Under the pieces are notes generated by a model, which saw nothing but the letters and a program-made list of their open reading frames with translations, ran no database searches and was not told the DNA's origin. This document shows, one piece after another, positions 1 through 64,000 of a stretch of DNA of 64,000 bases. The DNA lies in the IMG/VR virus record IMGVR_UViG_3300042554_002438. One strand, 5' to 3'. Within the stretch, counting starts at the first letter, position 1, and each line of letters starts with the position of its first letter. Source of the DNA: a virus (Duplodnaviria > Heunggongvirae > Uroviricota > Caudoviricetes). Position numbers and translations under genes: made by a program.

Positions 1-1066
1 TATACTTTTCAAAGTCTTTTAACCCATCCATCATCATATCAAGTTCTCTCTTTAAATCGTTGGTTCCGTTTATTTCTTTACCATATTGTATAAACGGATC
101 TTTCATTTGATGATGACTTATTGAATCGCCATCAAAAACATCATGTAAAATCACATGGTTTGGTGTCAATTTATTCATAAAATCATGCGTGACAGATAAA
201 ACATTATGATCATGGCTACCATAGTGTAGGTCACCCAAAATAATCGCTTCAATAGTATCTATTTTTTCAACATCACCAGATTTAACAGAATAACATAAAT
301 CTGTGAAATCACCAGTCTTATCATCGGCTGTGACTTGTCTAACATAAAAAGTATCTTTATCCTTTATCTCAACAATCGCAAAACCGTAAGTATGATGAAA
401 CTCACCTTTTTTACCTGACTTAGAGTCCGTGTAATTCATTTTGGTTACAGCACCAGTTGTTAACATCATTTTAGGTTTATTACCCTCTAAAACTGGAATC
501 ATTTCCATTTGAACTTTTGGTGCGCCAAAAACACAAGAATTAATACCACTCATGCCCTGCAATCCGCTCATTGGATTTGTTGCTGTGGGTTGAATTTTGA
601 TATCAGACATAATCGCCAAATATTTGTGTAGGTTATGTCTATTCGCATCCAGATACGGTAATACAGCATCATCCCAAGTATCAAAATCTCTGTCTGTAAA
701 TACGGATGTTGGATTTTTGTATCTACCAGCAATCACGTGAATGTCGGCATTTAAAAATTCAGCATAGGCTTTTATATTTTTTAATAAACCATTGTGTACT
801 GGGGTGTCATTTTGCGCCCAAGTTATAATAAACTTATTCTGTTCTTTGTTTAACTGTTTTTGTTTTGCCAATTCATATTGCTCAGAAACAACATCAACTT
901 TTTCTTTAAAGTTTAATTTTTCAGAGCACCATTTTCTAACCGTTCTTTCAGACTTACCAAAAAGTTCCATTAAAGCTTTCATTCTATCATCCCAGGCTAA
1001 CTCTTTGTTAACGTAAATGTTTTTAGCTTTTTCTATTTGTTCTTCTGTTAATTCATTAAATTTCAT
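1..1066 (-). CDS. T5 A1-like protein with a calcineurin-like metallophosphoesterase/nuclease domain; 3' end runs off the window (not in ORF track)
   Basis: ATG at 1066, frame open to base 2. Translation spot-checked: MKFNELTEEQIEKAK...FIITWAQNDTPVHNG...KPKMMLTTGAVTKMNYTDSKSGKKGEFHHTYG...ILGDLHYGSHD...VILHDVFDGDSISHH. GDLH and HDVFDG are metal-binding motifs; the A1 resemblance is from memory. Confidence 0.7.
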   Translation of the reverse strand, partial: MKFNELTEEQIEKAKNIYVNKELAWDDRMKALMELFGKSERTVRKWCSEKLNFKEKVDVVSEQYELAKQKQLNKEQNKFIITWAQNDTPVHNGLLKNIKAYAEFLNADIHVIAGRYKNPTSVFTDRDFDTWDDAVLPYLDANRHNLHKYLAIMSDIKIQPTATNPMSGLQGMSGINSCVFGAPKVQMEMIPVLEGNKPKMMLTTGAVTKMNYTDSKSGKKGEFHHTYGFAIVEIKDKDTFYVRQVTADDKTGDFTDLCYSVKSGDVEKIDTIEAIILGDLHYGSHDHNVLSVTHDFMNKLTPNHVILHDVFDGDSISHHQMKDPFIQYGKEINGTNDLKRELDMMMDGLKDFEKY

Positions 1067-1069
1067 ATT

Positions 1070-1450
1070 TTATCTTTTTAAATTCTCAATTCTAATATAA
1101 GTATCTTCAAATTCTTTTATGAGCGTTTGATGCTCGTCTATTAATCCGTTTATATCATTTAGTTTATCAAACCATAATTTAGTTATAGTACCTCTACCCC
1201 ACCCTTCTTTACTTTCACTAAGAGCACCGAATAATGTTGGCTCAATCATAGCTAATAAATCTCTTTGGTTGTCTATGATTTCGGCACGTTTTATTGATAA
1301 CGCACCTTGTAAATTTATTAATTGGTTTGATACCACTTCCAATTCAACCTCTTTTTTTGTTTTTGGGTTTAGCTTTGTAATATCAACACCACGTGCTTTT
1401 AATATTCTCAAGAACCATTCGGTCATCGCAAATAATAGTTTTGTAGTCAT
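1070..1450 (-). CDS. hypothetical protein
   Basis: 126 aa ORF, 3 nt from the downstream ATG. Confidence 0.7.
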   Translation of the reverse strand: MTTKLLFAMTEWFLRILKARGVDITKLNPKTKKEVELEVVSNQLINLQGALSIKRAEIIDNQRDLLAMIEPTLFGALSESKEGWGRGTITKLWFDKLNDINGLIDEHQTLIKEFEDTYIRIENLKR

Positions 1451-1500
1451 TGTATAAAGTTAGTTTTTTGTTGTTTAATGTATCGCAATCCACCAAATTT

Positions 1501-1908
1501 TTAATCAGTTAAAAGTTCTGCTGATTGGCTTGGTTGTTCTTGATTTATTCTAGGTAACTTTCGATAAACGTTATCAAAACGCTTATCTAATTGTTTTTCG
1601 AATTCTCGCATGACATCATCAATCCTATCATGAATATGTTTTGATTCCTGATGAATTTGATTATGTATGTGATCGAATTCTCTTGTCATGTCATTTCTGA
1701 CATCTTTTATTATTTCATTGTTTTTACGATCATAGTTCTCAAATTCGCGATAAACAACATCGAATCGAGTACCAACATCCGCACGAAAACCCTCTAGCTC
1801 AGAGACCTTTCGCTTTAAACTAACAATCGCCCAGATGCCCGCACCTAAGCCGATTACCGCAACCGTAGATAAAACGGTCACTAAGATTGTAGCTATTATT
1901 GTATCCAT
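1501..1908 (-). CDS. membrane-anchored coiled-coil protein
   Basis: Hydrophobic N-terminus (IIATILVTVLSTVAVIGLGAGIWAIV) followed by a charged helical region. Confidence 0.7.
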   Translation of the reverse strand: MDTIIATILVTVLSTVAVIGLGAGIWAIVSLKRKVSELEGFRADVGTRFDVVYREFENYDRKNNEIIKDVRNDMTREFDHIHNQIHQESKHIHDRIDDVMREFEKQLDKRFDNVYRKLPRINQEQPSQSAELLTD

Positions 1909-2013
1909 ATAATTTCTGTTTTTAAAAATATTTTATTTTATATGGTAGATCGCGATACATTTCACAACACAAACAATATTAAACAATATTTTGAAATAAA
2001 ACAACATTCGGGC

Positions 2014-2045
2014 AAAAAAAAATCCGACTCTATGGTCGGATTTTT
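2014..2045. terminator. intrinsic terminator, probably bidirectional, downstream of the holin-like gene
   Basis: AAAAATCCGAC-tctatg-GTCGGATTTTT (2018-2045) with A/T runs on both sides. Confidence 0.8.
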
Positions 2046-2063
2046 AATTAAAGTCTATTTTTA

Positions 2064-2330
2064 TTATTCTGTCGGTGTATCACCACTCGTCTCATTTTTG
2101 TTCTTTTTAAATGAAAACTTGTCAAGAGTATCACTACCCATACCAATTGCTGTAATCACCAATACAGCATCCACTAAAGTGTCTGATGGTGAAAATCCAG
2201 AATGTGATAATGAATTTACTACCATGGAAACACAAAGAAAAACCGCTCCCATAAATGCAATAACTGGTTTCACTGATGTTGATCCTCTCTCGTCTTTAAA
2301 TAAATCGATAACCCATTTTTTAAATGTCAT
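2064..2330 (-). CDS. small two-TM membrane protein, holin-like
   Basis: 88 aa; DLFKDERGSTSVKPVIAFMG then two hydrophobic helices and a charged C-terminus (FSFKKNKNE). Confidence 0.5.
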   Translation of the reverse strand: MTFKKWVIDLFKDERGSTSVKPVIAFMGAVFLCVSMVVNSLSHSGFSPSDTLVDAVLVITAIGMGSDTLDKFSFKKNKNETSGDTPTE

Positions 2331-2366
2331 AATTGTATTGTTTTTGTTTGTTTATTTTACCCATAT

Positions 2367-2373
2367 ATAAATA
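2367..2373 (-). promoter_or_regulatory. putative late promoter motif TATTTAT
   Basis: ATAAATA on +, intergenic, 36 nt upstream of ATG 2330. Confidence 0.45.
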
Positions 2374-2406
2374 TTTTCATAAACTGGTAAAACACAAAAA
2401 ATACAA

Positions 2407-2667
2407 TTATTCTTTTTCAGGTACAATCACATCTTTAATCTTTCTAAGTGTGATTGAAATAGCTTCAGATTCCTCGACAGAAAAAACACCAGATGCTTGG
2501 GCATACCTCAAAGCTGAGTGTATTGTAATCAATACATCGTGTACCGATTTAGCATTTAATCTTTCGATATATTGCTCAAATTCTTCTTCGTTATTATATG
2601 CTAACACACCAAACAAAACACCCATTGGTTTTTGCTCTTCTGTGATATTTTCATTTTCCTTACTCAT
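2407..2667 (-). CDS. hypothetical protein
   Basis: 86 aa ORF overlapping the upstream stop by 8 nt. Confidence 0.7.
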   Translation of the reverse strand: MSKENENITEEQKPMGVLFGVLAYNNEEEFEQYIERLNAKSVHDVLITIHSALRYAQASGVFSVEESEAISITLRKIKDVIVPEKE

Positions 2668-3340
2668 ATGTTGTAAAAAAGTTTACGCCTAAAACATGAA
2701 ACATCGTATCTTCATATCTTTCAGACCTGGTTGTATGAAAGTGTCCATAAAACCAATGTTTTATTTTATTGTTTTCGTTTAAAATATTATACATTTCATT
2801 GAAACGATTCCTCTCATCGGTTAAATCTTGTATGAGTTTAGAATCATAACTGGCGAATGATAGAACGAGGCTATTAAAAGTTTGTGGAAAAACAAAATGT
2901 GGCGCACTGTGCGTTATCACCGTATCAATGTCCCTAAACTCCGATAATTTTTCGGAATCAAAATTAAAAACCTCGTCTTTCCACCAGCTCACATTTTCAG
3001 TTCGTTGTAATCTATCAATTGATATCGCACCGCCAACCAATAGTATTCTTTTACCCTCAATTTCTAATACGGTATAATCTGGAAGTAATTTAATATTACT
3101 CCAATTATAATCTCCATTAAAAAATTTTGGATCATCGTGATTACCTCTTATTGCATATAGAGTAACATTATTGTATGCTAATTCGGTATTGAGATATTCC
3201 ATATCATCTATAAAAGATGATCTAAACCCAGCGCCAAAATCACCAACCTGTATAAGATTGATGGGCTCCTGTGTTTCATTTCTTTTGGAGAAATAATAAA
3301 TCTCTTGGAAGTCTCCATGTATATCACCTAATAGTACCAT
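2660..3340 (-). CDS. calcineurin-like metallophosphoesterase
   Basis: GDIHG, VGDFG, RGNHD, VITHSAP and GHFH motifs. Confidence 0.92.
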   Translation of the reverse strand: MVLLGDIHGDFQEIYYFSKRNETQEPINLIQVGDFGAGFRSSFIDDMEYLNTELAYNNVTLYAIRGNHDDPKFFNGDYNWSNIKLLPDYTVLEIEGKRILLVGGAISIDRLQRTENVSWWKDEVFNFDSEKLSEFRDIDTVITHSAPHFVFPQTFNSLVLSFASYDSKLIQDLTDERNRFNEMYNILNENNKIKHWFYGHFHTTRSERYEDTMFHVLGVNFFTTYE

Positions 3341-3344
3341 GGGA

Positions 3345-3376
3345 CAAATATAGATATTGTTTAAGAAATAAACAAC
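3345..3376 (-). promoter_or_regulatory. Bacteroidota sigmaA-type promoter
   Basis: Minus strand GTTG-N20-TATATTTG, ending 4 nt before ATG 3340. Confidence 0.55.
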
Positions 3377-3621
3377 TCTTTTTTCTTTGTTTTTTTGTGA
3401 ACCTTATCGGCGTAACTTTTCATTGGTACCGATCTCTTAAAAAGACTTTCAGATTTTTTATAACGTATTTCCATCACACTAATATATAAAGATGGTAAAT
3501 AAACTAAGTAGAATATCGCAACAAATTTTTCAACACCATGGTCAAGCAAAAGTACAAACGGTGAGAATATGATCATCAGATCAAGTATGCATTTAATAGT
3601 CTCAAAATTCTTTTTTATCAT
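3361..3621 (-). CDS. small membrane protein
   Basis: Two hydrophobic segments and a basic tail; ATGA overlap with the upstream gene. Confidence 0.6.
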   Translation of the reverse strand: MIKKNFETIKCILDLMIIFSPFVLLLDHGVEKFVAIFYLVYLPSLYISVMEIRYKKSESLFKRSVPMKSYADKVHKKTKKKELFIS

Positions 3622-4781
3622 GCTGAAACAACTCTTCTAACTTTACCTTCAAGAAAGGCTTTATAATTAGGGCCTCTAAGAATAAGAATCTCGTTACCCT
3701 CTCGTTTAAAACGGAAAATCCCAGCAGCTTCTGCTGAGTCCAATAAAGTTTGTAGATAACCTTGTTTATGTTTTAAGTTATTTGCTTCAAAGAAGTCGTC
3801 CAGGATCGGTTTTTTAGCTGTGCTAATGAAACTAATTAAGTCTAAGATAATTTTGTTTTTGTTTGGTGTACTGAATGAATATGAGAAGTTTGGATTATCT
3901 GTTTTCCAAAATACAAAGTTTTTGTTAAAAGGGTCTATTTGTATAACACTGGTATCAATATATTTTTTTAATAACGAAAATACTGTTTTTCTAAAAAATT
4001 TCTCGGCGATAACTTCATGCGTTGGGATTCGGTAAATTTCAAAAAAAGTGTTTAATAAAACCTCACCCTTTCTATTTTTAACATCGACAATAATTTTATT
4101 ACTATCGTTCGGAAAAACCAAACATTCGATGTATATTGATGGCTCTTTAACACTTTCCCAGGTTATTAATAATTTACCATCTTTACTCAAAGATTTAATC
4201 GCTTTCCAACCACCAATATCAGTTTTCATCTCATAATTTAAAAACTTATCATCAAATACATTTTTAATTATCAAATCAACCCTTTTCGGGTTTTGTGTTT
4301 TTTCTACTTTTGCTGCAATTGGGATGTTTGGTGTTTGCCTTTGTGTCGGTTCTTTTGTAATAGGGATATTTGAAGCCTTATTTGGTGTGTTTGATTTAGG
4401 TTGTTGTGAGTTTAATTGACCATCTATCTCATCAAACAACTCAATAATTGGGTTGTAATTTTCTTTAATTAAAGGGAGGTTAAGTTCATACCCATCATAA
4501 TAATTTGTTGATGTGAGGTCAAGTTCGGATTCGTTTATACTAAAACCAAACTCACCTAAAACCCCACCGATTCTTTCACCAACTAATTCATCCAAAAATT
4601 CAATGACGGAGCTGTGCGTTGTAAAGTTTTCTGTGATATTTTCTATCTCATCCAAAGTTATAACCTCGGAATAAGTTCCATATCTACCACTTAAGGTCAA
4701 ATTAAGACGATTATTGTCCTGTCTACCCTCAGTTAAAATCTTATTAATTAAATTCTTTCTATACAGATCAGCTCTTTTCAT
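3618..4781 (-). CDS. hypothetical protein, possibly virion-associated
   Basis: 387 aa; acidic N-terminus and a Pro/Gln/Thr linker; preceded by CTATTTAT. Confidence 0.75.
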   Translation of the reverse strand: MKRADLYRKNLINKILTEGRQDNNRLNLTLSGRYGTYSEVITLDEIENITENFTTHSSVIEFLDELVGERIGGVLGEFGFSINESELDLTSTNYYDGYELNLPLIKENYNPIIELFDEIDGQLNSQQPKSNTPNKASNIPITKEPTQRQTPNIPIAAKVEKTQNPKRVDLIIKNVFDDKFLNYEMKTDIGGWKAIKSLSKDGKLLITWESVKEPSIYIECLVFPNDSNKIIVDVKNRKGEVLLNTFFEIYRIPTHEVIAEKFFRKTVFSLLKKYIDTSVIQIDPFNKNFVFWKTDNPNFSYSFSTPNKNKIILDLISFISTAKKPILDDFFEANNLKHKQGYLQTLLDSAEAAGIFRFKREGNEILILRGPNYKAFLEGKVRRVVSA

Positions 4782-4798
4782 TAAAAATGAATTTACTT

Positions 4799-4806
4799 AT
4801 AAATAG
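4799..4806 (-). promoter_or_regulatory. putative late promoter CTATTTAT
   Basis: ATAAATAG on +, 17 nt upstream of ATG 4781. Confidence 0.55.
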
Positions 4807-4857
4807 TTTAAAAAATCCATTTATACTCTCAAAATTTTTTTTTATTATTGTTTCTAT

Positions 4858-5067
4858 ATGAGAATAATAATCAAAGAATTACCAAAGATAAATCACATAT
4901 ATCTATTTGATCAAACAATGCGCCCACTCTTTATGGACATTGTAAGTAAAAGGAATACAAAATCTTATATAAAAAAAATGATAAAAAAGTACGATATTAT
5001 TGATTTTGATTTTGTTTCTGCGATAGATTTATCAAATACTACCGATAGTTTTAGGGGCCATATTTGA
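4858..5067 (+). CDS. hypothetical protein
   Basis: 69 aa ORF filling an otherwise empty gap; 17-nt convergent overlap with the LRR gene. Confidence 0.4.
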   Translation: MRIIIKELPKINHIYLFDQTMRPLFMDIVSKRNTKSYIKKMIKKYDIIDFDFVSAIDLSNTTDSFRGHI

Positions 5068-6724
5068 TAATAGAAACAGTACCATTGCTGTTATTTTCCA
5101 TAATTTGCTTGGTTTCTTGGCTGATTTTTGTGTCATCAATACAGATTGCGACAATATGAGGTAATTTACTCAATCCAACTGGTATTTTATCCAACTTAAG
5201 GTTCATATGAACATCCACGAGAAACAAATCATTACAGTTTGTTATATCCTCTTTTATTTCCCTTAAATCGCAACTCGATGCGGTTAATCTAACTAGTTTT
5301 TTAAGTTTACCGATGTTAGCGGGTAGTTGTTTGAGTTTTTGGTTATTATCCAAAACCAACTCAGTCAATTTTTCACATTCACCAAGATCGCCAATTTCTC
5401 TGATATCACATCCAGCACAATCAAGATACTCCAAAGATTTTAACTCGGAGAACCACTCAGGTACTGAGGTAATTTTCTTGTTGTTTCTAAATTTAATCTT
5501 TTTTAGGTTTTTCAAGTCTTTAATCGACTCTGGTAAAAAAGTTATACCACAGTCACTTAAATCAAGACTTTTTATACTAGTAATCTCACCTATTTTTTCA
5601 AGATATTCCGATTCAATTTTATGACCAGAAAAATCAACGGTTTCTGGTTTAGATTCCTTGAATATTTTGATGATCTCATCTCCAAAGCCAAGATTCAATA
5701 AATATTTAATATCATCAACCTGTTTGTTGTTTTTCTTTTGGCGATACGCTAAGACACGCTTAATGATGTAGTTTCTAAAATACAATTTAATATCTTTATT
5801 GTTGAAAAGAAATTCATTGATGTTTATACTTTTATCGTTCGCATCCATATATTGATTATCCTCAAAATGGAATTGTAGGCGATATTCGGGGTGTTTTGAT
5901 ATGGCTTTTTTGGAACCATACCCTTTCTTAATTAAAACGAATAATTCACCTCGGCTATGATAACTATCAAACATATTACCATAACGAGTACCAGCAGTGC
6001 ACCAGGTTGTGTATTTACCAAACTCAATATTTGCTTGGCGATCATGGGTGATTACTATAACCCATTCACTATTTTCAAAAACAAGTTCAGCTTTACCCTC
6101 GACTTTCTTATTATCGACAAAATTTTGGATACAGGTTATTTCTTTATGGTCTAAAGTATGAATCGAATCATCGCCAGTATCGGTACTCATATATGGTTTA
6201 ACCATATTAACAAATTCATTGATGTCTTTAAATCGATTAATATCGCGATTCTCAACAGAAAGTACATTTGTTTTCTTTAAGAATGAAAATACCTCTAGTG
6301 CTTCAATAACTTTAGATTGCAAATCCTCAAAAAAGTTTTGGTATTCTGGTCTTATCTCAGCGACCGAATTTTCTTTGCTTGCTAGATAAGCATCATCAAT
6401 TCTATCTCTAATGATATTTTTATACAAGTTAATAAACCAACTAACGTATTCTTTATTATGGCTTGGGTCACACTCAACAAAAAAGTTAAATAATAACTCC
6501 ATTGGGGTTTTACCTTCCAAATATGTACCGTTTCTTTGATATTGGTTGCGATAAAACTCCATAAATAAATTATCACCGTCATACATTTTAACAGAGTCAA
6601 CAACAAACTCTTTATCTGGGACTACATGTTTACCATAGATATTTTTATCAACGGCCTTTTTATGATATTTCTTAAAGATATCAAAAACGTACTCTAATCG
6701 TGTTTTCTTGTCCTGTTCAGTCAT
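5051..6724 (-). CDS. leucine-rich repeat protein with an N-terminal phage WCT-motif domain
   Basis: About 8 C-terminal LRRs (LDLSDCGITFLPESIKDLKNLKKI; LVLDNNQKLKQLPANIGKLKKLVRL); N-terminal TTWCTAG...GELFVLI...YRLQFHF. Confidence 0.88.
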   Translation of the reverse strand: MTEQDKKTRLEYVFDIFKKYHKKAVDKNIYGKHVVPDKEFVVDSVKMYDGDNLFMEFYRNQYQRNGTYLEGKTPMELLFNFFVECDPSHNKEYVSWFINLYKNIIRDRIDDAYLASKENSVAEIRPEYQNFFEDLQSKVIEALEVFSFLKKTNVLSVENRDINRFKDINEFVNMVKPYMSTDTGDDSIHTLDHKEITCIQNFVDNKKVEGKAELVFENSEWVIVITHDRQANIEFGKYTTWCTAGTRYGNMFDSYHSRGELFVLIKKGYGSKKAISKHPEYRLQFHFEDNQYMDANDKSININEFLFNNKDIKLYFRNYIIKRVLAYRQKKNNKQVDDIKYLLNLGFGDEIIKIFKESKPETVDFSGHKIESEYLEKIGEITSIKSLDLSDCGITFLPESIKDLKNLKKIKFRNNKKITSVPEWFSELKSLEYLDCAGCDIREIGDLGECEKLTELVLDNNQKLKQLPANIGKLKKLVRLTASSCDLREIKEDITNCNDLFLVDVHMNLKLDKIPVGLSKLPHIVAICIDDTKISQETKQIMENNSNGTVSIIKYGP

Positions 6725-6742
6725 ATTGTTCTATTTTGGATA

Positions 6743-6774
6743 CAAATGTAGGGTAAAAATGTTTAATAAGCAAA
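6743..6774 (-). promoter_or_regulatory. Bacteroidota sigmaA-type promoter for the LRR gene
   Basis: Minus strand TTTG-N20-TACATTTG. Confidence 0.7.
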
Positions 6775-6792
6775 TTTTCTTTAAAAAAAATG

Positions 6793-6799
6793 TATTTAT
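6793..6799 (+). promoter_or_regulatory. putative late promoter TATTTAT for rpsU
   Basis: GTATTTAT-ctat-ATG, 4 nt before ATG 6804. Confidence 0.55.
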
Positions 6800-6803
6800 C
6801 TAT

Positions 6804-6998
6804 ATGATAATTATTGATGTCAAAAAAACGGGTGGATTAGACCGAGCCCTTAAAAAGTACAAATATAAAGTTGCTAAGATAAAAATGATTGATGATTTGC
6901 GTGAAAAACAAGATTTTACAAAAAAATCTGTAAAAAGACGTGATGAAATTAAAAAAGCAACATACATCCAAAAGAAAAAACAAGAAGAATTAGGTTAA
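6804..6998 (+). CDS. rpsU: ribosomal protein bS21, Bacteroidia type; true start ATG 6804 rather than 6708
   Basis: MIIIDVKKTGGLDRALKKYKYKV...LREKQDFTKKSVKRRDEIKKATYIQ matches the bS21 pattern (IdrALKrfKrk...R.r..F.KpSv.rR). Confidence 0.93.
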   Translation: MIIIDVKKTGGLDRALKKYKYKVAKIKMIDDLREKQDFTKKSVKRRDEIKKATYIQKKKQEELG

Positions 6999-7430
6999 TT
7001 TACCCTCGAAAAGGTTTTTACCCATCTCATCTTGTTTAATGAATGTCTTAACCAGGGAACCTGCTCTTGCATTAGCCTCATCTTCAATCTCACCCCCAAT
7101 GTCTTGTACTGGATATTCAATTCTACCTTCTTGGTGCTGTAATTGATGTACAAGTTCGTGTGCAATACTTCTTAAAATATCACCCAACATTCTGTTTTTA
7201 CCGTACACAACAACCAACTTATCATCATCTCTATAATATGCTGTTGTTTTAACCCCATTTGATTCGCGATCAAAAACTATTTTACATGTAAACTTATCAG
7301 CTAACCCTAGTTCATTACAACAAAAATTGAGAAATTTATTTGTCGTGGCTATTTTCTTATCATCAAATGATAGGTCTTCATCCACCAATAACTCAAATTT
7401 TTCTTTTAATAAAGTTTCAAATAATTTCAT
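6990..7430 (-). CDS. HEXXH zinc metallopeptidase-like protein; likely start 7430
   Basis: DILRSIAHELVHQLQ and a downstream E in EIEDEANARAG. Confidence 0.75.
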   Translation of the reverse strand: MKLFETLLKEKFELLVDEDLSFDDKKIATTNKFLNFCCNELGLADKFTCKIVFDRESNGVKTTAYYRDDDKLVVVYGKNRMLGDILRSIAHELVHQLQHQEGRIEYPVQDIGGEIEDEANARAGSLVKTFIKQDEMGKNLFEGKLT

Positions 7431-8305
7431 TATAATAGATTGTTTATATTTCGTTCGATGTAACATGTATCAAATAACGGATCGACATTATTATCTAATT
7501 CAATAAAGTTTTTAGCATTCAGCGCAACATAACCTTGTTTGACCATGTTGGTAACTAAATAATCATATCCATCCCAAATTATTTCAACACTCTCCATAGT
7601 TTCGAGAGGCAAGAAATAACTATCATTATATTTGGTTTTAATATTAGTTGCTATTATTCTTTCAATAGGGCTGAACACCATTAAATATTTATCTAAATTA
7701 GTGTTATCATTACTTTTTGCTATTATTTTATATATTATACCAGCATCATTAACGGTTAAACCAGTTGGTAAAAAAACTAAATGATGATAATCTTCGGATG
7801 TATTTAAATCTATAACCACAATGTTCTGCTTTGCCGCTTGAGTTAGGTCACCAAAAATTACATCATAAGTATTATATGTATCGCCACTAATAACTTCTTG
7901 TGTCCAACCACTTGTTATCAATTGATAGCTATGGTTAGATACACCTATTGAATATTGCGGGCCATTTAATTCAACATCATTTATATCAATATTAAATGAG
8001 CCACCATCCCCCATGCCAATTGTGGCGATTGTACCATTTAGTGTGTAACCAGTTATTGCCGCACCCTCAGCTAATTTATACCAGTTGCTTAAAGTTGTTG
8101 CTGGTAATGTTTTTAACAACCAAACTCCATTTTGATCTGGGTCTGGATCACTTGTTACAGCAACGGTCATACCCAAATAAGGGTAAGGTAAAGAGTTGTT
8201 TGTTAGCTCAGATAATGTTACTACCGTAGCTCTCGCATCTAACGGCCCCGCAATTAACGCTTCAAAGTTAGCAGAAAAATTAAAAACACCAGGTACTCTA
8301 GCCAT
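7430..8305 (-). CDS. putative virion structural protein
   Basis: N-terminal FNFSANFE...PLDARATV.T..EL...Y.GM.VAV module of a kind seen in Bacteroidota phage structural proteins. Confidence 0.6.
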   Translation of the reverse strand: MARVPGVFNFSANFEALIAGPLDARATVVTLSELTNNSLPYPYLGMTVAVTSDPDPDQNGVWLLKTLPATTLSNWYKLAEGAAITGYTLNGTIATIGMGDGGSFNIDINDVELNGPQYSIGVSNHSYQLITSGWTQEVISGDTYNTYDVIFGDLTQAAKQNIVVIDLNTSEDYHHLVFLPTGLTVNDAGIIYKIIAKSNDNTNLDKYLMVFSPIERIIATNIKTKYNDSYFLPLETMESVEIIWDGYDYLVTNMVKQGYVALNAKNFIELDNNVDPLFDTCYIERNINNLL

Positions 8306-8307
8306 AA

Positions 8308-9702
8308 TTAAAATACTAATCTAATTCTTCTAGCACCAGCGGCTAACCCAGTGTGTGTGTACCTAGTGTAATTAACACTATTACCTTGAATAGTATTTGT
8401 TACAGCACTTGTGCTAAATTCACTTATTTTATTTGCCGAATCAAATTGGTTTGAAACCACGTTAAAATAATTAACCGCAACCAAAGGTCTAGCAGTTGTC
8501 CAAGCAACTGGTATCTCAAATTTATGCTTAACAGAATTATCTTCTGGTTCCGCAACAAAAAGAATCTCAATATTATTACTGTACAACATTGACACTAAAG
8601 TTTGTTTTGTCAACGTGTTAATGTTAACTGTTGTTCCAAACAAAGGATAAACACCCTCAAATAAAGCGTTTGCGTTAACCGTACCAGCATTTGTAAAATT
8701 AGTATCGATAAAGTTTGATCCGTCATCATAAACTGGTTGTTGACCAACATTATAATCGACAGCAAGTTGCCATTGATTTAGACCTTGAACAACTACATAA
8801 TTATTTATTGTGGTGCTGTCAGTTAATGAGCTACTAACATTAGTAATCGTACCAACAATACCTTGACCCGTATAATTGTAATCAATTGGGTTACCCATGT
8901 ATTTAACTGGTTGGCCTGTCACTGTCGATTGGCCTCTGGTATATCCAGCGTTAAGTGTTAAATTATTTGTGTAGCCAATTTCGATTAGAGAAGCGTTAAA
9001 CGGCGCCCCTTCACTTAAAGATGCTGAGCTATAAAATATCGTTGGTGCTATTGCTGGATAAAATATTTCTTGTATAATTTCGTGTATCGTCTTACCACCA
9101 ACAAACGGGCTCGAATTTATCGTTATACCACCGACCGTTTTTTTAACTGGGTTTGGGTTTTCAAAAGTAAACGCTGGAGCCAAATCGATTACAATCGTGC
9201 CACCACCAGCTTGTTCTAAAATTTCTGTAATATTTGTAGTTCCACCTGTTGTTGCATTTGTGGTACCACCTGTTATTTCAGTATCGCCACCAGATGCGTT
9301 TATGGTTACAATTGTTTTGCCACTGATAGGATCGTCTGTTACTGTAACATTATCACCAACAAAATTTAATACAGTTCGCTCTACTAATGGTATACCTTCG
9401 TCTTCAATTGTAACATAACCGCCAGGTACTCCAGTTCCAATTTGTCTCCAAACTGTATATGTGGTTGGGCCTTCTGTATAAGATGTGATAAAATTACCAG
9501 AACCATACTGATTATACACATATTCAGTATGTGTCATTTCGCAGTAGTAAATTATACCAACCGCGTCAATTTTTCTCAACACATATTGACCCTCTAAATA
9601 ACCTTTTTTAGTCCACTCCGCGATATTAAGGTAGACTAAGTTACCATCTAATTCGGTGTGACTTAAAGGCCTGGGTAAATTGTTTCTTAAAATTAATGAC
9701 AT
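8308..9702 (-). CDS. putative tail fibre/virion structural protein
   Basis: N-terminal LILRNNLPRPLSHTELDGNLVYL; Gly/Thr-rich beta-type sequence. Confidence 0.65.
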   Translation of the reverse strand: MSLILRNNLPRPLSHTELDGNLVYLNIAEWTKKGYLEGQYVLRKIDAVGIIYYCEMTHTEYVYNQYGSGNFITSYTEGPTTYTVWRQIGTGVPGGYVTIEDEGIPLVERTVLNFVGDNVTVTDDPISGKTIVTINASGGDTEITGGTTNATTGGTTNITEILEQAGGGTIVIDLAPAFTFENPNPVKKTVGGITINSSPFVGGKTIHEIIQEIFYPAIAPTIFYSSASLSEGAPFNASLIEIGYTNNLTLNAGYTRGQSTVTGQPVKYMGNPIDYNYTGQGIVGTITNVSSSLTDSTTINNYVVVQGLNQWQLAVDYNVGQQPVYDDGSNFIDTNFTNAGTVNANALFEGVYPLFGTTVNINTLTKQTLVSMLYSNNIEILFVAEPEDNSVKHKFEIPVAWTTARPLVAVNYFNVVSNQFDSANKISEFSTSAVTNTIQGNSVNYTRYTHTGLAAGARRIRLVF

Positions 9703-9772
9703 TTATCGTGTATGCTTGGATATTCTTAAATTATTATCTATCCATAAATAGTTCGATACACGATAAATGTCA
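9697..9772. repeat. perfect 17-bp inverted repeat covering the start codon of 8308..9702 and enclosing a TATTTAT motif
   Basis: TGACATTTATCGTGTAT (9697-9713) / ATACACGATAAATGTCA (9756-9772); 42-nt loop with ATAAATAG at 9744-9751. Confidence 0.92.
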
Positions 9773-9787
9773 CCACAAATTCATATC

Positions 9788-10453
9788 TTATTTTTTCTTT
9801 CTTTCAAGAATCGAGTCAATCATACCATATTCTTTAGCTTCTGGTGATCTCATCCAATAATCCCTCTCAGAATCTTTATATACTTTGTCATAATCCTGGC
9901 CAGTATGTTTAGATATGATCTCATAAAGTTCGGTTTTTAACTTACCAATTTCCTTTGCTGTGATTTCAATATCAGTGGCTTGACCCTCAGCGCCCCCCAA
10001 AGGTTGGTGGATCATTATTCTTGAGTGGGGTAAGGCATATCTTTTACCCTTTGCCCCAGCACAAAGTAACACAGCGGCCATAGATGCGGCTAAACCCGTA
10101 CATATTGTTGATATTTCTGGTTTAATATACTGCATTGTATCGTAAATACCCAAACCAGCATAAACAGAACCACCAGGTGAGTTTACATAGATCTGAATTG
10201 GGGCTTCTTTGTCAATTGATTCCAGGTATAATAACTGAGCTTCTATAATATTGGAAACTCGATCATCAATCGCCGTACCCAAAAATATAACTCTTTCCAT
10301 CATTAATCTGGAAAACACGTCAATTTGAGCGACATTTAATTCGCGTTCTTCCATAATGTATGGAGTAACCGAACTCCTGTAATCACTTAATGTGATACTT
10401 GAAATACCCATATGCTTCGTTGCATAGTTTTTAAAATCGTTACCAATATTCAT
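9788..10453 (-). CDS. clpP: ATP-dependent Clp protease proteolytic subunit
   Basis: VFSRLMMERVIFLG, YVNSPGGSV, CTGLAASMAAVLL (catalytic Ser), RIMIHQPLGG (catalytic His). Confidence 0.97.
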   Translation of the reverse strand: MNIGNDFKNYATKHMGISSITLSDYRSSVTPYIMEERELNVAQIDVFSRLMMERVIFLGTAIDDRVSNIIEAQLLYLESIDKEAPIQIYVNSPGGSVYAGLGIYDTMQYIKPEISTICTGLAASMAAVLLCAGAKGKRYALPHSRIMIHQPLGGAEGQATDIEITAKEIGKLKTELYEIISKHTGQDYDKVYKDSERDYWMRSPEAKEYGMIDSILERKKK

Positions 10454-10480
10454 ATTTGTTTTTTTATAAATTTAATTAAT

Positions 10481-12157
10481 TTAGTTTAAATAATCAACCC
10501 ACATTTTATGATTTACACCCATTTTTTCACAAAAAGATTCAAAAGTTTTTTTCGAATAAACAAATCTAAAATTAACACTAGAGGCTAAGTTATTATTGTT
10601 ATTCTGAAAAGCTTGTGTGAAATTACTATGTGTGTATTTCATTTTGAGATTATTATCGTTAGTTATTCTAACCCTTTCGTATGCTGACATAGTGATTGGA
10701 TTAAAGTATATTGTTGATATTACGTTTTTGTTTTTAACAATGTTAAAAGATAATTTAATACTATCAAAATTAAAAACGCCGTGTCTAATAAAATTAAAAT
10801 CTTCTTCTGGTATTTTATTAATGTTTCTTAAAGAATAATTAACACTTATCTTTTCGTCTTTTTTAAAATATCTACCAAACCTTTTTAGTGTTTTATCATC
10901 AATTTTATAAGTACCAATGGCTACCGCTTCGAATAAACAATTTGCAATTTTTTTAAGTATTACTTCACAGTTTTTATAAGTCCATGTTGTGAGAAGAGTA
11001 TTCTCATGATTGTTTATTTTTATTTTTATACCAAAAAATTCAAATATTTTAAGCACCTTAAATATGTGGCCATCACCAGAATCTTTAAAACGTGAAATAT
11101 CATAATAGTTTAGATTGTACATTTTAGAGTATTTTTCCATTAAATCATACTCAGCGATTTCATTATTACTTGTAAAAAGTGTTGGTTTAAACACATTTTG
11201 ATTTAACTTACCGCCATTAAATTCATAAGCTAGTCTTAATTCGGTATAATCAATCCCATTTAACGCATGTGCATAACTTGTGGGATAACCAGCGCCATTT
11301 GGTTTTAAAAGGAATTCGTTTTCCTGGTTAACAATCAAACGCTTATACTTAAAAAGCAAACTGAAAAGTAATTCTTTGTCTTTGATTTTATAATAATCAC
11401 TCATGTAATCGACTATACCCAGTCCACGATATTTAGCTTTGTTTCTATTAAAAATATGTTGAAAATAGTATATAAAATTATATGAGATAATATCTATACT
11501 GTTTACCTTAAGATAATTTAAAAATGGGAACAACTCTAAAGCGGATGTATTTGGTGGGGTATATATAGGTTCCTCATCAAAAAAAGTTTTAACAATTGCT
11601 TTATAATCATTTGTTAGATTATGATAACCCAATTTACCATAAAACAACCTTATTGCCGTGTCCATATTCAAGTTATTTCTACTATCACTGATCATGCAAT
11701 TTAGTATTCGAGATGTCTCCATATTTGAGACATTTTTACGAATAAAGGTAGAATACCTTTTACCCATTTTTGATTTCCTATAAACACTGTAATCACCAGT
11801 TGTTTTATTAATTGTTAAGATCCTGGATGTTTTGGTTGTGATTTTAAATCTTTTGTATTTCAACTTTTTAACTGGCACCAATGTTTTGGCGAAAAGATAT
11901 TGTTTTAACGATATCGTGTTGTTGGTTAAATTTTCTGAAACAACAAAAGTTTCCCGATAAACGGTAACCTCACCATTGTTAGCCATTTCTTTTTTAAACT
12001 CATCCGAATCGACCTCAATGTGTTTTTGTCGCTCAAACGTGTGCTCAGATCCCCCCTCATCTTCCGAAAAAATTGCCTGAATGGTTGATACCACTGTTTC
12101 GGTTACTGATTTTGTAAGCTTCTCATCAACAAATTTGTAATGAATGATTTCTTCCAT
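10481..12157 (-). CDS. hypothetical protein, possibly PcfJ-like
   Basis: 558 aa ORF with its own host-type promoter; no decisive motif. Confidence 0.7.
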   Translation of the reverse strand: MEEIIHYKFVDEKLTKSVTETVVSTIQAIFSEDEGGSEHTFERQKHIEVDSDEFKKEMANNGEVTVYRETFVVSENLTNNTISLKQYLFAKTLVPVKKLKYKRFKITTKTSRILTINKTTGDYSVYRKSKMGKRYSTFIRKNVSNMETSRILNCMISDSRNNLNMDTAIRLFYGKLGYHNLTNDYKAIVKTFFDEEPIYTPPNTSALELFPFLNYLKVNSIDIISYNFIYYFQHIFNRNKAKYRGLGIVDYMSDYYKIKDKELLFSLLFKYKRLIVNQENEFLLKPNGAGYPTSYAHALNGIDYTELRLAYEFNGGKLNQNVFKPTLFTSNNEIAEYDLMEKYSKMYNLNYYDISRFKDSGDGHIFKVLKIFEFFGIKIKINNHENTLLTTWTYKNCEVILKKIANCLFEAVAIGTYKIDDKTLKRFGRYFKKDEKISVNYSLRNINKIPEEDFNFIRHGVFNFDSIKLSFNIVKNKNVISTIYFNPITMSAYERVRITNDNNLKMKYTHSNFTQAFQNNNNNLASSVNFRFVYSKKTFESFCEKMGVNHKMWVDYLN

Positions 12158-12174
12158 ACTTTGATTTATTTCAG

Positions 12175-12205
12175 CAAATATAAGGAAGAATTTTTAATAA
12201 ACAAA
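12175..12205 (-). promoter_or_regulatory. Bacteroidota sigmaA-type promoter
   Basis: Minus strand TTTG-N19-TATATTTG, 17 nt upstream of ATG 12157. Confidence 0.7.
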
Positions 12206-12231
12206 AAAAAATGGGGGAAATTTCCCCCATT
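12203..12231 (-). terminator. intrinsic terminator of hsp20
   Basis: Palindrome AATGGGGGAAA|TTTCCCCCATT (12210-12231) followed by a U tract on the minus strand. Confidence 0.85.
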
Positions 12232-12613
12232 ATTTAATCTCGACAGTCACACTTTTTGTTTCTTCTTTTTTTCTCAATGGTACTTTGATTTTAAGTAACC
12301 CATTTTCCATTTTAGCTTCAGTTTTACTCAGATCGTGTGAGCTTGATAAGTAGTAACTGTATGAATTATCAACATAGCGCTTAACAAAACCTTCAGCGTT
12401 TTTAATATTAGTTTTAACAATTAATGTCCTACCAGAAACCTCAATTGATAAATGTTCTTTATCCAATCCTGGTAAAGGTAATTCCGTTAAAAACTCCTTG
12501 TCGCTTGGAATGTCATAAGATGTTCTAAAATCCTCATTGAAGATGTTAAATAATTCATCAAAGCTTTGCCATAAATTCTTTTGGCTTCTCATGTTTGTTC
12601 TTAGTGTGTTCAT
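12230..12613 (-). CDS. small heat-shock protein (Hsp20/alpha-crystallin)
   Basis: ELPLPGLDKEHLSIEV...AKMENGLLKIKVP. Confidence 0.92.
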   Translation of the reverse strand: MNTLRTNMRSQKNLWQSFDELFNIFNEDFRTSYDIPSDKEFLTELPLPGLDKEHLSIEVSGRTLIVKTNIKNAEGFVKRYVDNSYSYYLSSSHDLSKTEAKMENGLLKIKVPLRKKEETKSVTVEIK

Positions 12614-12665
12614 ATTTTTTTATTTTTAAATTTTTATTATACTGAAAATAAATTTACCAATTAAA

Positions 12666-12743
12666 TGCCAAATTAATTTAAAAGACATTTTGTCTTAATT
12701 TGGTTAATTTAAATAAAAAAGGACTGACAAAATGCCAGTCCTT
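12666..12743. promoter_or_regulatory. two GACA-N3-TG(T/C)C palindromes upstream of hsp20; possible operator
   Basis: AAGACA-ttt-TGTCTT (12682-12696) inside the CCAAATTA/TAATTTGG inverted repeat; CTGACA-aaa-TGCCAG (12724-12738); TGCCA half site at 12666. Confidence 0.45.
12715..12743 (-). terminator. intrinsic terminator closing the TROVE-ncRNA unit
   Basis: Minus strand AAGGACTGGCA-ttt-TGTCAGTCCTT followed by TTTTATTT. Confidence 0.75.
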
Positions 12744-12749
12744 AATTTC

Positions 12750-12809
12750 TGAGTGGGGGTCTATTGTATTTGGCTTTTCAATTTAAATAACAATTGCTGT
12801 AACCACTCA
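12750..12809 (-). ncRNA. candidate structured small RNA, unit 1 (Y-RNA-like?)
   Basis: Terminal stem UGAGUGG/CCACUCA, internal loop with UUACAGCA, inner stem AUUGU(U)AUUU/AAAUACAAU. Confidence 0.6.
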
Positions 12810-12887
12810 CATTAAATTCGAGGTACTATCGGAATCGTTTGAATCTTAAAGTGATCCGTCCTAGCTGGGTAAAACTTCCTTAGCTAA

Positions 12888-12975
12888 GGGAAGAGTTGGT
12901 TATGGCATCCGAAGATCCATAAACCTTTCTGTATAGCATAATTAATATTTAGTTAATTTTGCTGCAATTATTCCC
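12888..12975 (-). ncRNA. candidate structured small RNA, unit 2 (Y-RNA-like?)
   Basis: Terminal stem GGGAA/UUCCC, UUGCAGCAA near the 5' end, internal hairpin GGUUUAUGGAUC-UUCG-GAUGCCAUAACC (cUUCGg tetraloop, 12898-12925). Confidence 0.65.
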
Positions 12976-12989
12976 AATACCTCAATATT

Positions 12990-14390
12990 TTAAGCTGTAA
13001 TAGGCTCGTAACGTGCACTATGTACAGTTTTATTCATGATGCTGATTGGTGACATATCCTCACCAGTCAACAATGATTTTAAAATTGCTGGAGAAAACCC
13101 ACTCACCAATGCAGTACCGTTGTCGGTAGTCTGAACTGGGTAGTTTCCACCATTTCTGCTTTGAATGTTCCAGAATACCAATTTTGGCATTGTGTAACCA
13201 GCGGACTCGTATTGTTCACGAATCATATCCAAAGCGCTGTTTTTATAACGAGTTGCTGAATTGAACTCCATATCTGACATAATCAGAATAGTTGTTGGCA
13301 TCTCAGACTCTGGTAAGCTGAATTTTTTAGCTTGATTCAAGATCAAATTAAAAACCGCTTCCAAATTTGTACTCATACCCCAGTCAGCTCTCGCCAATTG
13401 CATGTGGCGATCACTTAAGTTACCGTTAAGGTATTGCAATTGTGGGTTTTCACTAAAAGTTATGAAAGCGTCTTTAAACTTACCTTCATTTCTTTCTGAA
13501 ATGTAAAGACCCAAAGAGATACAAACATCCATACATGTAACGTTAGCGTTACCACCAGCTGGTGAACTCATTGATCCAGATACATCGCATACTGGTAAAA
13601 CTCGCTCATTGTTACCTTCCATGTAATTAGGGAGTGAAGCCCATTGCTTCATAGCCATGGTTTTGTCCCCTCTAACTAATGTTTTCAACACATCATATGG
13701 ATATACCGCAGATGCGTTTACCTTAGTATCGCCAGTTTTGTAGGCTGTAAAACGTTCAGCATCGTGTTTACCAAATGCTTTAGTATAACGAGCCATAGCA
13801 ACAGATGGTACGTGTTCATATGTAACAACACCCCATTGATTTGAGCACATAAGTTGTTCAACCACCTTGGTTTTTTCAACCAACATCTTACGATATTGTT
13901 TAGGTGATAGCTTCATATAACGCTCCAATGCGATTGCTTCTTTACCTTTACGAGGCATCCATTTAGCGCAAAGACCATTATTTTCGTTAAGAGCATTAAC
14001 GATAAGGTTTTTTGCCTGGGTATCCAATGAGGTGCCAAATAACACTAAAAGATCGTCCCAACGTCCATATTCTGGAACGTATGATAGGTTTTTAGCCAAA
14101 GCCTCGTTATGGTTTTCAACCAAATAAAGCATTAAATCCTTGAAAATTTGACGCTCACCCGCACCACCACGAACGTCACGAGCCCAGAACATAGTTCTAA
14201 GAGCGGTTAATGGACTTTCGTTGAAAGCTTTTGAAAAGTTAGCGATTAATCTTCCCTTATCTTGACCACGCATCGCACCGATGGTGAAAAATAAATCAAC
14301 ACAAGCGTTCAATGATGAACTGTTAGTAACCATTCCGTTTTCGGTTACATTGTCTCTTGTTCTAAGAGCATTTACTAATGAGTTTGCCAT
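12990..14390 (-). CDS. TROVE/Ro60-like protein with a vWA domain (DUF2828 type)
   Basis: TENG...SSSLNACVDLFF, FWARDVRGGAGER, EYGRWDDL, AKWMPR, VNASAVYPYD, CDVSGSM (MIDAS DxSxS), IMSDMEF, VFWN, LVSGFSP. Confidence 0.92.
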   Translation of the reverse strand: MANSLVNALRTRDNVTENGMVTNSSSLNACVDLFFTIGAMRGQDKGRLIANFSKAFNESPLTALRTMFWARDVRGGAGERQIFKDLMLYLVENHNEALAKNLSYVPEYGRWDDLLVLFGTSLDTQAKNLIVNALNENNGLCAKWMPRKGKEAIALERYMKLSPKQYRKMLVEKTKVVEQLMCSNQWGVVTYEHVPSVAMARYTKAFGKHDAERFTAYKTGDTKVNASAVYPYDVLKTLVRGDKTMAMKQWASLPNYMEGNNERVLPVCDVSGSMSSPAGGNANVTCMDVCISLGLYISERNEGKFKDAFITFSENPQLQYLNGNLSDRHMQLARADWGMSTNLEAVFNLILNQAKKFSLPESEMPTTILIMSDMEFNSATRYKNSALDMIREQYESAGYTMPKLVFWNIQSRNGGNYPVQTTDNGTALVSGFSPAILKSLLTGEDMSPISIMNKTVHSARYEPITA

Positions 14391-14412
14391 ACAATAGGTT
14401 TTAATTAGGGTA

Positions 14413-14444
14413 CAAAAGTAATAAAGATTTTTTAAATAGTCAAG
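14413..14444 (-). promoter_or_regulatory. Bacteroidota sigmaA-type promoter for the TROVE gene
   Basis: Minus strand CTTG-N20-TACTTTTG, 22 nt upstream of ATG 14390. Confidence 0.65.
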
Positions 14445-14802
14445 TTTTTGGGCGTTTTTTTTTCAATTTTTTTTCAAACGCTACTTTAACCTCCTCATTT
14501 ATAGAGTATAAGAGTCCACCATCTTTATCCACACCACTAGCTTCTATGATACCATCTTCAATTAAATCATTGAAAGTTTCACCAATTACGGTAAGTCTAA
14601 CAGATTTAACAGATTCATCAAACTGTTCTGAGGTTATCTCTGGGGTTTCAAGCTTTTTTAGGTTGTTGGTTGAGTGCTTTAAAAATTCATCGTACAATTT
14701 GTCAGAATCCATAAACGGATTTTCAACTTCATTAAAAAACCCCTCTTCATCAAGAAGTTTTATACAATTTTTACAGTAAATTACCGATTCAATATTATCC
14801 AT
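14440..14802 (-). CDS. hypothetical protein
   Basis: 120 aa ORF. Confidence 0.7.
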   Translation of the reverse strand: MDNIESVIYCKNCIKLLDEEGFFNEVENPFMDSDKLYDEFLKHSTNNLKKLETPEITSEQFDESVKSVRLTVIGETFNDLIEDGIIEASGVDKDGGLLYSINEEVKVAFEKKLKKKRPKT

Positions 14803-14825
14803 GCCGCAATATTACGAAGATTTTA

Positions 14826-15194
14826 TCAAAAAACCAAATCAATCCCCTCTTTATTATCATAAGAGTCCATAATTTCGGTTATTTTATGATTGACCCAAGA
14901 TGGTAGTTTATCGTAATACTTTCTAAATAAAGTATAATCGGATTTGTCAATATCAAAAATTTCTGTTGGTGTATCTTCAAATGTGTTTTTTCTTTTTTCA
15001 TCAAAATACAATTCACCCACCTCACAAAAATATACCTTACTCAAGTTTGGGACTAAGTCTATTGATAAGTAAATATGTGATTTATCTGGCGATATGTAGT
15101 AGATTTTTAATTTTTTGTTTTCATAGTCGTAGACTCTGAATTTATAAATAAATAAGCTGTTAAGGTATTTAACCTTTTTATCAAAGTTTCTCAT
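14826..15194 (-). CDS. hypothetical protein
   Basis: 122 aa ORF. Confidence 0.65.
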   Translation of the reverse strand: MRNFDKKVKYLNSLFIYKFRVYDYENKKLKIYYISPDKSHIYLSIDLVPNLSKVYFCEVGELYFDEKRKNTFEDTPTEIFDIDKSDYTLFRKYYDKLPSWVNHKITEIMDSYDNKEGIDLVF

Positions 15195-15212
15195 CTTTTT
15201 ATCATTTAGTGA

Positions 15213-15257
15213 CTATTTATAGTAGAGCGTAAAAGATAAAAAACTTTTAAATAAATA
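15213..15257. promoter_or_regulatory. divergent pair of TATTTAT motifs
   Basis: CTATTTAT on + at 15213-15220 (towards gene 15267); ATAAATA at 15251-15257 (TATTTAT on -, towards gene 15194). Confidence 0.45.
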
Positions 15258-15266
15258 TCTCTAACT

Positions 15267-15662
15267 ATGATAAAAAGAAAAATTAAAGTAACCGAAAAAC
15301 AGATTGAGATGCTAGCTGAATCAGAAATGGCTAAGCTAAAAAAAGAAGACATTGAAAGTATGATTGGTGATCCAGAAGATAGGAAAATTGAATACCCAAG
15401 CGCTGGTGAAATAGAAGCCATAAAAAATGATATGGACATGCCATCGGGTGATGAGAGTGATGCAATTGACCCTAAGGATATGAAAACACCACCTCATGAA
15501 TTAATAGAATATTTGGATAAAATTGAAGAGGCTAAATCCATATTAAGTAAAGTTGCCGCTAAAGAGGACAACGAAAACATTAAAAACAGAATTTATGCAC
15601 ATTATGAGAAAGCTCAAAAATTAGCTTTCGAATTAATAAAAGAATTTGGTATCGTTCACTAA
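15267..15662 (+). CDS. acidic hypothetical protein, possible head-internal protein
   Basis: MIKRKIKVTEKQIEMLAESE N-terminus; followed by a terminator. Confidence 0.75.
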   Translation: MIKRKIKVTEKQIEMLAESEMAKLKKEDIESMIGDPEDRKIEYPSAGEIEAIKNDMDMPSGDESDAIDPKDMKTPPHELIEYLDKIEEAKSILSKVAAKEDNENIKNRIYAHYEKAQKLAFELIKEFGIVH

Positions 15663-15695
15663 CTGATACGTATTTTATCTTTTTTATTTTGATCA

Positions 15696-15728
15696 AAAGG
15701 TGGTTATATAACCACCTTTATTTTTTTA
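15696..15728 (+). terminator. intrinsic terminator
   Basis: AAAGGTGGTT-atat-AACCACCTTT followed by ATTTTTTTT. Confidence 0.8.
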
Positions 15729-15750
15729 TATAATTTAGTATTTTTAAAAT

Positions 15751-16380
15751 ATGTACGAAGTGGTATTATATAATAAAGGCAAAAGAGTTAAGGTTATAAA
15801 AAAATATAACCTGTACGGTAATGCAATTAAAAAATACAGGGATTTATTATCCAAAAATACCACATTTTTTCCAAAAGAAACTTTATGGAACGGTAGCAAA
15901 ACAGATTATGAATTGGTTTTAACGGCTCCACCAAAAAACAAAGCGAAAGAATTTTTCAGAAATGAACTTGGTGCTGTGGTTAAAATAAAAACATCGGGTA
16001 ATTTTGTTATCAAACAGGTAACAAAATATTCAGTAGAAGAAGTTTTTAGGGATAGATTAAATAATAAAAAATTACAATTTAAAGACTTAATAAAGTACCT
16101 ACTAAAAAAATCAAATACCACTTGTGTTGTTTATGTTATAAATAACAAATTGTTTATTGAGTACTTTGAAAATGATGACGTTAATTTATATGTTTTAAAA
16201 AATTGTGATGACGCTTACAGATTGTCTGAGACAATCAAACAATTCGCCAACGTAAACGAGTTACACAACTTTATATTTTTCCAGGAGCCCACTTTAGAAA
16301 ACAAAGTAAGGATCTATGATATTTTACAAGAAAAATATGGTGTAACCAGAGAATATATGTACAGATTGGGTACCAGGTAG
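15751..16380 (+). CDS. hypothetical protein
   Basis: 209 aa ORF whose stop abuts the convergent stop at 16381. Confidence 0.75.
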   Translation: MYEVVLYNKGKRVKVIKKYNLYGNAIKKYRDLLSKNTTFFPKETLWNGSKTDYELVLTAPPKNKAKEFFRNELGAVVKIKTSGNFVIKQVTKYSVEEVFRDRLNNKKLQFKDLIKYLLKKSNTTCVVYVINNKLFIEYFENDDVNLYVLKNCDDAYRLSETIKQFANVNELHNFIFFQEPTLENKVRIYDILQEKYGVTREYMYRLGTR

Positions 16381-16602
16381 TTACTTTTTAAGTTTAATTA
16401 TAAACTTAACGTTTCCAATAATTACCTCAAAAGTATTTTTAGATTTATATCCTTGCAAAGTTTTGTTATGTAAACGATAGGCCTCTTGTTGTAGGTTTTC
16501 GTGTTTAGCCTCATTTAAATATATTGTCATATCAGCTGTGGTTTTATCCCCGATAATCCCAACACATTCTTTTGATAGTTTATATAAGTCTTCAAGTTTC
16601 AT
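16381..16602 (-). CDS. hypothetical protein
   Basis: 73 aa; 4-nt overlap with the upstream gene. Confidence 0.65.
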   Translation of the reverse strand: MKLEDLYKLSKECVGIIGDKTTADMTIYLNEAKHENLQQEAYRLHNKTLQGYKSKNTFEVIIGNVKFIIKLKK

Positions 16603-16820
16603 ATGTACCTAAAAAATCTTCTAAGTTTTGTTTTAAATTTTTGTAAAAAAGATGGTTCTTTCTTAATATAAGTATTGTAATCTGAGATTTTTTCACCCAA
16701 ACCACTCTTCATTTGCTTGGCGAATTTTTGTTTCTCAATTTCATTTTCAATATGATCCTTACGAATTTCTTTGTCGAAAGCATCTAAATATTTTTGTATT
16801 TCTCCTTGGTTTTCCATCAT
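16599..16820 (-). CDS. hypothetical protein
   Basis: 73 aa; 4-nt overlaps on both sides. Confidence 0.65.
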   Translation of the reverse strand: MMENQGEIQKYLDAFDKEIRKDHIENEIEKQKFAKQMKSGLGEKISDYNTYIKKEPSFLQKFKTKLRRFFRYI

Positions 16821-17413
16821 TTATAAATATAAACAGTAAAATCCTCATTACCCAAGTAATCTAAAACCAGTTTAGTTTTGGTGTACCTCTTCTTTATTAA
16901 AGCATAAAATTCTTCTGGAACAAAACTATTAAACTCGGGTATATCCAGATATTCTTTATTTAAAAAATTAAACGCAACACCTTTTTTGGATATGTTAAGA
17001 GATGCATCAATTGCTGAGAAGATTTCATCAAGCGGCATTCTAACTGTAAAAACACCCGACCCCAAAATGTAATCATATTTATCTTGAATGTCAAATATTT
17101 CTCCAGTTGAAAAATTTACCCCTGGCTTTCTTTGTATTGCGTAAATTATGTAACTTGGGTTAATATCGACACCATTATAATTTTTTGTTGAAAAATTTTT
17201 TTGTTCCAGGTAATCGACCATGTGACCCAATCCGCAACCCAAATCTAAAATACTATCGTTTTCTGTTACACCAATCTGAAATAACGCATCAAACCTAGTA
17301 TATTGCGATTCGCGATTACTCCAAGCAACAGACTCTGGGCTATTTATACTCGTTGAAAGTAAAAAGTCATTATAAAACTTTAATATTTGTTTCTTAAATT
17401 TCGTCTTTAACAT
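16817..17413 (-). CDS. class I SAM-dependent methyltransferase
   Basis: SILDLGCGLG, YNGVDINP, YDYILGSGVF. Confidence 0.9.
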   Translation of the reverse strand: MLKTKFKKQILKFYNDFLLSTSINSPESVAWSNRESQYTRFDALFQIGVTENDSILDLGCGLGHMVDYLEQKNFSTKNYNGVDINPSYIIYAIQRKPGVNFSTGEIFDIQDKYDYILGSGVFTVRMPLDEIFSAIDASLNISKKGVAFNFLNKEYLDIPEFNSFVPEEFYALIKKRYTKTKLVLDYLGNEDFTVYIYK

Positions 17414-17729
17414 GTCTCTCCAAATTTAATTGAATTAGGAACATTAAATACATAATACCAGAAACAATAGCCCCATCAAATAAGGTATATAGTAACAGTT
17501 CTAATAAGTTAGTATGACCATTTGAAAAAATGGAATATGATATTGAGTATTTGAAGCCCGTTGATGTTAAAAAACCAACCCAGAAACCAGTACACAACAT
17601 ACAAGTCAATAATGAGTAAATAAAAGGTACAGTACCTTTAAAAAACTCTCTAACAGGTTTAAATATTTTGCTTTGAACCAAAATGGTTGTTAACCCATAA
17701 CAACCCAATAAATAAAAAATTAAGCCCAT
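17394..17729 (-). CDS. DUF1360-like membrane protein
   Basis: Three hydrophobic helices with an LLTCMLCTGFWVG (CxxCxxxW) motif. Confidence 0.65.
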   Translation of the reverse strand: MGLIFYLLGCYGLTTILVQSKIFKPVREFFKGTVPFIYSLLTCMLCTGFWVGFLTSTGFKYSISYSIFSNGHTNLLELLLYTLFDGAIVSGIMYLMFLIQLNLERHVKDEI

Positions 17730-17731
17730 GA

Positions 17732-18202
17732 TTATTCGGTTTTACTTTCTTCAATATTTTCAGTAACCTCATCTTCACCACCAATAATGTTTTGGTTAGG
17801 TTCTATAAAATCTGGTTGTCCATCTTGTTGCCTTAAAGAATAAGGTGTTTCAAATTGGATCTCTTTTAACTCGTCATAACTTAAAGTTGTGAATAAAGTT
17901 TTTAATTGGGTTAATTTATCCTTAAATAAGGCCTGTTTTCTTTCAACATCTAGATTATGTTCAATGATATCAGTTAGTGCCATATAAAGCGAATTAAAGT
18001 CCAAAACATCGCTATAAATTATATAATAGCTTGCTGTGTTATTCTCGTTAGCTTTTTGTTTCTTAATGCTAATACCATCGACTGGTTTAAGAAACTCCCA
18101 ATCGTTATTTAACCAAAAATCTATGATCTTGGTTGTTTTATTAACTCTAAACCCAATTATATTTTCTGGGTATTTTTCAAAAAATTCATCAATTCTAATC
18201 AT
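17732..18202 (-). CDS. hypothetical protein
   Basis: 156 aa ORF in operon context. Confidence 0.7.
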   Translation of the reverse strand: MIRIDEFFEKYPENIIGFRVNKTTKIIDFWLNNDWEFLKPVDGISIKKQKANENNTASYYIIYSDVLDFNSLYMALTDIIEHNLDVERKQALFKDKLTQLKTLFTTLSYDELKEIQFETPYSLRQQDGQPDFIEPNQNIIGGEDEVTENIEESKTE

Positions 18203-18417
18203 AATCCAATTCCTTTTAAAAATGAAGCAATTATCAAAGCAACAGATAACCCTAGATAAAACAATGATTTTTTATCAATTGAGTAAGGTGTTGGTTCTGG
18301 GTTATTTAAGTGCCTTATGAATAGAAATATCTGTCTAATTACCACCAAACAGGCCATAAAAAATATGACAGATAGTGTTTTATCGATTAAAACGTTAAGT
18401 GTTGCAAAAATATCCAT
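18199..18417 (-). CDS. small two-TM membrane protein
   Basis: 72 aa with two hydrophobic helices. Confidence 0.65.
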   Translation of the reverse strand: MDIFATLNVLIDKTLSVIFFMACLVVIRQIFLFIRHLNNPEPTPYSIDKKSLFYLGLSVALIIASFLKGIGL

Positions 18418-18428
18418 GGTTTTTCTTG

Positions 18429-18460
18429 CAAATTTAATAAAATAATTTCAATTAATCAAG
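18429..18460 (-). promoter_or_regulatory. Bacteroidota sigmaA-type promoter
   Basis: Minus strand CTTG-N20-TAAATTTG, 11 nt upstream of ATG 18417. Confidence 0.6.
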
Positions 18461-18931
18461 TGGGTTTATAAAATATTTGTCCTGTACCTTGTATATTTCA
18501 ATAAAAATATCATACTCTGATTTTGTTTTCCTTTTATTTAAAGATAAAACGTTTTCCCAAAATTCAACAATCTTGTTAAAAAGCAATTTACTTTTATTTT
18601 CGTTTTTATAATAAATTTCGGTAAAATAGTTTAAATAATAATAGTAGTGCTCTCCATTTTTTTTGAATCTGGTGTTTTCTTTTTCAAAGTTTTCCGCGTT
18701 TGTATTCCAACACCAATTAAAATGTGTCAACAAGTGTTCTTCATCAACAATTGTATCGTCACCCAAATACGTATCGTGAATCAAATGGCACAAAGAAATA
18801 GCAAAATCGCAATATAACTCCACCCTTTCAGGTACAACTTGATTAATTGTGTTTAAATACTCTATTTGCTCAAAGCTCAGCTGCTTTGAGAAATAATCGA
18901 TAAACTTTCCTATTGGCGCTCTGCGTTCCAT
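18452..18931 (-). CDS. hypothetical protein
   Basis: 159 aa; preceded by TATTTAT (18943-18949). Confidence 0.75.
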   Translation of the reverse strand: MERRAPIGKFIDYFSKQLSFEQIEYLNTINQVVPERVELYCDFAISLCHLIHDTYLGDDTIVDEEHLLTHFNWCWNTNAENFEKENTRFKKNGEHYYYYLNYFTEIYYKNENKSKLLFNKIVEFWENVLSLNKRKTKSEYDIFIEIYKVQDKYFINPLD

Positions 18932-18942
18932 GTTTATATATA

Positions 18943-18974
18943 ATAAATAAGGGCTTCCCGAATAGAAAGCCCTT
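18943..18974 (-). terminator. intrinsic terminator whose U tract overlaps a TATTTAT motif
   Basis: Minus strand AAGGGCTTTC-tattcg-GGAAGCCCTT then ATTTATT. Confidence 0.7.
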
Positions 18975-19007
18975 ACCTTTTATAATATTAATAAAACTTA
19001 TGTAAAA

Positions 19008-20957
19008 TTAAATAAACTTTTTAGTAGAAACTTGTTTAAATAATAATTCATCTTCATTCAAACCTTTTGACTTGTTTTCGTTTACAAGTTTTTCTTCGTA
19101 AGAAAATAACGCTTTAAGTCTTTGAATGTCTTCATTAACCAGTTCTTCGTTTTCATTTACTTTACTGAAAACCGTGCTTTTTTCATAAGTTTGGCTTTTT
19201 TCAATTTGAGTTCTGTCGTGACTTGATGTGTAATCGTCATCTGTTATAAACTCATCCTCAGCCCTTTTTTTAGCCGCGTCTATTAATTTTTTACCACCTT
19301 CAGATTCGTGATCAACGTTTGCATGATCTTTTGGAGCCATACCTAATGCCTCATCTTTTATCTTATCAACTTGGTCTTTCTCTAAACCAGTTCTGTAATC
19401 TAAATCTAAATTGTTTCTCCAACCATGTATCGTTTCATCAACGTTTTTTTCCCAGTCGTTCATTTGGTGTTTTTGATTTTTTAAATTATCAACTTTTTCT
19501 TCGGTCGTTTCTTGAGAATCCTCAGCATCTTTTGTTGCCTCAGCGTTTTCTTTTTCTGAATTTGTTTTATTTAATGAATCAACATTTTTACCTTTAACTG
19601 GTGTATTAACTTCTTCCAAAACATCATCATCAGCGCCCAAATCTAAAGCATCGGCTGAGATAACATCCAACTCACGTTTTGATGCTAATGTTGGTTTTGC
19701 CATATCATCGCTAAAATCCTCAGAACCTTTTTCGGATCTATCTTCAATTGAGGATTCTATTTTTTCAATCTCTTTTTTCTTTGCATAAATGCTATTACCC
19801 ATATCAAAAATATCAGATAAGATATCTTCCATCATTTCAGTTGTTTCCATACCTAATTTGTTACCGAATTTCATGAAGAAACCACGTTTTCTCGGATTAA
19901 CTAAATTTTCAAGCATGTTTCTATAAGACCACTCACCAGTTTGATTTAATTTTTCATAATAATCAACTGCACTTTCCTCTTCTTTTTTGGTCAAGAAATC
20001 GGCAAATCCTTCGATTGTAACTTCGGTTTGTGGTTGGAAATAAGCCTTAAGGTCTTCAATATCCAATTTACCAACCATAGGAATGAATTTATCAACAAAT
20101 TTGCTATAACGAGCAATTTCCTGATCCAAAACTCTTTTCTTGTTTAAAAGGTATGTTGGGCTTTCGTTATCATCATCATCGTCTTCATTTTCGTTCATTG
20201 CCATGCTTTGTTCACCAGATAAATATGATTTAATCGCATCCGCACTGTGATACATAACAGCAATTTTATCTTGTACCCAAGCTGGTAATTCAGCATTACC
20301 ATCAATCATCTTGAATACATCGGCTAAATCATCACAAATTTGTGATACTTTAACTTTATAATGCTCACCTTCTGGATAATTCCCTTCATACATTTCACCT
20401 TCGTTTTTCTCAAAAGTTTCGGGGCTTCTATCTTGTTTGTTAGCAGTCGCATAATAATAAGCCTTACCACGTTTTTTACCATATTGGCTTTGGAAACGGC
20501 CCATAACTTCTTTATCATATTCACTTAACTCACCTTCTTCGTAGGTTTCACCCTCATCTTTTTTATTTCTGAGCATTTCAAGGTCTTTTTCATCAATGTC
20601 ACCATCTTTATCTTGATCCATATATTTAGATTGGTCTGCTGATAATTTTTCATTTACCCAACCTTCCATTTTAGATGAACAATCACTTTCGTTCATCATG
20701 CAAGATTTATACATTTCAGCAACAATTTCATCGTCTTCCATTAAAGTTGACATGATGCCTTCATAAGATTCACCCTCAGTTAATGTTTCGGGTAAAAATC
20801 CTTCCATTTTTAATACTTCATACATGCATCCTTTCATAGCTTCATCTAGAATCATTTCTTGCATCATAGAGCGCATGGTTTCGTTAGTCATATGTTTCAT
20901 TTCTTTTATTAAATTTTCTTTTTTATTTTTTAATTCTATTGATTCATCAAGTTTCAT
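19008..20957 (-). CDS. large acidic mosaic protein, probably head-internal; start probably ATG 20957
   Basis: Modules DQDKDGDIDEKDLEMLR, RFQSQYGKKRGKAYYYATANK, LPAWVQDKI, VNEDIQRLKALF; TATTTAT lies 4 nt before ATG 20957. Confidence 0.7.
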   Translation of the reverse strand: MKLDESIELKNKKENLIKEMKHMTNETMRSMMQEMILDEAMKGCMYEVLKMEGFLPETLTEGESYEGIMSTLMEDDEIVAEMYKSCMMNESDCSSKMEGWVNEKLSADQSKYMDQDKDGDIDEKDLEMLRNKKDEGETYEEGELSEYDKEVMGRFQSQYGKKRGKAYYYATANKQDRSPETFEKNEGEMYEGNYPEGEHYKVKVSQICDDLADVFKMIDGNAELPAWVQDKIAVMYHSADAIKSYLSGEQSMAMNENEDDDDDNESPTYLLNKKRVLDQEIARYSKFVDKFIPMVGKLDIEDLKAYFQPQTEVTIEGFADFLTKKEEESAVDYYEKLNQTGEWSYRNMLENLVNPRKRGFFMKFGNKLGMETTEMMEDILSDIFDMGNSIYAKKKEIEKIESSIEDRSEKGSEDFSDDMAKPTLASKRELDVISADALDLGADDDVLEEVNTPVKGKNVDSLNKTNSEKENAEATKDAEDSQETTEEKVDNLKNQKHQMNDWEKNVDETIHGWRNNLDLDYRTGLEKDQVDKIKDEALGMAPKDHANVDHESEGGKKLIDAAKKRAEDEFITDDDYTSSHDRTQIEKSQTYEKSTVFSKVNENEELVNEDIQRLKALFSYEEKLVNENKSKGLNEDELLFKQVSTKKFI

Positions 20958-20959
20958 AA

Positions 20960-21544
20960 TCATAAATATCTTTCTCTAATTATTTTAGCGATATACTCAG
21001 GTGTTTTTTTAGTTTCATGTCCAATGTGTGAACAATATTCGTAACACTTTTCACACATACCATCTTTTGTTTCGCCAATTAATTTTATAGGTTTATCAAT
21101 GGCACCTTGTGAACAATATGGGAACGCTAAACACTTAGGTTCAATTGCAACTAATTTACCACCATTAAATGATGGTTTTTGTTGTAAATCCTGACCAAAC
21201 CATTCCATTAAGTGGTTTTCTGTTACCATCTCACCAGATTCGGTGTATAAATGTTCACTCACATAACCTTGTGGTGGTTCAACAATTTTACCAACACCAT
21301 CACCAGCAGCATTTTTTGCGCCTTTCCATCTCCATAAAACCCTTTTGTTTAGTTTGTTTTTTGATATTCTACTAAGGGGGCCAATAAAACCACCAAATGT
21401 TGGGCTATCTGTTGATCCTAAAACACTAAGTGTGTTTGTCCCACCAGCATTTGAAGCTGCGGTTAAGCCACCAGTACTGGCACCCTCACCCTCTTCGTTT
21501 AATTTGGTTTTAACATTGTTTAAAAACTCTCCCTTGGTAATCAT
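20960..21544 (-). CDS. hypothetical protein with a Cys-rich C-terminus
   Basis: KCLAFPYCSQGAI...CEKCYEYC; Gly-rich N-terminus. Confidence 0.75.
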   Translation of the reverse strand: MITKGEFLNNVKTKLNEEGEGASTGGLTAASNAGGTNTLSVLGSTDSPTFGGFIGPLSRISKNKLNKRVLWRWKGAKNAAGDGVGKIVEPPQGYVSEHLYTESGEMVTENHLMEWFGQDLQQKPSFNGGKLVAIEPKCLAFPYCSQGAIDKPIKLIGETKDGMCEKCYEYCSHIGHETKKTPEYIAKIIRERYL

Positions 21545-21891
21545 TAGTTTGATAAATTTTTAAGATCGCCAGACCAAAAACTTCTTTTAGTCCATAGGCT
21601 TTTATACAATTGAACCAATACATTTCTAGTTATTTCAACAATGTATTTTTCAATATCTTTATCGTTTTTAAATTTCTTTTTTACGATATCTTCAACTTTC
21701 TTTTCTAAATCAGAGCTTCTGTTTAAATCTAAAAAGTCTTTGATTTCTTTTTTAACAAGAGTTTTAATGTCACTTTTATCCGTTGGTGTTAAAGCCTCCG
21801 AAATAACTTCCCCGCAAGGACACACTTCACCCTCTTCTAAAACCTCTTTAAAATATGTGGTTAATTGCGATTCTGTAACTCTTATTTTCAT
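21544..21891 (-). CDS. hypothetical protein
   Basis: MKIRVTESQL N-terminus; CTATTTAT 4 nt upstream (21896-21903). Confidence 0.75.
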   Translation of the reverse strand: MKIRVTESQLTTYFKEVLEEGEVCPCGEVISEALTPTDKSDIKTLVKKEIKDFLDLNRSSDLEKKVEDIVKKKFKNDKDIEKYIVEITRNVLVQLYKSLWTKRSFWSGDLKNLSN

Positions 21892-21914
21892 ACTAATAAA
21901 TAGTTTAAATATGA

Positions 21915-22328
21915 TTAAAATACCACTCCAAGTATGATTGTTAGTATAACCAATACCCCTCCACCTATAATAGCACCGTTTCTTTGGTTCTTTAACGTAG
22001 TGATGTTTTTATTCAAATCTTTTATTTCGGATTCCCTCTCCACAATCACACTAGATTTTAATTGAATTATGCTGTCTTTTCTGACAACTAAATTAGAATA
22101 GTCTAATATAATGCTATCTTGTTCTAAGCCTTTTTTTGTTAGTATTGATATGGTATCTCTGGCAACCAATAATTTTGCCTGAGTTAATTTATAATCCGAA
22201 CGCATAATTAATGCGTTTTTTAATGTGGCGCATGGTACCACACAATTTGTATCATTTAAAACTGTTTGTGAATTCCCTGGCAATATCTGTGTTAGACATA
22301 GAATTAATACGATTAATATCTTTTTCAT
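21915..22328 (-). CDS. putative spanin-like envelope protein (signal peptide, coiled coil, C-terminal TM)
   Basis: MKKILIVLILCLTQILP..., coiled coil, GAIIGGGVLVILTIILGVVF; overlaps the upstream gene by 77 nt. Confidence 0.55.
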   Translation of the reverse strand: MKKILIVLILCLTQILPGNSQTVLNDTNCVVPCATLKNALIMRSDYKLTQAKLLVARDTISILTKKGLEQDSIILDYSNLVVRKDSIIQLKSSVIVERESEIKDLNKNITTLKNQRNGAIIGGGVLVILTIILGVVF

Positions 22329-22590
22329 GTTGTTTTTTCTCTTTATCTAATTTATTTTTTAACTGTGATAACTCAATTTCGTATACGGCAATTTTCTCGT
22401 TTCTTTTTTCAATTGATTTCTTTAATGAATCTGCAACAAGTTCTTGTTTTGTTATTTGAGTATTTAAAGAATCCACTTTTTTATCATAGTGTGATGTGTC
22501 GATCAAACCCTTATTATGGTTATCAATTGCTAAGTATATTATAATACCAACTAAAGCTAAAATTATAAGATATGGTACGTATTTTTTCAT
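22252..22590 (-). CDS. putative inner-membrane spanin-like protein
   Basis: N-terminal TM followed by a long coiled coil. Confidence 0.55.
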   Translation of the reverse strand: MKKYVPYLIILALVGIIIYLAIDNHNKGLIDTSHYDKKVDSLNTQITKQELVADSLKKSIEKRNEKIAVYEIELSQLKNKLDKEKKQHEKDINRINSMSNTDIAREFTNSFK

Positions 22591-22592
22591 AA

Positions 22593-23108
22593 TTAGCTAC
22601 CTTGGGTTAAAGAAACTAATTTATTTCGACCTATCTGATTATCCGAAAACGACCTAGATGCGGTTTGAATCAAATTTAACAAGTCTTGATCCAACGCTAT
22701 TGTACCAGATATAACCTCAATTTGCGGTTCATCTTCATTGGTATCAAAAACAATTGATTTAATTGAATCTGTTCCAGGGTTTTTAATTGTTTCGCTGCGC
22801 ATAATTATACGACTATCTTCCACGTTTATAGAAATAGTATCAAGTAATAGCCCAGATGCTTTTATAAATTCACCAATAGCTGCGGTTAATGATGTTTTTA
22901 TTTCATCAGATAAACCCTCCTGACTATTTAAATAGCCAACAGTGTTAATACCGTCAAATTTAATTTCATCACCCGATTTTGTGGTTTCCTCACCGTTTTG
23001 ATTTTCATCATCCGATTTAAGATTTATGTCAACCATTTCAGCCTCCATTAAAGATCTAATTTTAGCTAGTGATTTTCTAATTTGATCGTTTTCGTTAATA
23101 ATATTCAT
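22593..23108 (-). CDS. hypothetical acidic protein
   Basis: MNIINENDQIRKSLAKIRSLMEAE N-terminus. Confidence 0.75.
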   Translation of the reverse strand: MNIINENDQIRKSLAKIRSLMEAEMVDINLKSDDENQNGEETTKSGDEIKFDGINTVGYLNSQEGLSDEIKTSLTAAIGEFIKASGLLLDTISINVEDSRIIMRSETIKNPGTDSIKSIVFDTNEDEPQIEVISGTIALDQDLLNLIQTASRSFSDNQIGRNKLVSLTQGS

Positions 23109-23109
23109 A

Positions 23110-23712
23110 TCAATTGTTTATTAGTTTAGTTAATTTTTCGAAGTCAAATGCTGGTGTCAAATCATAGTGATTTTTACTGAAATTACTTCTGTTGAGTATT
23201 CCCTTGAAATTCATTGGTTTATGTGCAAGAACATTATTACCGATGAAATTTTTTTCAATTGAGTATTCTATACATAAATAGTTAATTAATTCAAATAGTA
23301 CAGTCATTTGCTCATCAGTGTAATCCGCCCATAGCTTTTTACCACGCCAATTTGTTTCAATAACGGCGCCTTCATATCTAATTCCACGCCAATCTAAATA
23401 AGCATCAGTTTTTTTGTGATATTCAAGCCACCCAACATTTTCTATCGCAATTGGTATAACAGCTTTATTTATATCATCTTTATCAAATAAGGGGCTATAA
23501 TTTTTGGGATTATAGTGTTGGTATAAAATACCAGACCTACTTATTGTGTAAGCTGGAATTTTATTGTATTTTTTATTAAATCTCAGTTTTAATTTTGTGA
23601 TAAAGTCATCTATCGGATAACCAGTGTTTAACAAGACTATTTGTTTCTTATTTTGTCTTGTTTTAAACACTAAGCCATCATTAATTACAAAATCAGTGTT
23701 GATGTTCACCAT
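23110..23712 (-). CDS. N-acetylmuramoyl-L-alanine amidase (Amidase_2/PGRP fold), possibly degenerate
   Basis: KKQIVL..T, AYTISRSGILYQ, IAIENVGW, DYTDEQ...L..L...LC, DLTPAFDF. Confidence 0.75.
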   Translation of the reverse strand: MVNINTDFVINDGLVFKTRQNKKQIVLLNTGYPIDDFITKLKLRFNKKYNKIPAYTISRSGILYQHYNPKNYSPLFDKDDINKAVIPIAIENVGWLEYHKKTDAYLDWRGIRYEGAVIETNWRGKKLWADYTDEQMTVLFELINYLCIEYSIEKNFIGNNVLAHKPMNFKGILNRSNFSKNHYDLTPAFDFEKLTKLINN

Positions 23713-23753
23713 CTTTAAAAACTCTTATAGTATCTATAAAGTTTATTGTTGGC

Positions 23754-23808
23754 GGTGTTTCGACTAACTCTGGTTGAATTTCCGTTGGTGTTTCGACTAA
23801 CTCTGGTT
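23754..23808. repeat. 22-bp perfect direct repeat with a 33-nt period
   Basis: GGTGTTTCGACTAACTCTGGTT at 23754-23775 and 23787-23808; encodes PELVETP twice in the -1 frame of the upstream gene. Confidence 0.9.
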
Positions 23809-23814
23809 CAGACG

Positions 23815-24555
23815 TTAGTTTTTTTTTTCGTCATCCTCAGTAGTTTGGATAACATCTTGAATAGTCTCTTGATCATTTAAAATTTCTGGTTCTATGACCT
23901 CGCTTTGAGGTTCTATTTCATTTATTAATTCTTCTCTGTACTGCGAATTAGCCAATGCGGTTGGTTCGTCTGAATCGTTATAGTTTTCTTCTCCGTATTT
24001 TTCAACATTATCTTTTCTAATTTTTTCAGCGATATCCCAAACTTTTTGATTAACCTTAACTTTATTTGATTCTACAAGTTTCTCATCAACCTGAGTCGGT
24101 TCAGTTACCTGTTCCTCATTTGGTTTAATATAATCAACGAGCGATTTAATAAAACCTAAAGCTACTAACGGTAAAATTGCGCCAGACACTATCGATAGAA
24201 TTCTTTTTTGAAAAATCGGTTCTTCCTCAACCAAACCAAATAATTCAATCCACGATTGATAATTTTCTAGGTGAACATAGGCAAAATAAGTATTACCCAT
24301 TGCCTGCATGGCTGTTAAAACAAAAAATAACGCCCATACAATACCCTTGTTCATTTTTTGTAATGCTATAATTGAAGCAAGAGATGCTGCGGCACCAACC
24401 TCAAACGCAATTGCTAAAGTGATTGCTAACCAGTCTGGATTAGATAGTTTGAAAAAATCAATTACGTGTATTGTTGATATGACGGATACCATCACATATA
24501 GCAATACAAACGTACCTATTATAAAATTCCTGGTTAATTTATTCTCACCCTTCAT
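23815..24555 (-). CDS. four-TM membrane protein with a Glu/Pro-rich tail; possible -1 frameshift extension to 23693
   Basis: Four hydrophobic helices; ends GAA AAA AAA AAC TAA (A10 run). Confidence 0.8.
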   Translation of the reverse strand: MKGENKLTRNFIIGTFVLLYVMVSVISTIHVIDFFKLSNPDWLAITLAIAFEVGAAASLASIIALQKMNKGIVWALFFVLTAMQAMGNTYFAYVHLENYQSWIELFGLVEEEPIFQKRILSIVSGAILPLVALGFIKSLVDYIKPNEEQVTEPTQVDEKLVESNKVKVNQKVWDIAEKIRKDNVEKYGEENYNDSDEPTALANSQYREELINEIEPQSEVIEPEILNDQETIQDVIQTTEDDEKKN

Positions 24556-24734
24556 TATTGATTGTTTTCTTTTTCTTTTTTTGCTATTGCAATAGCAGCT
24601 TGTTGTTTTAAATTTTTAGATTTAAACTCTTGCAGCATGTTTTTTTGATCCTCATTTAATGTGGTCTCATCTATTTGTTCGATTCTCGCATCAACCTGCG
24701 CAATCAAACTATTTAATTTTTCTAAGTTATCCAT
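24555..24734 (-). CDS. 59-aa coiled-coil protein missed by the ORF track
   Basis: MDNLEKLNSLIAQVDARIEQIDETTLNEDQKNMLQEFKSKNLKQQAAIAIAKKRKENNQ; stop overlaps the next ATG (TAATG). Confidence 0.7.
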   Translation of the reverse strand: MDNLEKLNSLIAQVDARIEQIDETTLNEDQKNMLQEFKSKNLKQQAAIAIAKKEKENNQ

Positions 24735-24736
24735 GA

Positions 24737-26248
24737 TTAATATGTGATTAATTCTTTAAATCTGTTAATTATTGATTTGATTTCGTTTAAAGATTCGGCA
24801 ACATTGGTTTCACCAGGGGTTGCTGCACCTTCAACGTTTGGAGCATATTTTTCAATCTGTTGAATAATAAACATTGATGTTTCTCTAATAACCTTTTGAA
24901 ATGCTTTAACTTTATCTTTATTTTGTTTCCATAAAGCTAAATAGTTAATTGAGTGTTCGATAGGAAACTCATAAGTTTTCATCACAGTATAAGCAACAGC
25001 TTCAGCATGTAATTCTTTTTCCTCAGATGAAAATTCTCTACCAATAAATAATTTACCGTTAGCTAAACCTTTATTGGCTGGTTGGTGTAAGATCTCATGC
25101 GCTAATTCATGAACAAATGTTGATAATAACCCAGCTCCAACGCTATTTGTTAATAACTCAATGTGACCACCTTTACTAACACCTCTTGCACCACCTAAAT
25201 CGTCTGATTGTTTAATTTTAATACCATTGTCTTCTGAAAAGGCTTTTAGGGCCTCAATCATCACTCTTGATTTCTCATCCTCGGTATCATCATCATTAAA
25301 CCATTTTGGTGGTTCAGGTGCATTAATTTGTTCCACACCAGGTATTGGTTGTACATTTGCATTATCATAAATCGCAACTTCCGTGAATTGGCTTGTACCT
25401 TTGAATTTAACATATCCCTTTTTCAAAGCCCAGTTCCAAAACGCATTGTGCTTTTCTTTTGGGATTGGGTTATTGGGGTCTGTAATTTTAAATGTTCCAC
25501 TTTCAGCGGCATACTCTTGTGGTGATTTCGGATGGTCTTTAATGATTCTAGCAACGTTACTTGCCAAACTACCAGTTCCACCTGGTTTTAAAATCATAAT
25601 TTTTCTAGCATCTGGTTTAGGTTCATAGCCCCTACCCAACCAATATGGTACCGAACCGAATTCTTTAGCACCTTTGGTTGCTTGTAACCATATCATGAAT
25701 GTATTGAAAAAACTATATGAATATCTACCAGTATCTAAAATATAAGCCTTAGCTGCTTTGTTAAACTCAGCGATATCATCCAATAATTTTTGATCATCCA
25801 AACTATCTGCTAACTGATCAATATAGTCGTTAATTAAGTCCAAAGTAACTTTTCCAGATTTTGATTTAACAAACTCAAGAGTACCTTTTACAGTCTCCAA
25901 AAATTCTTTAGCTTTAACCAAAGATTCAACATCATCAAATTTGGTTACCTCTGGTCTACCAGAAATGTCAGCACCTAATATTTGATTAGCAGCTTTAACA
26001 GCATCATTAGCCATTTTAGCTATCTCATCAGCACTTTTGAATCTATCATTCCAGTACCAATGCTTTTCATCGTTATCCCAAGCAGCCCCATACTTTTTGA
26101 ATACGTCTTTGGTTTTAAACGTTTCATTACCAGCTTCTCTTTTATCTGGATTATCCGATACAACAAAAATTCTTTTTTGTCCGTATCTATCGGTTGTACT
26201 TTTTAACCCAATGGCCTCATTAGTCGTTGAATCAATTACTTTAAACAT
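24737..26248 (-). CDS. ArdC-like polyvalent protein: DUF5710-like N-terminus, ArdC-N ssDNA-binding domain, HEXXH MPTase/IrrE-like domain
   Basis: TFKTKDVFKKYGAAWDNDEKHWY; YSYSFFNTFMIWLQ...W...G..PK..ARKIMILKP; FVHELAHEILH...ELHAEAVAYTV. Confidence 0.78.
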   Translation of the reverse strand: MFKVIDSTTNEAIGLKSTTDRYGQKRIFVVSDNPDKREAGNETFKTKDVFKKYGAAWDNDEKHWYWNDRFKSADEIAKMANDAVKAANQILGADISGRPEVTKFDDVESLVKAKEFLETVKGTLEFVKSKSGKVTLDLINDYIDQLADSLDDQKLLDDIAEFNKAAKAYILDTGRYSYSFFNTFMIWLQATKGAKEFGSVPYWLGRGYEPKPDARKIMILKPGGTGSLASNVARIIKDHPKSPQEYAAESGTFKITDPNNPIPKEKHNAFWNWALKKGYVKFKGTSQFTEVAIYDNANVQPIPGVEQINAPEPPKWFNDDDTEDEKSRVMIEALKAFSEDNGIKIKQSDDLGGARGVSKGGHIELLTNSVGAGLLSTFVHELAHEILHQPANKGLANGKLFIGREFSSEEKELHAEAVAYTVMKTYEFPIEHSINYLALWKQNKDKVKAFQKVIRETSMFIIQQIEKYAPNVEGAATPGETNVAESLNEIKSIINRFKELITY

Positions 26249-26252
26249 TTTC

Positions 26253-26594
26253 TTATTTTTCTAATTCATTTATTTTATTTTCTAATTCTTCTTTTGGTGG
26301 AATAATGAACTGATTTTGAAAACTCATCATCTGTTCTTGTCTATTTAATTTAGACATTTCATTATTTAATTTGTTGTAAACACCAAATTCAGCTTTATAC
26401 TGAATAATTAACATGTTATTTTCGGTTGGTATTAAAGTTTGTAAACTATCATTTTGAACCTGAAGAATATCACGTTCTTTAGTTAACCTTTTAATCTTAC
26501 CGTTTTTACTGCAATTTTGCATGGACATAACTAGTATTAAAAAAATAACACTAATCATTCCATACTTATTAAAAAAATTTTTAATTTTTTCCAT
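26253..26594 (-). CDS. membrane-anchored coiled-coil protein, spanin-like
   Basis: TM ISVIFLILVMSMQNCS then a coiled coil; ATATTTAT 22 nt upstream (26617-26624). Confidence 0.55.
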   Translation of the reverse strand: MEKIKNFFNKYGMISVIFLILVMSMQNCSKNGKIKRLTKERDILQVQNDSLQTLIPTENNMLIIQYKAEFGVYNKLNNEMSKLNRQEQMMSFQNQFIIPPKEELENKINELEK

Positions 26595-26632
26595 AATTTA
26601 GTATTTTGCCTTATTAATAAATATTTAGAGTT

Positions 26633-27430
26633 TTATAAGAGTTCAAATAATTCCTTAGAATAGAACCTTAATTTTTTAATCGCCTTTTCTTTTATCTGGC
26701 GAACACGCTCTTTTGTTAGGTTAAGTTCCTCAGATATATCCTGTAACGTCAAGGGCTCCCCATCTAAACCAAAATACTTGGTTACAACGTATTGCTCAGA
26801 ATCCGTTAAATTAGATAAAACTATTTTAAGTCTATTAATTAACGAATCATGATCGTCAGAAAAAATCAAATCGGGTCTTTTCGAATTAACATCCTCAATC
26901 ACATCGTACATCGAATTACCTTCATCGTCAAAAGGTGCGTCTAAGTATGTTATTGTTGGTAAACCAAGAATACTGGTTGGTGTTTCGTTCTCGTCCGCAC
27001 TATACTCTTTTGGAGTCTCTTTGCGCAACTTATTCATTTCGTTAATAATGTTCACTGGTAGACGAATTGCCCTAGAATTTTCGTGTAAAGATTGCAACAT
27101 ACTTTGTTTTACCCACCAAACCGCATAAGAAAGGAATCTAACGTTGGTTTGGTCATAATTGTAGCGCTCTGCGGCTTTAATTAAACCATAATTACCCTCA
27201 GATATCAAATCAGATAATGATAAACCTTGATTCTGATATTGTTTTGCCATTGATATGACAAATCTTAAATTAGAATAAATTAACAAATCTTTCGACTTTT
27301 GGCATCCAGTTTTTATTTTATCAATTAGTTTAAATTCTTCCTCACGTGTTAGTGCTGGGTATTTTCTAACATCATAAAGGTAAAGATTAATTTCGGATTG
27401 GTCAATCCAGTGCGAGGTATCTTTGATCAT
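26633..27430 (-). CDS. rpoD: sigma70-family RNA polymerase sigma factor, Bacteroidota sigmaA-like (no region 1.1)
   Basis: NLRFVISMAKQYQNQGLSLSDLISEGNYGLIKAAERY...RFLSYAVWWVKQS...IRLP; region 4 TLQDISEELNLTKERVRQIKEKAIKKLR. Confidence 0.95.
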   Translation of the reverse strand: MIKDTSHWIDQSEINLYLYDVRKYPALTREEEFKLIDKIKTGCQKSKDLLIYSNLRFVISMAKQYQNQGLSLSDLISEGNYGLIKAAERYNYDQTNVRFLSYAVWWVKQSMLQSLHENSRAIRLPVNIINEMNKLRKETPKEYSADENETPTSILGLPTITYLDAPFDDEGNSMYDVIEDVNSKRPDLIFSDDHDSLINRLKIVLSNLTDSEQYVVTKYFGLDGEPLTLQDISEELNLTKERVRQIKEKAIKKLRFYSKELFELL

Positions 27431-28032
27431 TCTTTTGTGTATTTTTTAAGGATTAATTTTTCTTTTTCGGTTAAACTTTCAATACCAGATTCTTTAATTT
27501 TTTCGAGGATTGGATCAATATCGTCCATAGTAATAACATCATCTAAGTTATTCACTAAATTGGTTTCAGACTCCATCTCTTGATGCTCTTGTATTAAACG
27601 CATAAAGGTATATTTCATTTGTTGTAGTACTTCAATAAATTCTTGCACTCTATTTAATGCTTCTGTTGGTGTTTTAAGTTCAGTCATTGGGTCATATAAA
27701 TGTTTGTAATGAACTTGATCCATTGTTTTGGCATGTTTACTTTTTGAGTCAAAGATAAAAAAACTATCCATATACCCTTGATATACTCTGTTAAAAATTT
27801 CTTGCACCTCAAACAAGTTTTTAGTGGTGTCAAATCTTATTACAATACAAGCAGAACCTATGCTATATCTGAACATAGACTTCGTGTCCAAAATAGCTTT
27901 AAACCCGTGTTTAAAGTTTTGTGGATATCTACCTAAAAAAAACATAATATACTCGTTTCTTTTAGGTTGAAATAGTTTGCTCAAACTAACGTATATGTAG
28001 TACCTAATTTTAAATAAAAAATAAGTTATCAT
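27427..28032 (-). CDS. hypothetical protein with a DUF6576-like C-terminus
   Basis: C-terminal IDPILEKIKESGIESLTEKEKLIL. Confidence 0.65.
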   Translation of the reverse strand: MITYFLFKIRYYIYVSLSKLFQPKRNEYIMFFLGRYPQNFKHGFKAILDTKSMFRYSIGSACIVIRFDTTKNLFEVQEIFNRVYQGYMDSFFIFDSKSKHAKTMDQVHYKHLYDPMTELKTPTEALNRVQEFIEVLQQMKYTFMRLIQEHQEMESETNLVNNLDDVITMDDIDPILEKIKESGIESLTEKEKLILKKYTKE

Positions 28033-30422
28033 TCAATTACATTTTCTACTAAAGTGGATATGTTATTATCTTTTCTAACCTTAACCATATGATCGGCCCA
28101 ATCCTGTATTAATGGATTGTGGCTGATAACCCAAATATGCTCGAAGAATTGTTTAAGTTTATCAAAGAATAATCCAATCTTATCCAGATTTTCATTCGAT
28201 ACTTTACCAGTTACCTCATCAAATACTATGATATTTGGTTTTGGTAATGAACAAACTTTACTCAACACACATCTAAGTGCCAAAGAACTCACAGTTTTTT
28301 CATAACCAGATCCAGCGTTTAGTGGTTTTTCAACCCCAGTTGATTGGTCAACCATCCAAAACTCAACCTCACTTTTTTCATTCATTCTCATCTCCAATAT
28401 AAACTCACATGTATCTGAAAGTAATATCTTTAAATGACTGTTTATTAATGGTATCATTGTACCCAGAACCATTTTAGAGATACCATTTTTACCATATACA
28501 TCCAAGTACACCTTGAATATATTATCAATCATCTCTTCGTTTTTAAGCTCTTTCAATAAACCATTATACTCATCGATTTTACTTTTAGATAGTTCAATAT
28601 CTTTTTCAAGGCTTTTGATTTGCAAAGATACCATATTTTTCTCCTGATCCAAGCCATCGATCTTAAATTTTATTGTTTGAATATCGGTATCAATCAATTT
28701 GTTTTTATCCACCATCGCTTTTATCTTACGATATTGGTTTAATTTTTCCAAACCACGGCTCAAACTATCCTCATATGCTTTAAGTTCAACTTTGGCCTTA
28801 TCGACCAATAGGATATTTCTGTTATAAGAATCCCATTTGTTTTTTATCTCATCCATGTGATTCATCGAAGTTGTTATTTCAACAATTTTTTGTTTCACAA
28901 GTTCCCATTCGGACTGTTTGCTTGAAAGTAATTTTTCGTTATCAGCAATTTCTTTTTTATGGTCAACATGATCCAAAGGTCTTTTACACGTTTGGCAAAT
29001 CTCACTGTTTTTCAACATGTCAATCGTTTGACTGGTTGAGCTTATTTCAAGGCGCAATGTAATTTCAGCTTCTGTATTTTCTTTTAGAGCCAACTTTTGT
29101 GTGCCGTAAAAATCGATATCATACTCCTCACCTGGTATCGGTATTTGTGATTCCAGTGTTTTTATTTCATTAGTTTTTTGTGTAACCAAACCTTCAACTT
29201 TATCTATGCCAGATTGGATGGTTTCTTCATCCAATTTATACAACTCGCTATCAATATCATTATATCTTGTTTTAAATAGTTCCTCGCGTGTTTTATTTAA
29301 ACCATTTATCTGTACCTTATAATTATCTTCAGTTTGCTTTTGTGAGATAATCATCAGTTCATTTTGCCCTATTTTATCATTTTCCGTATCAATTTTAGCT
29401 AAAATCTCCTGACTATTATTATGATACAACTTAGATTTTTCTTTCCACTCGGTGTGTTTTTTCTTAGCAATCTTCTCTTTTTCACGGAAAAACTCCAAAC
29501 CGATAAATCTAGTTAAAATTCTACCCCTTTCGGTTGGTTTTGTTTTTATCAGATCATCCAGGTTATCGCCCGTTGTGAGAATTGTGATTAAAAAATCATC
29601 GTAGGTTCCGACATAAGTTTTAATCAATTCATCGGTAAATTTACGTTGTTCGCCATTGAGTTGTTTTATACCGCCTCTTGGTAATACTTGATAAAAATCA
29701 ACCTCACCCTTGCATGCATGACCATCTTTTGATTTCTTTCTACTTATGGTTCTTTTAATAATATATGTGTCACCCTCGATATCAACCTTACCCTTAACCT
29801 CAACCAAATCATCTTCACTAAAACGATTGAAGATTTCTTCATTTTTATCCGTTTTGGTGGTTGTACCAAAGAAAAGAAACAATAATAAATCAACGGTTAA
29901 TGTTGTCTTACCACCGTAATTTGGTGGGTCAGATATAACCGATGTAATGCCATTCTTGTCCTCAAAAGTTATCTTATTATTTTTACCGTATGATAAGAAA
30001 TTTGAAAACTCTATTTCTTTAATTTTAAAAGTCTTATACCTATTGGTGTGTTCCTTATAATTTTCAAGTTCAAGATTAACAGATGAGTCAAGTTTCATCA
30101 GATGTGCTAAAGATACTGATATATTATTATCTTTAATATATTGCTCAATAAGCGATTTTTGGTAATTTTCATCCAATACCAATTCGGAAGCATCGGCGGC
30201 CCCCTCAACCACAACACTTGAATTTTTAGATGTGATTGGTTTAAATATAACTTTTACCTTATTGGTTTTATATTTCGTTTGGAAATACTTCTCGATTTGC
30301 TTTTCTTTATGATTAGAATGGTTATCTAATGTATCTTCCCAAATTACCTTAATATAATTATTGCTGTCGTATATCTGTTCGTCAGCTAGCTTAGATTTTG
30401 TCGTAGACTCTGTAATCATCAT
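28029..30422 (-). CDS. sbcC: SbcC/Rad50/gp46-like recombination ATPase
   Basis: EFSNFLSYG, Walker A NYGGKTT, zinc hook CQTC, GSGYE signature, Walker B IIVFDE, ISHN. Confidence 0.93.
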   Translation of the reverse strand: MMITESTTKSKLADEQIYDSNNYIKVIWEDTLDNHSNHKEKQIEKYFQTKYKTNKVKVIFKPITSKNSSVVVEGAADASELVLDENYQKSLIEQYIKDNNISVSLAHLMKLDSSVNLELENYKEHTNRYKTFKIKEIEFSNFLSYGKNNKITFEDKNGITSVISDPPNYGGKTTLTVDLLLFLFFGTTTKTDKNEEIFNRFSEDDLVEVKGKVDIEGDTYIIKRTISRKKSKDGHACKGEVDFYQVLPRGGIKQLNGEQRKFTDELIKTYVGTYDDFLITILTTGDNLDDLIKTKPTERGRILTRFIGLEFFREKEKIAKKKHTEWKEKSKLYHNNSQEILAKIDTENDKIGQNELMIISQKQTEDNYKVQINGLNKTREELFKTRYNDIDSELYKLDEETIQSGIDKVEGLVTQKTNEIKTLESQIPIPGEEYDIDFYGTQKLALKENTEAEITLRLEISSTSQTIDMLKNSEICQTCKRPLDHVDHKKEIADNEKLLSSKQSEWELVKQKIVEITTSMNHMDEIKNKWDSYNRNILLVDKAKVELKAYEDSLSRGLEKLNQYRKIKAMVDKNKLIDTDIQTIKFKIDGLDQEKNMVSLQIKSLEKDIELSKSKIDEYNGLLKELKNEEMIDNIFKVYLDVYGKNGISKMVLGTMIPLINSHLKILLSDTCEFILEMRMNEKSEVEFWMVDQSTGVEKPLNAGSGYEKTVSSLALRCVLSKVCSLPKPNIIVFDEVTGKVSNENLDKIGLFFDKLKQFFEHIWVISHNPLIQDWADHMVKVRKDNNISTLVENVIE

Positions 30423-30711
30423 TTAATGTTGCTTTTTTAAATACTTTTTTAGGTTCTTCTTTTGGTGGCTCTGGTATTTTTGGTTGTTCTGGCAAAGATA
30501 CGGGTTTTTCTGGCTCATATACCATAGGCTCTGGTTTTTTTTCCACATTTTTTACAAACTCAGGCGCTGTACCATATTTTTCCACCATAAACCCCTTCTC
30601 AAGTAACTCGGTGCAGAACAAATCAATATTTTCTATATTGTTTGCCTTACAATATAGTTTTATGTCATCGTGTAATTGTTTTTTGATATTAAGCGTTAGT
30701 GAGTTGCTCAT
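30391..30711 (-). CDS. hypothetical protein; likely start MSNSL at 30711
   Basis: 106 aa with a Pro/Glu/Lys-rich tail, lying between sbcD and sbcC. Confidence 0.7.
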   Translation of the reverse strand: MSNSLTLNIKKQLHDDIKLYCKANNIENIDLFCTELLEKGFMVEKYGTAPEFVKNVEKKPEPMVYEPEKPVSLPEQPKIPEPPKEEPKKVFKKATLNDDYRVYDKI

Positions 30712-31492
30712 TTCCGTTTTCAATATCTTCAAAGTCGTTTATCTTAAAATTAAGATATTTTATTGGATTTTCAATATCGGTAAAATCATAAGACAATACT
30801 TTATTACCATCAACTCTCAATGTATTATATCCATGCTCTGATATCGTTTCAGAAAAATCTTGTTGAATAAAGCTACCTGGCATAATCACGTGAACACCTC
30901 TTTTAGTTCGCAACACTTGTCTTTTGTGTATATCACCACAAAGAACAACGTCACAAACATTAAATTTCTCAACATCAGCGCCATGTAAGAAAGTGAACCC
31001 TAAGTTATTTGTTGCACCATTAATAATACCATGGTACAACCCAATTTTAACTTTTTCTGGATATGTGTTTATCATCGCAGCTTCTGGAGTCATGTTGTTA
31101 TCGTAGATTGAATAAACGACCCAAGCAACATTATCGTCAACAAAAACATCTGATTTAGTGTAGTATATAATGTTTTCAACATCCAGTGCGTTTATGATTG
31201 GTGTTAATGCATCCATTCGTTCTTTATTCTGCTCAACAATATCGTGGTTTCCTGGAATAATAACAACCTTACCCGTTAGTTTTGAACATTCATTCAAAAA
31301 CCACGAAACTTCATTAACCAACTCTGGGCTTATTTGATTTCTGGAGTGAACAATGTCACCAGCAATAACAATCCGATCTGGTTTAACGGATTTCATTTGG
31401 TCGATAAAATTTTCACATATCGCTCTAAATTCAATGTGTCGCTGAAAATTCCTAAAGTGAATATCAGCAATGTGTACAATCTTCTGTATCAT
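30689..31492 (-). CDS. sbcD: SbcD/Mre11/gp47-like nuclease
   Basis: HIADIH, AGDIVH, IPGNHD, LYHG, CGDIHKRQ, PGSFIQQDFSE. Confidence 0.93.
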   Translation of the reverse strand: MIQKIVHIADIHFRNFQRHIEFRAICENFIDQMKSVKPDRIVIAGDIVHSRNQISPELVNEVSWFLNECSKLTGKVVIIPGNHDIVEQNKERMDALTPIINALDVENIIYYTKSDVFVDDNVAWVVYSIYDNNMTPEAAMINTYPEKVKIGLYHGIINGATNNLGFTFLHGADVEKFNVCDVVLCGDIHKRQVLRTKRGVHVIMPGSFIQQDFSETISEHGYNTLRVDGNKVLSYDFTDIENPIKYLNFKINDFEDIENGNEQLTNA

Positions 31493-32229
31493 TATGATAA
31501 TAGTTTAATTTTATAGTGTTCAATAAGCATTTCAGCTTCTCTTTTCATATACCCAATTGGTATCAATCTGAATGTTTGTGTAAATTTATCCCAATAAAAT
31601 AAACCACCTCTGTTAAATTTTCTACCCGTCTCTCTTTCGTACATCACACCATACACCGATAACTGCAATGTGTAATCATTATATTGGCAATGTGGTAAAT
31701 GGCTCACTGGAAAATGTAAATATTCCCCATATCTATTTTCAAACTCAAACTTTTTATTCGTTTTGAAATCCCATACATTAAACATGTTGTTCGGTAAATC
31801 CTCAATAATGTCAGATGTACCAGCAATACCCTTTTCTGGGGTAAACTCAATTGACATTATATGTTCTGGTTTAATGTCATCATTTTGTAAAAGATTCAAC
31901 CCCTCCTCATCACAAACCATTCTAAAAGCATTTATAACGCTTCTTTCAAAATCGTCTCTAGGTGAGTATAATCTTTTTGGGGCCAATAAGAATCTTTCAA
32001 GAATTTCATGTAAGTTTGTTCCATACTCATTGGCCAATCTGTTAATCTCTCGCCATTCGGCAATAATTTCTTGTTTTGTCACACCTTTCTTCTGCGCAAC
32101 TCTTTCTGCGTGATAATCCTCATCGAATTTATCTTTGTAATTACCCAACATAGTTGTAACCGAAGTGTATTTGCAATTCGGCGCTAAATCATTCACATAT
32201 GTATGTGTTTCTGCTATTAATCTAATCAT
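31492..32229 (-). CDS. PD-(D/E)XK exonuclease (Cas4/RecB-like)
   Basis: YTSVTT, GTNLHEILE, IAGTSDII...VWDFKTNK, YTLQLSVYG. Confidence 0.9.
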   Translation of the reverse strand: MIRLIAETHTYVNDLAPNCKYTSVTTMLGNYKDKFDEDYHAERVAQKKGVTKQEIIAEWREINRLANEYGTNLHEILERFLLAPKRLYSPRDDFERSVINAFRMVCDEEGLNLLQNDDIKPEHIMSIEFTPEKGIAGTSDIIEDLPNNMFNVWDFKTNKKFEFENRYGEYLHFPVSHLPHCQYNDYTLQLSVYGVMYERETGRKFNRGGLFYWDKFTQTFRLIPIGYMKREAEMLIEHYKIKLLS

Positions 32230-33199
32230 TTAATCTATAATTTTTTTGTTTAAGCCATGTTTTTAATTGTTCTTGACCATATGTTTGGTTGAAACTCGAC
32301 ACATCATGGTCTGATGGCATCAAATTTAATAAAATTTTCTTTCTTAACCTACCAGCATTTAATTTATTAAAGATTTTTACAGAATCTTCATATGCATCTG
32401 GGTCTAAAACTATAATAATAAGGTTATTAGCCTTAAAATAAAGTTCGGAAAATAATTTATCATAAAGTTTTTTACCGAGTAATGGAATGCTATTAGGAAT
32501 TACTATGTGGTCAAAGGCACCCTCAACCAGAAATATAGCTTTATCCCAATTAATTAAATTCTCATTAAAAATTATCTCGGTTTTATCTACCTCAGGATTG
32601 AGGTATTTGTATTTTTTTGTGTACTTTGAAATTGATCTTGTAACGAAATAGTTAAGATCACCTTCTTTATCAAAAGATGGTATAACAACTCGATTTTGGT
32701 ATTTACCACCTAAGCAAAACCCTATTTGGTATTTTTCAATCATCTCATCCGTGATACCGCGACCATATAGATAAGAAAATGCGGGTTTAAAATCACGGTA
32801 ATTTTGTTTACCAACTAACTGAAAATACTCACTTGGTAGTTTTAAAACTTCTTTTTTAGGTACAAATTCTTTAGCAGTGTAATAGTCGCCAGTGAATGTA
32901 AACTTGCCACCGATAAAGCGCCTTAAAAGCTCTCTATCCGCAAATTCTTTAAATAAATTATAAATTTTACCCTTGGTTCCATGTGTCTCGGCGCACGACC
33001 AACAATTATAGACACCCATGTCATAATTAACCTCGAGATTTCCCTTACCGTCAAATTCAACACCCTTCATAGCTGAACAACTGGGGCAATCAAAAGAAAC
33101 CTGGCCTTTACTTGCATAGTGCTTCCTAGGCTCACCAAGAAATTCTTCAAGGAGTTGAATTAGTTGTTCGTGTTTTCTATCAGTGTCCAAATCGTACAT
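32222..33199 (-). CDS. dnaG: DNA primase (zinc finger plus TOPRIM)
   Basis: FDCPSC...YNCWSC, YLYGRGI, RVVIPS, YLNP, LVEGAFD, LDPDA. Confidence 0.92.
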   Translation of the reverse strand: MYDLDTDRKHEQLIQLLEEFLGEPRKHYASKGQVSFDCPSCSAMKGVEFDGKGNLEVNYDMGVYNCWSCAETHGTKGKIYNLFKEFADRELLRRFIGGKFTFTGDYYTAKEFVPKKEVLKLPSEYFQLVGKQNYRDFKPAFSYLYGRGITDEMIEKYQIGFCLGGKYQNRVVIPSFDKEGDLNYFVTRSISKYTKKYKYLNPEVDKTEIIFNENLINWDKAIFLVEGAFDHIVIPNSIPLLGKKLYDKLFSELYFKANNLIIIVLDPDAYEDSVKIFNKLNAGRLRKKILLNLMPSDHDVSSFNQTYGQEQLKTWLKQKNYRLND

Positions 33200-33215
33200 T
33201 AAAGCCTATTTCAGG

Positions 33216-33247
33216 CAAAAATAGACAATTAATTTAAGAAAACCAAA
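33216..33247 (-). promoter_or_regulatory. Bacteroidota sigmaA-type promoter heading the primase-sigma operon
   Basis: Minus strand TTTG-N20-TATTTTTG. Confidence 0.7.
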
Positions 33248-33248
33248 T

Positions 33249-33848
33249 TTACTCGAAAATATTTTTAATGTGGGCGAACGACAAACAAACAGTGTAAGCG
33301 TCACTCATATCAAAATTTTCTTTTTTTAATTGGCCTTTTTTGTCTAAAAGCCAACTAATTTTTGGTTCTCGTTTGGATACCTTTTCCCAGATAACTCGTT
33401 TTTTGTCTATTTCTTTTGGATACGCCCCGAATAAAACAATTTTACCAGTTGCACCTGGTTGCATTAATTCTGGAAAAGCGTTTTTCCTCGCTTCATATGT
33501 ACTAATATATTCTGGTGTCACACCAAGTTTGTCATAGCATATTTTTGTGACCATACCATTAAACCTTAATAAAGTACCAACTGTGTTTACGTTGTTCGAT
33601 CTTAATAGTGGTTCTTCAATTAAAATGTGCTTAACATTCATTTTTGAATATTTTTCAATAAATTCGGAAAACAAATCAGCTTTTTTTATTAATTCCTCAG
33701 TTTTACTTTCTGGTGTTGGTTTTGCTTTTGGCGAAATATGTGTTAGTTCTAAAAGTTGCCCTTTACTATTAAAAAGTGCAACGCCAATTGTTTTTGTTGA
33801 TACATCAAGTCCAAGTAAGTAGTAATCTTCTTGTATCTCTTTTTTCAT
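33249..33848 (-). CDS. ruvC: RuvC-like Holliday junction resolvase
   Basis: LGLDVSTKTIGVA, ILIEEP, FDMSDAYTV. Confidence 0.85.
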   Translation of the reverse strand: MKKEIQEDYYLLGLDVSTKTIGVALFNSKGQLLELTHISPKAKPTPESKTEELIKKADLFSEFIEKYSKMNVKHILIEEPLLRSNNVNTVGTLLRFNGMVTKICYDKLGVTPEYISTYEARKNAFPELMQPGATGKIVLFGAYPKEIDKKRVIWEKVSKREPKISWLLDKKGQLKKENFDMSDAYTVCLSFAHIKNIFE

Positions 33849-33858
33849 AAAAATTAAA

Positions 33859-35718
33859 TTATAATCTTATTTTGACATTAAATGACACAACATCATACCA
33901 ATACTTTTTAATTGGTTGTGTTGGTTTACATACAGCTAATAAATTACCCTCTGCGTCATGAATGCCTAATTGTGTTATTATTATCGGATATAGGTTTTGG
34001 TCTTCAGTTTTTAAATTTGCGAAATCAGCAGTCGCAACTGTATTCATTAGCTCTTTTGCTGTATCATTTGTTGATTTAAAAAACTCATCTGACGATGCCA
34101 AACAAACAATATTTAATGATTTTTCTGTGTTGTAACTTATATATTGTGCTCCCGCATCTAAAGTATAAAGTGTTCCTCCAGTTGGATCGAACACAAATTG
34201 TGTACTATCCCAAACAACGTTAGAATTTTCATCGAGTGTGGTGATCATTTCAGCTGGATCTGTTTTTACAAAACCTCTGGTAGTTCCAGTTGCTGGTGTT
34301 CCATTCACATCATAATTTTTATTAGCGGTAAATAATGAGGCGGTACTAGATTTTGTAACAGTTCCACTAAATACGTTTCTAAAATATGAATCGACTACCT
34401 TTGGGTGGGTGACAACAATAAACCCTTTATCTAGTGCAACAAATCCAATACACTCATCATTATTGTAATCATACACAGCCTTTTCTTGTGAATTTGGGTT
34501 AAACACTCTTGTCCCGTCTATTAAATCTGTGTAACCAGCCGACCAAGAACCGAAGTTAGCTCCAGATGGTACTTTAATTCTATCTGAAAATAAAGGTACA
34601 ACGTTACTTTCGTATGTGGTTGTTATTAAATCTGGTCTAATCCCAATATCTTTAACAGAAAAATCAATCTCACTTAAAACTCTATCTAAGTTTCTTGTTG
34701 TTAGATTTTTCTTATTATATGTCCCATATGCTTCCAGTTGTACTGGCGTGACACCATAGGTATAAAAACCTAATCTAGCGTCAACAACATTAGAGGTGGT
34801 TCCAGTATAATAAGGTAGTTCGAATTTAACAGATTTACCATCTATTAACTCACCATATGCACCGTTAGGAATTTCAAATATCAAATATAATTCATTTTGT
34901 ATCGGTAAGGCAGCTTTATTTGTTGGTGTATAGTCATACGAACCTACTGGTTGTAATGCCGTTCCGTAGTACTCACCAGTATACCCAGTTGTTGGGTGGA
35001 CAACTAAATTTACGGAGGTTGCACCAGTTGTTGTGTGAGGAGTCCAAATATATTTTGTATTATCAATTATTGTATCATATGTCGTTCCACTTGTTATCGA
35101 TAAAGTACCATATTGGCTCCTAGTATATTTTTTCATTTCCTCATCGGAAACTGGTAAATTTAATGATTTTAATAAGTTCGCAAAAATAGTATTAGTATCA
35201 TTTCTTTTTACAAACATACCTCGAATAAAATTTGTTGGGTATGTAGACCCAGTTACTTTATGTGTAACACTAACTATACCATCATCTAAATCAAATGGAA
35301 TTGACTCATTAACAACAACAGCGCTTTCAATTGGTTTTAATACAGAGTAAACCGATGGGTTAACATCATACTCAATATAACCTCTACAATCACCCCCGAA
35401 TTGGGATGTTGAAAATGACAAATCCTGATATTGTAATATCATAAAATTAGCAAAACCATCCGCCTCTTGTACAGATTCTTGTGACGTATTTTGTTCAAAA
35501 CTCTGAAAAAAAGCTGGAACAGTGTTTGTTGATATTGCATTTAATTTGGTTTTTAAACCACTAGTTGATGGTACATCTGTATGTACAATTAAAACTTGTT
35601 GGTTAATTGTTGGTGTGTAGGTTGGTAAAGAATTTAAATAAAAAGTGGCCAAACCGTCAGCACCACCGTTTGTTTTTCTTCTATAAAATGGAATTCTTAC
35701 TTTTAATATTGCGCTCAT
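33859..35718 (-). CDS. virion structural (baseplate/tail-fibre attachment) protein
   Basis: Thr/Gly-rich; C-terminal ITQLGIHDAEGNLLAVCKPTQPIKK resembles the P2 gpH tail-collar C-half. Confidence 0.7.
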   Translation of the reverse strand: MSAILKVRIPFYRRKTNGGADGLATFYLNSLPTYTPTINQQVLIVHTDVPSTSGLKTKLNAISTNTVPAFFQSFEQNTSQESVQEADGFANFMILQYQDLSFSTSQFGGDCRGYIEYDVNPSVYSVLKPIESAVVVNESIPFDLDDGIVSVTHKVTGSTYPTNFIRGMFVKRNDTNTIFANLLKSLNLPVSDEEMKKYTRSQYGTLSITSGTTYDTIIDNTKYIWTPHTTTGATSVNLVVHPTTGYTGEYYGTALQPVGSYDYTPTNKAALPIQNELYLIFEIPNGAYGELIDGKSVKFELPYYTGTTSNVVDARLGFYTYGVTPVQLEAYGTYNKKNLTTRNLDRVLSEIDFSVKDIGIRPDLITTTYESNVVPLFSDRIKVPSGANFGSWSAGYTDLIDGTRVFNPNSQEKAVYDYNNDECIGFVALDKGFIVVTHPKVVDSYFRNVFSGTVTKSSTASLFTANKNYDVNGTPATGTTRGFVKTDPAEMITTLDENSNVVWDSTQFVFDPTGGTLYTLDAGAQYISYNTEKSLNIVCLASSDEFFKSTNDTAKELMNTVATADFANLKTEDQNLYPIIITQLGIHDAEGNLLAVCKPTQPIKKYWYDVVSFNVKIRL

Positions 35719-35723
35719 TTTAA

Positions 35724-35966
35724 TTATTGTCTAATAATTTGATTTTTTATTGTAACATTTTTGGATAAAGAGTAAACATTATCATTATAATCTCCTGTCA
35801 AATCACTAACCATTTGTGTAACAAATAGATTAGCGTTATAATTAACATCCTCATCCGATATTGAAAATGAACTTGGGATGAACCCTTGCTCAAGAAGTCT
35901 TCTTCGACCTAAATCCGTTAAGTAAACTTTCATTTCAACGGTGGTTCCTGTATCTATTAAACCCAT
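35724..35966 (-). CDS. small tail-associated protein
   Basis: VYLTDLGRRRLLEQGF..SSFSISDEDVNY; CTATTTAT upstream (36005-36012). Confidence 0.7.
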   Translation of the reverse strand: MGLIDTGTTVEMKVYLTDLGRRRLLEQGFIPSSFSISDEDVNYNANLFVTQMVSDLTGDYNDNVYSLSKNVTIKNQIIRQ

Positions 35967-36016
35967 TTTATCGTTTTTTTAATTTTAGTTATTGTTTTTT
36001 ATTAATAAATAGTTTC

Positions 36017-36574
36017 TTATGAAATTTTTATTGGTTTTTGGAAAACAGATTTAGTACCCACTTTATTTATAAAACTTGTAGTTGGTACTTTATTATTAAA
36101 TGTACCCTGATACAATTCAGTATTTGGTACCAATGAACCAGACACCGTTAATTGTGTATTTGAATAATTATTATGTACTTTTTTATGATATAACTTTAAC
36201 GTTCTAGTGCTTTCAATATTTAAAATATGATATACATTTGGATTCATATTTAAATCATCGGCGGTGGCGTCCATAAAATAAATTAAATCGTAAGCAAATT
36301 TGTATTTTTTTGCTAATTCATGAAATAATTTAAAGAATTCTGTTAAATCATCTAAATCAACAATTTTTTCAGCCATCACAAAAAAATCAATGTCGTTGTA
36401 AGTTGAGGCTGATTTTGTGATATATGCTAAATACCCACCAGACAAATAAACTTCAAAATTATAATTGCTGTTTAATTGTTTAAATTCAATAATAAATTGA
36501 TCGTATTCGTTTTTTCTTAGGGGATCATTTATCACCACATCGGAACGATCTTTAAAATAATAAGTATATCTCAT
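36017..36574 (-). CDS. nucleotidyltransferase-like protein (Pol beta superfamily); likely start MRYTY at 36574
   Basis: VYLSGGYL...YNDIDFFV (GG...DxD). Confidence 0.6.
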   Translation of the reverse strand: MRYTYYFKDRSDVVINDPLRKNEYDQFIIEFKQLNSNYNFEVYLSGGYLAYITKSASTYNDIDFFVMAEKIVDLDDLTEFFKLFHELAKKYKFAYDLIYFMDATADDLNMNPNVYHILNIESTRTLKLYHKKVHNNYSNTQLTVSGSLVPNTELYQGTFNNKVPTTSFINKVGTKSVFQKPIKIS

Positions 36575-36578
36575 AAAA

Positions 36579-37244
36579 TTAATAACCAAAACCACTGGTA
36601 CCAGATGTTGAGGGGGCCAACGATTGAGGAACATAGCCAGTGTTAATTGTGTTTATTGTAAGAACCAACGTATCGTTAATCGCTTGCGTATATTCTCTAT
36701 TAGCAAAACATTTTATATTAAAAGATATGTCAATAGTTCCTTTTGTTTTATTTGGGTTTAAATTTGATTTACCAAAGTAATGAATGTCTAATCTATTTAA
36801 ATTTAAAACTGTATAACTTGCTGACATTTCTAATGATTGAAATGGATTTAAAATTATATTGGATCCGTTAACATATTCATTTAATCTACCAATAGTTAAT
36901 TTACCAATCGTTTGGCGCCTAAAACTTAAAATATAATCTTCATATGTGTAATTACCAACAACTCTTGTTTCACTTAAAACCGAAGTTAAATTCGCTGAAG
37001 GATAACCATTTTCCCTTCGCATTCTAATTGAATTGAAATATAATCCGTTAAAATAGATCGGTTTATTATTTTTATTTAAAATATAAAATAATCCATCGTT
37101 ATAGGATGTATAGGATTTTCCTAATTCAGTTACGCTAACACCGTGTGTATTAATATAAAAATCAGCTTTTTTGATCATAAAATCAAAAACTGGTTGTTTT
37201 TCGTTTATCCTACTGTATAACTGTGTATATACTAATGAAGCCAT
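36579..37244 (-). CDS. hypothetical tail-module protein
   Basis: 221 aa, tightly packed in the structural operon. Confidence 0.7.
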   Translation of the reverse strand: MASLVYTQLYSRINEKQPVFDFMIKKADFYINTHGVSVTELGKSYTSYNDGLFYILNKNNKPIYFNGLYFNSIRMRRENGYPSANLTSVLSETRVVGNYTYEDYILSFRRQTIGKLTIGRLNEYVNGSNIILNPFQSLEMSASYTVLNLNRLDIHYFGKSNLNPNKTKGTIDISFNIKCFANREYTQAINDTLVLTINTINTGYVPQSLAPSTSGTSGFGY

Positions 37245-37245
37245 A

Positions 37246-38079
37246 TTATGAAACGTTAGAATTACTTGAAGGCGAAAGGGCTTGCTCGTAATATGTGAGC
37301 GTATTTGACATTAATTCAACCGCCTCAGATGTTGCGTATGTACCAGTACCCGCAACCCCAATATTATAATATCTTATTGTAAGTTTATAGGTTTTACTAT
37401 TTACTGCAACCTCATCAAAATTTGGGAATTCCGCACTAACCCTAAAATTATATTTTTCTGGAGCCGTTTGATAACCATTAAATAAGGTATTTACTGTTGT
37501 TGTACCAGTATATGCCATGTCCACACAATCTTCGCTATTTAATCCAGTTGTTAATTCAATACCATAACCACCAGTGCTAATCGTGCTAGTTTTGTCAGCG
37601 CCTGTAACAGCAACCCAGTTACCTCCAGAGTATTTTTCCAAATTAGAAAGTTCCATTGGTATCATATTTCCACCAATAGTCACATATAATTTAACACGTA
37701 ATCTATCTAAAATTTTTTTAGTGTTTGTCGCATTTATACCTGGTAATGTATAACCACTTAATGTTGAGCCGTAAAATCTAAAATAAAATGTAAACCTATT
37801 GTAATACATTTTATTTGCTATTAAACCATCTTTAATTGAAAATTCTGAGTATTTGTAAATTGAATTTGATTTTTGTAAAGAATTTGAACCGATAATACTA
37901 GTGGGTTCCTGGTATCTAACATTTTTTAAATCAAATAAATTTGATTCCGCTTTATTAGCTGGGAAAAAATCATTATCAAACAATAATTGTGACGTGTAAT
38001 TAACGGTTGTTAAAGTAACATTTGGTTTATAAGTCAAATATAAACCGTTAATACCTTTTATGTTGAATTGTTTACTCAT
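37246..38079 (-). CDS. hypothetical tail-module protein
   Basis: 277 aa, Thr/Gly-rich. Confidence 0.7.
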   Translation of the reverse strand: MSKQFNIKGINGLYLTYKPNVTLTTVNYTSQLLFDNDFFPANKAESNLFDLKNVRYQEPTSIIGSNSLQKSNSIYKYSEFSIKDGLIANKMYYNRFTFYFRFYGSTLSGYTLPGINATNTKKILDRLRVKLYVTIGGNMIPMELSNLEKYSGGNWVAVTGADKTSTISTGGYGIELTTGLNSEDCVDMAYTGTTTVNTLFNGYQTAPEKYNFRVSAEFPNFDEVAVNSKTYKLTIRYYNIGVAGTGTYATSEAVELMSNTLTYYEQALSPSSNSNVS

Positions 38080-38656
38080 TATTAATATAGGTTAATATTT
38101 CAAGTGTTTGATTTGATGTTAAATCAGGTTCATACATTAAATATTCTTTTTGGGTTGTTGTTTTAATTCCAAATAAAGCTCTTTTATAAATTAAATTATC
38201 TACTTTTTTACCCCTAAGTGGCACTTGAACAAAAACGTCATTTATATAATCATCATTTTGTGATGAACCGTTTGCCAAAGATGTTTTGTAACCACTTACG
38301 TGGTTTATTGTTGGTATTGGCTGTAATGATATATTTGTTGAATTAAATACCCTTATTTTATCCCAATAAGCGCTATTTGTTGGAACGTATTCGGTTGATG
38401 GCGATGAAGGGTTAATCGAAACTTTTTTATAAAAATTACCAGAATATTTAACAATACTTCCAACACTATAAGTTGTCCCCGTAACCCAAGTTAAAACCTC
38501 ATTTTGTGAAGGATCAAAAATTTGATAATTAGCATCAGAATCCACTAAAGAGAAATATGCTATGGAATCTTTGAACCCTCCGTCAAAAAATTTTTCTTTA
38601 CCTAAATCAGTTAGGTAAACCTCAAAAGTGTTTGTATTGTCGTATATAAATCCCAT
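38072..38656 (-). CDS. tail-associated protein
   Basis: VYLTDLGKEKFFDGGF...YFSLVDSDANY; WVTGTTYSVGSIVKYSGNFY (ChtBD3/CBM5-12-like motif). Confidence 0.7.
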   Translation of the reverse strand: MGFIYDNTNTFEVYLTDLGKEKFFDGGFKDSIAYFSLVDSDANYQIFDPSQNEVLTWVTGTTYSVGSIVKYSGNFYKKVSINPSSPSTEYVPTNSAYWDKIRVFNSTNISLQPIPTINHVSGYKTSLANGSSQNDDYINDVFVQVPLRGKKVDNLIYKRALFGIKTTTQKEYLMYEPDLTSNQTLEILTYINNE

Positions 38657-38657
38657 T

Positions 38658-41372
38658 TTAAAAATCTATTGTCGCTTGTATTATTAATACATCTGAGTTA
38701 TATTTTCTTGTTAGCGGCTGACTAAATTTACCGATTGCGACTAAATCACCGTCCGAATCATAAACAGCCATTTCAGTAAATGCAACTTTATCTTGTTCTG
38801 GGTTAAAAGTTGGATTTGAGGTGTTTATATATTTGTTTGGTAAAATATTACAAGTTATTAGGCTTTTGTAAATCGTTGCTTTTATATCAGTTTCTATATT
38901 TCCAAAAAAGAAAGTTTCATCACCAAATGTATGCCCAGTAATATTACTAACTGATGGTAAAGAAATAAAGTCATTTATATCATATGTTGTACCCTCACTA
39001 ACATCTAATAAACTTTTATCTAAATTAACTCTTAAATTTTGTATGTTAGCTGCCGTTAGTGCATTGCTAATTGGGTTATTACCAGCACCAGCATTATCTA
39101 AATAAAATAATGATAATATTGATCCATCCGATGGGGTAAAAGTTAATTCAACTCGTCTTGTTGCGGTCGTACCAGTTGGTATAACCCCATAGTTATTTGC
39201 ACTAATTAATTGACCATTATAAAATAAATAAACAACATTATTATTTGGTTGTTTATTTAAAGTTAAACATACAGTTGATCCAATTAAATAAATACCGTCA
39301 TTAAAATCATTACCAATTGGCACCCCACCGATGGGTACTGTTATGTCTTGTCTTATAGTTGAGGATGTATTTGTTTCACCTATTAAATAATGAAACTGCA
39401 TTACATCACCAGAAGTTAAAATACCCGATGTAAATTGAATAACAGATGTGTTATTTGGGCCGCTAAGTACATTTAATGGATATTTCCAATAATCACCATC
39501 TGTACCTAAATTGGCGAATGATGAAGCTTGTTTTAAAATTAAACCATTTTGTGAAACTATAACATCACCAATTTCTTGTTCAGCTAACGTATATTGATTT
39601 GTGACAAATGATGTTGGGTATATTGCCGTTTCATTTTTTAATTCAAAATTATCACAAAGTGATGTAATATTACTTAAACACCCAGTACCGCCAATAAAAT
39701 TATTAACATTTAAATAATTCCAATCTGCTGGGTTTGGTTTACCATTTACTGGGGTTTTTTGCCACAAAAGTAAAATAGATCCCGCTCTATAACCATAACC
39801 TTCAGTATCATTAAAATCCATCAAAAACCCAAATTCGCTATAATTAGGGTCGCTTGAGTTTTTTGGAAACTCGAATATTACGTCTTTAACAGTACCGCTA
39901 TTATTGTTTACGGTTGAATAGTTTTCACAATGTAACCCAGTTAATCCATCACTATCAGTAAATAAATAAGTAATATGTAAAGCCTCATTGTTTAATAAAC
40001 AACCTGTTAAATTAGATCCAGGGCAAACACCAGGTTCGGTTAAAGTTAATTTTGGTGTTGGTAATGTCCAATTTCTATTTGCTTTGTATGACATTACAGT
40101 TAATAACTCTTGATCCTCAATTATTATTATTTTTTGATCAATTAAAACTTTACCAACAACAGTTTTAATTGTTTCTTGATCCACCAAATCATAATATCTA
40201 ATGGTATTATTTGTACCCATTGTTTTTAGTACAGAGTCACATAAAAACGTATAGCCAATTGAATCTGCTAAACTAACACCGCCAAATTGTTGTTTATGCC
40301 ACATTATGTGCGGTATTTTTAATTTTAATGTATTTTTATAAAAACCTTCGGCGTAATAATTACTAACCGAGTTGTTTGTATAGTGTATAACACCAACTTT
40401 ATCTATTAAATTATTTTCTAAAAAATAATCATAATTAATTGCGGTGCCCCAATAATTTCTAGATTCGGCGGTATATTTTCCTTTATAGGTTGTACTATCT
40501 AATCCAATAACATCTTCAATTGTTAATATATTCATATTCCAAACTGGAACATCGTCATTTGATAATGTACAGTTTGAGGTAAAGTCAAGTAAACCTCCAC
40601 TCCAATACGCAATTGGAGTTTCGTTGTCATAATAATCTTTTATTGTATTTTTACCTGGATAAATAAATGCGTCAGCCAAATACGAATTAAAGTTTGGTAA
40701 TTCCCTATCTAACTCAAATGTAACACCTGTGGTAAATCCAGTTGTAAAACCAGTTGTACTTCCAGTTGTTAAACCGCTTATATCAAAAATTCCATTTCCA
40801 TTTATACTTTGTATAATGTACATTAAATATGGTACTGGGTAGCTCGTAATTTCTTCTGTTAATTCGTTTGAAACATATGAATTAGTGTAACCACTTGTTT
40901 TAAATTTAATAAATAAAAAATCACCTTTATTTATGCTTTCTCTATAAGAATTAACAACCGTCCTAGATGTGTCGTATAAAACAATTTCTGTCGCCGTTGT
41001 ATGTGTTGAGCCTGTTAAATTACCTATTAACCAAAGAGATGTATCTAATTCTGTAACACCAGAATTTAAATTAAAATTAAAAAACCCCCTTTCTTTTGCG
41101 GCGGTATAAACTTCGTTTTGCACTGAAGTTAAAAGTGATATGGGTTGTTGATAAACCGTACCCTCATATGGTACCTGATATTGTATATCGTGTTGCCTAT
41201 CAACAGGACGTAAAACATTTATTAAAACTGGATTATCCGAACTATAATCCATTTCGCCATCACCAAGTGCAAATGTCGAAAAATTTAAACCTCCAGATGA
41301 TAAGTTTTTTCTACCCGTGTCGGTTAGTTTTAAATTTACTAAAGGGTCGGTTTTTTTTATAATGTAACTCAT
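38658..41372 (-). CDS. virion structural protein with split tail-collar-like motifs
   Basis: N-terminal LKLTDTGRKNLSSGGLNFSTFALGDG; C-terminal FTEMAVYDSDGDLVAIGK; CTATTTAT upstream (41386-41393). Confidence 0.75.
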   Translation of the reverse strand: MSYIIKKTDPLVNLKLTDTGRKNLSSGGLNFSTFALGDGEMDYSSDNPVLINVLRPVDRQHDIQYQVPYEGTVYQQPISLLTSVQNEVYTAAKERGFFNFNLNSGVTELDTSLWLIGNLTGSTHTTATEIVLYDTSRTVVNSYRESINKGDFLFIKFKTSGYTNSYVSNELTEEITSYPVPYLMYIIQSINGNGIFDISGLTTGSTTGFTTGFTTGVTFELDRELPNFNSYLADAFIYPGKNTIKDYYDNETPIAYWSGGLLDFTSNCTLSNDDVPVWNMNILTIEDVIGLDSTTYKGKYTAESRNYWGTAINYDYFLENNLIDKVGVIHYTNNSVSNYYAEGFYKNTLKLKIPHIMWHKQQFGGVSLADSIGYTFLCDSVLKTMGTNNTIRYYDLVDQETIKTVVGKVLIDQKIIIIEDQELLTVMSYKANRNWTLPTPKLTLTEPGVCPGSNLTGCLLNNEALHITYLFTDSDGLTGLHCENYSTVNNNSGTVKDVIFEFPKNSSDPNYSEFGFLMDFNDTEGYGYRAGSILLLWQKTPVNGKPNPADWNYLNVNNFIGGTGCLSNITSLCDNFELKNETAIYPTSFVTNQYTLAEQEIGDVIVSQNGLILKQASSFANLGTDGDYWKYPLNVLSGPNNTSVIQFTSGILTSGDVMQFHYLIGETNTSSTIRQDITVPIGGVPIGNDFNDGIYLIGSTVCLTLNKQPNNNVVYLFYNGQLISANNYGVIPTGTTATRRVELTFTPSDGSILSLFYLDNAGAGNNPISNALTAANIQNLRVNLDKSLLDVSEGTTYDINDFISLPSVSNITGHTFGDETFFFGNIETDIKATIYKSLITCNILPNKYINTSNPTFNPEQDKVAFTEMAVYDSDGDLVAIGKFSQPLTRKYNSDVLIIQATIDF

Positions 41373-41406
41373 TTACTATTTTACAATAAATAGATTTATT
41401 TTAATT

Positions 41407-44400
41407 TTATAGTGTTGCTGTATTAATATTAATCGCTTTTACGTTAAAAATTGCGGTCGCATCTGCAACATCAGTTTTAACATCAGTTACTGAAACAATA
41501 CCATTAAGATTAATAAATATTGTTCTATTAGCGGTCACATTTTTCAACGTGATTACTCTAGTTTCTAAATTAGCTGTTTGAACAAATGTTGTCTGAACTG
41601 TATTTGTATTTATCACTTGATTATTAACAAATAATGGTGTTGCATCAACAAAAGCAGAGCCAAATTTTGTTTGTTTTCTTTGAGTCGTGTATGTTATTTC
41701 AACCTCAAAGTTTGTTTCTGGTATAACATCATACTTAGTATCAAATACAGTGTTTTTAGTTACGCTTGTAGACGTGATTTTTTGTGCTAACGTATTATCA
41801 GTTTGTTTAATAGTTAATGTGGCATTAGCTTGTCCATTTTGTGTAACAACAACTCTTACAGTATAAGGTAATATTTCAATATCTTCTGGTGTAAAATTCG
41901 CAGTTTGAGTTAAACCTTGTTGTCTATCTAATTTATCAATATCAGTATCAAATAAAACACCAAATATTGTTGTAGCTGTTTTCCCACATGGGTTTGAAAT
42001 TTTTAATTTTCCTATAAACTCGCCCGTTAATGGGTAACCAACTTCATCTTTTTGCGGAAAATAATCCATTATAACGTCATTACCAATAACCCTAAAATCA
42101 ACTAAACCTGTTGTGTTAGCAGAAATTCTATTTGGGTCGGTCGCATCATAAAATTTATTTAAACCAGATATTAGTTTATTATTAATTGTGGATCCACTAA
42201 ATGACCTACTGGTAAATCCACTTTTTAACGTAAGATTATCTCTAAAAAAATGAAGTGATTTTTTAACTGAATTAGTTAAACTTTCTATCTTTGATTCAAA
42301 TACAGTAACTCGTGTTCTATCTTTAAAAAATTTAAAATTATTTACCAAACAAAAATCAGACTCAGACCAATTAGTAGTATCTTCAAAAGGTTGAGCTGGA
42401 TAAGTACCCAATGGGGAACCCCCAATAAACTTATATAAAACACCTCTATTAACTGTATATTTGTAACCTATGTATTTTGATGTGTTATCATAAGTTATAC
42501 CAGTTGTTTCATCCGCAATAAACAACGTTGGGTTATTTTTTTCAGTATATCTACCAATTCTTTCAAACAATGGATAAATTGAAGATGAATCCGTTAAAAA
42601 TGGATGATAATAAGTAAGATAATTAAACGAATTTAACGGAAATGATGGTCTTAGTTTTATATTTGTTTTATTTAATCTGGTCTGATTAAAATAATCCTTA
42701 TAATTATCGGTTTCGTAATAAGTATTTGATTCTAAAAGTGCTGGATAATAAACTTCCCAGTCAACCCCAACAACTGGCGGTGTGCCAGCTGCGGCTGTAC
42801 TTATTTTTCTATAAGTTAAATCATTATGTTTTATAATGGCACCTGGTGCGTATAGCGTCCCAGAATTATATGCCGAATACGGTAGATAATATGGAACGTA
42901 TGCGTCTGGCCCGTAATAACGACCAGAAAATGAACTAAAATATGATCTTAATATTTTTTTATTAATATTTACATCGTATTCGTTATAGGACACGTATGAA
43001 TCATCCATAAAACAATAACCATTTATTAGAACATTGTTCCATCTACCACCAAATGTTACACCAGAAACAGTTGTACCAGTTGATATAAATGGTATACCAA
43101 ATTCACTCACAGGTAGTGTTTTAGGTAATCTTGCTGCCGTTGTTGGTATCGCAACATACCCATCTAACGGAAACCAAGATCCACCAACAGATTCGACCCA
43201 GTTGGTTAAACCACCAAGTGATTTGTGATCAAATAAATCGTTAACGCTAGTTATACGCCTCCATTCGGTTGTACCAGTTGACCCACTTGTCGCAAGATAT
43301 GGCGCGGCATTTGTATGGTCTTTTTTTGCCACAAAAAATCTATACACGGTTGGGGCTAATACTGTTTCATCGGTAACTCCAGACAAAACAAAATCACCTT
43401 TAAAATACTTTTTAGTTGAATCCCATTTTAGCGGCTTTTGATATATGAACCTAAAAAATTCGTCACTACCCCCAGGATTTGGATATGAACCTAAAATTAT
43501 ATCCCCAAAATTATATTCACTTACAACCGTTGGGTCATAGCTTATAAAATTTTTATTAATATAATCCGAAACATTTGGGTTACTTGTTGTTAGTAACGGT
43601 GAGTGTTCATAACCCCATGGTGTGAAATTAGTTGGGTTATATTTTTCAATTTCAATAAAACATGATCTCGACCCCCTTGGTCTATAAATTTCGTGTATTT
43701 CACCTTGGACGAGTGTCGAAGCTGACGTATCTTCTAATTTATAGCAATGATCAATGTTAATATCGTTAACACACACATATAACCTATAAACCGAATTTGT
43801 TTGTACAGTTTGACCCGTTGGGCTATCCACCACAATTTTATAGTCATCAATATTAACTTTTACAATATCATTTAATTCATAGTTAACTATTTGGGCATTA
43901 AATTCTGGTACGACATCAAGTATTTTTTTATAAATTTCAGTGTTATACACATCATTCTCTAATTTGTATAAGCTATATGATGACGTACCTAATGAATTAA
44001 AAGAGTACCTTTTTTTGTTTTTAATTTCACTAATTATAGGGTTTCCATAATTAAACAGAGTATAATCATTTAATCCTAAATCATAACCTTTAAAGCTACC
44101 TAGAGTATCTTTGGTTGCCGTACCAAGTTCAACATTGTTGTAAAAACTATACTTTGGTGAGTAAGTAAATTCTCTGTTATGCGTGTTTTGCCTAATTCTT
44201 ACATTTTTACCGATTGTTATCGCATTTGTGACATCATTATTATCAGTTTGTCTAACAGAATTACCCAAATAATAATCACTAAAATTTAATTCGTGTTCGA
44301 TAGTTGCGGTTTTTACACCTATGTTTTTACCGCCAGAAACAGAAACAAGGCCTGTTGTTGAAAAATTATCACTTTTACTTCTAATAGTAAAGGTGAAATT

Positions 44401-47400
44401 AACCTTATCAAAATTTATCTTTTTATCGTATTCACTCGAGTCAAAAACAATGTTATTTTGAGAATTGGTTTCAAAATAAGATAAAAATAATTTATTGTAA
44501 TAATAATTAGGATCGATCGAATGCTCAATATTTAAAAAAGGAACATTAACATATTTTTTTTCTGTTAATCTAAGTATTAAATTGTTGGTATCTAAATTTG
44601 ATAAATTATAAATTGGTTTAATCGATAAACCATCTAAGTACTCACCTCTGGCCGAAAATCCAGAATTTAATAACACTCTAAATCTAGGGTCATTTAATTG
44701 ATTAAAAGAAGCCTCATCGACCTCTTCATGAATATAATCTATTTCTTCATATCTAGATAATGTGCAAGCTAAATCTATTGGTTCAATGACTAAATAAATT
44801 TTTTCACCAGAATTAAAAAATCCAGTATATTCAAAAACATATTGTCTTAAGTTTGCATCGTCAGATCCATTAAATGTAAATGACTGGGTATCATAAATAA
44901 AACCTAAAGAATTTATCAATTTAATGTTTATGGTTTGATTTATATTTTCAATAGATTCGAAATATAAATCAAATTTAAAACTTAAATAACTATTTTTTGC
45001 GACTAAATAATGCCCTGGTGTTGTGTTTACCAAACTTAACTCATCACCAATTGTTGTAAAATTTTCATTTAAAGATTGAATTGATATATAGTTGTTTGAA
45101 TTTGGCTGTAAAAGAATACTATTTTCTAAAGTGTGAATGAACGCCCCATCATCATTTAAAGTATAAAATGGGCCTATTTTTGTTTGGTCTAACCCATAAA
45201 AACCCTCAAAGTTTACAGTCACAGAATCTGATATAAATAACTCACCGTTTATAATATTATCCTTTACTTTATATGTTGTTTGTGGCGTTGCCCCACTAAA
45301 TATGTGGCCCAAATTAAGTGATTTTGTTAGATTTACAGAATATGAAGCTCTACTTGGATCTAGTTTAATTTTTGAAATATAAGCTGGATCAATATGCATA
45401 AAAGGATCCGTTTTTGTTCTATCCTGATATCTTTCATACATACCACCAGTGGTTCCAGTTGAAATTGTTGATAAATTAACGGTCACGCCAGTAGTTCCAG
45501 GACTCACAAAAGACGCTGAATTTGCTGTTGCTATGTGTTTTAAACCAGTTGGGGTTGTAATTGGATATGTTGTACCCGTTGCCTCAAATGTATCCCCAGT
45601 AACTAAATATATTTTACTACCAACAACCAAATTTTCTTTATTTGTTGGATGTATGTTTGCGATAATTTCTCCCTTATAATATGTAAATCCAGTTGCCCAC
45701 GAAAATCTTTTTTCATATGGGGTAGCCCACTTTGATATTTCACCATAAATTAATCCTGATGGTCTTAATGGGGTGTGGTTCATACTATAACCATAAAACC
45801 TAGGTTGTTTAATAGTTTGTGTGATACCTTCTTCATCATTATAAGTCCTAAATGTATTATGTACTAAAGCTGGTGTAATTGTCCTACCAGTAAAATCATA
45901 GTAACAGACATGTGGCCTTGGTGGTGGGCAATCAAAATTAACCCGAATACCCAAATAGGCTAAACCACGTCCAATTGAGTTTATATAATATGATCTTTCA
46001 ATTGATCTAACATCTAAAGACAAGGTATCCGCAAACGTTATAGTTCTAGAATCAACATCAATTGGTATGTGTTCCCATATCATTCTGGTATCACCAGATG
46101 CGTTTGTTACTGTTGCTTTATTGGGTGGGTATCTACTTTCAATTGTTGACCCAGTTCCAGCCGTATGTATGTCGGGAATTGAACCCGTATCATTAAACAT
46201 GTACCTAGTATTCAATCTATATAACTTACTATTGTATACAACAAAAACACCATATCTTTGAGTTGATGACGCATAGCCAGATTGATTTATATTACCATTA
46301 AATAAGCTATCATCCCCGTAGTCAATACCGCTTTGCCAAATATGGAAACTACCCTCACTTTCATCGCAATACTCAAACATCGTATAGTGAACACCAAAAT
46401 ATTCATTAATAGTTGGGTCTGTTCCAGTTATTTTGGTGCCTGGTTTACCAGAAATATTAAACGTTATTGGTTCACCGTCAATTTTGGCCCCAAGTTTTCC
46501 GACATTTTCTGTAACATTTGTCGTGCCAAGATAAACAGGTTTAAGTGCTTTTTGTTGAAATTCAGAACCATCTGTACCTAACCAAGATACATCATTATTT
46601 AAACCATGTTTATATGCAAATTTATTATCTAAAAAAGTTGAATTTTGTATTTTTTTACCAGCATTAACAACGGATGTTGCTGGAACAAATTGCTGTATTA
46701 ATTTAACCCAAGAAGAATCAAATTTATTTAAAAACTCTAAACTTCTCATGCTATCAATTGGCGTGGTTGTTGTTTTTAAATAATCAAAATAAATCTTTGA
46801 TAAAGTTGGATATGTTTTAATCGTTTTTCTATTTTTTGGATTTATAAACGTGTCTAACGATTTTTTAATAAATTGATTAAATGTTAAATTTGTTGAGTCA
46901 AATTTATTTAATATATTCAAATCGGAATTGACAATCCCTATATTTCTAGCGTATTGCCTATAAACAGGAATATCAAATATTCGATTTGATGATAAATAAA
47001 CCTCAAGTTCTTTAGAATTAATTGATAATCTAATGTCATTTGATTCGTACTCAGTAAAACCATTTCTATCGTCTTTGTAATAGGTTGTTGGTAATTCGTT
47101 GTATACCCAACTTTTTACGTTATCGATTGTTCTATATACATCGAAAAGAAAAACGTTTTCATATTTTTTATACTGATTAACATATCTTTGGCCAAAATCG
47201 AATCTACCAATATTAGACTTATCTTCTGTGATATAGCCCCCGTCTTCTTGATATCTAACGTTTGTTGGTACGGTTGGAAAACCTTTTGAATCAAAAGGTA
47301 CTCTTTGTAATAAAATTTCTGGATCGTCAATAATTGTCTGGCCATAAATTTTATTTAAAACATCTGGTGTGTTTAAAGGTCTTTCGGCCAAATAAATATA

Positions 47401-49071
47401 CTCGTTTAACTCAAATATTTCATCAGGTAAACCCACCAGTCTCAAAATAAACTCGATAGATTTTCTGGTACCTTTTGATTTGTATAGATAAAATGAGTTA
47501 ATTAAGATTCTTCTCCATAATTCAATGTCAATTTCCGCTGGTGTTGTGCCTTTTTCAACATCATCAAGTTCAGTTGAAAACAAAGAATCGATTAAAGTAT
47601 TTTCATCTTCAATTTCAAATGTATTAAAACCAAGCATTGTTGCGTAGTTTTTAATTAAAAGATCTGGAACGTTTTCGATTTTATCATAACTAACATTTCG
47701 CATAAAAGTTATGCCATCAATATATCTTTTAATATCGTCAAACGTTTTACCGTATAATTGAAATAATAAATTGGCTTTACGATCGCTAGTATCAAATTCT
47801 TTTAAGGAGTCGGTTGTTAAAAATCTTGAGATTAAATTTGTTTTAATACTATCATACGAATCAGCAAAATCATTTAAAGTCGTTGTGTAGTCATCAAATT
47901 TACTACTAAACATATCGATGTTAAAATCATCGTACATTGGGAAAATTAAAGTTTCTTTAACAGTTCGAACTTGCCCACTGTCATCCTCTGATGGATAAAC
48001 GAACTCACTAATATATTCACCAGTATTTGGATCTTTATTTAAAAGAAACGAAGCTAAATCTGATAAATTATTAAAAAAATCATTGTATACTTTACTTTTA
48101 GGTTTTATATAAAATCTTACGTTAACAACATTGTTTACATCAACAATATCTCCAAATGGATTACCATCTACGGTTAATCGAATACCAGTCGCGTCATCAT
48201 TATTGTTTTGTGGAAATTGCGCGGAAATTATGGGATACTCAACACCGTTGTAATATAAAACATATTCTTTATGTGTTTTAGTAAAATTTCTGTATTTTGT
48301 TATAGTTTCACTATTATCCAAAGTACTTCCAGAACTATTATATTCAATACCATATGGGTTAAATAATCCATAAAGATTTACTTTAAAAGAAGATCTATTT
48401 TCAAGTGGGTATGTTGCATAATTAGAAACAGATGGTGTTGTTATAGATATTGGTTCGGCTTTTATTGCTCCTGGAAAATTATTGTATATTTCAATTATAA
48501 CGTTTTTTAATCTTTCTTTTAAAGATGAAAATAAAACATAATTATCTAATTTTCTTCTGTCAAATAAAACTTTTACCGTTAAGTTTTCGGTTACTTTTTG
48601 TTTTAAAGCTTCCACGTATTCTTTACCCTCAAAATAGGGTAGATTTCTTTGTGCTATACTTTCAACTGTAAAACTTTTTACAGCATCGTTTTGTGCGGCC
48701 TCATTTACTTGAATTTGTAATTGTGATGCCTGCGCCCCTTGTTGTACGCTTTTTTGAATTGAAAAGTTACCTAGGGTAAAAAAAGGATCACCTTGTATTT
48801 CGTCTTTGGCGTTCGCAAATTGTAAACCAACTAATTTACTGCCAAAAGTATCGCTACCAAAAGCACCTATTTTACCTTGTATTGTCCTATATCTCAAGGC
48901 TCTTTCATATTGTACAAAAGATGAGCATGGTACATATTTAACGTCACCATTTATGATATAAGTGCGATATCCGTCACAACCAAGTGCTTTTGACGCATCA
49001 ATTGCTTCTTGTGGTGTATCGTACAGATCCCTAATTATCTGATTATTCGTTGTAAAACTAAGATCAGCCAT
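41407..49071 (-). CDS. giant baseplate wedge protein (T4 gp7/P2 gpI-like)
   Basis: 2554 aa; NVPDLLIKNYATMLGF and ELWRRILINSFYLYKSKGTRKSIEFILRLVG. Confidence 0.7.
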   Translation of the reverse strand: MADLSFTTNNQIIRDLYDTPQEAIDASKALGCDGYRTYIINGDVKYVPCSSFVQYERALRYRTIQGKIGAFGSDTFGSKLVGLQFANAKDEIQGDPFFTLGNFSIQKSVQQGAQASQLQIQVNEAAQNDAVKSFTVESIAQRNLPYFEGKEYVEALKQKVTENLTVKVLFDRRKLDNYVLFSSLKERLKNVIIEIYNNFPGAIKAEPISITTPSVSNYATYPLENRSSFKVNLYGLFNPYGIEYNSSGSTLDNSETITKYRNFTKTHKEYVLYYNGVEYPIISAQFPQNNNDDATGIRLTVDGNPFGDIVDVNNVVNVRFYIKPKSKVYNDFFNNLSDLASFLLNKDPNTGEYISEFVYPSEDDSGQVRTVKETLIFPMYDDFNIDMFSSKFDDYTTTLNDFADSYDSIKTNLISRFLTTDSLKEFDTSDRKANLLFQLYGKTFDDIKRYIDGITFMRNVSYDKIENVPDLLIKNYATMLGFNTFEIEDENTLIDSLFSTELDDVEKGTTPAEIDIELWRRILINSFYLYKSKGTRKSIEFILRLVGLPDEIFELNEYIYLAERPLNTPDVLNKIYGQTIIDDPEILLQRVPFDSKGFPTVPTNVRYQEDGGYITEDKSNIGRFDFGQRYVNQYKKYENVFLFDVYRTIDNVKSWVYNELPTTYYKDDRNGFTEYESNDIRLSINSKELEVYLSSNRIFDIPVYRQYARNIGIVNSDLNILNKFDSTNLTFNQFIKKSLDTFINPKNRKTIKTYPTLSKIYFDYLKTTTTPIDSMRSLEFLNKFDSSWVKLIQQFVPATSVVNAGKKIQNSTFLDNKFAYKHGLNNDVSWLGTDGSEFQQKALKPVYLGTTNVTENVGKLGAKIDGEPITFNISGKPGTKITGTDPTINEYFGVHYTMFEYCDESEGSFHIWQSGIDYGDDSLFNGNINQSGYASSTQRYGVFVVYNSKLYRLNTRYMFNDTGSIPDIHTAGTGSTIESRYPPNKATVTNASGDTRMIWEHIPIDVDSRTITFADTLSLDVRSIERSYYINSIGRGLAYLGIRVNFDCPPPRPHVCYYDFTGRTITPALVHNTFRTYNDEEGITQTIKQPRFYGYSMNHTPLRPSGLIYGEISKWATPYEKRFSWATGFTYYKGEIIANIHPTNKENLVVGSKIYLVTGDTFEATGTTYPITTPTGLKHIATANSASFVSPGTTGVTVNLSTISTGTTGGMYERYQDRTKTDPFMHIDPAYISKIKLDPSRASYSVNLTKSLNLGHIFSGATPQTTYKVKDNIINGELFISDSVTVNFEGFYGLDQTKIGPFYTLNDDGAFIHTLENSILLQPNSNNYISIQSLNENFTTIGDELSLVNTTPGHYLVAKNSYLSFKFDLYFESIENINQTINIKLINSLGFIYDTQSFTFNGSDDANLRQYVFEYTGFFNSGEKIYLVIEPIDLACTLSRYEEIDYIHEEVDEASFNQLNDPRFRVLLNSGFSARGEYLDGLSIKPIYNLSNLDTNNLILRLTEKKYVNVPFLNIEHSIDPNYYYNKLFLSYFETNSQNNIVFDSSEYDKKINFDKVNFTFTIRSKSDNFSTTGLVSVSGGKNIGVKTATIEHELNFSDYYLGNSVRQTDNNDVTNAITIGKNVRIRQNTHNREFTYSPKYSFYNNVELGTATKDTLGSFKGYDLGLNDYTLFNYGNPIISEIKNKKRYSFNSLGTSSYSLYKLENDVYNTEIYKKILDVVPEFNAQIVNYELNDIVKVNIDDYKIVVDSPTGQTVQTNSVYRLYVCVNDINIDHCYKLEDTSASTLVQGEIHEIYRPRGSRSCFIEIEKYNPTNFTPWGYEHSPLLTTSNPNVSDYINKNFISYDPTVVSEYNFGDIILGSYPNPGGSDEFFRFIYQKPLKWDSTKKYFKGDFVLSGVTDETVLAPTVYRFFVAKKDHTNAAPYLATSGSTGTTEWRRITSVNDLFDHKSLGGLTNWVESVGGSWFPLDGYVAIPTTAARLPKTLPVSEFGIPFISTGTTVSGVTFGGRWNNVLINGYCFMDDSYVSYNEYDVNINKKILRSYFSSFSGRYYGPDAYVPYYLPYSAYNSGTLYAPGAIIKHNDLTYRKISTAAAGTPPVVGVDWEVYYPALLESNTYYETDNYKDYFNQTRLNKTNIKLRPSFPLNSFNYLTYYHPFLTDSSSIYPLFERIGRYTEKNNPTLFIADETTGITYDNTSKYIGYKYTVNRGVLYKFIGGSPLGTYPAQPFEDTTNWSESDFCLVNNFKFFKDRTRVTVFESKIESLTNSVKKSLHFFRDNLTLKSGFTSRSFSGSTINNKLISGLNKFYDATDPNRISANTTGLVDFRVIGNDVIMDYFPQKDEVGYPLTGEFIGKLKISNPCGKTATTIFGVLFDTDIDKLDRQQGLTQTANFTPEDIEILPYTVRVVVTQNGQANATLTIKQTDNTLAQKITSTSVTKNTVFDTKYDVIPETNFEVEITYTTQRKQTKFGSAFVDATPLFVNNQVINTNTVQTTFVQTANLETRVITLKNVTANRTIFINLNGIVSVTDVKTDVADATAIFNVKAININTATL

Positions 49072-49969
49072 TTCTTACTATGTTATTTAAAGATTTTGTC
49101 GTATCAACGGTTGTTCTTTTTCGTCTAACTTCATAAAGTTTTTTATTAACGTTATCTCTAATTTCATATAAATCATACTGAGCATATATGTTACCATCAA
49201 AATCGTAAATTGTATAGATGCCATCGTCCATGGATTTTGTCTGATCAGCGAATAATCCAATTGCTAGACTTTCGACATCATAATTAACCATTTCTAATTC
49301 AATCATTTGTGGTGAAAAGCTGGTATTTGTTAATATCACATTTTGATCTTTTCTACCAATAAAAGGCGCTGAAGTTGGTTTAAAACTGGGGGCGGCGTTA
49401 GGTGTAACCGTACAAAATAATAAATTACCTACATTATTATAGATATATTTAATAGTTTTTTGTGATGAATTGGGGGTATTAATTTGTACTGGTTCTGAAA
49501 TAAATGACGAAGTTATAATTCTGTAAAGATTTGGTATTTTTGTCCCATCGTTATTCAAATACTCAACCCTGTACCCATCTAAACCATTGTTGGTGAATTT
49601 ATTACTGAAATCAACTGGGGCTTGGTCTATGTTGAAAATTAAACCTTTAACATCTGGATATGTGGCTAACTCAGCGCAATCCTCAATTTTAACCCTAATC
49701 TGGGCTGGTCTTAAATAAATTGTATAAAAACCTTTTTGCCCAAAAACATCTCTAGGTAAAGTTAAATTATACAAACCACCGAGTAATTCAACATCAGTAC
49801 CACCAAGTGCGCTACTAGACATCATTGGTCTAATTACCTGTGAACCAAATAATTTTGTTACGGTTTGAGCTTCAGTCGCATTTCTATTTTTAGTGTATAT
49901 TACAATAACCTCAATGTCTGTTGGATCGACATCCGCAGGTCTTTTTACACCGTATAATCCGATTGCCAT
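49064..49969 (-). CDS. virion structural protein
   Basis: 301 aa within the baseplate operon. Confidence 0.7.
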   Translation of the reverse strand: MAIGLYGVKRPADVDPTDIEVIVIYTKNRNATEAQTVTKLFGSQVIRPMMSSSALGGTDVELLGGLYNLTLPRDVFGQKGFYTIYLRPAQIRVKIEDCAELATYPDVKGLIFNIDQAPVDFSNKFTNNGLDGYRVEYLNNDGTKIPNLYRIITSSFISEPVQINTPNSSQKTIKYIYNNVGNLLFCTVTPNAAPSFKPTSAPFIGRKDQNVILTNTSFSPQMIELEMVNYDVESLAIGLFADQTKSMDDGIYTIYDFDGNIYAQYDLYEIRDNVNKKLYEVRRKRTTVDTTKSLNNIVRNG

Positions 49970-49972
49970 TTT

Positions 49973-50797
49973 TTATGTTGTTTTAAAATTATATCCTTTT
50001 GTGTTTATTTTATAGTATCCTAGTCCAGTTTTAGTTAATTCGTTCATATCTTTAACATTTTTAAGTTTTTTAACACGTTCAAATGCGCCGTTTAAACCCC
50101 TATCAATAAATACTTCGGATATTATTTTTGGTTCCTCAACTATACCATCATAAATTACCATGTTTGCTGTTTGAGTTTCCTCGTAATGAGATCTCATATA
50201 TATAAATCTAGCAAATCCATTTCCTAAATCAATGTATTTTATAGGATTTTCCGTATCTAAATACAAAACATATTCAATTAAACCACTATTATTTTCAGTC
50301 AAAATCATAGCCACAATATCCAAACCTGGGATGTTTAATTTAACACGGTTTCTTATATTATGATTACCATCAAAAGTTTCTTCAACCTCAATCGGAGCAT
50401 TTCCATCATCTCCAACAATTTTTTTAAAATTTAATTTTTTTAAGGGTTTTAATGATTCAGCTGATTTTATAAAATTAATTTTTTTAAAATATTTTGTTAT
50501 TAGGTTTGATTTGCTTTCTGTAAAACCAGTAACAAAGTATTTGTTTGGTGACGGTGTAAAATGATTCGTAACATCATCGTATGTTGATATTATTTTTGTA
50601 TTTGTTACGTATGGTGTCACATTTTTTGTGGTGATAAATGGGTCAACTTTATTCGCTATTTGTTCAAGTTGTTGTAATTTATAATCATCGGGCACGTTGT
50701 ATTCTGCATTTATATAAGAACCAGGCACAACAGTGTTGCTTTCTAAGTTAATAACTATATTATTATCAAAAATTTCTGAAATTAATACTTGTTTCAT
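49973..50797 (-). CDS. virion structural protein
   Basis: 274 aa within the baseplate operon. Confidence 0.65.
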   Translation of the reverse strand: MKQVLISEIFDNNIVINLESNTVVPGSYINAEYNVPDDYKLQQLEQIANKVDPFITTKNVTPYVTNTKIISTYDDVTNHFTPSPNKYFVTGFTESKSNLITKYFKKINFIKSAESLKPLKKLNFKKIVGDDGNAPIEVEETFDGNHNIRNRVKLNIPGLDIVAMILTENNSGLIEYVLYLDTENPIKYIDLGNGFARFIYMRSHYEETQTANMVIYDGIVEEPKIISEVFIDRGLNGAFERVKKLKNVKDMNELTKTGLGYYKINTKGYNFKTT

Positions 50798-53313
50798 AGC
50801 ATTTCATCTAATTCCGCCACGCCACCACCACTTGGTTTTTTGGGTGCGGTATATTTTGGTAGTTTATTTTTTGAAGCGGCGTCTGACGGTTTTTTAGCTG
50901 TTATGGCCGATTTAATTGGTACTACAATGTTTTTTATATCACCATCACTATTAATAATAGATATTCTTAATTTACCATTTATGACAAATTGTGAAATATT
51001 TGATGCTAAAAATTTTAATTTTTCCCCAATGTTAAAATAAACATCTATCTTATTACTTTCATTAGGTATGATAAATTTATCACCGTTTTGTACAGCATAT
51101 GTTGTCAGGGCGTAATCTCTTATTTCATACCTTAAATCCGTTGGATTAGCATCTAAATTGATTACCGCTTTTTCTAAAGTTAATTTGTTTATTAAAATAT
51201 CTTTATCTGTTTGGTTAATATTTTTTTGAGCGGTTAAAATCAAAAATTGCTCAATTAATTCTGGGTTGTCTTTTGGATTTAAAATATCATTTACAGCATC
51301 GACAACACCGTCAACAATTGAAAATAAATCCGATTGATTAGTATTATATGCAATTAATAACCCAAGCGCTGTGTCTCTAATATCATCAAATATAGCCCTA
51401 TTTATGCTTTTCATAGACTCATATTTTTGAGTTAATTTATCTATATAATAATATATTTCACTATGATTTTGATCGACCTGACCTCTTAAATCCACAGCTA
51501 GCCCCGTATAATCATAATTATGTGAAGACGTTACACGAAACACAACACCTAATTTTGTAAAACATTTTGACAAAAAATTAACTATTGATTGCTCCCTATA
51601 CGACTCATCATATTGATAATAGTTTATATTATACCTTTCACTTTCTATTTGATTTAAGAGAACTTTAAAAATAAGTGGATTTTCCAAATATTTTCTTAAC
51701 ACATTTTCAGTAAATTTTCCAGCATCAGTACCTGAACCTATGTTTGATTGTGAGCCATGTACTATCGTTATAGCCTCACTAACCCTATAACTTGGGTTTT
51801 CATTCCATAAACTTTGTCTTTGGTTGTAAACAGTATTTTTTAAAACTAAACTATTAAGATTTACCGTTATGTCTTTAAATTCCATACTTCTAATAGTCCA
51901 AGTTTTTGTATCAACATTTTTAAAGATAAAAGATTTGATTGGTATTTGATATGCTTTAACATTTCTATTTACAACTGGAATGTATACATTTTTTTCATTT
52001 AACTCACCAAAAACTTCTGAAGTTAAATTATTTATATAACCATTAAATTGCTTTAAAAAGTTTTTTGTTTTATTATTAAGGAATGTTTGGTAATTATTTA
52101 TTTCACCATCTGTTAAGATTGGTAAACTACTTGCGCTATTAACAAAATTAGATGTATATAAATTTTTTATTGTAAAATTTAAAGGATTAGAAATTTCTTG
52201 CGTGGTTAAAATTAATTTTGAATTTTTAGGTTTTTCATTTGGTACCACTTTGTTTTTATAGTAAGTGTCAAACTCTAACTGATACAAATCAAAATTACTT
52301 CGCTCGCTATCATACTCTTTTGTTATTGGATTATATTCGTATATTTTGTAAGTTTTATTTTGATAATCTAAAACATATTTCAAATAGCGATTATTTTGAC
52401 TAAAGTTATCTGGATCTTGTAACCATTTTTTATTAACATCTAAATTTGATGATGGTAATAGGGATATTTTTTTACCATTTAATGCATCCCAAAAAGAATA
52501 TTTAACGTAAAATTCATTTGTTATATAATCTTTTAAAAAGAAAAATGAAAACCCATCAACACCTTCATTTAATTTAAAACAAGGTCTTTCATAATGAAAG
52601 TTTTTTGATTCATTTTTTTCCGTAATATTATACCTATCATTAATAAAAATTGGCACTGATTGTATTCTATTTTGAGACACAGCAGATGTTGAATCATAAA
52701 TTTCCATTAACAAAAATGAGTTATAAAAATACGGTTTGTTTGAAAAAAGTAATGGCTCGTTTACCCATTTATCTTTTGATTGCCAAAATGGTAACGTGAA
52801 TGAATTATAAAAAATAGGTATACCAGATTTAATTGGCTTTTTTAATGTGCTCTCACCAATAAAATCTCTAACAACATATGGTTTTTGTTTCAATTCTTCA
52901 AACCTAGTTAAAGTTTTTTCACTTAAAACAGCCTCTTCTCTTAGTCCATTAGCTTGTCTGGTTTCGTAGACGTTATTGAATCCTTTAGTTATTTCAACCC
53001 CGTTAATATCAGTTAATCCGAATTTTGCTTTTGTGATATTATACTGTTTATTAAAATCAGATTCAATATATTTTTTTAAATCAGATAGTTCATTGTCTTG
53101 AACATAATGTAAAAAGAAAATATTAAAATTTATTTCATTAATATTATCTGGTTTATACTCGTAAATTTCAGTATCACTGATATCATTAATAACGGTATTT
53201 TTTGTAAAATTTAATAAATTTTGGTTATAAAAATCCCTGTCAGACGAATAGTCTTCATTTACAATATTAGTTTGTAAAATTATATCTTCGTTTGGTGTTT
53301 TTGTTTTTAACAT
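50794..53313 (-). CDS. virion structural protein
   Basis: 839 aa within the baseplate operon. Confidence 0.65.
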   Translation of the reverse strand: MLKTKTPNEDIILQTNIVNEDYSSDRDFYNQNLLNFTKNTVINDISDTEIYEYKPDNINEINFNIFFLHYVQDNELSDLKKYIESDFNKQYNITKAKFGLTDINGVEITKGFNNVYETRQANGLREEAVLSEKTLTRFEELKQKPYVVRDFIGESTLKKPIKSGIPIFYNSFTLPFWQSKDKWVNEPLLFSNKPYFYNSFLLMEIYDSTSAVSQNRIQSVPIFINDRYNITEKNESKNFHYERPCFKLNEGVDGFSFFFLKDYITNEFYVKYSFWDALNGKKISLLPSSNLDVNKKWLQDPDNFSQNNRYLKYVLDYQNKTYKIYEYNPITKEYDSERSNFDLYQLEFDTYYKNKVVPNEKPKNSKLILTTQEISNPLNFTIKNLYTSNFVNSASSLPILTDGEINNYQTFLNNKTKNFLKQFNGYINNLTSEVFGELNEKNVYIPVVNRNVKAYQIPIKSFIFKNVDTKTWTIRSMEFKDITVNLNSLVLKNTVYNQRQSLWNENPSYRVSEAITIVHGSQSNIGSGTDAGKFTENVLRKYLENPLIFKVLLNQIESERYNINYYQYDESYREQSIVNFLSKCFTKLGVVFRVTSSHNYDYTGLAVDLRGQVDQNHSEIYYYIDKLTQKYESMKSINRAIFDDIRDTALGLLIAYNTNQSDLFSIVDGVVDAVNDILNPKDNPELIEQFLILTAQKNINQTDKDILINKLTLEKAVINLDANPTDLRYEIRDYALTTYAVQNGDKFIIPNESNKIDVYFNIGEKLKFLASNISQFVINGKLRISIINSDGDIKNIVVPIKSAITAKKPSDAASKNKLPKYTAPKKPSGGGVAELDEML

Positions 53314-55010
53314 TTTTCGTCTATATACTGATTAAATGGTTTTATTCCATTGGGGTCATTTGGGTCGTTTGTTTCACTTAAATCTACATTTCTAAACGCA
53401 TCATCAAACTCGTTAATAAATTGATTACCAGCTGCTGATGTTACATCGTTTACATTTAGTGTATATTTTCTAACCGATCTAACTTCAGGTGTTAAAAAAA
53501 AGTTAATATCACAAAAAGTATAAAAAGATCCGTTCATGAAAGGAAAATCTATAACATTACCATTTTCATCAGTTATTCCTATATCAAATACATCTCGCCA
53601 AATATATTTTTCCCTTTCTCTGCTATAAATAGCATAATCTGGTTTATTCCTAACATTTTCACCGTCTTCGATATACGGTGATTTTAATTTTATATTAATT
53701 TTTGTAAAAGGTTTGTAGTTAAATAATACATTTTTATATATGAATCTATGGCTAATGTATGAAATTTCATTTTCAGTTAAATTTTCAGTCGTGTGTTCAC
53801 AAATTGAGTGTAATAAAATATCACCAATTTTTGGTTTTGAATTAAAGCCTTTAGTATTATCAGATATAAGTTCCAATCCAAATCCATCGCCAACATTTTC
53901 AATATAATTTGAAAAATGAGACTCGACATTACTAATTGTGTTTTCAGCTGGCGCTGAGTTTTTAATAATACCAATGTATAAATCAGAAAGGGGTTCGTTT
54001 AAATTATTTCGTAGCCCAGTTATATTTAAATCGCCATTTAAGAAAAAATTTTTTATTTGCTGGTTATAATTATTAATTGAAAAGGCGCAGTCGTCTAATT
54101 GATCCACAATAGCAATAATTTCCAAGCCTTTTACATAATATTCTAACTGTTCTTTTTCAATTATTTTTGAGACATAAAATTCTGGTCTTATTAAACTCTG
54201 TATCCTTGGTCTTGGGGTGTTAATTATACCTGGAATTTCTGATGGTTTAAAAACCAAATTTTTAATTCTTTGTTTTGCATCATTATTTGCAACTTCTGTG
54301 TTATTTACTTTAACGTTAGTAAAATCATCTATTTTTTTTGTCGAAGCTTCTTTGGCCTGTACGATTTGTTTTTTGAAAGAACGTTTAACTGGTTTTGTGT
54401 TTATATAAACCATATTTGGTCTAACATCAACAACATCATATATTTTAGAGTCTAGTAAATCATCATCTAAAGTTTCAACTTTTAATTTATCGCCGATTTC
54501 AAAATTATGGCCAAGGGGCAAAAACATGCAAAAATTATCTGAGTTAATTGAAGAATTATACTGTCTAGCTGGTAAACCTAATCTAAAATCTAAGTCAATG
54601 ATGGTGGTGTTGTTTGAACTTTTTTCTAGTTTTTTAACACCTTTAATATACTGTTGAATCCCATTGACGTCCACCTTTGATTCAAATCTTTTTGATTTTA
54701 ATACCACAATTGTCCAATTATTTAAATTCATATCAAATAAATTATTATCAATTTCAATTAAACGATCGGTATTGTTTGTTAATTTTTGATGTACATTTAA
54801 ATTAATAATTGGGTTTATTTTACCATATATTCTAAATTTATTAGATTCGTTTTTTTCGGTAATATATTGAGTTTGTTGTGATATATCATAAAACAAATTG
54901 TGCTCGTATTGAATTTTTTTATTCTCTTCAAACACAACTCTAGTTTTTAGTTCTTTTCTTTTAGACCCAATAAACTTTTTTTCACCTAATATTTCTACAA
55001 TATCACTCAT
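53307..55010 (-). CDS. virion structural protein
   Basis: 567 aa; C-terminal WRDVFDIG...DFPFMNGSFY. Confidence 0.65.
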   Translation of the reverse strand: MSDIVEILGEKKFIGSKRKELKTRVVFEENKKIQYEHNLFYDISQQTQYITEKNESNKFRIYGKINPIINLNVHQKLTNNTDRLIEIDNNLFDMNLNNWTIVVLKSKRFESKVDVNGIQQYIKGVKKLEKSSNNTTIIDLDFRLGLPARQYNSSINSDNFCMFLPLGHNFEIGDKLKVETLDDDLLDSKIYDVVDVRPNMVYINTKPVKRSFKKQIVQAKEASTKKIDDFTNVKVNNTEVANNDAKQRIKNLVFKPSEIPGIINTPRPRIQSLIRPEFYVSKIIEKEQLEYYVKGLEIIAIVDQLDDCAFSINNYNQQIKNFFLNGDLNITGLRNNLNEPLSDLYIGIIKNSAPAENTISNVESHFSNYIENVGDGFGLELISDNTKGFNSKPKIGDILLHSICEHTTENLTENEISYISHRFIYKNVLFNYKPFTKINIKLKSPYIEDGENVRNKPDYAIYSREREKYIWRDVFDIGITDENGNVIDFPFMNGSFYTFCDINFFLTPEVRSVRKYTLNVNDVTSAAGNQFINEFDDAFRNVDLSETNDPNDPNGIKPFNQYIDEKC

Positions 55011-57304
55011 TTTACAAAATAATTTTTTTCAATATCGTACAACGCATTAGCACCTTTCCATAAACCAAAATAGTAATATTTCCCTTTATAACTATTGTTT
55101 GATGTGGCACTTTCTGAATTAGTTGTTGTTATTGTTTCTTCTGGACGCTCAACGAAAATTTCAGAAGAATCTAAACTAACACTTCTAACTGAGGTGGTTT
55201 GTGTTATTTGCGATCTGATAATTGAAGCATCTCCTTTTCTATATGAAGAATAAACCTGGTCGTTTATTAAATCTGGTAAATCGTCAGTTATATCATCGAT
55301 AAAAACCTCTAAAATTGGTTCTTTACCATTATATTCCACAGAATTAATAAAAACACCGTATGTTTGATACTCATCCGCAACTTGATTATAGGCTTTATGT
55401 ACTGAAGATCCATTTGCATTTGAACCCTTTTTCTTGGCTAATTCTGTTGCATATAAACTAGCATTAAATACGGTAGTTGTATTATCACCAAAATTCCAAG
55501 TATTATTGTCACCAAAAATATTATTACCGTTGTTGATAAAATCATCGGCATTAAATAATTCTGAGTACACCGACCCTGAGTTTACACCACCATCTTTCTT
55601 AACACCTAGACCCAAATACATTTCCCAATCACCAACCCATTCGTTATATGTGTCAGTTTTATCTTTCCAAGGTTCAATTAAAAATTTATGTGCTCTTTTT
55701 AAGGAATTATCCTCATAAGTAGTATAAAATCTCGGTATTAAGATCGATCCAATAATCGTAGGTTCGTCTATGTTTGCCACTGTATTAAAATGTAAAGGAA
55801 AATTCCAAAAAACCGATGATTTATTTGGGTTATACTGTGGAAAATACCCAATAAAATTACCAGGTATTAACGCATTTGATAAAGAATGTTTTTTGTGTAT
55901 TGTTTTTACCGTATAAAACTTTCTGCGTCTGTTTAATATGTCATATTCAAATAAACCACCCCAAGTACCTTCCCAACCACCAAGCCAAACATCTCCATTA
56001 ATCGTGGATGGTATCCTAATACCTGGTAATATTTGGTTTGCAAATCCACCCCACGGTAGTCTTCTGCCTGTCCATCTATCATCGGTGTCATATATCTCAA
56101 AGGCGTAATATGCTTTTGTTGGTATTCCATTCGTTGTATCGTTTGTCGGAACTAAATCACCAAATTCATTTGTGATATAGTAATCCGTATACATAGGTAA
56201 TGATAATCTGAATACCCCATTGTAGTATGAACCAGTAAATACGCCAAGTCTTTTTCTAGAACCTTGATTTAGTTTATCGTCTAATCGATAAACAACTATT
56301 TCCATTTTTTGATATGGATATATATCACCAGTTGCGTAATTAAGTGAAGCATCGTTTGCGTGAATCTCTGGTCTTCTTGTTGTGATATTATAATTGTAAT
56401 CTGGATTTATCGTAAAACCACCACTTGGTGCATGTATATACCCAAAAAATACAGCGGTTGGTGTGTATTTAAAATTTATTTTAAAATCACACCTAGTTAT
56501 ACCCACATCACATTGATCCTCATCGCCCCAAAATGGTGATACGGTTATTTGTTTAACCTGATGAAATATATTAGGCATTTCATCAATATTTGTTTTTACT
56601 TCGACCTCAAAGTTATTATTACCCAAGTAAATAAAATTAGGCACTTTGTTCCTATTAATTGTTTGCTCTTGGGCGTCAATGGAATTACTAAGTAATAATG
56701 ATCTTAATTCCTCAATGTTGTTATTTAAAGATATTTGTTCAACCAAATCATTTGCTGTTAATTCAAAAGATTTTGTATCAAAGACATCAAAATCCATAAT
56801 GATATCATGTTGCCCAGTTGGGACGCCAAATATCATAAAGTCACCCGATTCATTTGTTGTAGTTGTGTATTTGTAATACTTTTCCATTACCTCGAGATAC
56901 TGCGGGTAATTTGTAAAGTCACTTTCGTGTGGAAAATTACCGATTGCTTTGTGACTTGGATTTCTTTCGTTTTTAACCCTAGGGAAAAGGTTATATCTAA
57001 CACCATTTGGGTAAGTGTCATTTACCGTTTCAAACGGATATAATTCCAATATTTCTGGTCTATCTTTATCTTCATCTTTTAAAGGGATAAAAATACTAAC
57101 TTTTGCGTTTTGAACACCAAATCCGCTATTTAACATAACCCTTCCAACAATAACACCAAAATTTGAGCATTGTCTAGTGTAAGCATCGGAATTGGTTATC
57201 TTTAAACTAAGGATTTCAAGATTATCAAACTCTTGCTCTAAATTAAATTGTATTACTTTATCATCCCTAGAAAAATCTACTGGAATCCTTATGTTTCTAT
57301 CCAT
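55007..57304 (-). CDS. baseplate-associated protein with a carboxypeptidase-regulatory-like beta domain
   Basis: FGVIVGRVMLNSGFGVQNAKVSIFIP...TTTNESGDFMIFGVPTG. Confidence 0.65.
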   Translation of the reverse strand: MDRNIRIPVDFSRDDKVIQFNLEQEFDNLEILSLKITNSDAYTRQCSNFGVIVGRVMLNSGFGVQNAKVSIFIPLKDEDKDRPEILELYPFETVNDTYPNGVRYNLFPRVKNERNPSHKAIGNFPHESDFTNYPQYLEVMEKYYKYTTTTNESGDFMIFGVPTGQHDIIMDFDVFDTKSFELTANDLVEQISLNNNIEELRSLLLSNSIDAQEQTINRNKVPNFIYLGNNNFEVEVKTNIDEMPNIFHQVKQITVSPFWGDEDQCDVGITRCDFKINFKYTPTAVFFGYIHAPSGGFTINPDYNYNITTRRPEIHANDASLNYATGDIYPYQKMEIVVYRLDDKLNQGSRKRLGVFTGSYYNGVFRLSLPMYTDYYITNEFGDLVPTNDTTNGIPTKAYYAFEIYDTDDRWTGRRLPWGGFANQILPGIRIPSTINGDVWLGGWEGTWGGLFEYDILNRRRKFYTVKTIHKKHSLSNALIPGNFIGYFPQYNPNKSSVFWNFPLHFNTVANIDEPTIIGSILIPRFYTTYEDNSLKRAHKFLIEPWKDKTDTYNEWVGDWEMYLGLGVKKDGGVNSGSVYSELFNADDFINNGNNIFGDNNTWNFGDNTTTVFNASLYATELAKKKGSNANGSSVHKAYNQVADEYQTYGVFINSVEYNGKEPILEVFIDDITDDLPDLINDQVYSSYRKGDASIIRSQITQTTSVRSVSLDSSEIFVERPEETITTTNSESATSNNSYKGKYYYFGLWKGANALYDIEKNYFVK

Positions 57305-57305
57305 A

Positions 57306-59126
57306 TTAAACGCCTAACAATGTGTTTTGTGTGGTTGGTATAACCACAATATCTTTTTCTGGTGTTCTTAATTGTAAAATTTGATCCGCATTTACACGAA
57401 TAACCCCACCAGTTATATCAATTTCACCTGTGTTAACATTTATGTAGAGTGAATCGTCAAGTTTACTTGATGAATAATCTCCACCAACTTTGTTAAATAC
57501 CTTAATATAGTTAATATTTAAAACACCATCAATCTGTGAAAGTTTTTTAATAACGTCCCCAACAAGATAACTTTGCCCTAACTGCATTTTATCCTTGGAA
57601 AACTCATCTCTTAATATCGCGGCAATGTTAGCAATTGCATTTATTTGCGATCCAGCCTCGCTTAAAATTGATATTTCAAACGATAAATCAATCACATCGG
57701 CTGGTTTTACAACAACATAATCATTTATCATTCTATATCTCGATAAATAATTTGCTACGTTTTCTAGAACAGTTGATGAAACAATATTTGTTAACGAACC
57801 ATTTGTATCTGTCGATAAAACACCAACGTTAATTTTATTTTGAATTTGTGAGACGCTTACTTTTGCTGGAACACCAAATTTAGCTGGCATACCGAGTAAA
57901 ATGGCTTTATAATCTTGCAATGTGACAGCTCTATTTTGAGCAGAAAAATTGTACGAAATATAGTTTCTTAACTCCTCAATACTTGGAGCCTCACCACCCC
58001 CAATTGCTGGTGTAACATTTGTAACCGTTAGCGAACCTTGCACAATTGAATTAATTTGGGCCTCAGGGCCGTTCAGTTGCATAGAAACAAGTCCTGTGGT
58101 ATCTATTGTACCAACACCGACATTTGTGTCCTCACCACCTCCAATCCTGTATTTAATATACATCGTTGTATTATTGATTGGGGCAAAACCTAAACCTGGG
58201 TTACTTAAAAAACTTTTAAGATTAAAAGTATTAGCATCGACAAAATCATCTAATATGTCTAAACCCTGGTCGGTCAAAGAACCGAAAGTTAACACACAAA
58301 ATCCATTTGGTGTAAATTCTTTTACAAATCGCCTATCAACTTTTGTGTAGTCACCTTTATAAACACCATTTACTGGCGCCACAGTTCTGTCTTCAACAAA
58401 GATTGTATCTTCAGCCAAAGACGCAACTTCGTACCATTTATTTGTGTTTGAATTAAATTCTAAATTTGTTGGTATTGTTTGAAACGATGTACCATTTTTA
58501 TGAATAATAGAATCAATAGATAATATATTATTTTCTGGCAATGTTATTTGATAAAATGATCTTGTATTTGAAATTTTTTGTGTAAAAATTCTACTTGCCC
58601 CAGCCACAACTATACCAGTTTTTGTTATCCTATATGCAGTTAAAATACCATTTGTGTAAATTGGGATTTTAGTTCTATCAATTTTACCCGAGATATTAAA
58701 ATTTGATGCAAAATCAATATCATATAACAACTCGAAACTAACATCCCCAGATAAAAATTGTGAACCTGCATACATTAATGGTAAGTACCTTCTATCCTCA
58801 GCATCACCCCTAATGGGTACCTGGACGCTAAATTGACATACAGCAACGCTTGCTGATCTGGTTGGTAATTTTAAACCATACGTTTTCGCAATATTAAAAA
58901 GTGATTGTCTTTCTTGAGCGTAATCCAATACAGTTTCTTGTAAAGCCCTATCAATATGAAAATGAAGGTTATCCGCAATTGCAGCATTTAAATCTAAAAA
59001 TACGGATAAAATTGACGCATCGTTGAAATTTTGCACCAAATTTGGGTAGTACTGTTTAATAAAATTGATTTGTTCGGTTTTTAATGACGAAAAATCGCGT
59101 TTACTATAATTAATTTGTTTAGCCAT
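57306..59126 (-). CDS. baseplate wedge subunit (T4 gp6/baseplate J-like)
   Basis: INYSKRDFSSLK, IDRALQE..LDYAQERQS...AK..G, GGEAPSIEELR...FSAQNRAVTLQDY. Confidence 0.92.
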   Translation of the reverse strand: MAKQINYSKRDFSSLKTEQINFIKQYYPNLVQNFNDASILSVFLDLNAAIADNLHFHIDRALQETVLDYAQERQSLFNIAKTYGLKLPTRSASVAVCQFSVQVPIRGDAEDRRYLPLMYAGSQFLSGDVSFELLYDIDFASNFNISGKIDRTKIPIYTNGILTAYRITKTGIVVAGASRIFTQKISNTRSFYQITLPENNILSIDSIIHKNGTSFQTIPTNLEFNSNTNKWYEVASLAEDTIFVEDRTVAPVNGVYKGDYTKVDRRFVKEFTPNGFCVLTFGSLTDQGLDILDDFVDANTFNLKSFLSNPGLGFAPINNTTMYIKYRIGGGEDTNVGVGTIDTTGLVSMQLNGPEAQINSIVQGSLTVTNVTPAIGGGEAPSIEELRNYISYNFSAQNRAVTLQDYKAILLGMPAKFGVPAKVSVSQIQNKINVGVLSTDTNGSLTNIVSSTVLENVANYLSRYRMINDYVVVKPADVIDLSFEISILSEAGSQINAIANIAAILRDEFSKDKMQLGQSYLVGDVIKKLSQIDGVLNINYIKVFNKVGGDYSSSKLDDSLYINVNTGEIDITGGVIRVNADQILQLRTPEKDIVVIPTTQNTLLGV

Positions 59127-59127
59127 T

Positions 59128-59544
59128 TTATAATAATAATGTTACCGTGCCAGACGATTGAAATGTTCTTGAATTTACTGTGTAATCAAGATTTATTTTT
59201 ATTGTGTGTTGTAATTTGTCATCACCAACAAATTCAATTTGATCGTAAAATTTATTTATAATGATTTTATTTATAGTTAAATTTGGTATGTATTTTTCGA
59301 CAGCATCGATAATTTCATCCTCAATTTTACCCATCGTAATATCATCAAGCGGTTCAAAAATGTATTGATATAAATTGGTACCAAAATCTGGTAAATAATA
59401 CCTACTACCTCTTTTTGTTAATAAAAGATGTATTAAATTTGTTTTAACTTCTAACTCTGGTGTTGTTGTTAACTTTAAAAAATCACCATTGTCACCGTCA
59501 TCAAAGGGAAAATTAACACCATATGTTGGTCTCCTAATATTCAT
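59128..59544 (-). CDS. baseplate wedge subunit (T4 gp25/GPW-like)
   Basis: KTNLIHLLLTKRGSRYYLPDFGTNLYQYIFEP. Confidence 0.93.
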   Translation of the reverse strand: MNIRRPTYGVNFPFDDGDNGDFLKLTTTPELEVKTNLIHLLLTKRGSRYYLPDFGTNLYQYIFEPLDDITMGKIEDEIIDAVEKYIPNLTINKIIINKFYDQIEFVGDDKLQHTIKINLDYTVNSRTFQSSGTVTLLL

Positions 59545-59559
59545 GATTTTTATTTATTC

Positions 59560-59567
59560 ATAAATAG
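59560..59567 (-). promoter_or_regulatory. putative late promoter heading the baseplate operon
   Basis: CTATTTAT 15 nt upstream of ATG 59544, just after the nrdA terminator. Confidence 0.6.
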
Positions 59568-59592
59568 TAAGAAAAATTATTTTATTGTAAAC

Positions 59593-59619
59593 AAAAAAGC
59601 CACCGTTTAGGTGGCTTTT
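59593..59619. terminator. intrinsic terminator of nrdA
   Basis: AAAAGCCACC-gttta-GGTGGCTTTT. Confidence 0.85.
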
Positions 59620-59623
59620 CTTG

Positions 59624-61777
59624 TTAACTTGAGCACCCAAAGCACTCAAATTGACTATTTTCTGGTTTTTTGGGTACCGCTTCAGTTGCACTACCCGATG
59701 ATAGTTTTGAGTTGTTTTCTATTTTAGATTTGGTTCTGGTATAATATGCACCAGACTTTAAACCGACTTTCCAAGCATACATTAAAGCGCTAGATATTTT
59801 AGAATATTTTGCATCAGAATGATAAACATTTAACGACTGCGATTGGTCAACATATTTGTTTCTAATCGCTGATAAATCTAATAACGTTTTTTGTGAAATC
59901 TCCCAAACATCTTTATATCTGTATCTTATATCTTGGGGAATTTCATTGATCATTTGTACACTCCCACCATTGGCGATAATTTTATTTTTAATATTATTAT
60001 CCCATATACCTAACTCATCCAATTCATTTACAAGGTGTTTATTTATTACCAAAAATTCGCCCTGACCAACTCTTCTAGTAAATAAATTTGACGTTACTGG
60101 TTCAAACGACTCAAATACACCCAGTAATATTGCAGATGACGCTGTTGGCATTAAACCAAGTAGTAATGAATTAAGCATCGGTATTGGTTCACCATTTGAT
60201 AATGGGCTCCACCCCTCAATATATGTTTCACCTTTTGAATAAGGGCTACCATCCCACGAGGGATAATTTCTATTTTGCTCTTTAGCCATGTTCATAGATT
60301 CAGTAACCGCAGCTTTGTACATTGTCTCGAAAATGTCAGTGTTCCATTTTTTGGCCTCCTCACTTTCAAAAGAAATCTTTTTCTTTGCAAAAAAGTCAGC
60401 TAAACCAGCTACACCAATCGCCAAAGATCTTTGATCCAACCCAGCTTTTTCACTCCAATCATCACTCCACTTATTTTTATCAATAACAGCGTTTAGCGCT
60501 CTAACCATGACTTTTGTACTCTTAGCTATACTTTTCAAATCATCGTGTTCAGCTAGGTTAATTGAACCTAATGTACATTGTGATGTATAACCTGGTTTTG
60601 ATACATTTGTAATTTCAATACAAAGATTACTTTGTTTAACAACACCAATATTATTTTGCATGTTTCTTTTATTCGCATTGTCTTTAAAGAATACATACGG
60701 TCTTCCACTCTCAACCTGAGCCTTAATAATCGCATCCCAAATTGTTTTTGGGTTTATTGGGGTGCCAATACCCAATTCAACAGCTTTATTATATAGTTCC
60801 ACAAATTCATTACCCCAAGTATCATGCAGTGGTTTTAAACCAGCTTTTTCAATATCATTGGGGCAAAATAAATACCAATCTTCATTATTGGTTAATTTTT
60901 CCATAAACAAGTCGTTAACAACAACTGCGGTAAATAAATCTCTGGTTCTCATTTGCTCGTCACCGATTGGTAGCGTCAATTCTAAGAAATCCATGATATC
61001 TCTATGCCATAAAGAAAGGTATAAAGCACAACTGCCAGAACGACTACCTTGTTTGTAAAATCTCATTTTACTTTGTACCATATCGGCTAATCTGACAACA
61101 CCACCAGCATTCCCATTAAATGAACCGACCATAGAATGGCGACTTCTCAGTGGATCGATTAACATACCAATACCAGCACCCTCTTTAGATGCGTAAGATA
61201 TTTTTGTAAGCGTATCCTCAATCCCATCAATACTATCGCTATGTAATGTGGTCAAATTACAAGAAATCATTCCATTTCTTTTGTCAATCCCCGCATTTGT
61301 GTATATCGGTGTTGCAAAGTTCATTCTTTTGTTTGTCAGTTCCTCAACAAACATTTTAAAATCTTTATCCGAACTTGATAAGTGTTTTGCCACTCTATTA
61401 TACATACAAGAGGGTAATTCTATTGGCATACTACCTTCTTTCATTGAATATTTTTTCAAGAATGTTGTTGCCGCGAAGAAATCATAGGTTAAATCAACTG
61501 GTTGTAATTCCTTACCAATTAACTTTGACTGTCTACTCAAAAGTAATCTACCACCTAAGGTCGAATAATCTGGGTGGTTTATTACTTTGTCGGCGGCCTT
61601 AAACGCAATTAGTTCATCCAATTCGGTGGTTGTCATACCATCGTATATCAAAGGAATAACTTCTTTGAATAACGCATCACCATCAACATTTAAATCTTTT
61701 GAGTTATTTTTTATTCTGCTCAAAATTTTATTAGGCATAAAAGCCTGAAAATCACCGTTTCTTTTTTTAATCCTCAT
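59624..61777 (-). CDS. nrdA: class Ia ribonucleotide reductase alpha subunit
   Basis: N-terminal ATP cone, MISCNL, SNLCIEI, MPTASSA, C-terminal CFGCSS. Confidence 0.97.
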   Translation of the reverse strand: MRIKKRNGDFQAFMPNKILSRIKNNSKDLNVDGDALFKEVIPLIYDGMTTTELDELIAFKAADKVINHPDYSTLGGRLLLSRQSKLIGKELQPVDLTYDFFAATTFLKKYSMKEGSMPIELPSCMYNRVAKHLSSSDKDFKMFVEELTNKRMNFATPIYTNAGIDKRNGMISCNLTTLHSDSIDGIEDTLTKISYASKEGAGIGMLIDPLRSRHSMVGSFNGNAGGVVRLADMVQSKMRFYKQGSRSGSCALYLSLWHRDIMDFLELTLPIGDEQMRTRDLFTAVVVNDLFMEKLTNNEDWYLFCPNDIEKAGLKPLHDTWGNEFVELYNKAVELGIGTPINPKTIWDAIIKAQVESGRPYVFFKDNANKRNMQNNIGVVKQSNLCIEITNVSKPGYTSQCTLGSINLAEHDDLKSIAKSTKVMVRALNAVIDKNKWSDDWSEKAGLDQRSLAIGVAGLADFFAKKKISFESEEAKKWNTDIFETMYKAAVTESMNMAKEQNRNYPSWDGSPYSKGETYIEGWSPLSNGEPIPMLNSLLLGLMPTASSAILLGVFESFEPVTSNLFTRRVGQGEFLVINKHLVNELDELGIWDNNIKNKIIANGGSVQMINEIPQDIRYRYKDVWEISQKTLLDLSAIRNKYVDQSQSLNVYHSDAKYSKISSALMYAWKVGLKSGAYYTRTKSKIENNSKLSSGSATEAVPKKPENSQFECFGCSS

Positions 61778-61788
61778 CTCTATTTTTT

Positions 61789-62736
61789 TTAAAAATCATC
61801 ATCAAAAATACCATCTGTTGTAGTTGGAATATCCACTCTAGTGTATTGTCCTATTCTTTGTTCAAAGAAATTATTTTTAGCGGACAAACCAATTCTTGCC
61901 ATGTAATCCAAAGGGTTGTTCGTATTAAACTCTGGTTCAATACCAAAGTCCTTTAAAACAACATCAGCGACATATCTAACATATTGTACCATCATGTCTG
62001 TTGTTAAACCCATAAGACCATTTGGCATACTTTCTCTAACAAAAACCTCTTCCACCTGGCAACAAGATAAAATAATTTCACGCACTTCTTCTTTTGGTAA
62101 TTTGTTTGCAACGTAATTGTTATATAAATTAACCGCAAATTCGTAATGTAATGTTTCATCACGAATAATTAATTCATTCATACCCGCCAAACCCTCCATT
62201 TTATTTCTTGAGCGGTACCAAAAAACTCCCGCAAAAACAGAACTAAAAGAAATTCCTTCAACACAAGCAAACGCGATCAATCTATGAACAAAAGATGGGT
62301 GGTTTATCCATTTTTCAGCCCAAGACGCTTTTGCGGCAACTGATGGGCTTGTTTCCATGGAATTAAATAAATCCATCTTTTCTTTCTCGTCTTTCACATA
62401 TGACTCAATTAAAAGTGAATAACCATTAGCATGGACTTGTTCAATAAACGTTTGATGCCCATAAAAATATTGAGCTTCAAGCAAATCAACCTCGTTCATG
62501 AAGTTTGTGGCTAAATTATCAATTACTAATCCATCTGAAATGGCGAAGAACGCTAAAATGTTTTTTAGATATTGTTTTTCAGAATCAGTTAATTCATTGT
62601 ATTTGTCCTTTGATAGGTCAACTTCTTCAGCTACCCAGGTTTGTTTTTCAGCTTTTTTATAAAACTCCCATAAATCTGGGTGAGTTATAGGGAAAATCGA
62701 ATACCTTTTTGTTAAGTCGTTACTTTTTAAATTCAT
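61789..62736 (-). CDS. nrdB: class Ia ribonucleotide reductase beta subunit
   Basis: WVAEEVDL, FFAISDG, EQVHANGY, EGISFSS, RDETLH, NFFE. Confidence 0.97.
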   Translation of the reverse strand: MNLKSNDLTKRYSIFPITHPDLWEFYKKAEKQTWVAEEVDLSKDKYNELTDSEKQYLKNILAFFAISDGLVIDNLATNFMNEVDLLEAQYFYGHQTFIEQVHANGYSLLIESYVKDEKEKMDLFNSMETSPSVAAKASWAEKWINHPSFVHRLIAFACVEGISFSSVFAGVFWYRSRNKMEGLAGMNELIIRDETLHYEFAVNLYNNYVANKLPKEEVREIILSCCQVEEVFVRESMPNGLMGLTTDMMVQYVRYVADVVLKDFGIEPEFNTNNPLDYMARIGLSAKNNFFEQRIGQYTRVDIPTTTDGIFDDDF

Positions 62737-62761
62737 TGTTTTTTTGTGTTATTGGGTTAAA

Positions 62762-62780
62762 ATAAATATTCGCAAATATA
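62762..62780 (-). promoter_or_regulatory. tandem host-type -7 element and TATTTAT motif upstream of nrdB
   Basis: Minus strand TATATTTG (62773-62780) followed by ATATTTAT (62762-62769). Confidence 0.45.
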
Positions 62781-62809
62781 GTTAATTTGGTTTAATCTTA
62801 ATAAAAAAT

Positions 62810-64000
62810 TTATTGATTTTCAGTATTATTTTCACTTCCCCTAGATTCTAAAAACCCTCTGTAAAGATTCTTACGTTTATCCACTTGTTCTTTAGCCTTT
62901 TGGCTTTCAAAACCCTTTTCAGTTAATTGATCATCGGTATTAATCTTTAACGTACCATTGTCAAATTTACAATTTGGAAAAACCATACCATCACGACCCA
63001 ATCGATTCTTTAATATTGAGATTGTTGCGACACTGGCTTCTTTTTGTTCCAATGTTTTACCAATACTCATTATAAAGTGTGCAATCTGAGCTTTTTTAAG
63101 TGAACCACCCATATTTTCGGTTTTAACCACCTCAACGCTTGTTGAGGCTCGGTTACCTTGAGTTGCTGTCCAACAAGCAACACCAACCTCTTCAATCATT
63201 GTCTCAAGAAGTCGCATAACTCTACCCTCACTAGCCCATTCATCATTTGTTGTTGAGCTGTATTCTTTTTCAAGTGAAATACAATCAATGTAATCTAAAA
63301 CCAATAAATCAATTTTATGACCTCTAGAATTTAATTTCTTTATGATATTTTTGATTTTTGTTATTGTGACACCATCAGCGGGTAATTTTTGTAGGAATAG
63401 GTTATTCTTTGGTTCTTGCCCGTTAACTTTTCTATTCTTAAAAGCCTCCAACCTAGATTTAACCCAAGAAATACCTTCTTCGTCAGATAATTTATTAAGT
63501 GGTACTTCAGTTATAAGTGTATAATGTTTTCTTTGTATTGATTTTTCTTTGTCTTCAAAAAAGACTTGTAAAACATTTCGGCCATCCTGATAAGCTTGAT
63601 TGGCGACTTTTGTTAAAAAGGTTGTTTTACCAACACCAAGTGGAGCGATAACCAAAGCGAGTTCACCACTAGCAATACCACCACCCATAATTTCATCGAT
63701 ACCACTAATGCCACATTGTATTGGATCCCTGAACTCATCAGAAAGTACATTATCCATATCCTGGAAAAGTGTTATAGAATCCTGAGTGTCCTTAAAGATC
63801 AATGCATCCTTTAACCTTTTTTCGATTTGGTCATAATCCTCAATAACACCCCTTTCAACTTTTTTAGATATTTCTTGGATTACACTTTTAAGTGATTGCA
63901 TTTTACAGAACTTAACAACGTAATCTTGTATGTTTTTATTTGTAACTGTTCGGCTTTCAACCTCTTGTAGTGTATCTAAAACTTGTGTTTTAAATGTGGG
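62810..64000 (-). CDS. dnaB: replicative helicase (DnaB/T4 gp41-like), 5'-truncated by the window edge
   Basis: GGGIASGELALVIAPLGVGKTT, LLVLDYID, WTATQGNR, ILKNRLG; the frame stays open upstream of ATG 63901 to base 64000. Confidence 0.95.
   Translation of the reverse strand, partial: PTFKTQVLDTLQEVESRTVTNKNIQDYVVKFCKMQSLKSVIQEISKKVERGVIEDYDQIEKRLKDALIFKDTQDSITLFQDMDNVLSDEFRDPIQCGISGIDEIMGGGIASGELALVIAPLGVGKTTFLTKVANQAYQDGRNVLQVFFEDKEKSIQRKHYTLITEVPLNKLSDEEGISWVKSRLEAFKNRKVNGQEPKNNLFLQKLPADGVTITKIKNIIKKLNSRGHKIDLLVLDYIDCISLEKEYSSTTNDEWASEGRVMRLLETMIEEVGVACWTATQGNRASTSVEVVKTENMGGSLKKAQIAHFIMSIGKTLEQKEASVATISILKNRLGRDGMVFPNCKFDNGTLKINTDDQLTEKGFESQKAKEQVDKRKNLYRGFLESRGSENNTENQ

Follow-up and report, generated by a model that had tools for sequence, protein, structure and literature searches.

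A long RNA hairpin at the start of a gene for a 464-aa protein was identified in a 64,000-nt stretch of viral DNA (the window, meaning the whole stretch that was analysed), and compensatory changes in related phages indicate that it is a selected RNA structure and not a product of chance. The downstream arm contains the start codon of the gene and the loop contains a promoter-like box. The hairpin probably acts as a T4-like, transcript-specific translational switch on the 464-aa gene, for which the timing, the transcription start site and the translational effect are predicted.

A repeat finder returned an inverted repeat at positions 9697-9713 and 9756-9772, with arms of 17 nt that are 100% complementary and separated by 42 nt. 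The same coordinates had been given in the first-pass annotation of this DNA, made from the sequence alone, which described a perfect 17-bp repeat with the ATG of the 464-aa gene in its downstream arm and an upstream arm 16 nt past the clpP stop; indeed, the 17-nt arm starts at the 16th base after this stop. When G.U pairs are included, the stem on the minus strand has a length of 19-20 bp, in which 9774-9756 pairs with 9713-9695. The upstream (5') arm (9756-9774, minus strand) is non-coding RNA that begins 13 nt past the clpP stop codon, and the downstream (3') arm (9695-9713, minus strand) extends over the start of the 464-aa gene from -11 to +8, with the AUG (9702-9700) inside it. The stem is AU-rich and the loop has a length of 42 nt in the window.

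Folding of the RNA from 9800 to 9670 resulted in a stem of 20-21 pairs with a free energy of -28.5 kcal/mol (z = -3.85), and none of 200 shuffled sequences was as stable, whereas the RNA from 9738 onward is essentially without structure (-0.4 kcal/mol, computed fold). Within a distance of 120 nt, no other perfect inverted repeat of more than 12 nt exists in the entire 64-kb window, and by a rough estimate ∼0.003 such repeats would be expected there by chance. No further copy of the arms could be found elsewhere in the window. As only this single pair is present and a covariance model of the hairpin identified exactly one sense copy per locus among the relatives, an origin of the arms from a repeat family or a mobile element was rejected. 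A search of Rfam with the hairpin gave no match at the gathering score, and two chance-level matches were located far below it. The loop in the window also contains a short reading frame (ATG GAT AGA TAA); considered as a conserved element, it turned out to be missing from the relatives.

Relatives were drawn from the protein database and from metagenome contigs, and full-length homologs of the 464-aa protein with 31-80% identity were found on metagenome contigs. A single-protein scan of viral_contigs with one query did not detect a relative. At the level of DNA similarity to catalogued phages only clpP was matched (65-73% identity, in huge Lak-type and other phages), and the locus is without an annotated relative. 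On the contigs of the relatives the gene order is kept as Ro60-like, Hsp20, a protein of ∼570 aa, ClpP, and proteins of ∼465, ∼295 and ∼146 aa, followed by S21 on the other strand and an LRR protein. The hairpin recurs in 11 related phage contigs, and together with the length of the clpP-to-fibre spacer it is conserved in ten further loci (L001/L002, L003, L004, L005, L007, L008, L015, L085, L087, and L088). In all relatives the first paired base is located 13-15 nt past the clpP stop, and in all hairpin-bearing relatives the downstream arm covers the AUG, with loop lengths of 26-46 nt. The stems of these relatives fold with free energies of -21 to -34 kcal/mol (z = -4.2 to -8.0).

Seven different versions of the stem could be distinguished. 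In a plain MAFFT alignment of eight sequences, 96.1% of the cells are paired and double changes occur at 7 of the 19 pairs; none of 500 shuffled controls equaled the observed value, and at most one double-change pair remained when the partners were slid. With the covariance model, built on this alignment, 11 sequences could be aligned, of which 94.7% of the cells are paired and double changes are present at 8 of the 19 pairs (21 cells), compared with at most three for slid partners. This second alignment leans toward the modelled structure, whereas the MAFFT alignment does not. The covariation in related phages, which the first-pass annotation had named as a check, was thus detected.

The changes reach into the coding sequence. 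Codon 2 is altered in L015, L085 and L088, and each time the change is matched by the non-coding arm. In L015, with a protein identity of 31%, codon 2 is GCU instead of UCA and the part of the arm in the 5'-UTR is rewritten; the non-coding upstream arm follows these changes, and the hairpin folds with -32.3 kcal/mol (z = -8.0). Furthermore, L005, L085 and L088 contain U.G or G.U pairs in the middle of the stem, which correspond to A.C mismatches on the opposite strand. As these wobbles pair on the sense RNA alone, the selected helix is that of the sense RNA and not a cruciform or an antisense transcript. The pattern also bears on a possible element at the level of DNA, in which a dimeric repressor or activator would bind the two arms as its half-sites, or the arms would extrude a cruciform. 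An inverted repeat around a promoter-like box is a common operator layout. However, the seven arm sequences stay complementary via paired changes, with which a protein would have had to co-evolve each time, the spacing of the arms ranges from 26 to 46 bp, and the tolerance of wobble pairs on the sense strand only speaks against a cruciform. Such a DNA element is therefore considered highly improbable.

The hairpin is not present throughout the wider family. L006 (49% protein identity) has kept the loop motif and shows only weak occlusion (z = -0.8, opening energy of 9 kcal/mol), so that the hairpin is dispensable in some lineages. The more distant homologs of the 464-aa protein (L009-L068) are mostly without an upstream clpP and without the hairpin.

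The effect of the hairpin on the initiation region was expressed as the free energy needed to make positions -12 to +8 single-stranded, in a frame of -150 to +60 around the start of the gene. On the read-through RNA (-150 to +60) of 11 relatives, the computed opening energies are 16.2-23.8 kcal/mol, whereas on RNAs that start 7 nt past the loop motif they are 1.4-5.4 kcal/mol. The sequestration on upstream-started transcripts that characterizes T4-type switches is therefore present in the computed folds, and the comparison of read-through and late 5'-UTRs that had been suggested for this locus came out in favor of the switch (16-24 versus 1.4-5.4 kcal/mol to open). Across 64 genes of the window, the 464-aa gene has the highest opening energy (17.8 kcal/mol); the second highest is 9.4 and the median 5.1 kcal/mol. 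The mRNAs of Bacteroidota are without Shine-Dalgarno sequences, and initiation is tuned by structure and an A-rich context (PMC6847099). No Shine-Dalgarno-like sequence could be found before the AUG of the 464-aa gene. An in-frame TAA immediately precedes the ATG at 9702-9700, and the relatives share the N-terminus M-[SA]-[LF]-[IL]-L-R-N-N, which shows that the start of the ORF is correctly placed. Since the host phylum dispenses with Shine-Dalgarno pairing and needs an unstructured initiation region, the helix should block binding of the 30S subunit. Judging from ribosome footprints, positions 13-15 nt past a stop codon should be beyond the reach of the terminating ribosome. With the clpP stop 13 nt before the helix, a ribosome that terminates there should therefore not melt it.

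A perfect duplex of 17-20 bp could equally silence the gene by cleavage, instead of or alongside occlusion. The hairpin would then be an RNase III-type processing site or insulator, at which the duplex is cut, the clpP mRNA is separated and the downstream initiation region is destroyed, with occlusion as a secondary effect. Double-strand RNases, such as RNase III of E. coli acting on sites of the phages T7 and lambda, need about such a stem length. Among the 11 relatives the stem is 17-20 bp long and nearly mismatch-free, which corresponds to the approximately two turns of uninterrupted double-stranded RNA that characterize RNase III substrates, and the selection for uninterrupted pairing over the whole stem fits a need for duplex length. 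However, L087 works with only 14 bp. In addition, the placement of the arm exactly at the AUG, at any loop length, is needed by occlusion and not by processing alone. Processing as the main role, the leading alternative to the switch, is considered unlikely; it is compatible with a promoter in the loop and partly overlaps with the switch reading.

The hairpin is preceded by clpP, which is the second gene of an operon with a gene for a 558-aa protein (10481-12157, minus strand). The preceding Hsp20 unit is closed by an intrinsic terminator (12203-12228, minus strand), which consists of a GC stem at 12228-12213 and a T run and is located upstream of the operon; the same arrangement of a terminator before the operon is found in seven relatives. 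It is followed by a host-type Bacteroidota promoter (12175-12205, minus strand), with TTTG at -33 (12205-12202), a 19-nt spacer and TATATTTG at -7 (12182-12175). The sigma-A promoter consensus of Bacteroidota consists of TTTG at -33 and TANNTTTG at -7 (PMC6847099), and the operon promoter is an exact match, its 19-nt spacer included. The layout consists of terminator, TTTG, spacer and TAT[AC]TTTG, and the spacer measures 19 nt in the window and ∼19-20 nt in its relatives. The promoter is conserved in six of the seven relatives' loci examined (L002-L005, L087, and L088); the seventh is L001, whose called start is located further upstream. Boxes of the type TAnnTTTG, often with TTTG 19 nt upstream, are also present before the genes for ribonucleotide reductase, primase, the Ro60-like protein and the LRR protein, as well as before the 558-aa/clpP operon.

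The homologs of the 558-aa conserved protein are confined to the same phage group. No match to Pfam, PHROG or NCBIfam was obtained for it, and fold searches returned nothing above noise (best E-value of 0.06 with Foldseek, best Z of 4.8 with VIA-align). A reading of this gene as a portal is supported by neither family nor fold, although the protein may be structural nonetheless. clpP (9788-10453, minus strand; stop codon at 9790-9788) encodes a cellular-type ClpP proteolytic subunit of 221 aa (Pfam CLP_protease, 2.8e-78). It scores 362.7 bits against the NCBIfam equivalog NF011091 (cut-off 361) and 94 bits against the model for ClpP-related head maturation, which is under the cut-off of 120. 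Although PHROG names suggest a prohead protease, the NCBIfam scores favor a cellular-type ClpP. The neighbors of clpP are host-like auxiliary genes (Hsp20, Ro60-like, and S21). Because of the equivalog score and these neighbors, clpP is not regarded as a prohead protease.

That no terminator is visible after clpP had been noted before, and a terminator scan of 9300-10600 likewise returned no terminator-like site on the coding strand, whereas canonical terminators are readily visible elsewhere. As no terminator was seen, read-through from clpP into the 464-aa gene is assumed. The hairpin itself could act as a terminator or 3'-end stabilizer of the clpP message, so that upstream transcripts stop at it or are trimmed to it. 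In favor of this, the bases that come after the stem in the window are rich in U (UUAAUUUU) and form the start of the coding sequence. However, the real terminators of the window have GC-rich stems, loops of 3-6 nt and long T runs, whereas the hairpin has an AU-rich stem and, among the relatives, a loop of 26-46 nt. It is missing from the output of the terminator scan, and in L015, L085 and L088 no U tract follows the stem. The combination of GC-rich stem, short loop and U tract that marks Rho-independent terminators is thus not found, and a 3' stabilizer would not need to cover the AUG of the next gene. A role in ending or stabilizing the clpP message is considered very unlikely.

The loop of the hairpin contains a promoter-like box, ACTATTTAT (9744-9752, minus strand), 4 nt past the upstream arm, from which transcription may start at ∼9739-9737. 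The first-pass annotation had placed a motif inside the 42-nt loop, and CTATTTAT is located there, at 9751-9744 on the coding strand. ACTATTTAT is invariant in 12 of 12 relatives at 2-4 nt past the upstream arm, whereas the remaining loop drifts in sequence and varies in length. In the window, 7 of the 11 copies of CTATTTAT are intergenic and intergenic DNA makes up only 4.4% of the sequence. All seven intergenic copies point toward the downstream gene; six of them are minus-strand copies, and the seventh precedes a plus-strand gene on the plus strand. The binomial probability for the occurrence in sense intergenic DNA is ∼5e-8, and with six copies the word comes out on top of the 168 words that share its composition, none of the others exceeding two. 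The copy at 59567-59560 follows a canonical terminator and heads the genes for the gp25 baseplate wedge and Baseplate_J and a long run of large genes. Another copy is located before a 904-aa gene, which itself follows a giant gene of 2554 aa, and the copy upstream of a 387-aa gene is kept in three relatives. In L088 a copy is also present before a paralogous fibre gene. The distance from the motif to the ATG ranges from 4 to 46 nt, which excludes a role in ribosome binding and fits a promoter.

The invariance of the motif against a drifting loop would also be expected if a trans-acting factor (a protein, a small RNA or temperature) opened or closed the hairpin, with ACUAUUUAU in the loop as the RNA recognition element, and a second, weaker module of the same layout at 15194-15278 (see below) is in line with this. 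However, the same word is found before at least five other genes without an enclosing hairpin, and it occurs directly after terminators and down to 4 nt from the ATG, which fits a DNA promoter and not an RNA signal that is bound in a loop. Recognition of the loop by such a factor is therefore quite unlikely.

The motif behaves like a promoter of a class other than that of the clpP operon. By eye, no conserved -35-like partner or TTTG could be found upstream of the motif at the seven sites and in the relatives. The loop box does not fit the -33 TTTG / -7 TANNTTTG pattern of Bacteroidota sigma-A promoters, as it consists of TATTTAT and a variable base, so that the TTT of the consensus is replaced by TAT and the final G is not fixed. 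It is not the T4 late box, TATAAATA, either: the coding strand has CTATTTAT, the reverse complement of the T4 late box core, and the opposite strand at the motif sites reads nATAAATAG, which points away from the genes at 5 of the 7 sites. Of the late promoter that the first-pass annotation had seen in the loop, the invariant and enriched motif of a separate class stands, and 'late' is an interpretation. The hairpin itself is indirect yet pointed evidence for the TATTTAT box being a true promoter, distinct in class from the host-type one, as the hairpin would be sensible only if transcription starts between its arms. At 26633-27430 the window encodes a protein of the sigma-70 family, which has regions 2 and 4 and resembles RpoS/RpoD-type factors; it is a candidate for the reader of the TATTTAT class.

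For the product of the 464-aa gene (8308-9702, minus strand) the predicted structure has pLDDT values above 90 for residues 220-464, and the N-terminal half is disordered or uncertain. The C-terminal half is all-beta and resembles tail and tail-fibre proteins of crAss-like and Tenacibaculum phages in BFVD, with E-values down to 5.7e-15, and some of the sequence homologs contain collagen repeats. A major capsid protein was rejected for this gene, as the model is all-beta and Ig-like and no HK97-like match was found. A virion or tail-fibre-like protein is plausible from the model, and the earlier label of a virion gene could be upheld as far as this fold likeness to phage tail and tail-fibre proteins goes. 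Two genes of 291 and 158 aa (6990-8305, minus strand) are packed directly behind the 464-aa gene, and their order is conserved in the relatives. From this arrangement, they probably form one transcription unit with the 464-aa gene.

Together, these features suggest the following switch. The 558-aa/clpP operon would be transcribed from its host-type sigma-A promoter and, as no terminator follows clpP, the transcripts would run on into the 464-aa gene. On this read-through RNA, pairing of 9774-9756 with 9713-9695 would lock positions -11 to +8, including the AUG, in a helix of 17-20 bp. The box ACTATTTAT in the loop would probably be recognized with the help of a phage factor, either the sigma factor encoded by the phage or another one. 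Transcripts from this promoter would begin ∼35 nt before the AUG and would be without the upstream arm, which would leave the initiation region open. Translation of the 464-aa gene, and probably of the two genes that follow, would thus depend on the loop promoter alone and presumably occur late. The temporal switch proposed in the first-pass annotation is thus supported in its structure, covariation, contrast of opening energies and two motif classes, whereas the words 'early' and 'late' for the two transcript types are deduced from promoter type and gene function. A host-type promoter alone is no proof of early expression.

In phage T4, the genes e, soc, 49 and I-TevI carry initiation-region hairpins on early or middle read-through RNA, and late promoters produce transcripts that omit the 5' strand; for gene e, the hairpin causes a ∼100-fold repression (PMC3014915). 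The precedent cited in the earlier annotation, with the same four genes, thus agrees with this review. The locus studied here shares with T4 the lack of a visible upstream terminator, a predicted stem-loop by which long transcripts would hide their initiation region, a putative promoter inside the structure that belongs to a different class and whose transcripts would be unable to fold it, and a layout that is conserved in related phages. Unlike T4, the phage belongs to an unrelated lineage with a different host phylum (Bacteroidota), and what the stem buries is the AUG with its A-rich flank, there being no Shine-Dalgarno sequence to hide. At 17-20 bp the stem is much longer and has a loop of 26-46 nt, the box is ACTATTTAT and not TATAAATA, and the gene that would be silenced is tail-fibre-like. 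The hairpin would work like the T4 switch but outside the T4 late-promoter family.

Compared with the known sigma-A promoters of Bacteroidota, the 558-aa/clpP promoter fits, whereas the box in the hairpin loop belongs to a separate motif class. Two promoter classes and a phage-encoded sigma-family protein are also shared with phage sigma cascades (gp55 of T4; gp28 and gp33/34 of the Bacillus phage SPO1). Like the single -10-type late box that is read by gp55, the loop box is late-type without an evident -35 element. However, the phage sigma factor found here has regions 2 and 4 and is RpoS/RpoD-like, unlike gp55, and its tie to the motif is that of a candidate only. With the RNase III hairpins of the T7 intercistronic regions and the lambda N leader, the locus shares a long intercistronic duplex on polycistronic phage RNA, but the T7 and lambda sites usually have internal loops and enclose neither a promoter nor the start codon of the next gene.

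A related arrangement was observed at a second position. A perfect 12-bp repeat (15194-15205 and 15267-15278) encloses a 61-nt spacer between divergent genes. On the plus strand, CTATTTAT is present in the loop at 15213-15220, and the downstream arm begins with the ATG of a 131-aa gene. Read on the minus strand, the loop contains ATATTTAT at 15258-15251, and the other arm ends at the ATG of a 122-aa gene. In L087 and L088 the pairing of this module is kept via a change from U:A to C:G. The pairing is AU-rich and much weaker than that of the hairpin at the 464-aa gene, and with 9.1 kcal/mol the opening energy of the minus-strand gene ties for third of the 64 genes. The module can be taken as a lead to a second copy of the arm-box-arm design.

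In silico, the results support that T4-type silencing of read-through transcripts has arisen independently in uncultured freshwater jumbo phages of Bacteroidota, and the covariation ranks the hairpin among the better-supported cis-regulatory RNA structures in such phages. The arm-box-arm design is a compact and testable part for phage timing and translation control in Bacteroidota. More tentatively, and with considerable doubt, translational insulators with a promoter in the loop may be a general design in the jumbo phages of Bacteroidota, where they would replace terminators between transcription classes, and the mirror-symmetric module at 15194-15278 would gate both divergent genes. If this were true, burial of the start codon would be a routine and evolvable way to control timing where, as in this phylum, translation is initiated without Shine-Dalgarno pairing, and such modules would offer direct handles to define the TATTTAT transcription class.

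A second, weaker arm-box-arm module, in which two pairing arms flank a promoter-like box, was identified at 15194-15278 between two divergent genes. It consists of a perfect 12-bp inverted repeat, in which 15194-15205 pairs with 15267-15278, and its 61-nt loop holds CTATTTAT at 15213-15220 (+) and ATATTTAT at 15258-15251 (-). The ATG of each divergent gene is covered or abutted by one arm of the repeat. The pairing is retained in the related loci L087 and L088 via a compensatory change from U:A to C:G.

Variants of the module that covers the start codon of the 464-aa fibre-like gene were found in two relatives, at 6386-6500 of L087 and at 3937-4033 of L006. In L087 both the stem (14 bp) and the loop (26 nt) are shorter, and the module precedes a 307-aa gene with only the N-terminus in common. 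In L006, GACTATTTAT is retained and the hairpin is nearly gone. Genes distantly homologous to the fibre-like gene also occur in a different phage group (loci L019, L022, L025, L027, L028, L030, L042, L050, L054 and L061), where a terminator followed by a conserved (G/T)(G/A)ATAAATAA box is observed upstream. This box lies ∼22 nt upstream of the ATG (sites ∼20-30 nt ahead of each homologue's first ATG), and its orientation is like that of the T4 late box and not like that of TATTTAT.

The clpP gene (9788-10453, -) scored 362.7 bits against the NCBIfam equivalog of cellular ClpP, NF011091, and thereby reached its cut-off of 361, while the cut-off of the ClpP-related head-maturation model was missed. 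Because of these two results, the product looks, as judged from its sequence, like a host-derived auxiliary protease and not a prohead protease. Directly upstream of clpP lies the gene of a 558-aa protein (10481-12157, -). The order of these two genes is invariable in this phage group, and homologues of the 558-aa protein are confined to it. A family search with this protein gave no match, and a fold search with its reasonably confident structural model (pLDDT 77.6) returned nothing above noise. The 558-aa protein could be a partner or adaptor of ClpP. A gene for ribosomal protein bS21 (6759-6998, +; Pfam Ribosomal_S21, 3.7e-09) sits within this group of genes on the opposite strand and is also found in the relatives L003, L007 and L087.

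Elsewhere in the window, a canonical terminator with a (C/T)TATTTAT box directly behind it occurs at 59588-59626, before the gp25 gene, and at 18932-19007, before a 159-aa gene; at both sites transcription has to restart. For a 115-aa gene with its ATG at 21891, CTATTTAT is located just 4 nt upstream (21892-21903, -), and if this box is a -10-type element, the mRNA would be leaderless or nearly so. The phage also encodes a sigma-70-family factor (26633-27430, -) with regions 1.2, 2 and 4, whose top NCBIfam similarity is to RpoS/RpoD-type factors, with every score under its cut-off. This sigma factor is a candidate for the protein that reads TATTTAT-class promoters.

What the first reader, a model, noticed from the sequence alone, without database searches (positions are those of the whole stretch)
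12715..14444. Ro60/TROVE-like gene followed by two structured RNAs sharing a UURCAGCAA motif: candidate phage ribonucleoprotein system
Seen: after the TROVE/vWA stop lies a 270-nt ORF-free region closed by a strong terminator (12715-12743). It holds two units whose 5' and 3' ends pair: 12975-12888 (GGGAA/UUCCC) and 12809-12750 (UGAGUGG/CCACUCA). Each carries UU(A/G)CAGCAA just inside its 5' stem, 165 nt apart, and otherwise they differ in sequence. Unit 2 has a cUUCGg-capped hairpin, which fixes the strand. The spacer holds weaker hairpins and a T-loop-like UUCAAAC. A host-type promoter heads the unit. Established: Ro60/TROVE proteins bind Y RNAs through a bulged helix formed by the RNA ends, and bacterial Y RNA genes usually flank rsr, often with rtcB (not seen in this window). 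Inference: a non-canonical Y-like RNA family partnered with DUF2828-type proteins, processed from the same transcript and possibly acting in RNA repair, decay or counter-defence. I know of no description of this motif.
Basis: partly seen in the sequence, partly recalled or inferred. Interest (0 to 1): 0.88.

Follow-up and report, generated by a model that had tools for sequence, protein, structure and literature searches.

The report
Partner RNAs of Ro60-like phage protein
A freshwater phage gene for a ring-shaped Ro60-like protein is followed by two small folded RNAs of a widespread family that travels with this protein in phages, bacteria and archaea. The family is absent from Rfam and closely resembles the 'Class I' RNAs thought unique to social amoebae.

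Summary
The gene at 12990-14390 (-) encodes a DUF2828/DUF7788 protein. Its predicted structure (pLDDT 94.6) matches full-length Ro60/TROVE proteins best.

The 270-nt ORF-free tail holds two RNAs and a strong terminator:
- U2 spans 12810-12748.

Both RNAs carry one 'handle': a closing helix, then UU(G/A)CAGCAA, then a conserved unpaired G after the 3' strand.

A covariance model built from 34 short modules found 60 further copies that were not used to build it. These lie beside DUF2828 genes in two phages and 35 of 80 bacterial or archaeal loci. All 60 are on the gene's strand, and 99.5% of helix cells are paired, with double changes at all 7 pairs. No Rfam family matches.

The handle matches the published Dictyostelium Class I RNA design (stem, CCUUACAGCAA, 3' CUG). 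Metatranscriptome contigs from four runs cover the RNA region.

The best reading is a Y-RNA-like partner of a Ro60-like protein. Binding and function are inferred, not shown. A preprint shows that the probable Felix O1-type orthologue counters the ppl defence system without the phage's RNAs.

This scan has already found the same pairing on other DNA (336 notes).

The parts
14413..14443 (-). Promoter-like site TTG-N20-TACTTTTG (Bacteroidota -33/-7 type), ending 23 nt upstream of the ATG
   Evidence: Pattern count on the gene strand is 10 against 3.4 +/- 1.9 in shuffles, and several sites sit just upstream of ORF starts. This is a consensus match only.
12990..14390 (-). Gene for a 466-aa DUF2828 + DUF7788 protein with a Ro60-like ring and a vWA domain carrying a MIDAS motif
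   Evidence: Pfam E 2.6e-35 and 2.3e-51. PHROG 850 'RNA-binding protein'. AF2 model pLDDT 94.6. The top 11 PDB matches and the top 5 Swiss-Prot matches are Ro60/TROVE. D269, S271, S273, T341 and D373 are invariant.
12820..12983 (-). U1, the long handle RNA (164 nt): outer helix, GA bulge, handle helix, UUGCAGCAA, structured cargo
   Evidence: The ends are conserved in L001-L009, L073 and L175-L180. RNAalifold consensus on 6 relatives gives 22 pairs, 11 with double changes.
12976..12983 (-). U1 outer helix, 5' strand (GAGGUAUU). It pairs with 12820-12828.
   Evidence: Eight of nine outer pairs change in relatives while staying paired, seven of them on both sides. Other registers are GUGGUA/UACCAC, UUGGUUU/AAACCAA and AAGGUG/CACCUU.
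12970..12975 (-). U1 handle helix, 5' strand (G-GGAAU). GGAAU pairs with AUUCC at 12831-12835.
   Evidence: Invariant in the six closest relatives. It is compensated in L059 (AGUAUG/CAUAC) and extended to 7 bp in L005.
12959..12967 (-). U1 handle motif UUGCAGCAA
   Evidence: Conserved next to the 5' strand of the closing helix in most of the 80 related viral loci listed.
12898..12925 (-). U1 cargo hairpin capped by cUUCGg
   Evidence: Present in the MFE fold. It covaries with L001 and L175.
12862..12893 (-). U1 cargo: candidate H-type pseudoknot. Helix X is CUUCC/GGAAG. Helix Y is UAGCU/AGCUA, whose 5' strand lies in the loop of X.
   Evidence: Both helices change on both sides across nine relatives. 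X also appears as CUCCC/GGGGG, UCAUC/GAUGA, CUAAC/GUUAG, CUUUC/GAAAG and UUACC/GGUAA. Y also appears as UGGC/GCCA, UGGU/ACCA and UAGC/GCUA. These were read by eye on an alignment.
12841..12857 (-). U1 cargo hairpin GGAUC-ACUUUAA-GAUUC
   Evidence: It covaries as GAAUG/CAUUC in L002 and UGAGC/GUUCA in L180.
12820..12835 (-). U1 3' side: AUUCC (handle helix), GA bulge holding the conserved G (12830-12829), UAGUACCUC (outer helix)
   Evidence: ATTCCGA is conserved in relatives.
12748..12810 (-). U2, the short handle RNA (about 62 nt): helix UGAGUGG/CCACUCA, UUACAGCAA (12802-12794), A-rich open loop, unpaired G (12749)
   Evidence: Model R1 scores 42.7 bits, E 2.3e-8 (this sequence was in the training set). 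Orthologous copies occur in L001, L003, L005, L175 and L180.
12712..12743 (-). Intrinsic terminator closing the unit
   Evidence: An 11-bp stem, 3-nt loop and T run. Energy -15.3 kcal/mol, z -7.1. A terminator follows the RNAs in the relatives too.

Best explanation
The gene and its 3' tail form one transcription unit of a freshwater phage, probably one that infects a Bacteroidota host.

The gene encodes a Ro60-like ring protein of the DUF2828/DUF7788 family. The tail encodes two RNAs, U1 (164 nt) and U2 (about 62 nt), that share a conserved 'handle'. The handle is a closing helix formed by the RNA's two ends, the single-stranded motif U-U-(G/A)-C-A-G-C-A-A directly after the 5' strand, an A-rich stretch before the 3' strand, and an unpaired G after it.

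I propose that the handle docks each RNA on the protein, as the terminal stem and GNCGAA/GGUCCGA motif dock Y RNAs on Ro60. The variable cargo is a pseudoknot plus hairpins in U1 and an open A-rich loop in U2. It would tether other factors or control access to the ring. The particle would then act on host RNA metabolism or host defence during infection.

Shown here:
- the protein's predicted fold;
- conservation of the RNAs;
- covariation of the helix;
- strict linkage to the gene and its strand across very distant genomes;
- presence of the RNA region in metatranscriptome assemblies.

Inferred: protein-RNA binding, processing of U1 and U2 out of the mRNA tail, and the biological role.
For: Protein:
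- The AF2 model has pLDDT 94.6 and pTM 0.93.
- The top 11 Foldseek PDB matches are full-length Ro60/TROVE, led by phage phiLo 9kop at E 1.4e-8, then Xenopus Ro60 at TM up to 0.63.
- The top 5 Swiss-Prot models are Ro60 of frog, mouse, human, Deinococcus and worm.
- The MIDAS residues are invariant.

RNA:
- 34 short modules are 99.2% paired, with double changes at 7 of 7 pairs. The covariation score is 1.06 against 0.25 in shuffles, and slid registers pair at 45% or less.
- Model R1 found 60 copies outside its training set, all on the gene's strand.
- These comprise eight modules from two phages: three from Vibrio phage BUCT194 and five from a Leptolyngbya phage whose protein is 21% identical.
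- They also include 52 hits in 35 of 80 bacterial or archaeal loci, most within about 700 nt upstream of the gene.
- These 60 copies are 99.5% paired, with 146 double-change cells against 33.8 +/- 6.4 in shuffles.
- In five whole phage genomes (516 kb), all 13 hits with E < 0.01 lie beside the gene.
- In 80 viral loci, 80 of 80 hits are on the gene's strand.
- U1's terminal helices covary.

Expression hint: contigs of four metatranscriptome runs cover 12759-12988. In two runs nothing else of the 2.1-kb stretch is covered.

Context elsewhere: RtcB, RNA ligase or tRNA arrays sit near the gene in Listeria, Erwinia and Felix O1-type phages.
Against: - No binding data exist for any DUF2828 protein with these RNAs.
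- The protein lacks a Pfam TROVE match, and its profile reaches Ro60 sequences only marginally (E about 0.04).
- In the PhageMaP preprint, Bas63 gp130 rescued T7 on ppl hosts when expressed alone. At least that activity therefore does not need the phage's RNAs. gp130 is a Felix O1-type, Ro60-like protein. Its orthology to this protein is inferred, not checked.
- In Dictyostelium the look-alike Class I RNA DdR-21 binds an RRM protein directly (PMC7919456).
- R1 found no module near the gene in four phages and 45 of 80 cellular loci.
- RNA-library contigs can contain DNA and cannot give RNA ends.
Confidence: 0.7

Rival explanations
1. The modules are stable RNAs whose partner is a different protein, such as a host or phage RRM-type protein or a tRNA-processing enzyme. 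On this reading the 7-bp helix, the following U and the unpaired 3' G mimic a tRNA acceptor stem. The modules would sit near DUF2828 genes only because both belong to the same RNA-metabolism or tRNA gene neighbourhood.
For: - In Dictyostelium the look-alike Class I RNA binds the RRM protein Rnp1A directly.
- In Felix O1-type phages the modules are interspersed with tRNA genes.
- Long modules in other phages carry T-arm and D-arm look-alikes.
- Bas63 gp130 works without the phage's RNAs.
Against: - This window has no tRNA gene at all, yet it keeps the gene-RNA pair.
- The pair persists across genomes that share nothing else.
- In 35 of 80 cellular loci the modules lie within a few hundred bases of this one gene and always on its strand.
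- The protein's fold belongs to a family whose known partners have this architecture: a terminal stem plus a 5' motif.
Confidence: 0.15
2. The elements are cis-acting parts of the mRNA. They would be protein-binding operators or stabilisers through which the DUF2828 protein controls its own message, not separate RNAs.
For: - They are always on the gene's strand and usually directly before or after the ORF.
- No separate promoter is seen before U1.
- One metatranscriptome contig runs from the ORF into the RNAs, covering 12759-13062.
Against: - Up to five tandem copies occur.
- Copies lie up to about 2.6 kb from the gene, or inside tRNA arrays.
- They occur upstream in some genomes and downstream in others.
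- Long forms carry elaborate cargo.
- In three RNA runs the contig stops at 12987/12988, just after the stop codon. This is a weak hint only.
- The amoebal look-alikes are free-standing abundant RNAs.
Confidence: 0.1
3. The pattern is chance, an AT-rich hairpin artefact, or merely a set of transcription terminators.
For: The window's own motif count is only mildly above expectation, at 5 against 1.5. The sequence is AT-rich.
Against: - Model E-values reach 1e-7 to 1e-9 in independent genomes.
- Hits on the gene's strand against the opposite strand number 52 to 0 and 80 to 0.
- Pairing is 99.5% with many compensatory changes.
- A separate canonical terminator follows the RNAs.
Confidence: 0.01

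Closest known systems
Ro60 (Rsr) with Y RNAs: bacterial and mycobacteriophage YrlA/YrlB (Chen et al. 2014, PMC4201824; Rfam RF02553) and Thermus phage phiLo Ro60 with Yrl1/Yrl2 (PMC12135203; PDB 9KOP, 9L5Y)
   Same: - A ring protein with a vWA/MIDAS domain.
- One to several small RNAs encoded within a few kb on the same strand.
- Each RNA is closed by a helix of its two ends, with a short conserved motif just inside the 5' strand.
- There is one long and one or more short RNAs per genome.
- In other phages the long RNA carries permuted tRNA-like arms, as YrlA does.
   Different: - The protein belongs to a different sequence family (DUF2828/DUF7788, no Pfam TROVE match).
- The RNA motif is ACAGCAA, not GNCGAA or GGUCCGA.
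- The Rfam YrlA model does not match.
- This window's RNAs have no tRNA-like domain.
- Binding has not been shown.
Class I RNAs of dictyostelid social amoebae (Aspegren 2004; Avesson 2011; Kjellin et al. 2021, PMC7919456)
   Same: The design is almost identical. A short stem joins the ends and starts with G. It is followed by the motif (CC)UUACAGCAA, a variable A-rich interior, and a 3' end of C-U-G after the stem. The length is about 60 nt. For example, DdR-21 in the paper's supplement can be set against U2 and the R1 consensus.
   Different: - Class I RNAs are free-standing eukaryotic genes with their own DUSE promoter and were reported as unique to Dictyostelia.
- Their known direct binder is an RRM protein.
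- No link to a Ro60-like protein has been reported.
- The spacing between stem and motif differs by one base.
- Whether the likeness reflects common descent was not tested.
Bas63 gp130, the anti-ppl counter-defence protein of a Felix O1-type coliphage (PhageMaP preprint, 10.1101/2024.10.10.617714)
   Same: It is a Ro60-like protein by structure, encoded directly upstream of the phage's tRNA array. That is where I find four handle RNAs in the Felix O1-type phage BPS17L1. The authors guessed that some 'tRNA genes' there might be Y RNAs.
   Different: - Orthology to this window's protein (about 41% identity to Felix O1-type homologues) is inferred. The Bas63 record itself was not examined.
- The RNAs were not identified in that work.
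- gp130 acted without them in T7.

Membership tests
Ro60/TROVE proteins | Ring of HEAT-like helical repeats followed by a vWA domain | tested here: met
   The AF2 model has pLDDT 94.6. Full-length Foldseek matches to Ro60/TROVE structures give TM 0.39-0.63 and E 1e-8 to 5e-6, and to Ro60 models TM 0.49-0.65. Both sides of the model comparison are predictions.
Ro60/TROVE proteins | Sequence signature of the TROVE domain (Pfam PF05731) | tested here: not met
   Pfam reports only DUF2828 and DUF7788. A single-sequence search of PDB chains finds no Ro60. A profile of 108 homologues reaches Ro60 only at E 0.04-0.08, over the MIDAS stretch.
Ro60/TROVE proteins | MIDAS motif DxSxS ... T ... D in the vWA domain | tested here: met
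   D269, S271, S273, T341 and D373 are invariant in 108 homologues. The stretch aligns to the Ro60 DVSASM motif.
Ro60/TROVE proteins | Binds Y RNA on the ring surface and misfolded RNA ends in the cavity | not testable with these tools
   The complex predictor offered here takes proteins only.
Y RNA / YrlA (Rfam RF02553) | Long stem formed by the RNA's 5' and 3' ends | tested here: met
   U1 has 9 + 5 bp with a GA bulge, and it covaries. U2 has a 7-bp helix.
Y RNA / YrlA (Rfam RF02553) | Ro-binding motif GNCGAAN0-1G (bacteria) or GGUCCGA (animals) near the 5' end | tested here: not met
   The conserved motif at that place is UU(G/A)CAGCAA.
Y RNA / YrlA (Rfam RF02553) | Match to the Rfam covariance model | tested here: not met
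   No Rfam hit at E <= 10 falls in U1, and none is credible in the tail as a whole. One chance-level DapZ match (E 6.6, 18.4 bits against a gathering score of 56) overlaps U2 and the terminator. Only a partial YrlA hit (E 5e-4) appears, in Sinorhizobium phage phiM7.
Y RNA / YrlA (Rfam RF02553) | tRNA-like T and D arms in at least one RNA of the locus | tested here: not met
   ARAGORN and Rfam find nothing tRNA-like in the window. Such arms are visible in long modules of BPS17L1, Kahlid and phiM7.
Y RNA / YrlA (Rfam RF02553) | Encoded within about 4 kb of the protein gene on the same strand | tested here: met
   U1 starts 7 nt after the stop codon. The 52 hits at cellular loci and the 80 at viral loci all lie on the gene's strand. 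The 60 hits largely overlap the 52.
Dictyostelid Class I RNAs | Short stem joining the 5' and 3' ends, with conserved G at the start and C-U-G after the stem | tested here: met
   In alignment A4, G at column 3 pairs with C at column 71 in 31 of 34 rows, and G at column 73 is invariant. U2 has G...C-A-G.
Dictyostelid Class I RNAs | 11-nt motif CCUUACAGCAA beside the 5' strand, with U3, C6, C9, A10 and A11 near-invariant | tested here: met
   U2 reads GGUUACAGCAA, matching positions 3-11. U1 reads AAUUGCAGCAA, keeping all five near-invariant positions. The motif text comes from the paper's supplement. The spacing to the stem differs by one base.
Dictyostelid Class I RNAs | Length 42-65 nt with a variable interior | tested here: inconclusive
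   U2 is about 62 nt by its helix ends, and U1 is 164 nt. True RNA ends are unknown.
Dictyostelid Class I RNAs | Free-standing gene with a DUSE promoter about 60 nt upstream, in Dictyostelia | tested here: not met
   The window is from a phage and the RNAs lie in the 3' tail of a protein gene. The only promoter-like site heads the ORF.
Dictyostelid Class I RNAs | Score with the published Class I covariance model, or Class I RNAs scored with model R1 | not tested
   Neither the published model nor amoebal genomes can be searched with these tools.

The most novel reading that the evidence does not exclude
The phage, bacterial and archaeal 'CAGCAA-handle' RNAs and the Class I RNAs of social amoebae are one ancient RNA family. 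Its general partner is the DUF2828 paralogue of Ro60. This would be a second, so far unrecognised Ro/Y-type ribonucleoprotein lineage spanning viruses and all three domains. Phages would use it to counter host defence.
Probability: 0.4. Interest if true: 0.9.

Novelty: new variant of a known kind. Interest (0 to 1): 0.8.

Why it matters
Ro60 and its Y RNAs form a classic but still poorly understood RNA-surveillance particle. Here a different protein family with the same fold is paired, in hundreds of phages and many cellular genomes, with an RNA family that has a different docking motif and is missing from Rfam.

- That gives DUF2828/DUF7788, a large 'unknown function' family annotated only as 'RNA-binding protein', a concrete and testable ligand.
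- It explains unannotated gaps and spurious mini-ORFs next to the gene in well-used phages such as Felix O1, P100/A511 and cluster L mycobacteriophages.
- It offers a lead on the 20-year-old puzzle of what Dictyostelium Class I RNAs are and whether they are really unique to amoebae.
- A Felix O1-type member has been reported to defeat a bacterial defence system. The RNAs may therefore belong to a counter-defence mechanism.

Tried and rejected
- Rfam at E <= 10 on the region and E <= 1 on 11 related loci showed no family over the modules.
- ARAGORN found no tRNA in the window.
- The MFE pairing of AGCA of the motif with UGCU is not conserved in relatives, so I treat the motif as single-stranded.
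- The first MAFFT alignments (A1, A3) misaligned the 3' strands. I re-anchored the references to make A4.
- My helix finder picks chance 6-bp helices within 300 nt for many random motif hits. I therefore used the covariance model for statistics, not the finder.
- R1 gave only weak hits at window 12161-12216 (+) and 26330-26383 (-). I judged these to be chance.
- TTRCAGCAA at 2147, 4310 and 8155 lies inside ORFs.
- R1 found no module near the gene in Enterococcus phage 21C1, Fusobacterium phage phiKSUM, Erwinia phage Kaldavass, Aeromonas phage Ah1 or Citrobacter phage Ci1, nor in 45 of 80 cellular loci. This is no proof of absence, because long forms escape the model.
- I hoped the three 'highly transcribed regions' of Listeria phage CKA15 were the modules. 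The only region with published coordinates maps to a ROOL RNA instead. That paper therefore gives no direct support.
- The parts of the 2.1-kb stretch without metatranscriptome cover say nothing.
- AlphaFold DB cluster hits came without organism names, so I could not tell whether Dictyostelium has a DUF2828 protein.
- Avesson 2011, which lists the four Class I-binding proteins, and the 2020 Ro60 review are not held.
- No RtcB or RNA ligase was found among the ORFs I scanned in the window.
Full report
**What is in the window**

On the minus strand, an ORF at 14390-12990 encodes a 466-aa protein with Pfam DUF2828 and DUF7788 (E 2.6e-35 and 2.3e-51) and PHROG 850 'RNA-binding protein'.

It is headed by TTG-N20-TACTTTTG at 14443-14413. 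This Bacteroidota-type promoter pattern occurs 10 times on the gene strand against 3.4 +/- 1.9 in shuffles.

After the stop codon (12992-12990) come about 270 ORF-free bases, then an 11-bp terminator hairpin with a T run (12743-12712). The tail folds better than all 200 shuffles (z -4.4).

All ORFs of 150 aa or more but one lie on the minus strand. Among them are a head maturation protease, a DnaB-like helicase and a ribonucleotide reductase. The same DNA occurs in lake, freshwater and river metagenomes. The source is therefore a freshwater phage.

**The protein**

With an alignment of 108 homologues, AlphaFold2 gives pLDDT 94.6 and pTM 0.93.

- The 11 best Foldseek matches in the PDB are all full-length Ro60/TROVE proteins. 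First is the Thermus phage phiLo protein (9kop, E 1.4e-8), followed by Xenopus and human Ro60 and Deinococcus Rsr.
- The five best Swiss-Prot models are Ro60 of frog, mouse, human, Deinococcus and C. elegans, followed by telomerase p80.
- The MIDAS residues D269, S271, S273, T341 and D373 are invariant.

At the sequence level the link to Ro60 is only marginal, at E about 0.04 over the MIDAS stretch. This is a Ro60-fold protein of a separate sequence family.

Homologues occur in 710 phage records, many annotated 'Ro-like RNA binding protein'. In the 1.8-billion-protein library there are 6,694 cluster representatives at E <= 0.001.

**The RNAs, corrected**

Downstream regions of 80 related viral loci show which parts are conserved.

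- GGAAU (12974-12970) pairs with AUUCC (12835-12831).
- A GA bulge follows.
- An outer helix (12983-12976 with 12828-12820) covaries freely.
- RNAalifold on six relatives gives 22 pairs, 11 of them with compensatory changes.
- More distant relatives keep the helix in other registers: GUGGUA/UACCAC, UUGGUUU/AAACCAA and AAGGUG/CACCUU.

U1 therefore spans 12983-12820 (164 nt). Its interior holds three elements, all with compensatory changes in nine relatives:
- a cUUCGg hairpin (12925-12898);
- a candidate H-type pseudoknot (12893-12862);
- a hairpin (12857-12841).

**The shared handle**

Both units, and every related module, have the same layout:
1. a closing helix, 7 bp in the short forms;
2. 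(U/A)(U/A)-ACAGCAA, or close variants, immediately after the 5' strand;
3. an A-rich run before the 3' strand;
4. an unpaired G one base after the helix.

In an anchored alignment of 34 short modules, CAGCAA and that G are invariant. The helix is 99.2% paired, with both-side changes at all seven pairs. The covariation score is 1.06 against 0.25 in shuffles, and slid registers pair at 45% or less. These 34 were chosen for having a helix, so the diversity is the evidence here, not the pairing.

**Independent tests**

I built covariance model R1 from those 34 modules.

- *Whole phage genomes.* In five genomes (516 kb), all 13 hits with E < 0.01 lie next to the DUF2828 gene.
- *Phages outside the training set.* R1 finds three modules just upstream of the gene in Vibrio phage BUCT194. 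It finds five tandem modules just downstream in a Leptolyngbya phage whose protein is only 21% identical (E down to 1.6e-7).
- *Cellular assemblies.* In 80 bacterial and archaeal loci that encode a homologue, R1 finds 52 hits at E <= 0.01 in 35 loci. All are on the gene's strand, most within about 700 nt upstream. Some of these contigs may be phages or prophages binned with the genome.
- *Pooled independent hits.* The 60 hits are 99.5% paired, with 146 double-change cells against 33.8 +/- 6.4 in shuffles.
- *Viral loci.* In the 80 viral loci, all 80 hits are on the gene's strand.

By eye and by the model, the modules also flank the gene in several other phages:
- Listeria phage WIL-1 (three, upstream);
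- Felix O1-type phage BPS17L1 (four, among the tRNA genes);
- mycobacteriophage Kahlid (three, downstream);
- a Staphylococcus phage (three);
- a Campylobacter phage (two);
- Sinorhizobium phage phiM7.

In several of these, one long module carries permuted T-arm and D-arm look-alikes, as YrlA does. This window's U1 does not.

**Expression**

Logan contigs from four metatranscriptome runs cover 12759-13062, 12764-12988, 12768-12987 and 12760-12987. In two runs nothing else of the 2.1-kb stretch is covered.

This shows the region is present in RNA libraries. It also gives a weak hint of an end just after the stop codon. It cannot prove transcription, ends or abundance.

**What is known**

Canonical Ro60 with Y RNAs is established in bacteria, mycobacteriophages and Thermus phage phiLo. 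There, a GNCGAA-type motif sits near the RNA's 5' end. The present RNAs occupy the same genomic and architectural niche but carry another motif, and no Rfam family matches them.

Earlier notes of this scan led me to compare them with Dictyostelium Class I RNAs. I checked this in the supplement of Kjellin et al. 2021. Class I RNAs have a G-initiated 6-bp stem, one spacer base, UUACAGCAA (11-nt motif CCUUACAGCAA), an A-rich interior, the 3' stem strand and then UG. This is essentially the handle. That paper reports Class I RNAs as unique to Dictyostelia.

Searches for the motif, DUF2828, DUF7788 and 'Ro-like' found no paper that describes these RNAs in phages or bacteria.

Two functional reports bear on the protein.
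- Bas63 gp130 is a Felix O1-type Ro60-like protein encoded just upstream of the tRNA array. It counters the ppl defence system and does so alone when moved into T7. The authors guessed at Y RNAs among the tRNA genes. Its orthology to this protein is inferred.

**Verdict**

The feature is real and non-random. It belongs to a large, conserved gene-RNA pairing.

The most likely mechanism is a Ro60/Y-RNA-like particle in which the handle docks the RNA on the ring. I put this at about 0.7. The main alternatives are that the RNAs have another partner or that they act in cis.

Relative to the literature I could search, this is a new variant of a known kind of system. This scan has already met the same pairing many times on other DNA.

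Noticed in passing
L081:2423-2974 (Listeria phage WIL-1, NC_025440.1 5308-5859): A ROOL RNA (Rfam RF03087; 87 bits, E 2.5e-16, just under the gathering score of 99.1) lies about 1 kb upstream of the DUF2828 gene, under a row of tiny annotated 'hypothetical proteins'. By megablast mapping it corresponds to CKA15 positions 26,236-26,727. That is the most highly transcribed 'unannotated' region reported in PMC12282133, which the authors did not identify.
   Followed up: partly
window 12862-12893 (-): A candidate H-type pseudoknot lies inside U1. The 5' strand of helix UAGCU/AGCUA sits in the loop of helix CUUCC/GGAAG. Both helices change on both sides in nine relatives.
   Followed up: partly
window 12987 (-), contig of metatranscriptome run X18: One RNA-library contig carries 17 nt identical to the 3' half of the terminator hairpin (12735-12719), joined directly 5' of U1. 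It could be a relative with a terminator in front of U1, a tandem copy of the unit, or an assembly artefact.
   Followed up: no
window 12759-12768 (-): Contigs of all four RNA runs stop 3-12 nt before the 3' strand of the U2 helix. This could be a processing site or just falling k-mer coverage.
   Followed up: no
L082:5386-5512; L087:5509-5631; L086:1331-1455 and 2575-2700: Long handle RNAs in Felix O1-type, mycobacterial and Sinorhizobium phages enclose T-arm then D-arm look-alikes (a permuted tRNA, as in YrlA). Only one of them gets even a partial Rfam YrlA hit.
   Followed up: partly
L083:5885-5999 (Citrobacter phage Ci1): A tRNA (55 bits) has its anticodon loop replaced by a 50-nt insert that contains CUACAGCAA. 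The encoded 3' end is GCCA.
   Followed up: partly
window 12230-12613 (-): The Hsp20-family gene right after the RNA unit is present in some close relatives and absent in others (L177-L179). In those relatives the terminator follows U1 directly and U2 is missing too.
   Followed up: partly
window 12161-12216 (+): A weak R1 hit (E 0.16) with UUUCAGCAAA lies on the opposite strand, next to a bidirectional terminator at 12210-12231. It is probably chance.
   Followed up: no
window 5051-6724 (-) and 41407-49071 (-): The phage encodes a 557-aa protein with leucine-rich repeats and a 2,554-aa ORF. Neither was examined further.
   Followed up: no

Follow-up and report, generated by a model that had tools for sequence, protein, structure and literature searches.

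A probable recoding site at the end of a phage membrane-protein gene and its counterparts in related loci

In a window of 64,000 nt (the whole stretch of phage DNA that was analysed), a gene for a membrane protein ends directly after a run of ten A's, and behind this stop the -1 frame stays open up to and into the following gene. This arrangement raises the question of whether the gene yields a single protein, or whether some of its products continue in the -1 frame, and, if they do, whether the frame is changed by the RNA polymerase or by the ribosome. A sequence-only reading of the region had proposed long and short forms of the membrane protein, with a homopolymer error as the alternative. 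The genes of the region all lie on the minus strand, and the features that bear on the question are the following:

23815..24555, minus strand: zero-frame ORF of the membrane protein, short form (246 aa; the tail ends DDEKKN, followed by TAA)
23830..23853, minus strand: upstream RNA hairpin (7-bp stem GUUAUCC/GGAUGAC, 10-nt loop, -7.8 kcal/mol), 1 nt before the run
23819..23828, minus strand: putative A10 slip site (T10 on the plus strand), with the in-phase heptamer A_AAA_AAC inside it and the zero-frame stop directly after it
23796..23819, minus strand: downstream 10-bp hairpin, starting at the last A of the run (ACUAAC..GUUAGU)
23693..23818, minus strand: -1 frame extension, 41 sense codons (23696-23818) and a TGA (23693-23695)
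23754..23808, minus strand: 22-nt direct repeat in two copies (23754-23775 and 23787-23808), 33 nt apart
23110..23712, minus strand: amidase-like gene (200 aa), whose ATG lies 20 nt inside the long-form frame

The A10 run and the frame behind it

The elements that had been read from the letters were all found again: the membrane-protein ORF closes with GAC GAA AAA AAA AAC TAA, including the A10 run and the heptamer in phase, the 41-codon -1 frame encodes the peptide noted before and ends at the TGA, and both copies of the 22-nt repeat with its 33-nt period are perfect. The extension had also been described as filling the gap to the amidase-like gene; it spans this gap and runs 20 nt past the ATG (23712). 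With the extension the protein has 287 residues instead of the 246 of the short form, and the added part consists of a linker rich in Pro and Glu, followed by the C-terminal motif INF-x3-I-x-VF-x-DGE of what we call class A (see below). In the -1 frame the repeat encodes PELVETP twice; its second copy has diverged in the relatives G001/L089, and it is a recent in-frame duplication in the linker (seen by repeat search, missed by TRF). No ORF of at least 30 aa starting with ATG, GTG or TTG was found in the frame of the extension, which therefore cannot be a separate gene. The +1 frame past the stop of the membrane gene is open for two codons only, and a scan for consensus terminators and promoters gave nothing at the A10 site. 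The run is the sole homopolymer of at least 10 in the 64-kb window; by chance, about two T-runs of at least 10 per 64 kb are expected at 31% GC, and an open frame of 41 codons has a chance of about 3% (our arithmetic from base composition). The features of the window taken alone are thus not beyond chance, and their significance rests on the comparison with relatives.

The N-terminal domain of the membrane protein, about 145 aa long, is conserved and has four predicted helices (taken from an AF2 model of the in-frame homologue P0064, which has low confidence, pLDDT 49). Behind it lies a variable, acidic tail, which by the positive-inside rule, as a reading of the sequence, is predicted to be cytoplasmic. 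The protein has 4545 homologues at E<=1e-10. Searches of Pfam, PHROG and NCBIfam gave no match and thus no holin family, and its neighbours in the Atlas were unnamed viral clusters only.

Relatives and the tails of the family

The nearest virus record (G001) is 90% identical to the window over 1701 nt without indels and has the same A10 run, the same TAA and the same open -1 frame of 41 codons. The run is identical in G001/L004 and in L089, and the A10, the TAA and the open -1 frame are also present in a separate metagenome contig. The window and G001 agree in every letter over a 53-nt block that takes in the upstream hairpin, the run and the stop, but not in the flanks. The exact protein of the window was recorded from 19 contigs of up to 298,837 bp, and the records of at least 89% identity, which form six protein clusters (P0001-P0006), all stop after the run; no in-frame variant was found among them. 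The proposed alternative is a sequencing or assembly error in what is truly one continuous ORF, and homopolymers are error-prone on some platforms. However, the same length and frame recur in independent assemblies of different projects (IMG/VR, JGI, ENA, NCBI, Logan), the pattern is also present in lineages that are 55-90% identical, and mistakes would not all go in one direction. An error is hardly credible under these circumstances, and within the reach of sequence data it is excluded.

We gathered 262 loci from IMG/VR and JGI metagenomes, 123 of them distinct; scans seeded with L013, L021, P0046 or the amidase-like protein alone added few new loci. A run of A9-A11 situated at most 17 nt before the stop was present in 18 of the 123 distinct loci (A9 in eight, A10 in nine, A11 in one), and the same -1 shift is needed in all 18. 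In each of the 16 run-bearing loci that could be read to the end, the -1 frame runs on for 26-123 codons, whereas in the 105 distinct loci without an A-run the median after the stop is 10 codons, and the long -1 frames that do occur there are the next gene only.

Many other homologues encode the tail in a single frame. Among the best 120 of the 4545 proteins, 48 close, as the protein of the window does, with EKK[KN] and 0-2 further residues (median 245.5 aa), and 52 have the class-A end in frame, in the motif ..ENYPVYD..IENIMVFTKDGGQ (median 287 aa, which is the predicted length of the long form of the window). Homologues that are simply in frame had been named as an observation that would speak against recoding. 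They do exist, in the 52 proteins just mentioned, but they do not count against it: they carry in frame the C-terminal motif that the window has in its -1 frame, and the extension is therefore coding. A quick tree built on the N-terminal domain contained a clade with 7 of 7 members shifted, and its class-A clade comprised nine shifted and 15 unshifted rows.

The extensions behind the runs end in C-terminal motifs of the family that unshifted homologues have in frame. The class-A motif of the window is in frame in the unshifted loci L005, L007, L040 and L062 and in further loci found via the amidase-like gene. The class-B extension ends in PGTGNRYFKRG and holds a TSP3_bac repeat (bacterial, calcium-binding) above the Pfam threshold; this was seen in L123 (1806-2165) and L126 (2274-2642), whose -1 extensions follow an A9 run and are about 120 codons long. 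The class-C extension ends in PQIMPGVN, which is in frame in other members. TSP3 domains are usually extracytoplasmic, and their presence in class-B tails is at odds with the cytoplasmic location that charge predicts for the tail.

In class B, the class with the long extensions, dN/dS of the extension was 0.05-0.07 over about 120 codons. For class A it was 0.15-0.48 among close relatives (distant, saturated pairs gave noisy values around 1 or above), and for the extension of the window against that of G001 it was 0.40, indicating mild constraint on few sites. As judged from these substitution patterns, the extensions are under purifying selection. A limit on the motif comparison is that the last codons of the extension overlap the next gene, so that the apparent conservation of the motif could be inflated. 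Taken together, the intact -1 frames, the family motifs and the low dN/dS values indicate that the extension is real coding sequence, that translation enters it only through a -1 shift at the run, and that selection has kept this arrangement. We therefore regard the A10 run as very probably a real recoding site, and the long and short forms that the sequence-only reading had suggested are supported by the relatives.

Two further explanations have to be weighed against these data. The split gene could be a relic, cut short by a frameshift mutation and followed by a frame that decays without being translated; the in-frame homologues, from which a split form could derive, and the mild constraint in the lineage of the window agree with this. 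However, a decaying frame would hardly be intact in 16 of 16 readable loci, always in the -1 direction and always at an A-run of at least 9, and neither the strong constraint on the Pfam-domain-bearing class-B extension nor the clade in which all seven members are shifted fits with it. We consider a relic very unlikely. Alternatively, replication slippage at the DNA level might switch the gene from A10, which gives the short form, to A11 or A8, which would give the long one, and back; homopolymers of this size are also unstable in replication. The unshifted class-A homologue L275, with an in-frame A8 (1205-1220, ..ETKKKNYNK..) some 15 codons ahead of the C-terminal motif, could be counted in favour of such phase variation; this A8 may also be an evolutionary intermediate between the in-frame and the shifted forms. 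Against phase variation, all 18 distinct run loci and every record of the lineage of the window are in the 'off' state, and none has an in-frame run of at least 9, which makes a DNA-level switch highly improbable.

Transcriptional slippage or ribosomal frameshifting

If the run is a recoding site, the gene most likely makes proteins of 246 and of 287 residues, and, judging from the layout of the site, the frame is probably switched mainly by transcriptional slippage. Faithful A10 transcripts would give the short form, with translation stopping at the TAA right after the run. In some transcripts the RNA polymerase would slip on the T10 template and insert one A, helped perhaps by the nascent hairpin that lies 1 nt upstream of the run, and the resulting A11 mRNAs would be translated normally into the -1 frame. 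The long form so made would consist of the linker and the conserved C-terminal motif behind the membrane domain, with the architecture and the median length of the single-frame homologues. Runs of 9 A or T slip efficiently, and a nascent hairpin adjoining a slip motif stimulates slippage (PMC5009743).

The hairpin is not a constant companion of the run. In 7 of 12 lineages a hairpin with a folding energy of -4.1 kcal/mol or lower ends 0-3 nt upstream of the run, whereas the rate among control windows is 22% (binomial p 0.007); in the remaining five the upstream hairpin was absent or weak. The hairpins that abut the run in different lineages have unrelated sequences. Around the window, the hairpin region is identical in the three closest sequences, so that there is no covariation to be seen there.

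Programmed -1 ribosomal frameshifting on A_AAA_AAC would leave the mRNA unchanged and yield a nearly identical product, the junction reading ..KKN-LTS.. rather than the ..KKK-LTS.. expected from slippage. An in-phase X_XXY_YYZ heptamer is present at every locus, the zero-frame stop follows 0-3 codons after the site in all lineages, and in the window the 10-bp hairpin has the last A of the run as its first base. For a ribosomal shift the heptamer would suffice, and the usual spacer to a stimulator is 5-9 nt. The 10-bp hairpin, however, has no spacer at all, some of its pairs are lost, uncompensated, in the 90% relatives, and it was not found in the other lineages, so it is probably incidental. 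A conserved structure 5-9 nt downstream was not found either; downstream folding was no stronger than in controls (p 0.21) and had no constant spacing across lineages. Moreover, all 18 runs are 9-11 long, with no case of a shifted A7 or A8. A ribosomal shift is thus a possible but rather unlikely route, and transcriptional slippage is favoured by the lack of runs shorter than 9, by the upstream hairpins that abut the run in 7 of 12 lineages and by downstream folding that resembles the controls. The short form is not essential to the family, as many homologues have a single frame.

The end of the long frame might connect the shift with the following gene. Zero-frame ribosomes stop 103 nt upstream of the start of the neighbour, and only those that make the long form arrive there, ending at the start codon of the amidase-like gene; slippage may therefore set the output of the neighbour. 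The sequences show the site, its conservation and the coding nature of the extension; whether the polymerase or the ribosome makes the shift, in what proportion the two forms arise and whether the neighbour is coupled to them is inferred.

The neighbouring gene and known systems

The amidase-like protein scored 22.4 bits with Pfam Amidase_2, below the cut-off of 26, and gave no match in the PDB by sequence, even with a profile. Its AF2 model (pLDDT 87.7) had the amidases LysC (6ssc) and AmpD (2y2b) and phage endolysins as top matches in Foldseek, with a probability of 1.00 and TM values of 0.56-0.73 against 6ssc, 2y2b and 6srt. At the presumed positions of the zinc-binding His in amidases of this kind, Asn is seen in the alignment of the family (LLNTG, GILNRS), and the protein may be a non-catalytic wall-binding protein. 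It has no signal peptide and is predicted to be cytoplasmic. A homologue follows 24 of 24 class-A loci, with an overlap of 8-18 nt, but none of the 99 other loci.

Across the loci L004-L264, each of the five tail classes goes with a downstream gene family of its own, and the five families are unrelated to one another: class A occurs with the amidase-like gene, class B with small proteins including Hsp20, and classes C, D and E with proteins of 377, 222 and 262 aa, respectively. A family match was obtained for the amidase-like gene and Hsp20 only. As a candidate explanation, the downstream genes of the other classes might have been distant relatives of the amidase-like gene; comparisons with hhalign and Pfam say that they are not.

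The sequence-only reading had spoken of a lysis-like cassette. As for the neighbour, the Amidase_2 fold bears this out, but the membrane protein matches no holin family. With four predicted helices and a neighbour of this fold, a holin role for the membrane protein would be possible; however, the other tail classes adjoin unrelated, unnamed proteins, and since these are not related to amidases, a general holin-endolysin pairing is unsupported. Two small genes lie further downstream (21915-22590, minus strand). The product of one (112 aa) has an N-terminal membrane helix and a coiled coil and gave a weak match to the Rz-like LysB (E 0.003, which falls far short of the cut-off); that of the other (137 aa) has a signal-like N-terminus and, at the C-terminus, a membrane helix. 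Both may be lysis genes of the spanin kind.

The pairing of tails and neighbours would fit a tail that acts together with the product of the adjoining gene, and shared descent could give an equal pattern. A more far-reaching, and rather doubtful, idea is that of a modular membrane tether, in which the four-helix domain would be the anchor and the C-terminal peptide an exchangeable part docking the product of the next gene; in many lineages the slip rate might then set both the number of docking-competent anchors and, via the stop/start overlap, the dose of the partner.

Systems of this general kind are well known. In dnaX, one gene gives two products with a common N-terminus at an A-rich site with a stop nearby, by slippage on A9 in Thermus thermophilus and by a -1 ribosomal shift on A_AAA_AAG in E. 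coli; the shifted product is shorter there, whereas it would be longer here. Closer in layout are tssM1 of C. rodentium and tssM of Yersinia pseudotuberculosis (Gueguen et al. 2014, PMC4256274), membrane-protein genes cut by a stop just after a poly-A (A11 in tssM1), in which slippage adds A's so that short and full-length forms are made, and of which single-frame homologues exist elsewhere. However, these are bacterial secretion genes in single species, whereas the present site, as read from sequence, is spread over many lineages and several tail types of a phage family. In Shigella spa13, slippage adds an extension of 112 aa; its coding end reaches into the start of the following gene, the expression of which is affected (Atkins et al. 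2016, PMC5009743); spa13 belongs to a type III secretion system and to another protein family, and for the phage gene the coupling is deduced from the 20-nt overlap. The IS630 of Roseiflexus (Penno et al. 2015, cited in PMC5009743) has a nascent stem-loop directly 5' of the slip motif, in the layout of an intrinsic terminator; according to that description, its U5C5 motif does not slip without the hairpin, whereas A10 should slip alone, with the hairpin in about 7 of 12 lineages. We found no description in the literature of recoding in this membrane-protein gene family. The class of mechanism is thus well known, and the site in this phage gene family is the new part.

The consequences concern annotation as well as biology. 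Gene callers stop at the run and shorten the protein in thousands of metagenomic records (the 48 of the best 120 homologues mentioned above are annotated to end there), so that protein databases lack its conserved C-terminal part; the complete protein is recovered once the site is recognised. The loci also offer a natural and widely conserved set of candidate hairpin and poly-A slip sites in phages thought to infect Bacteroidota, together with a possible dosage link between the membrane protein and its amidase-like neighbour. The phage that carries the gene is an uncultured, giant phage from freshwater, and about 2 kb upstream of the membrane gene it encodes a sigma-70 family factor (26633-27430, minus strand), whose regions 2 and 4 are well above the Pfam thresholds.
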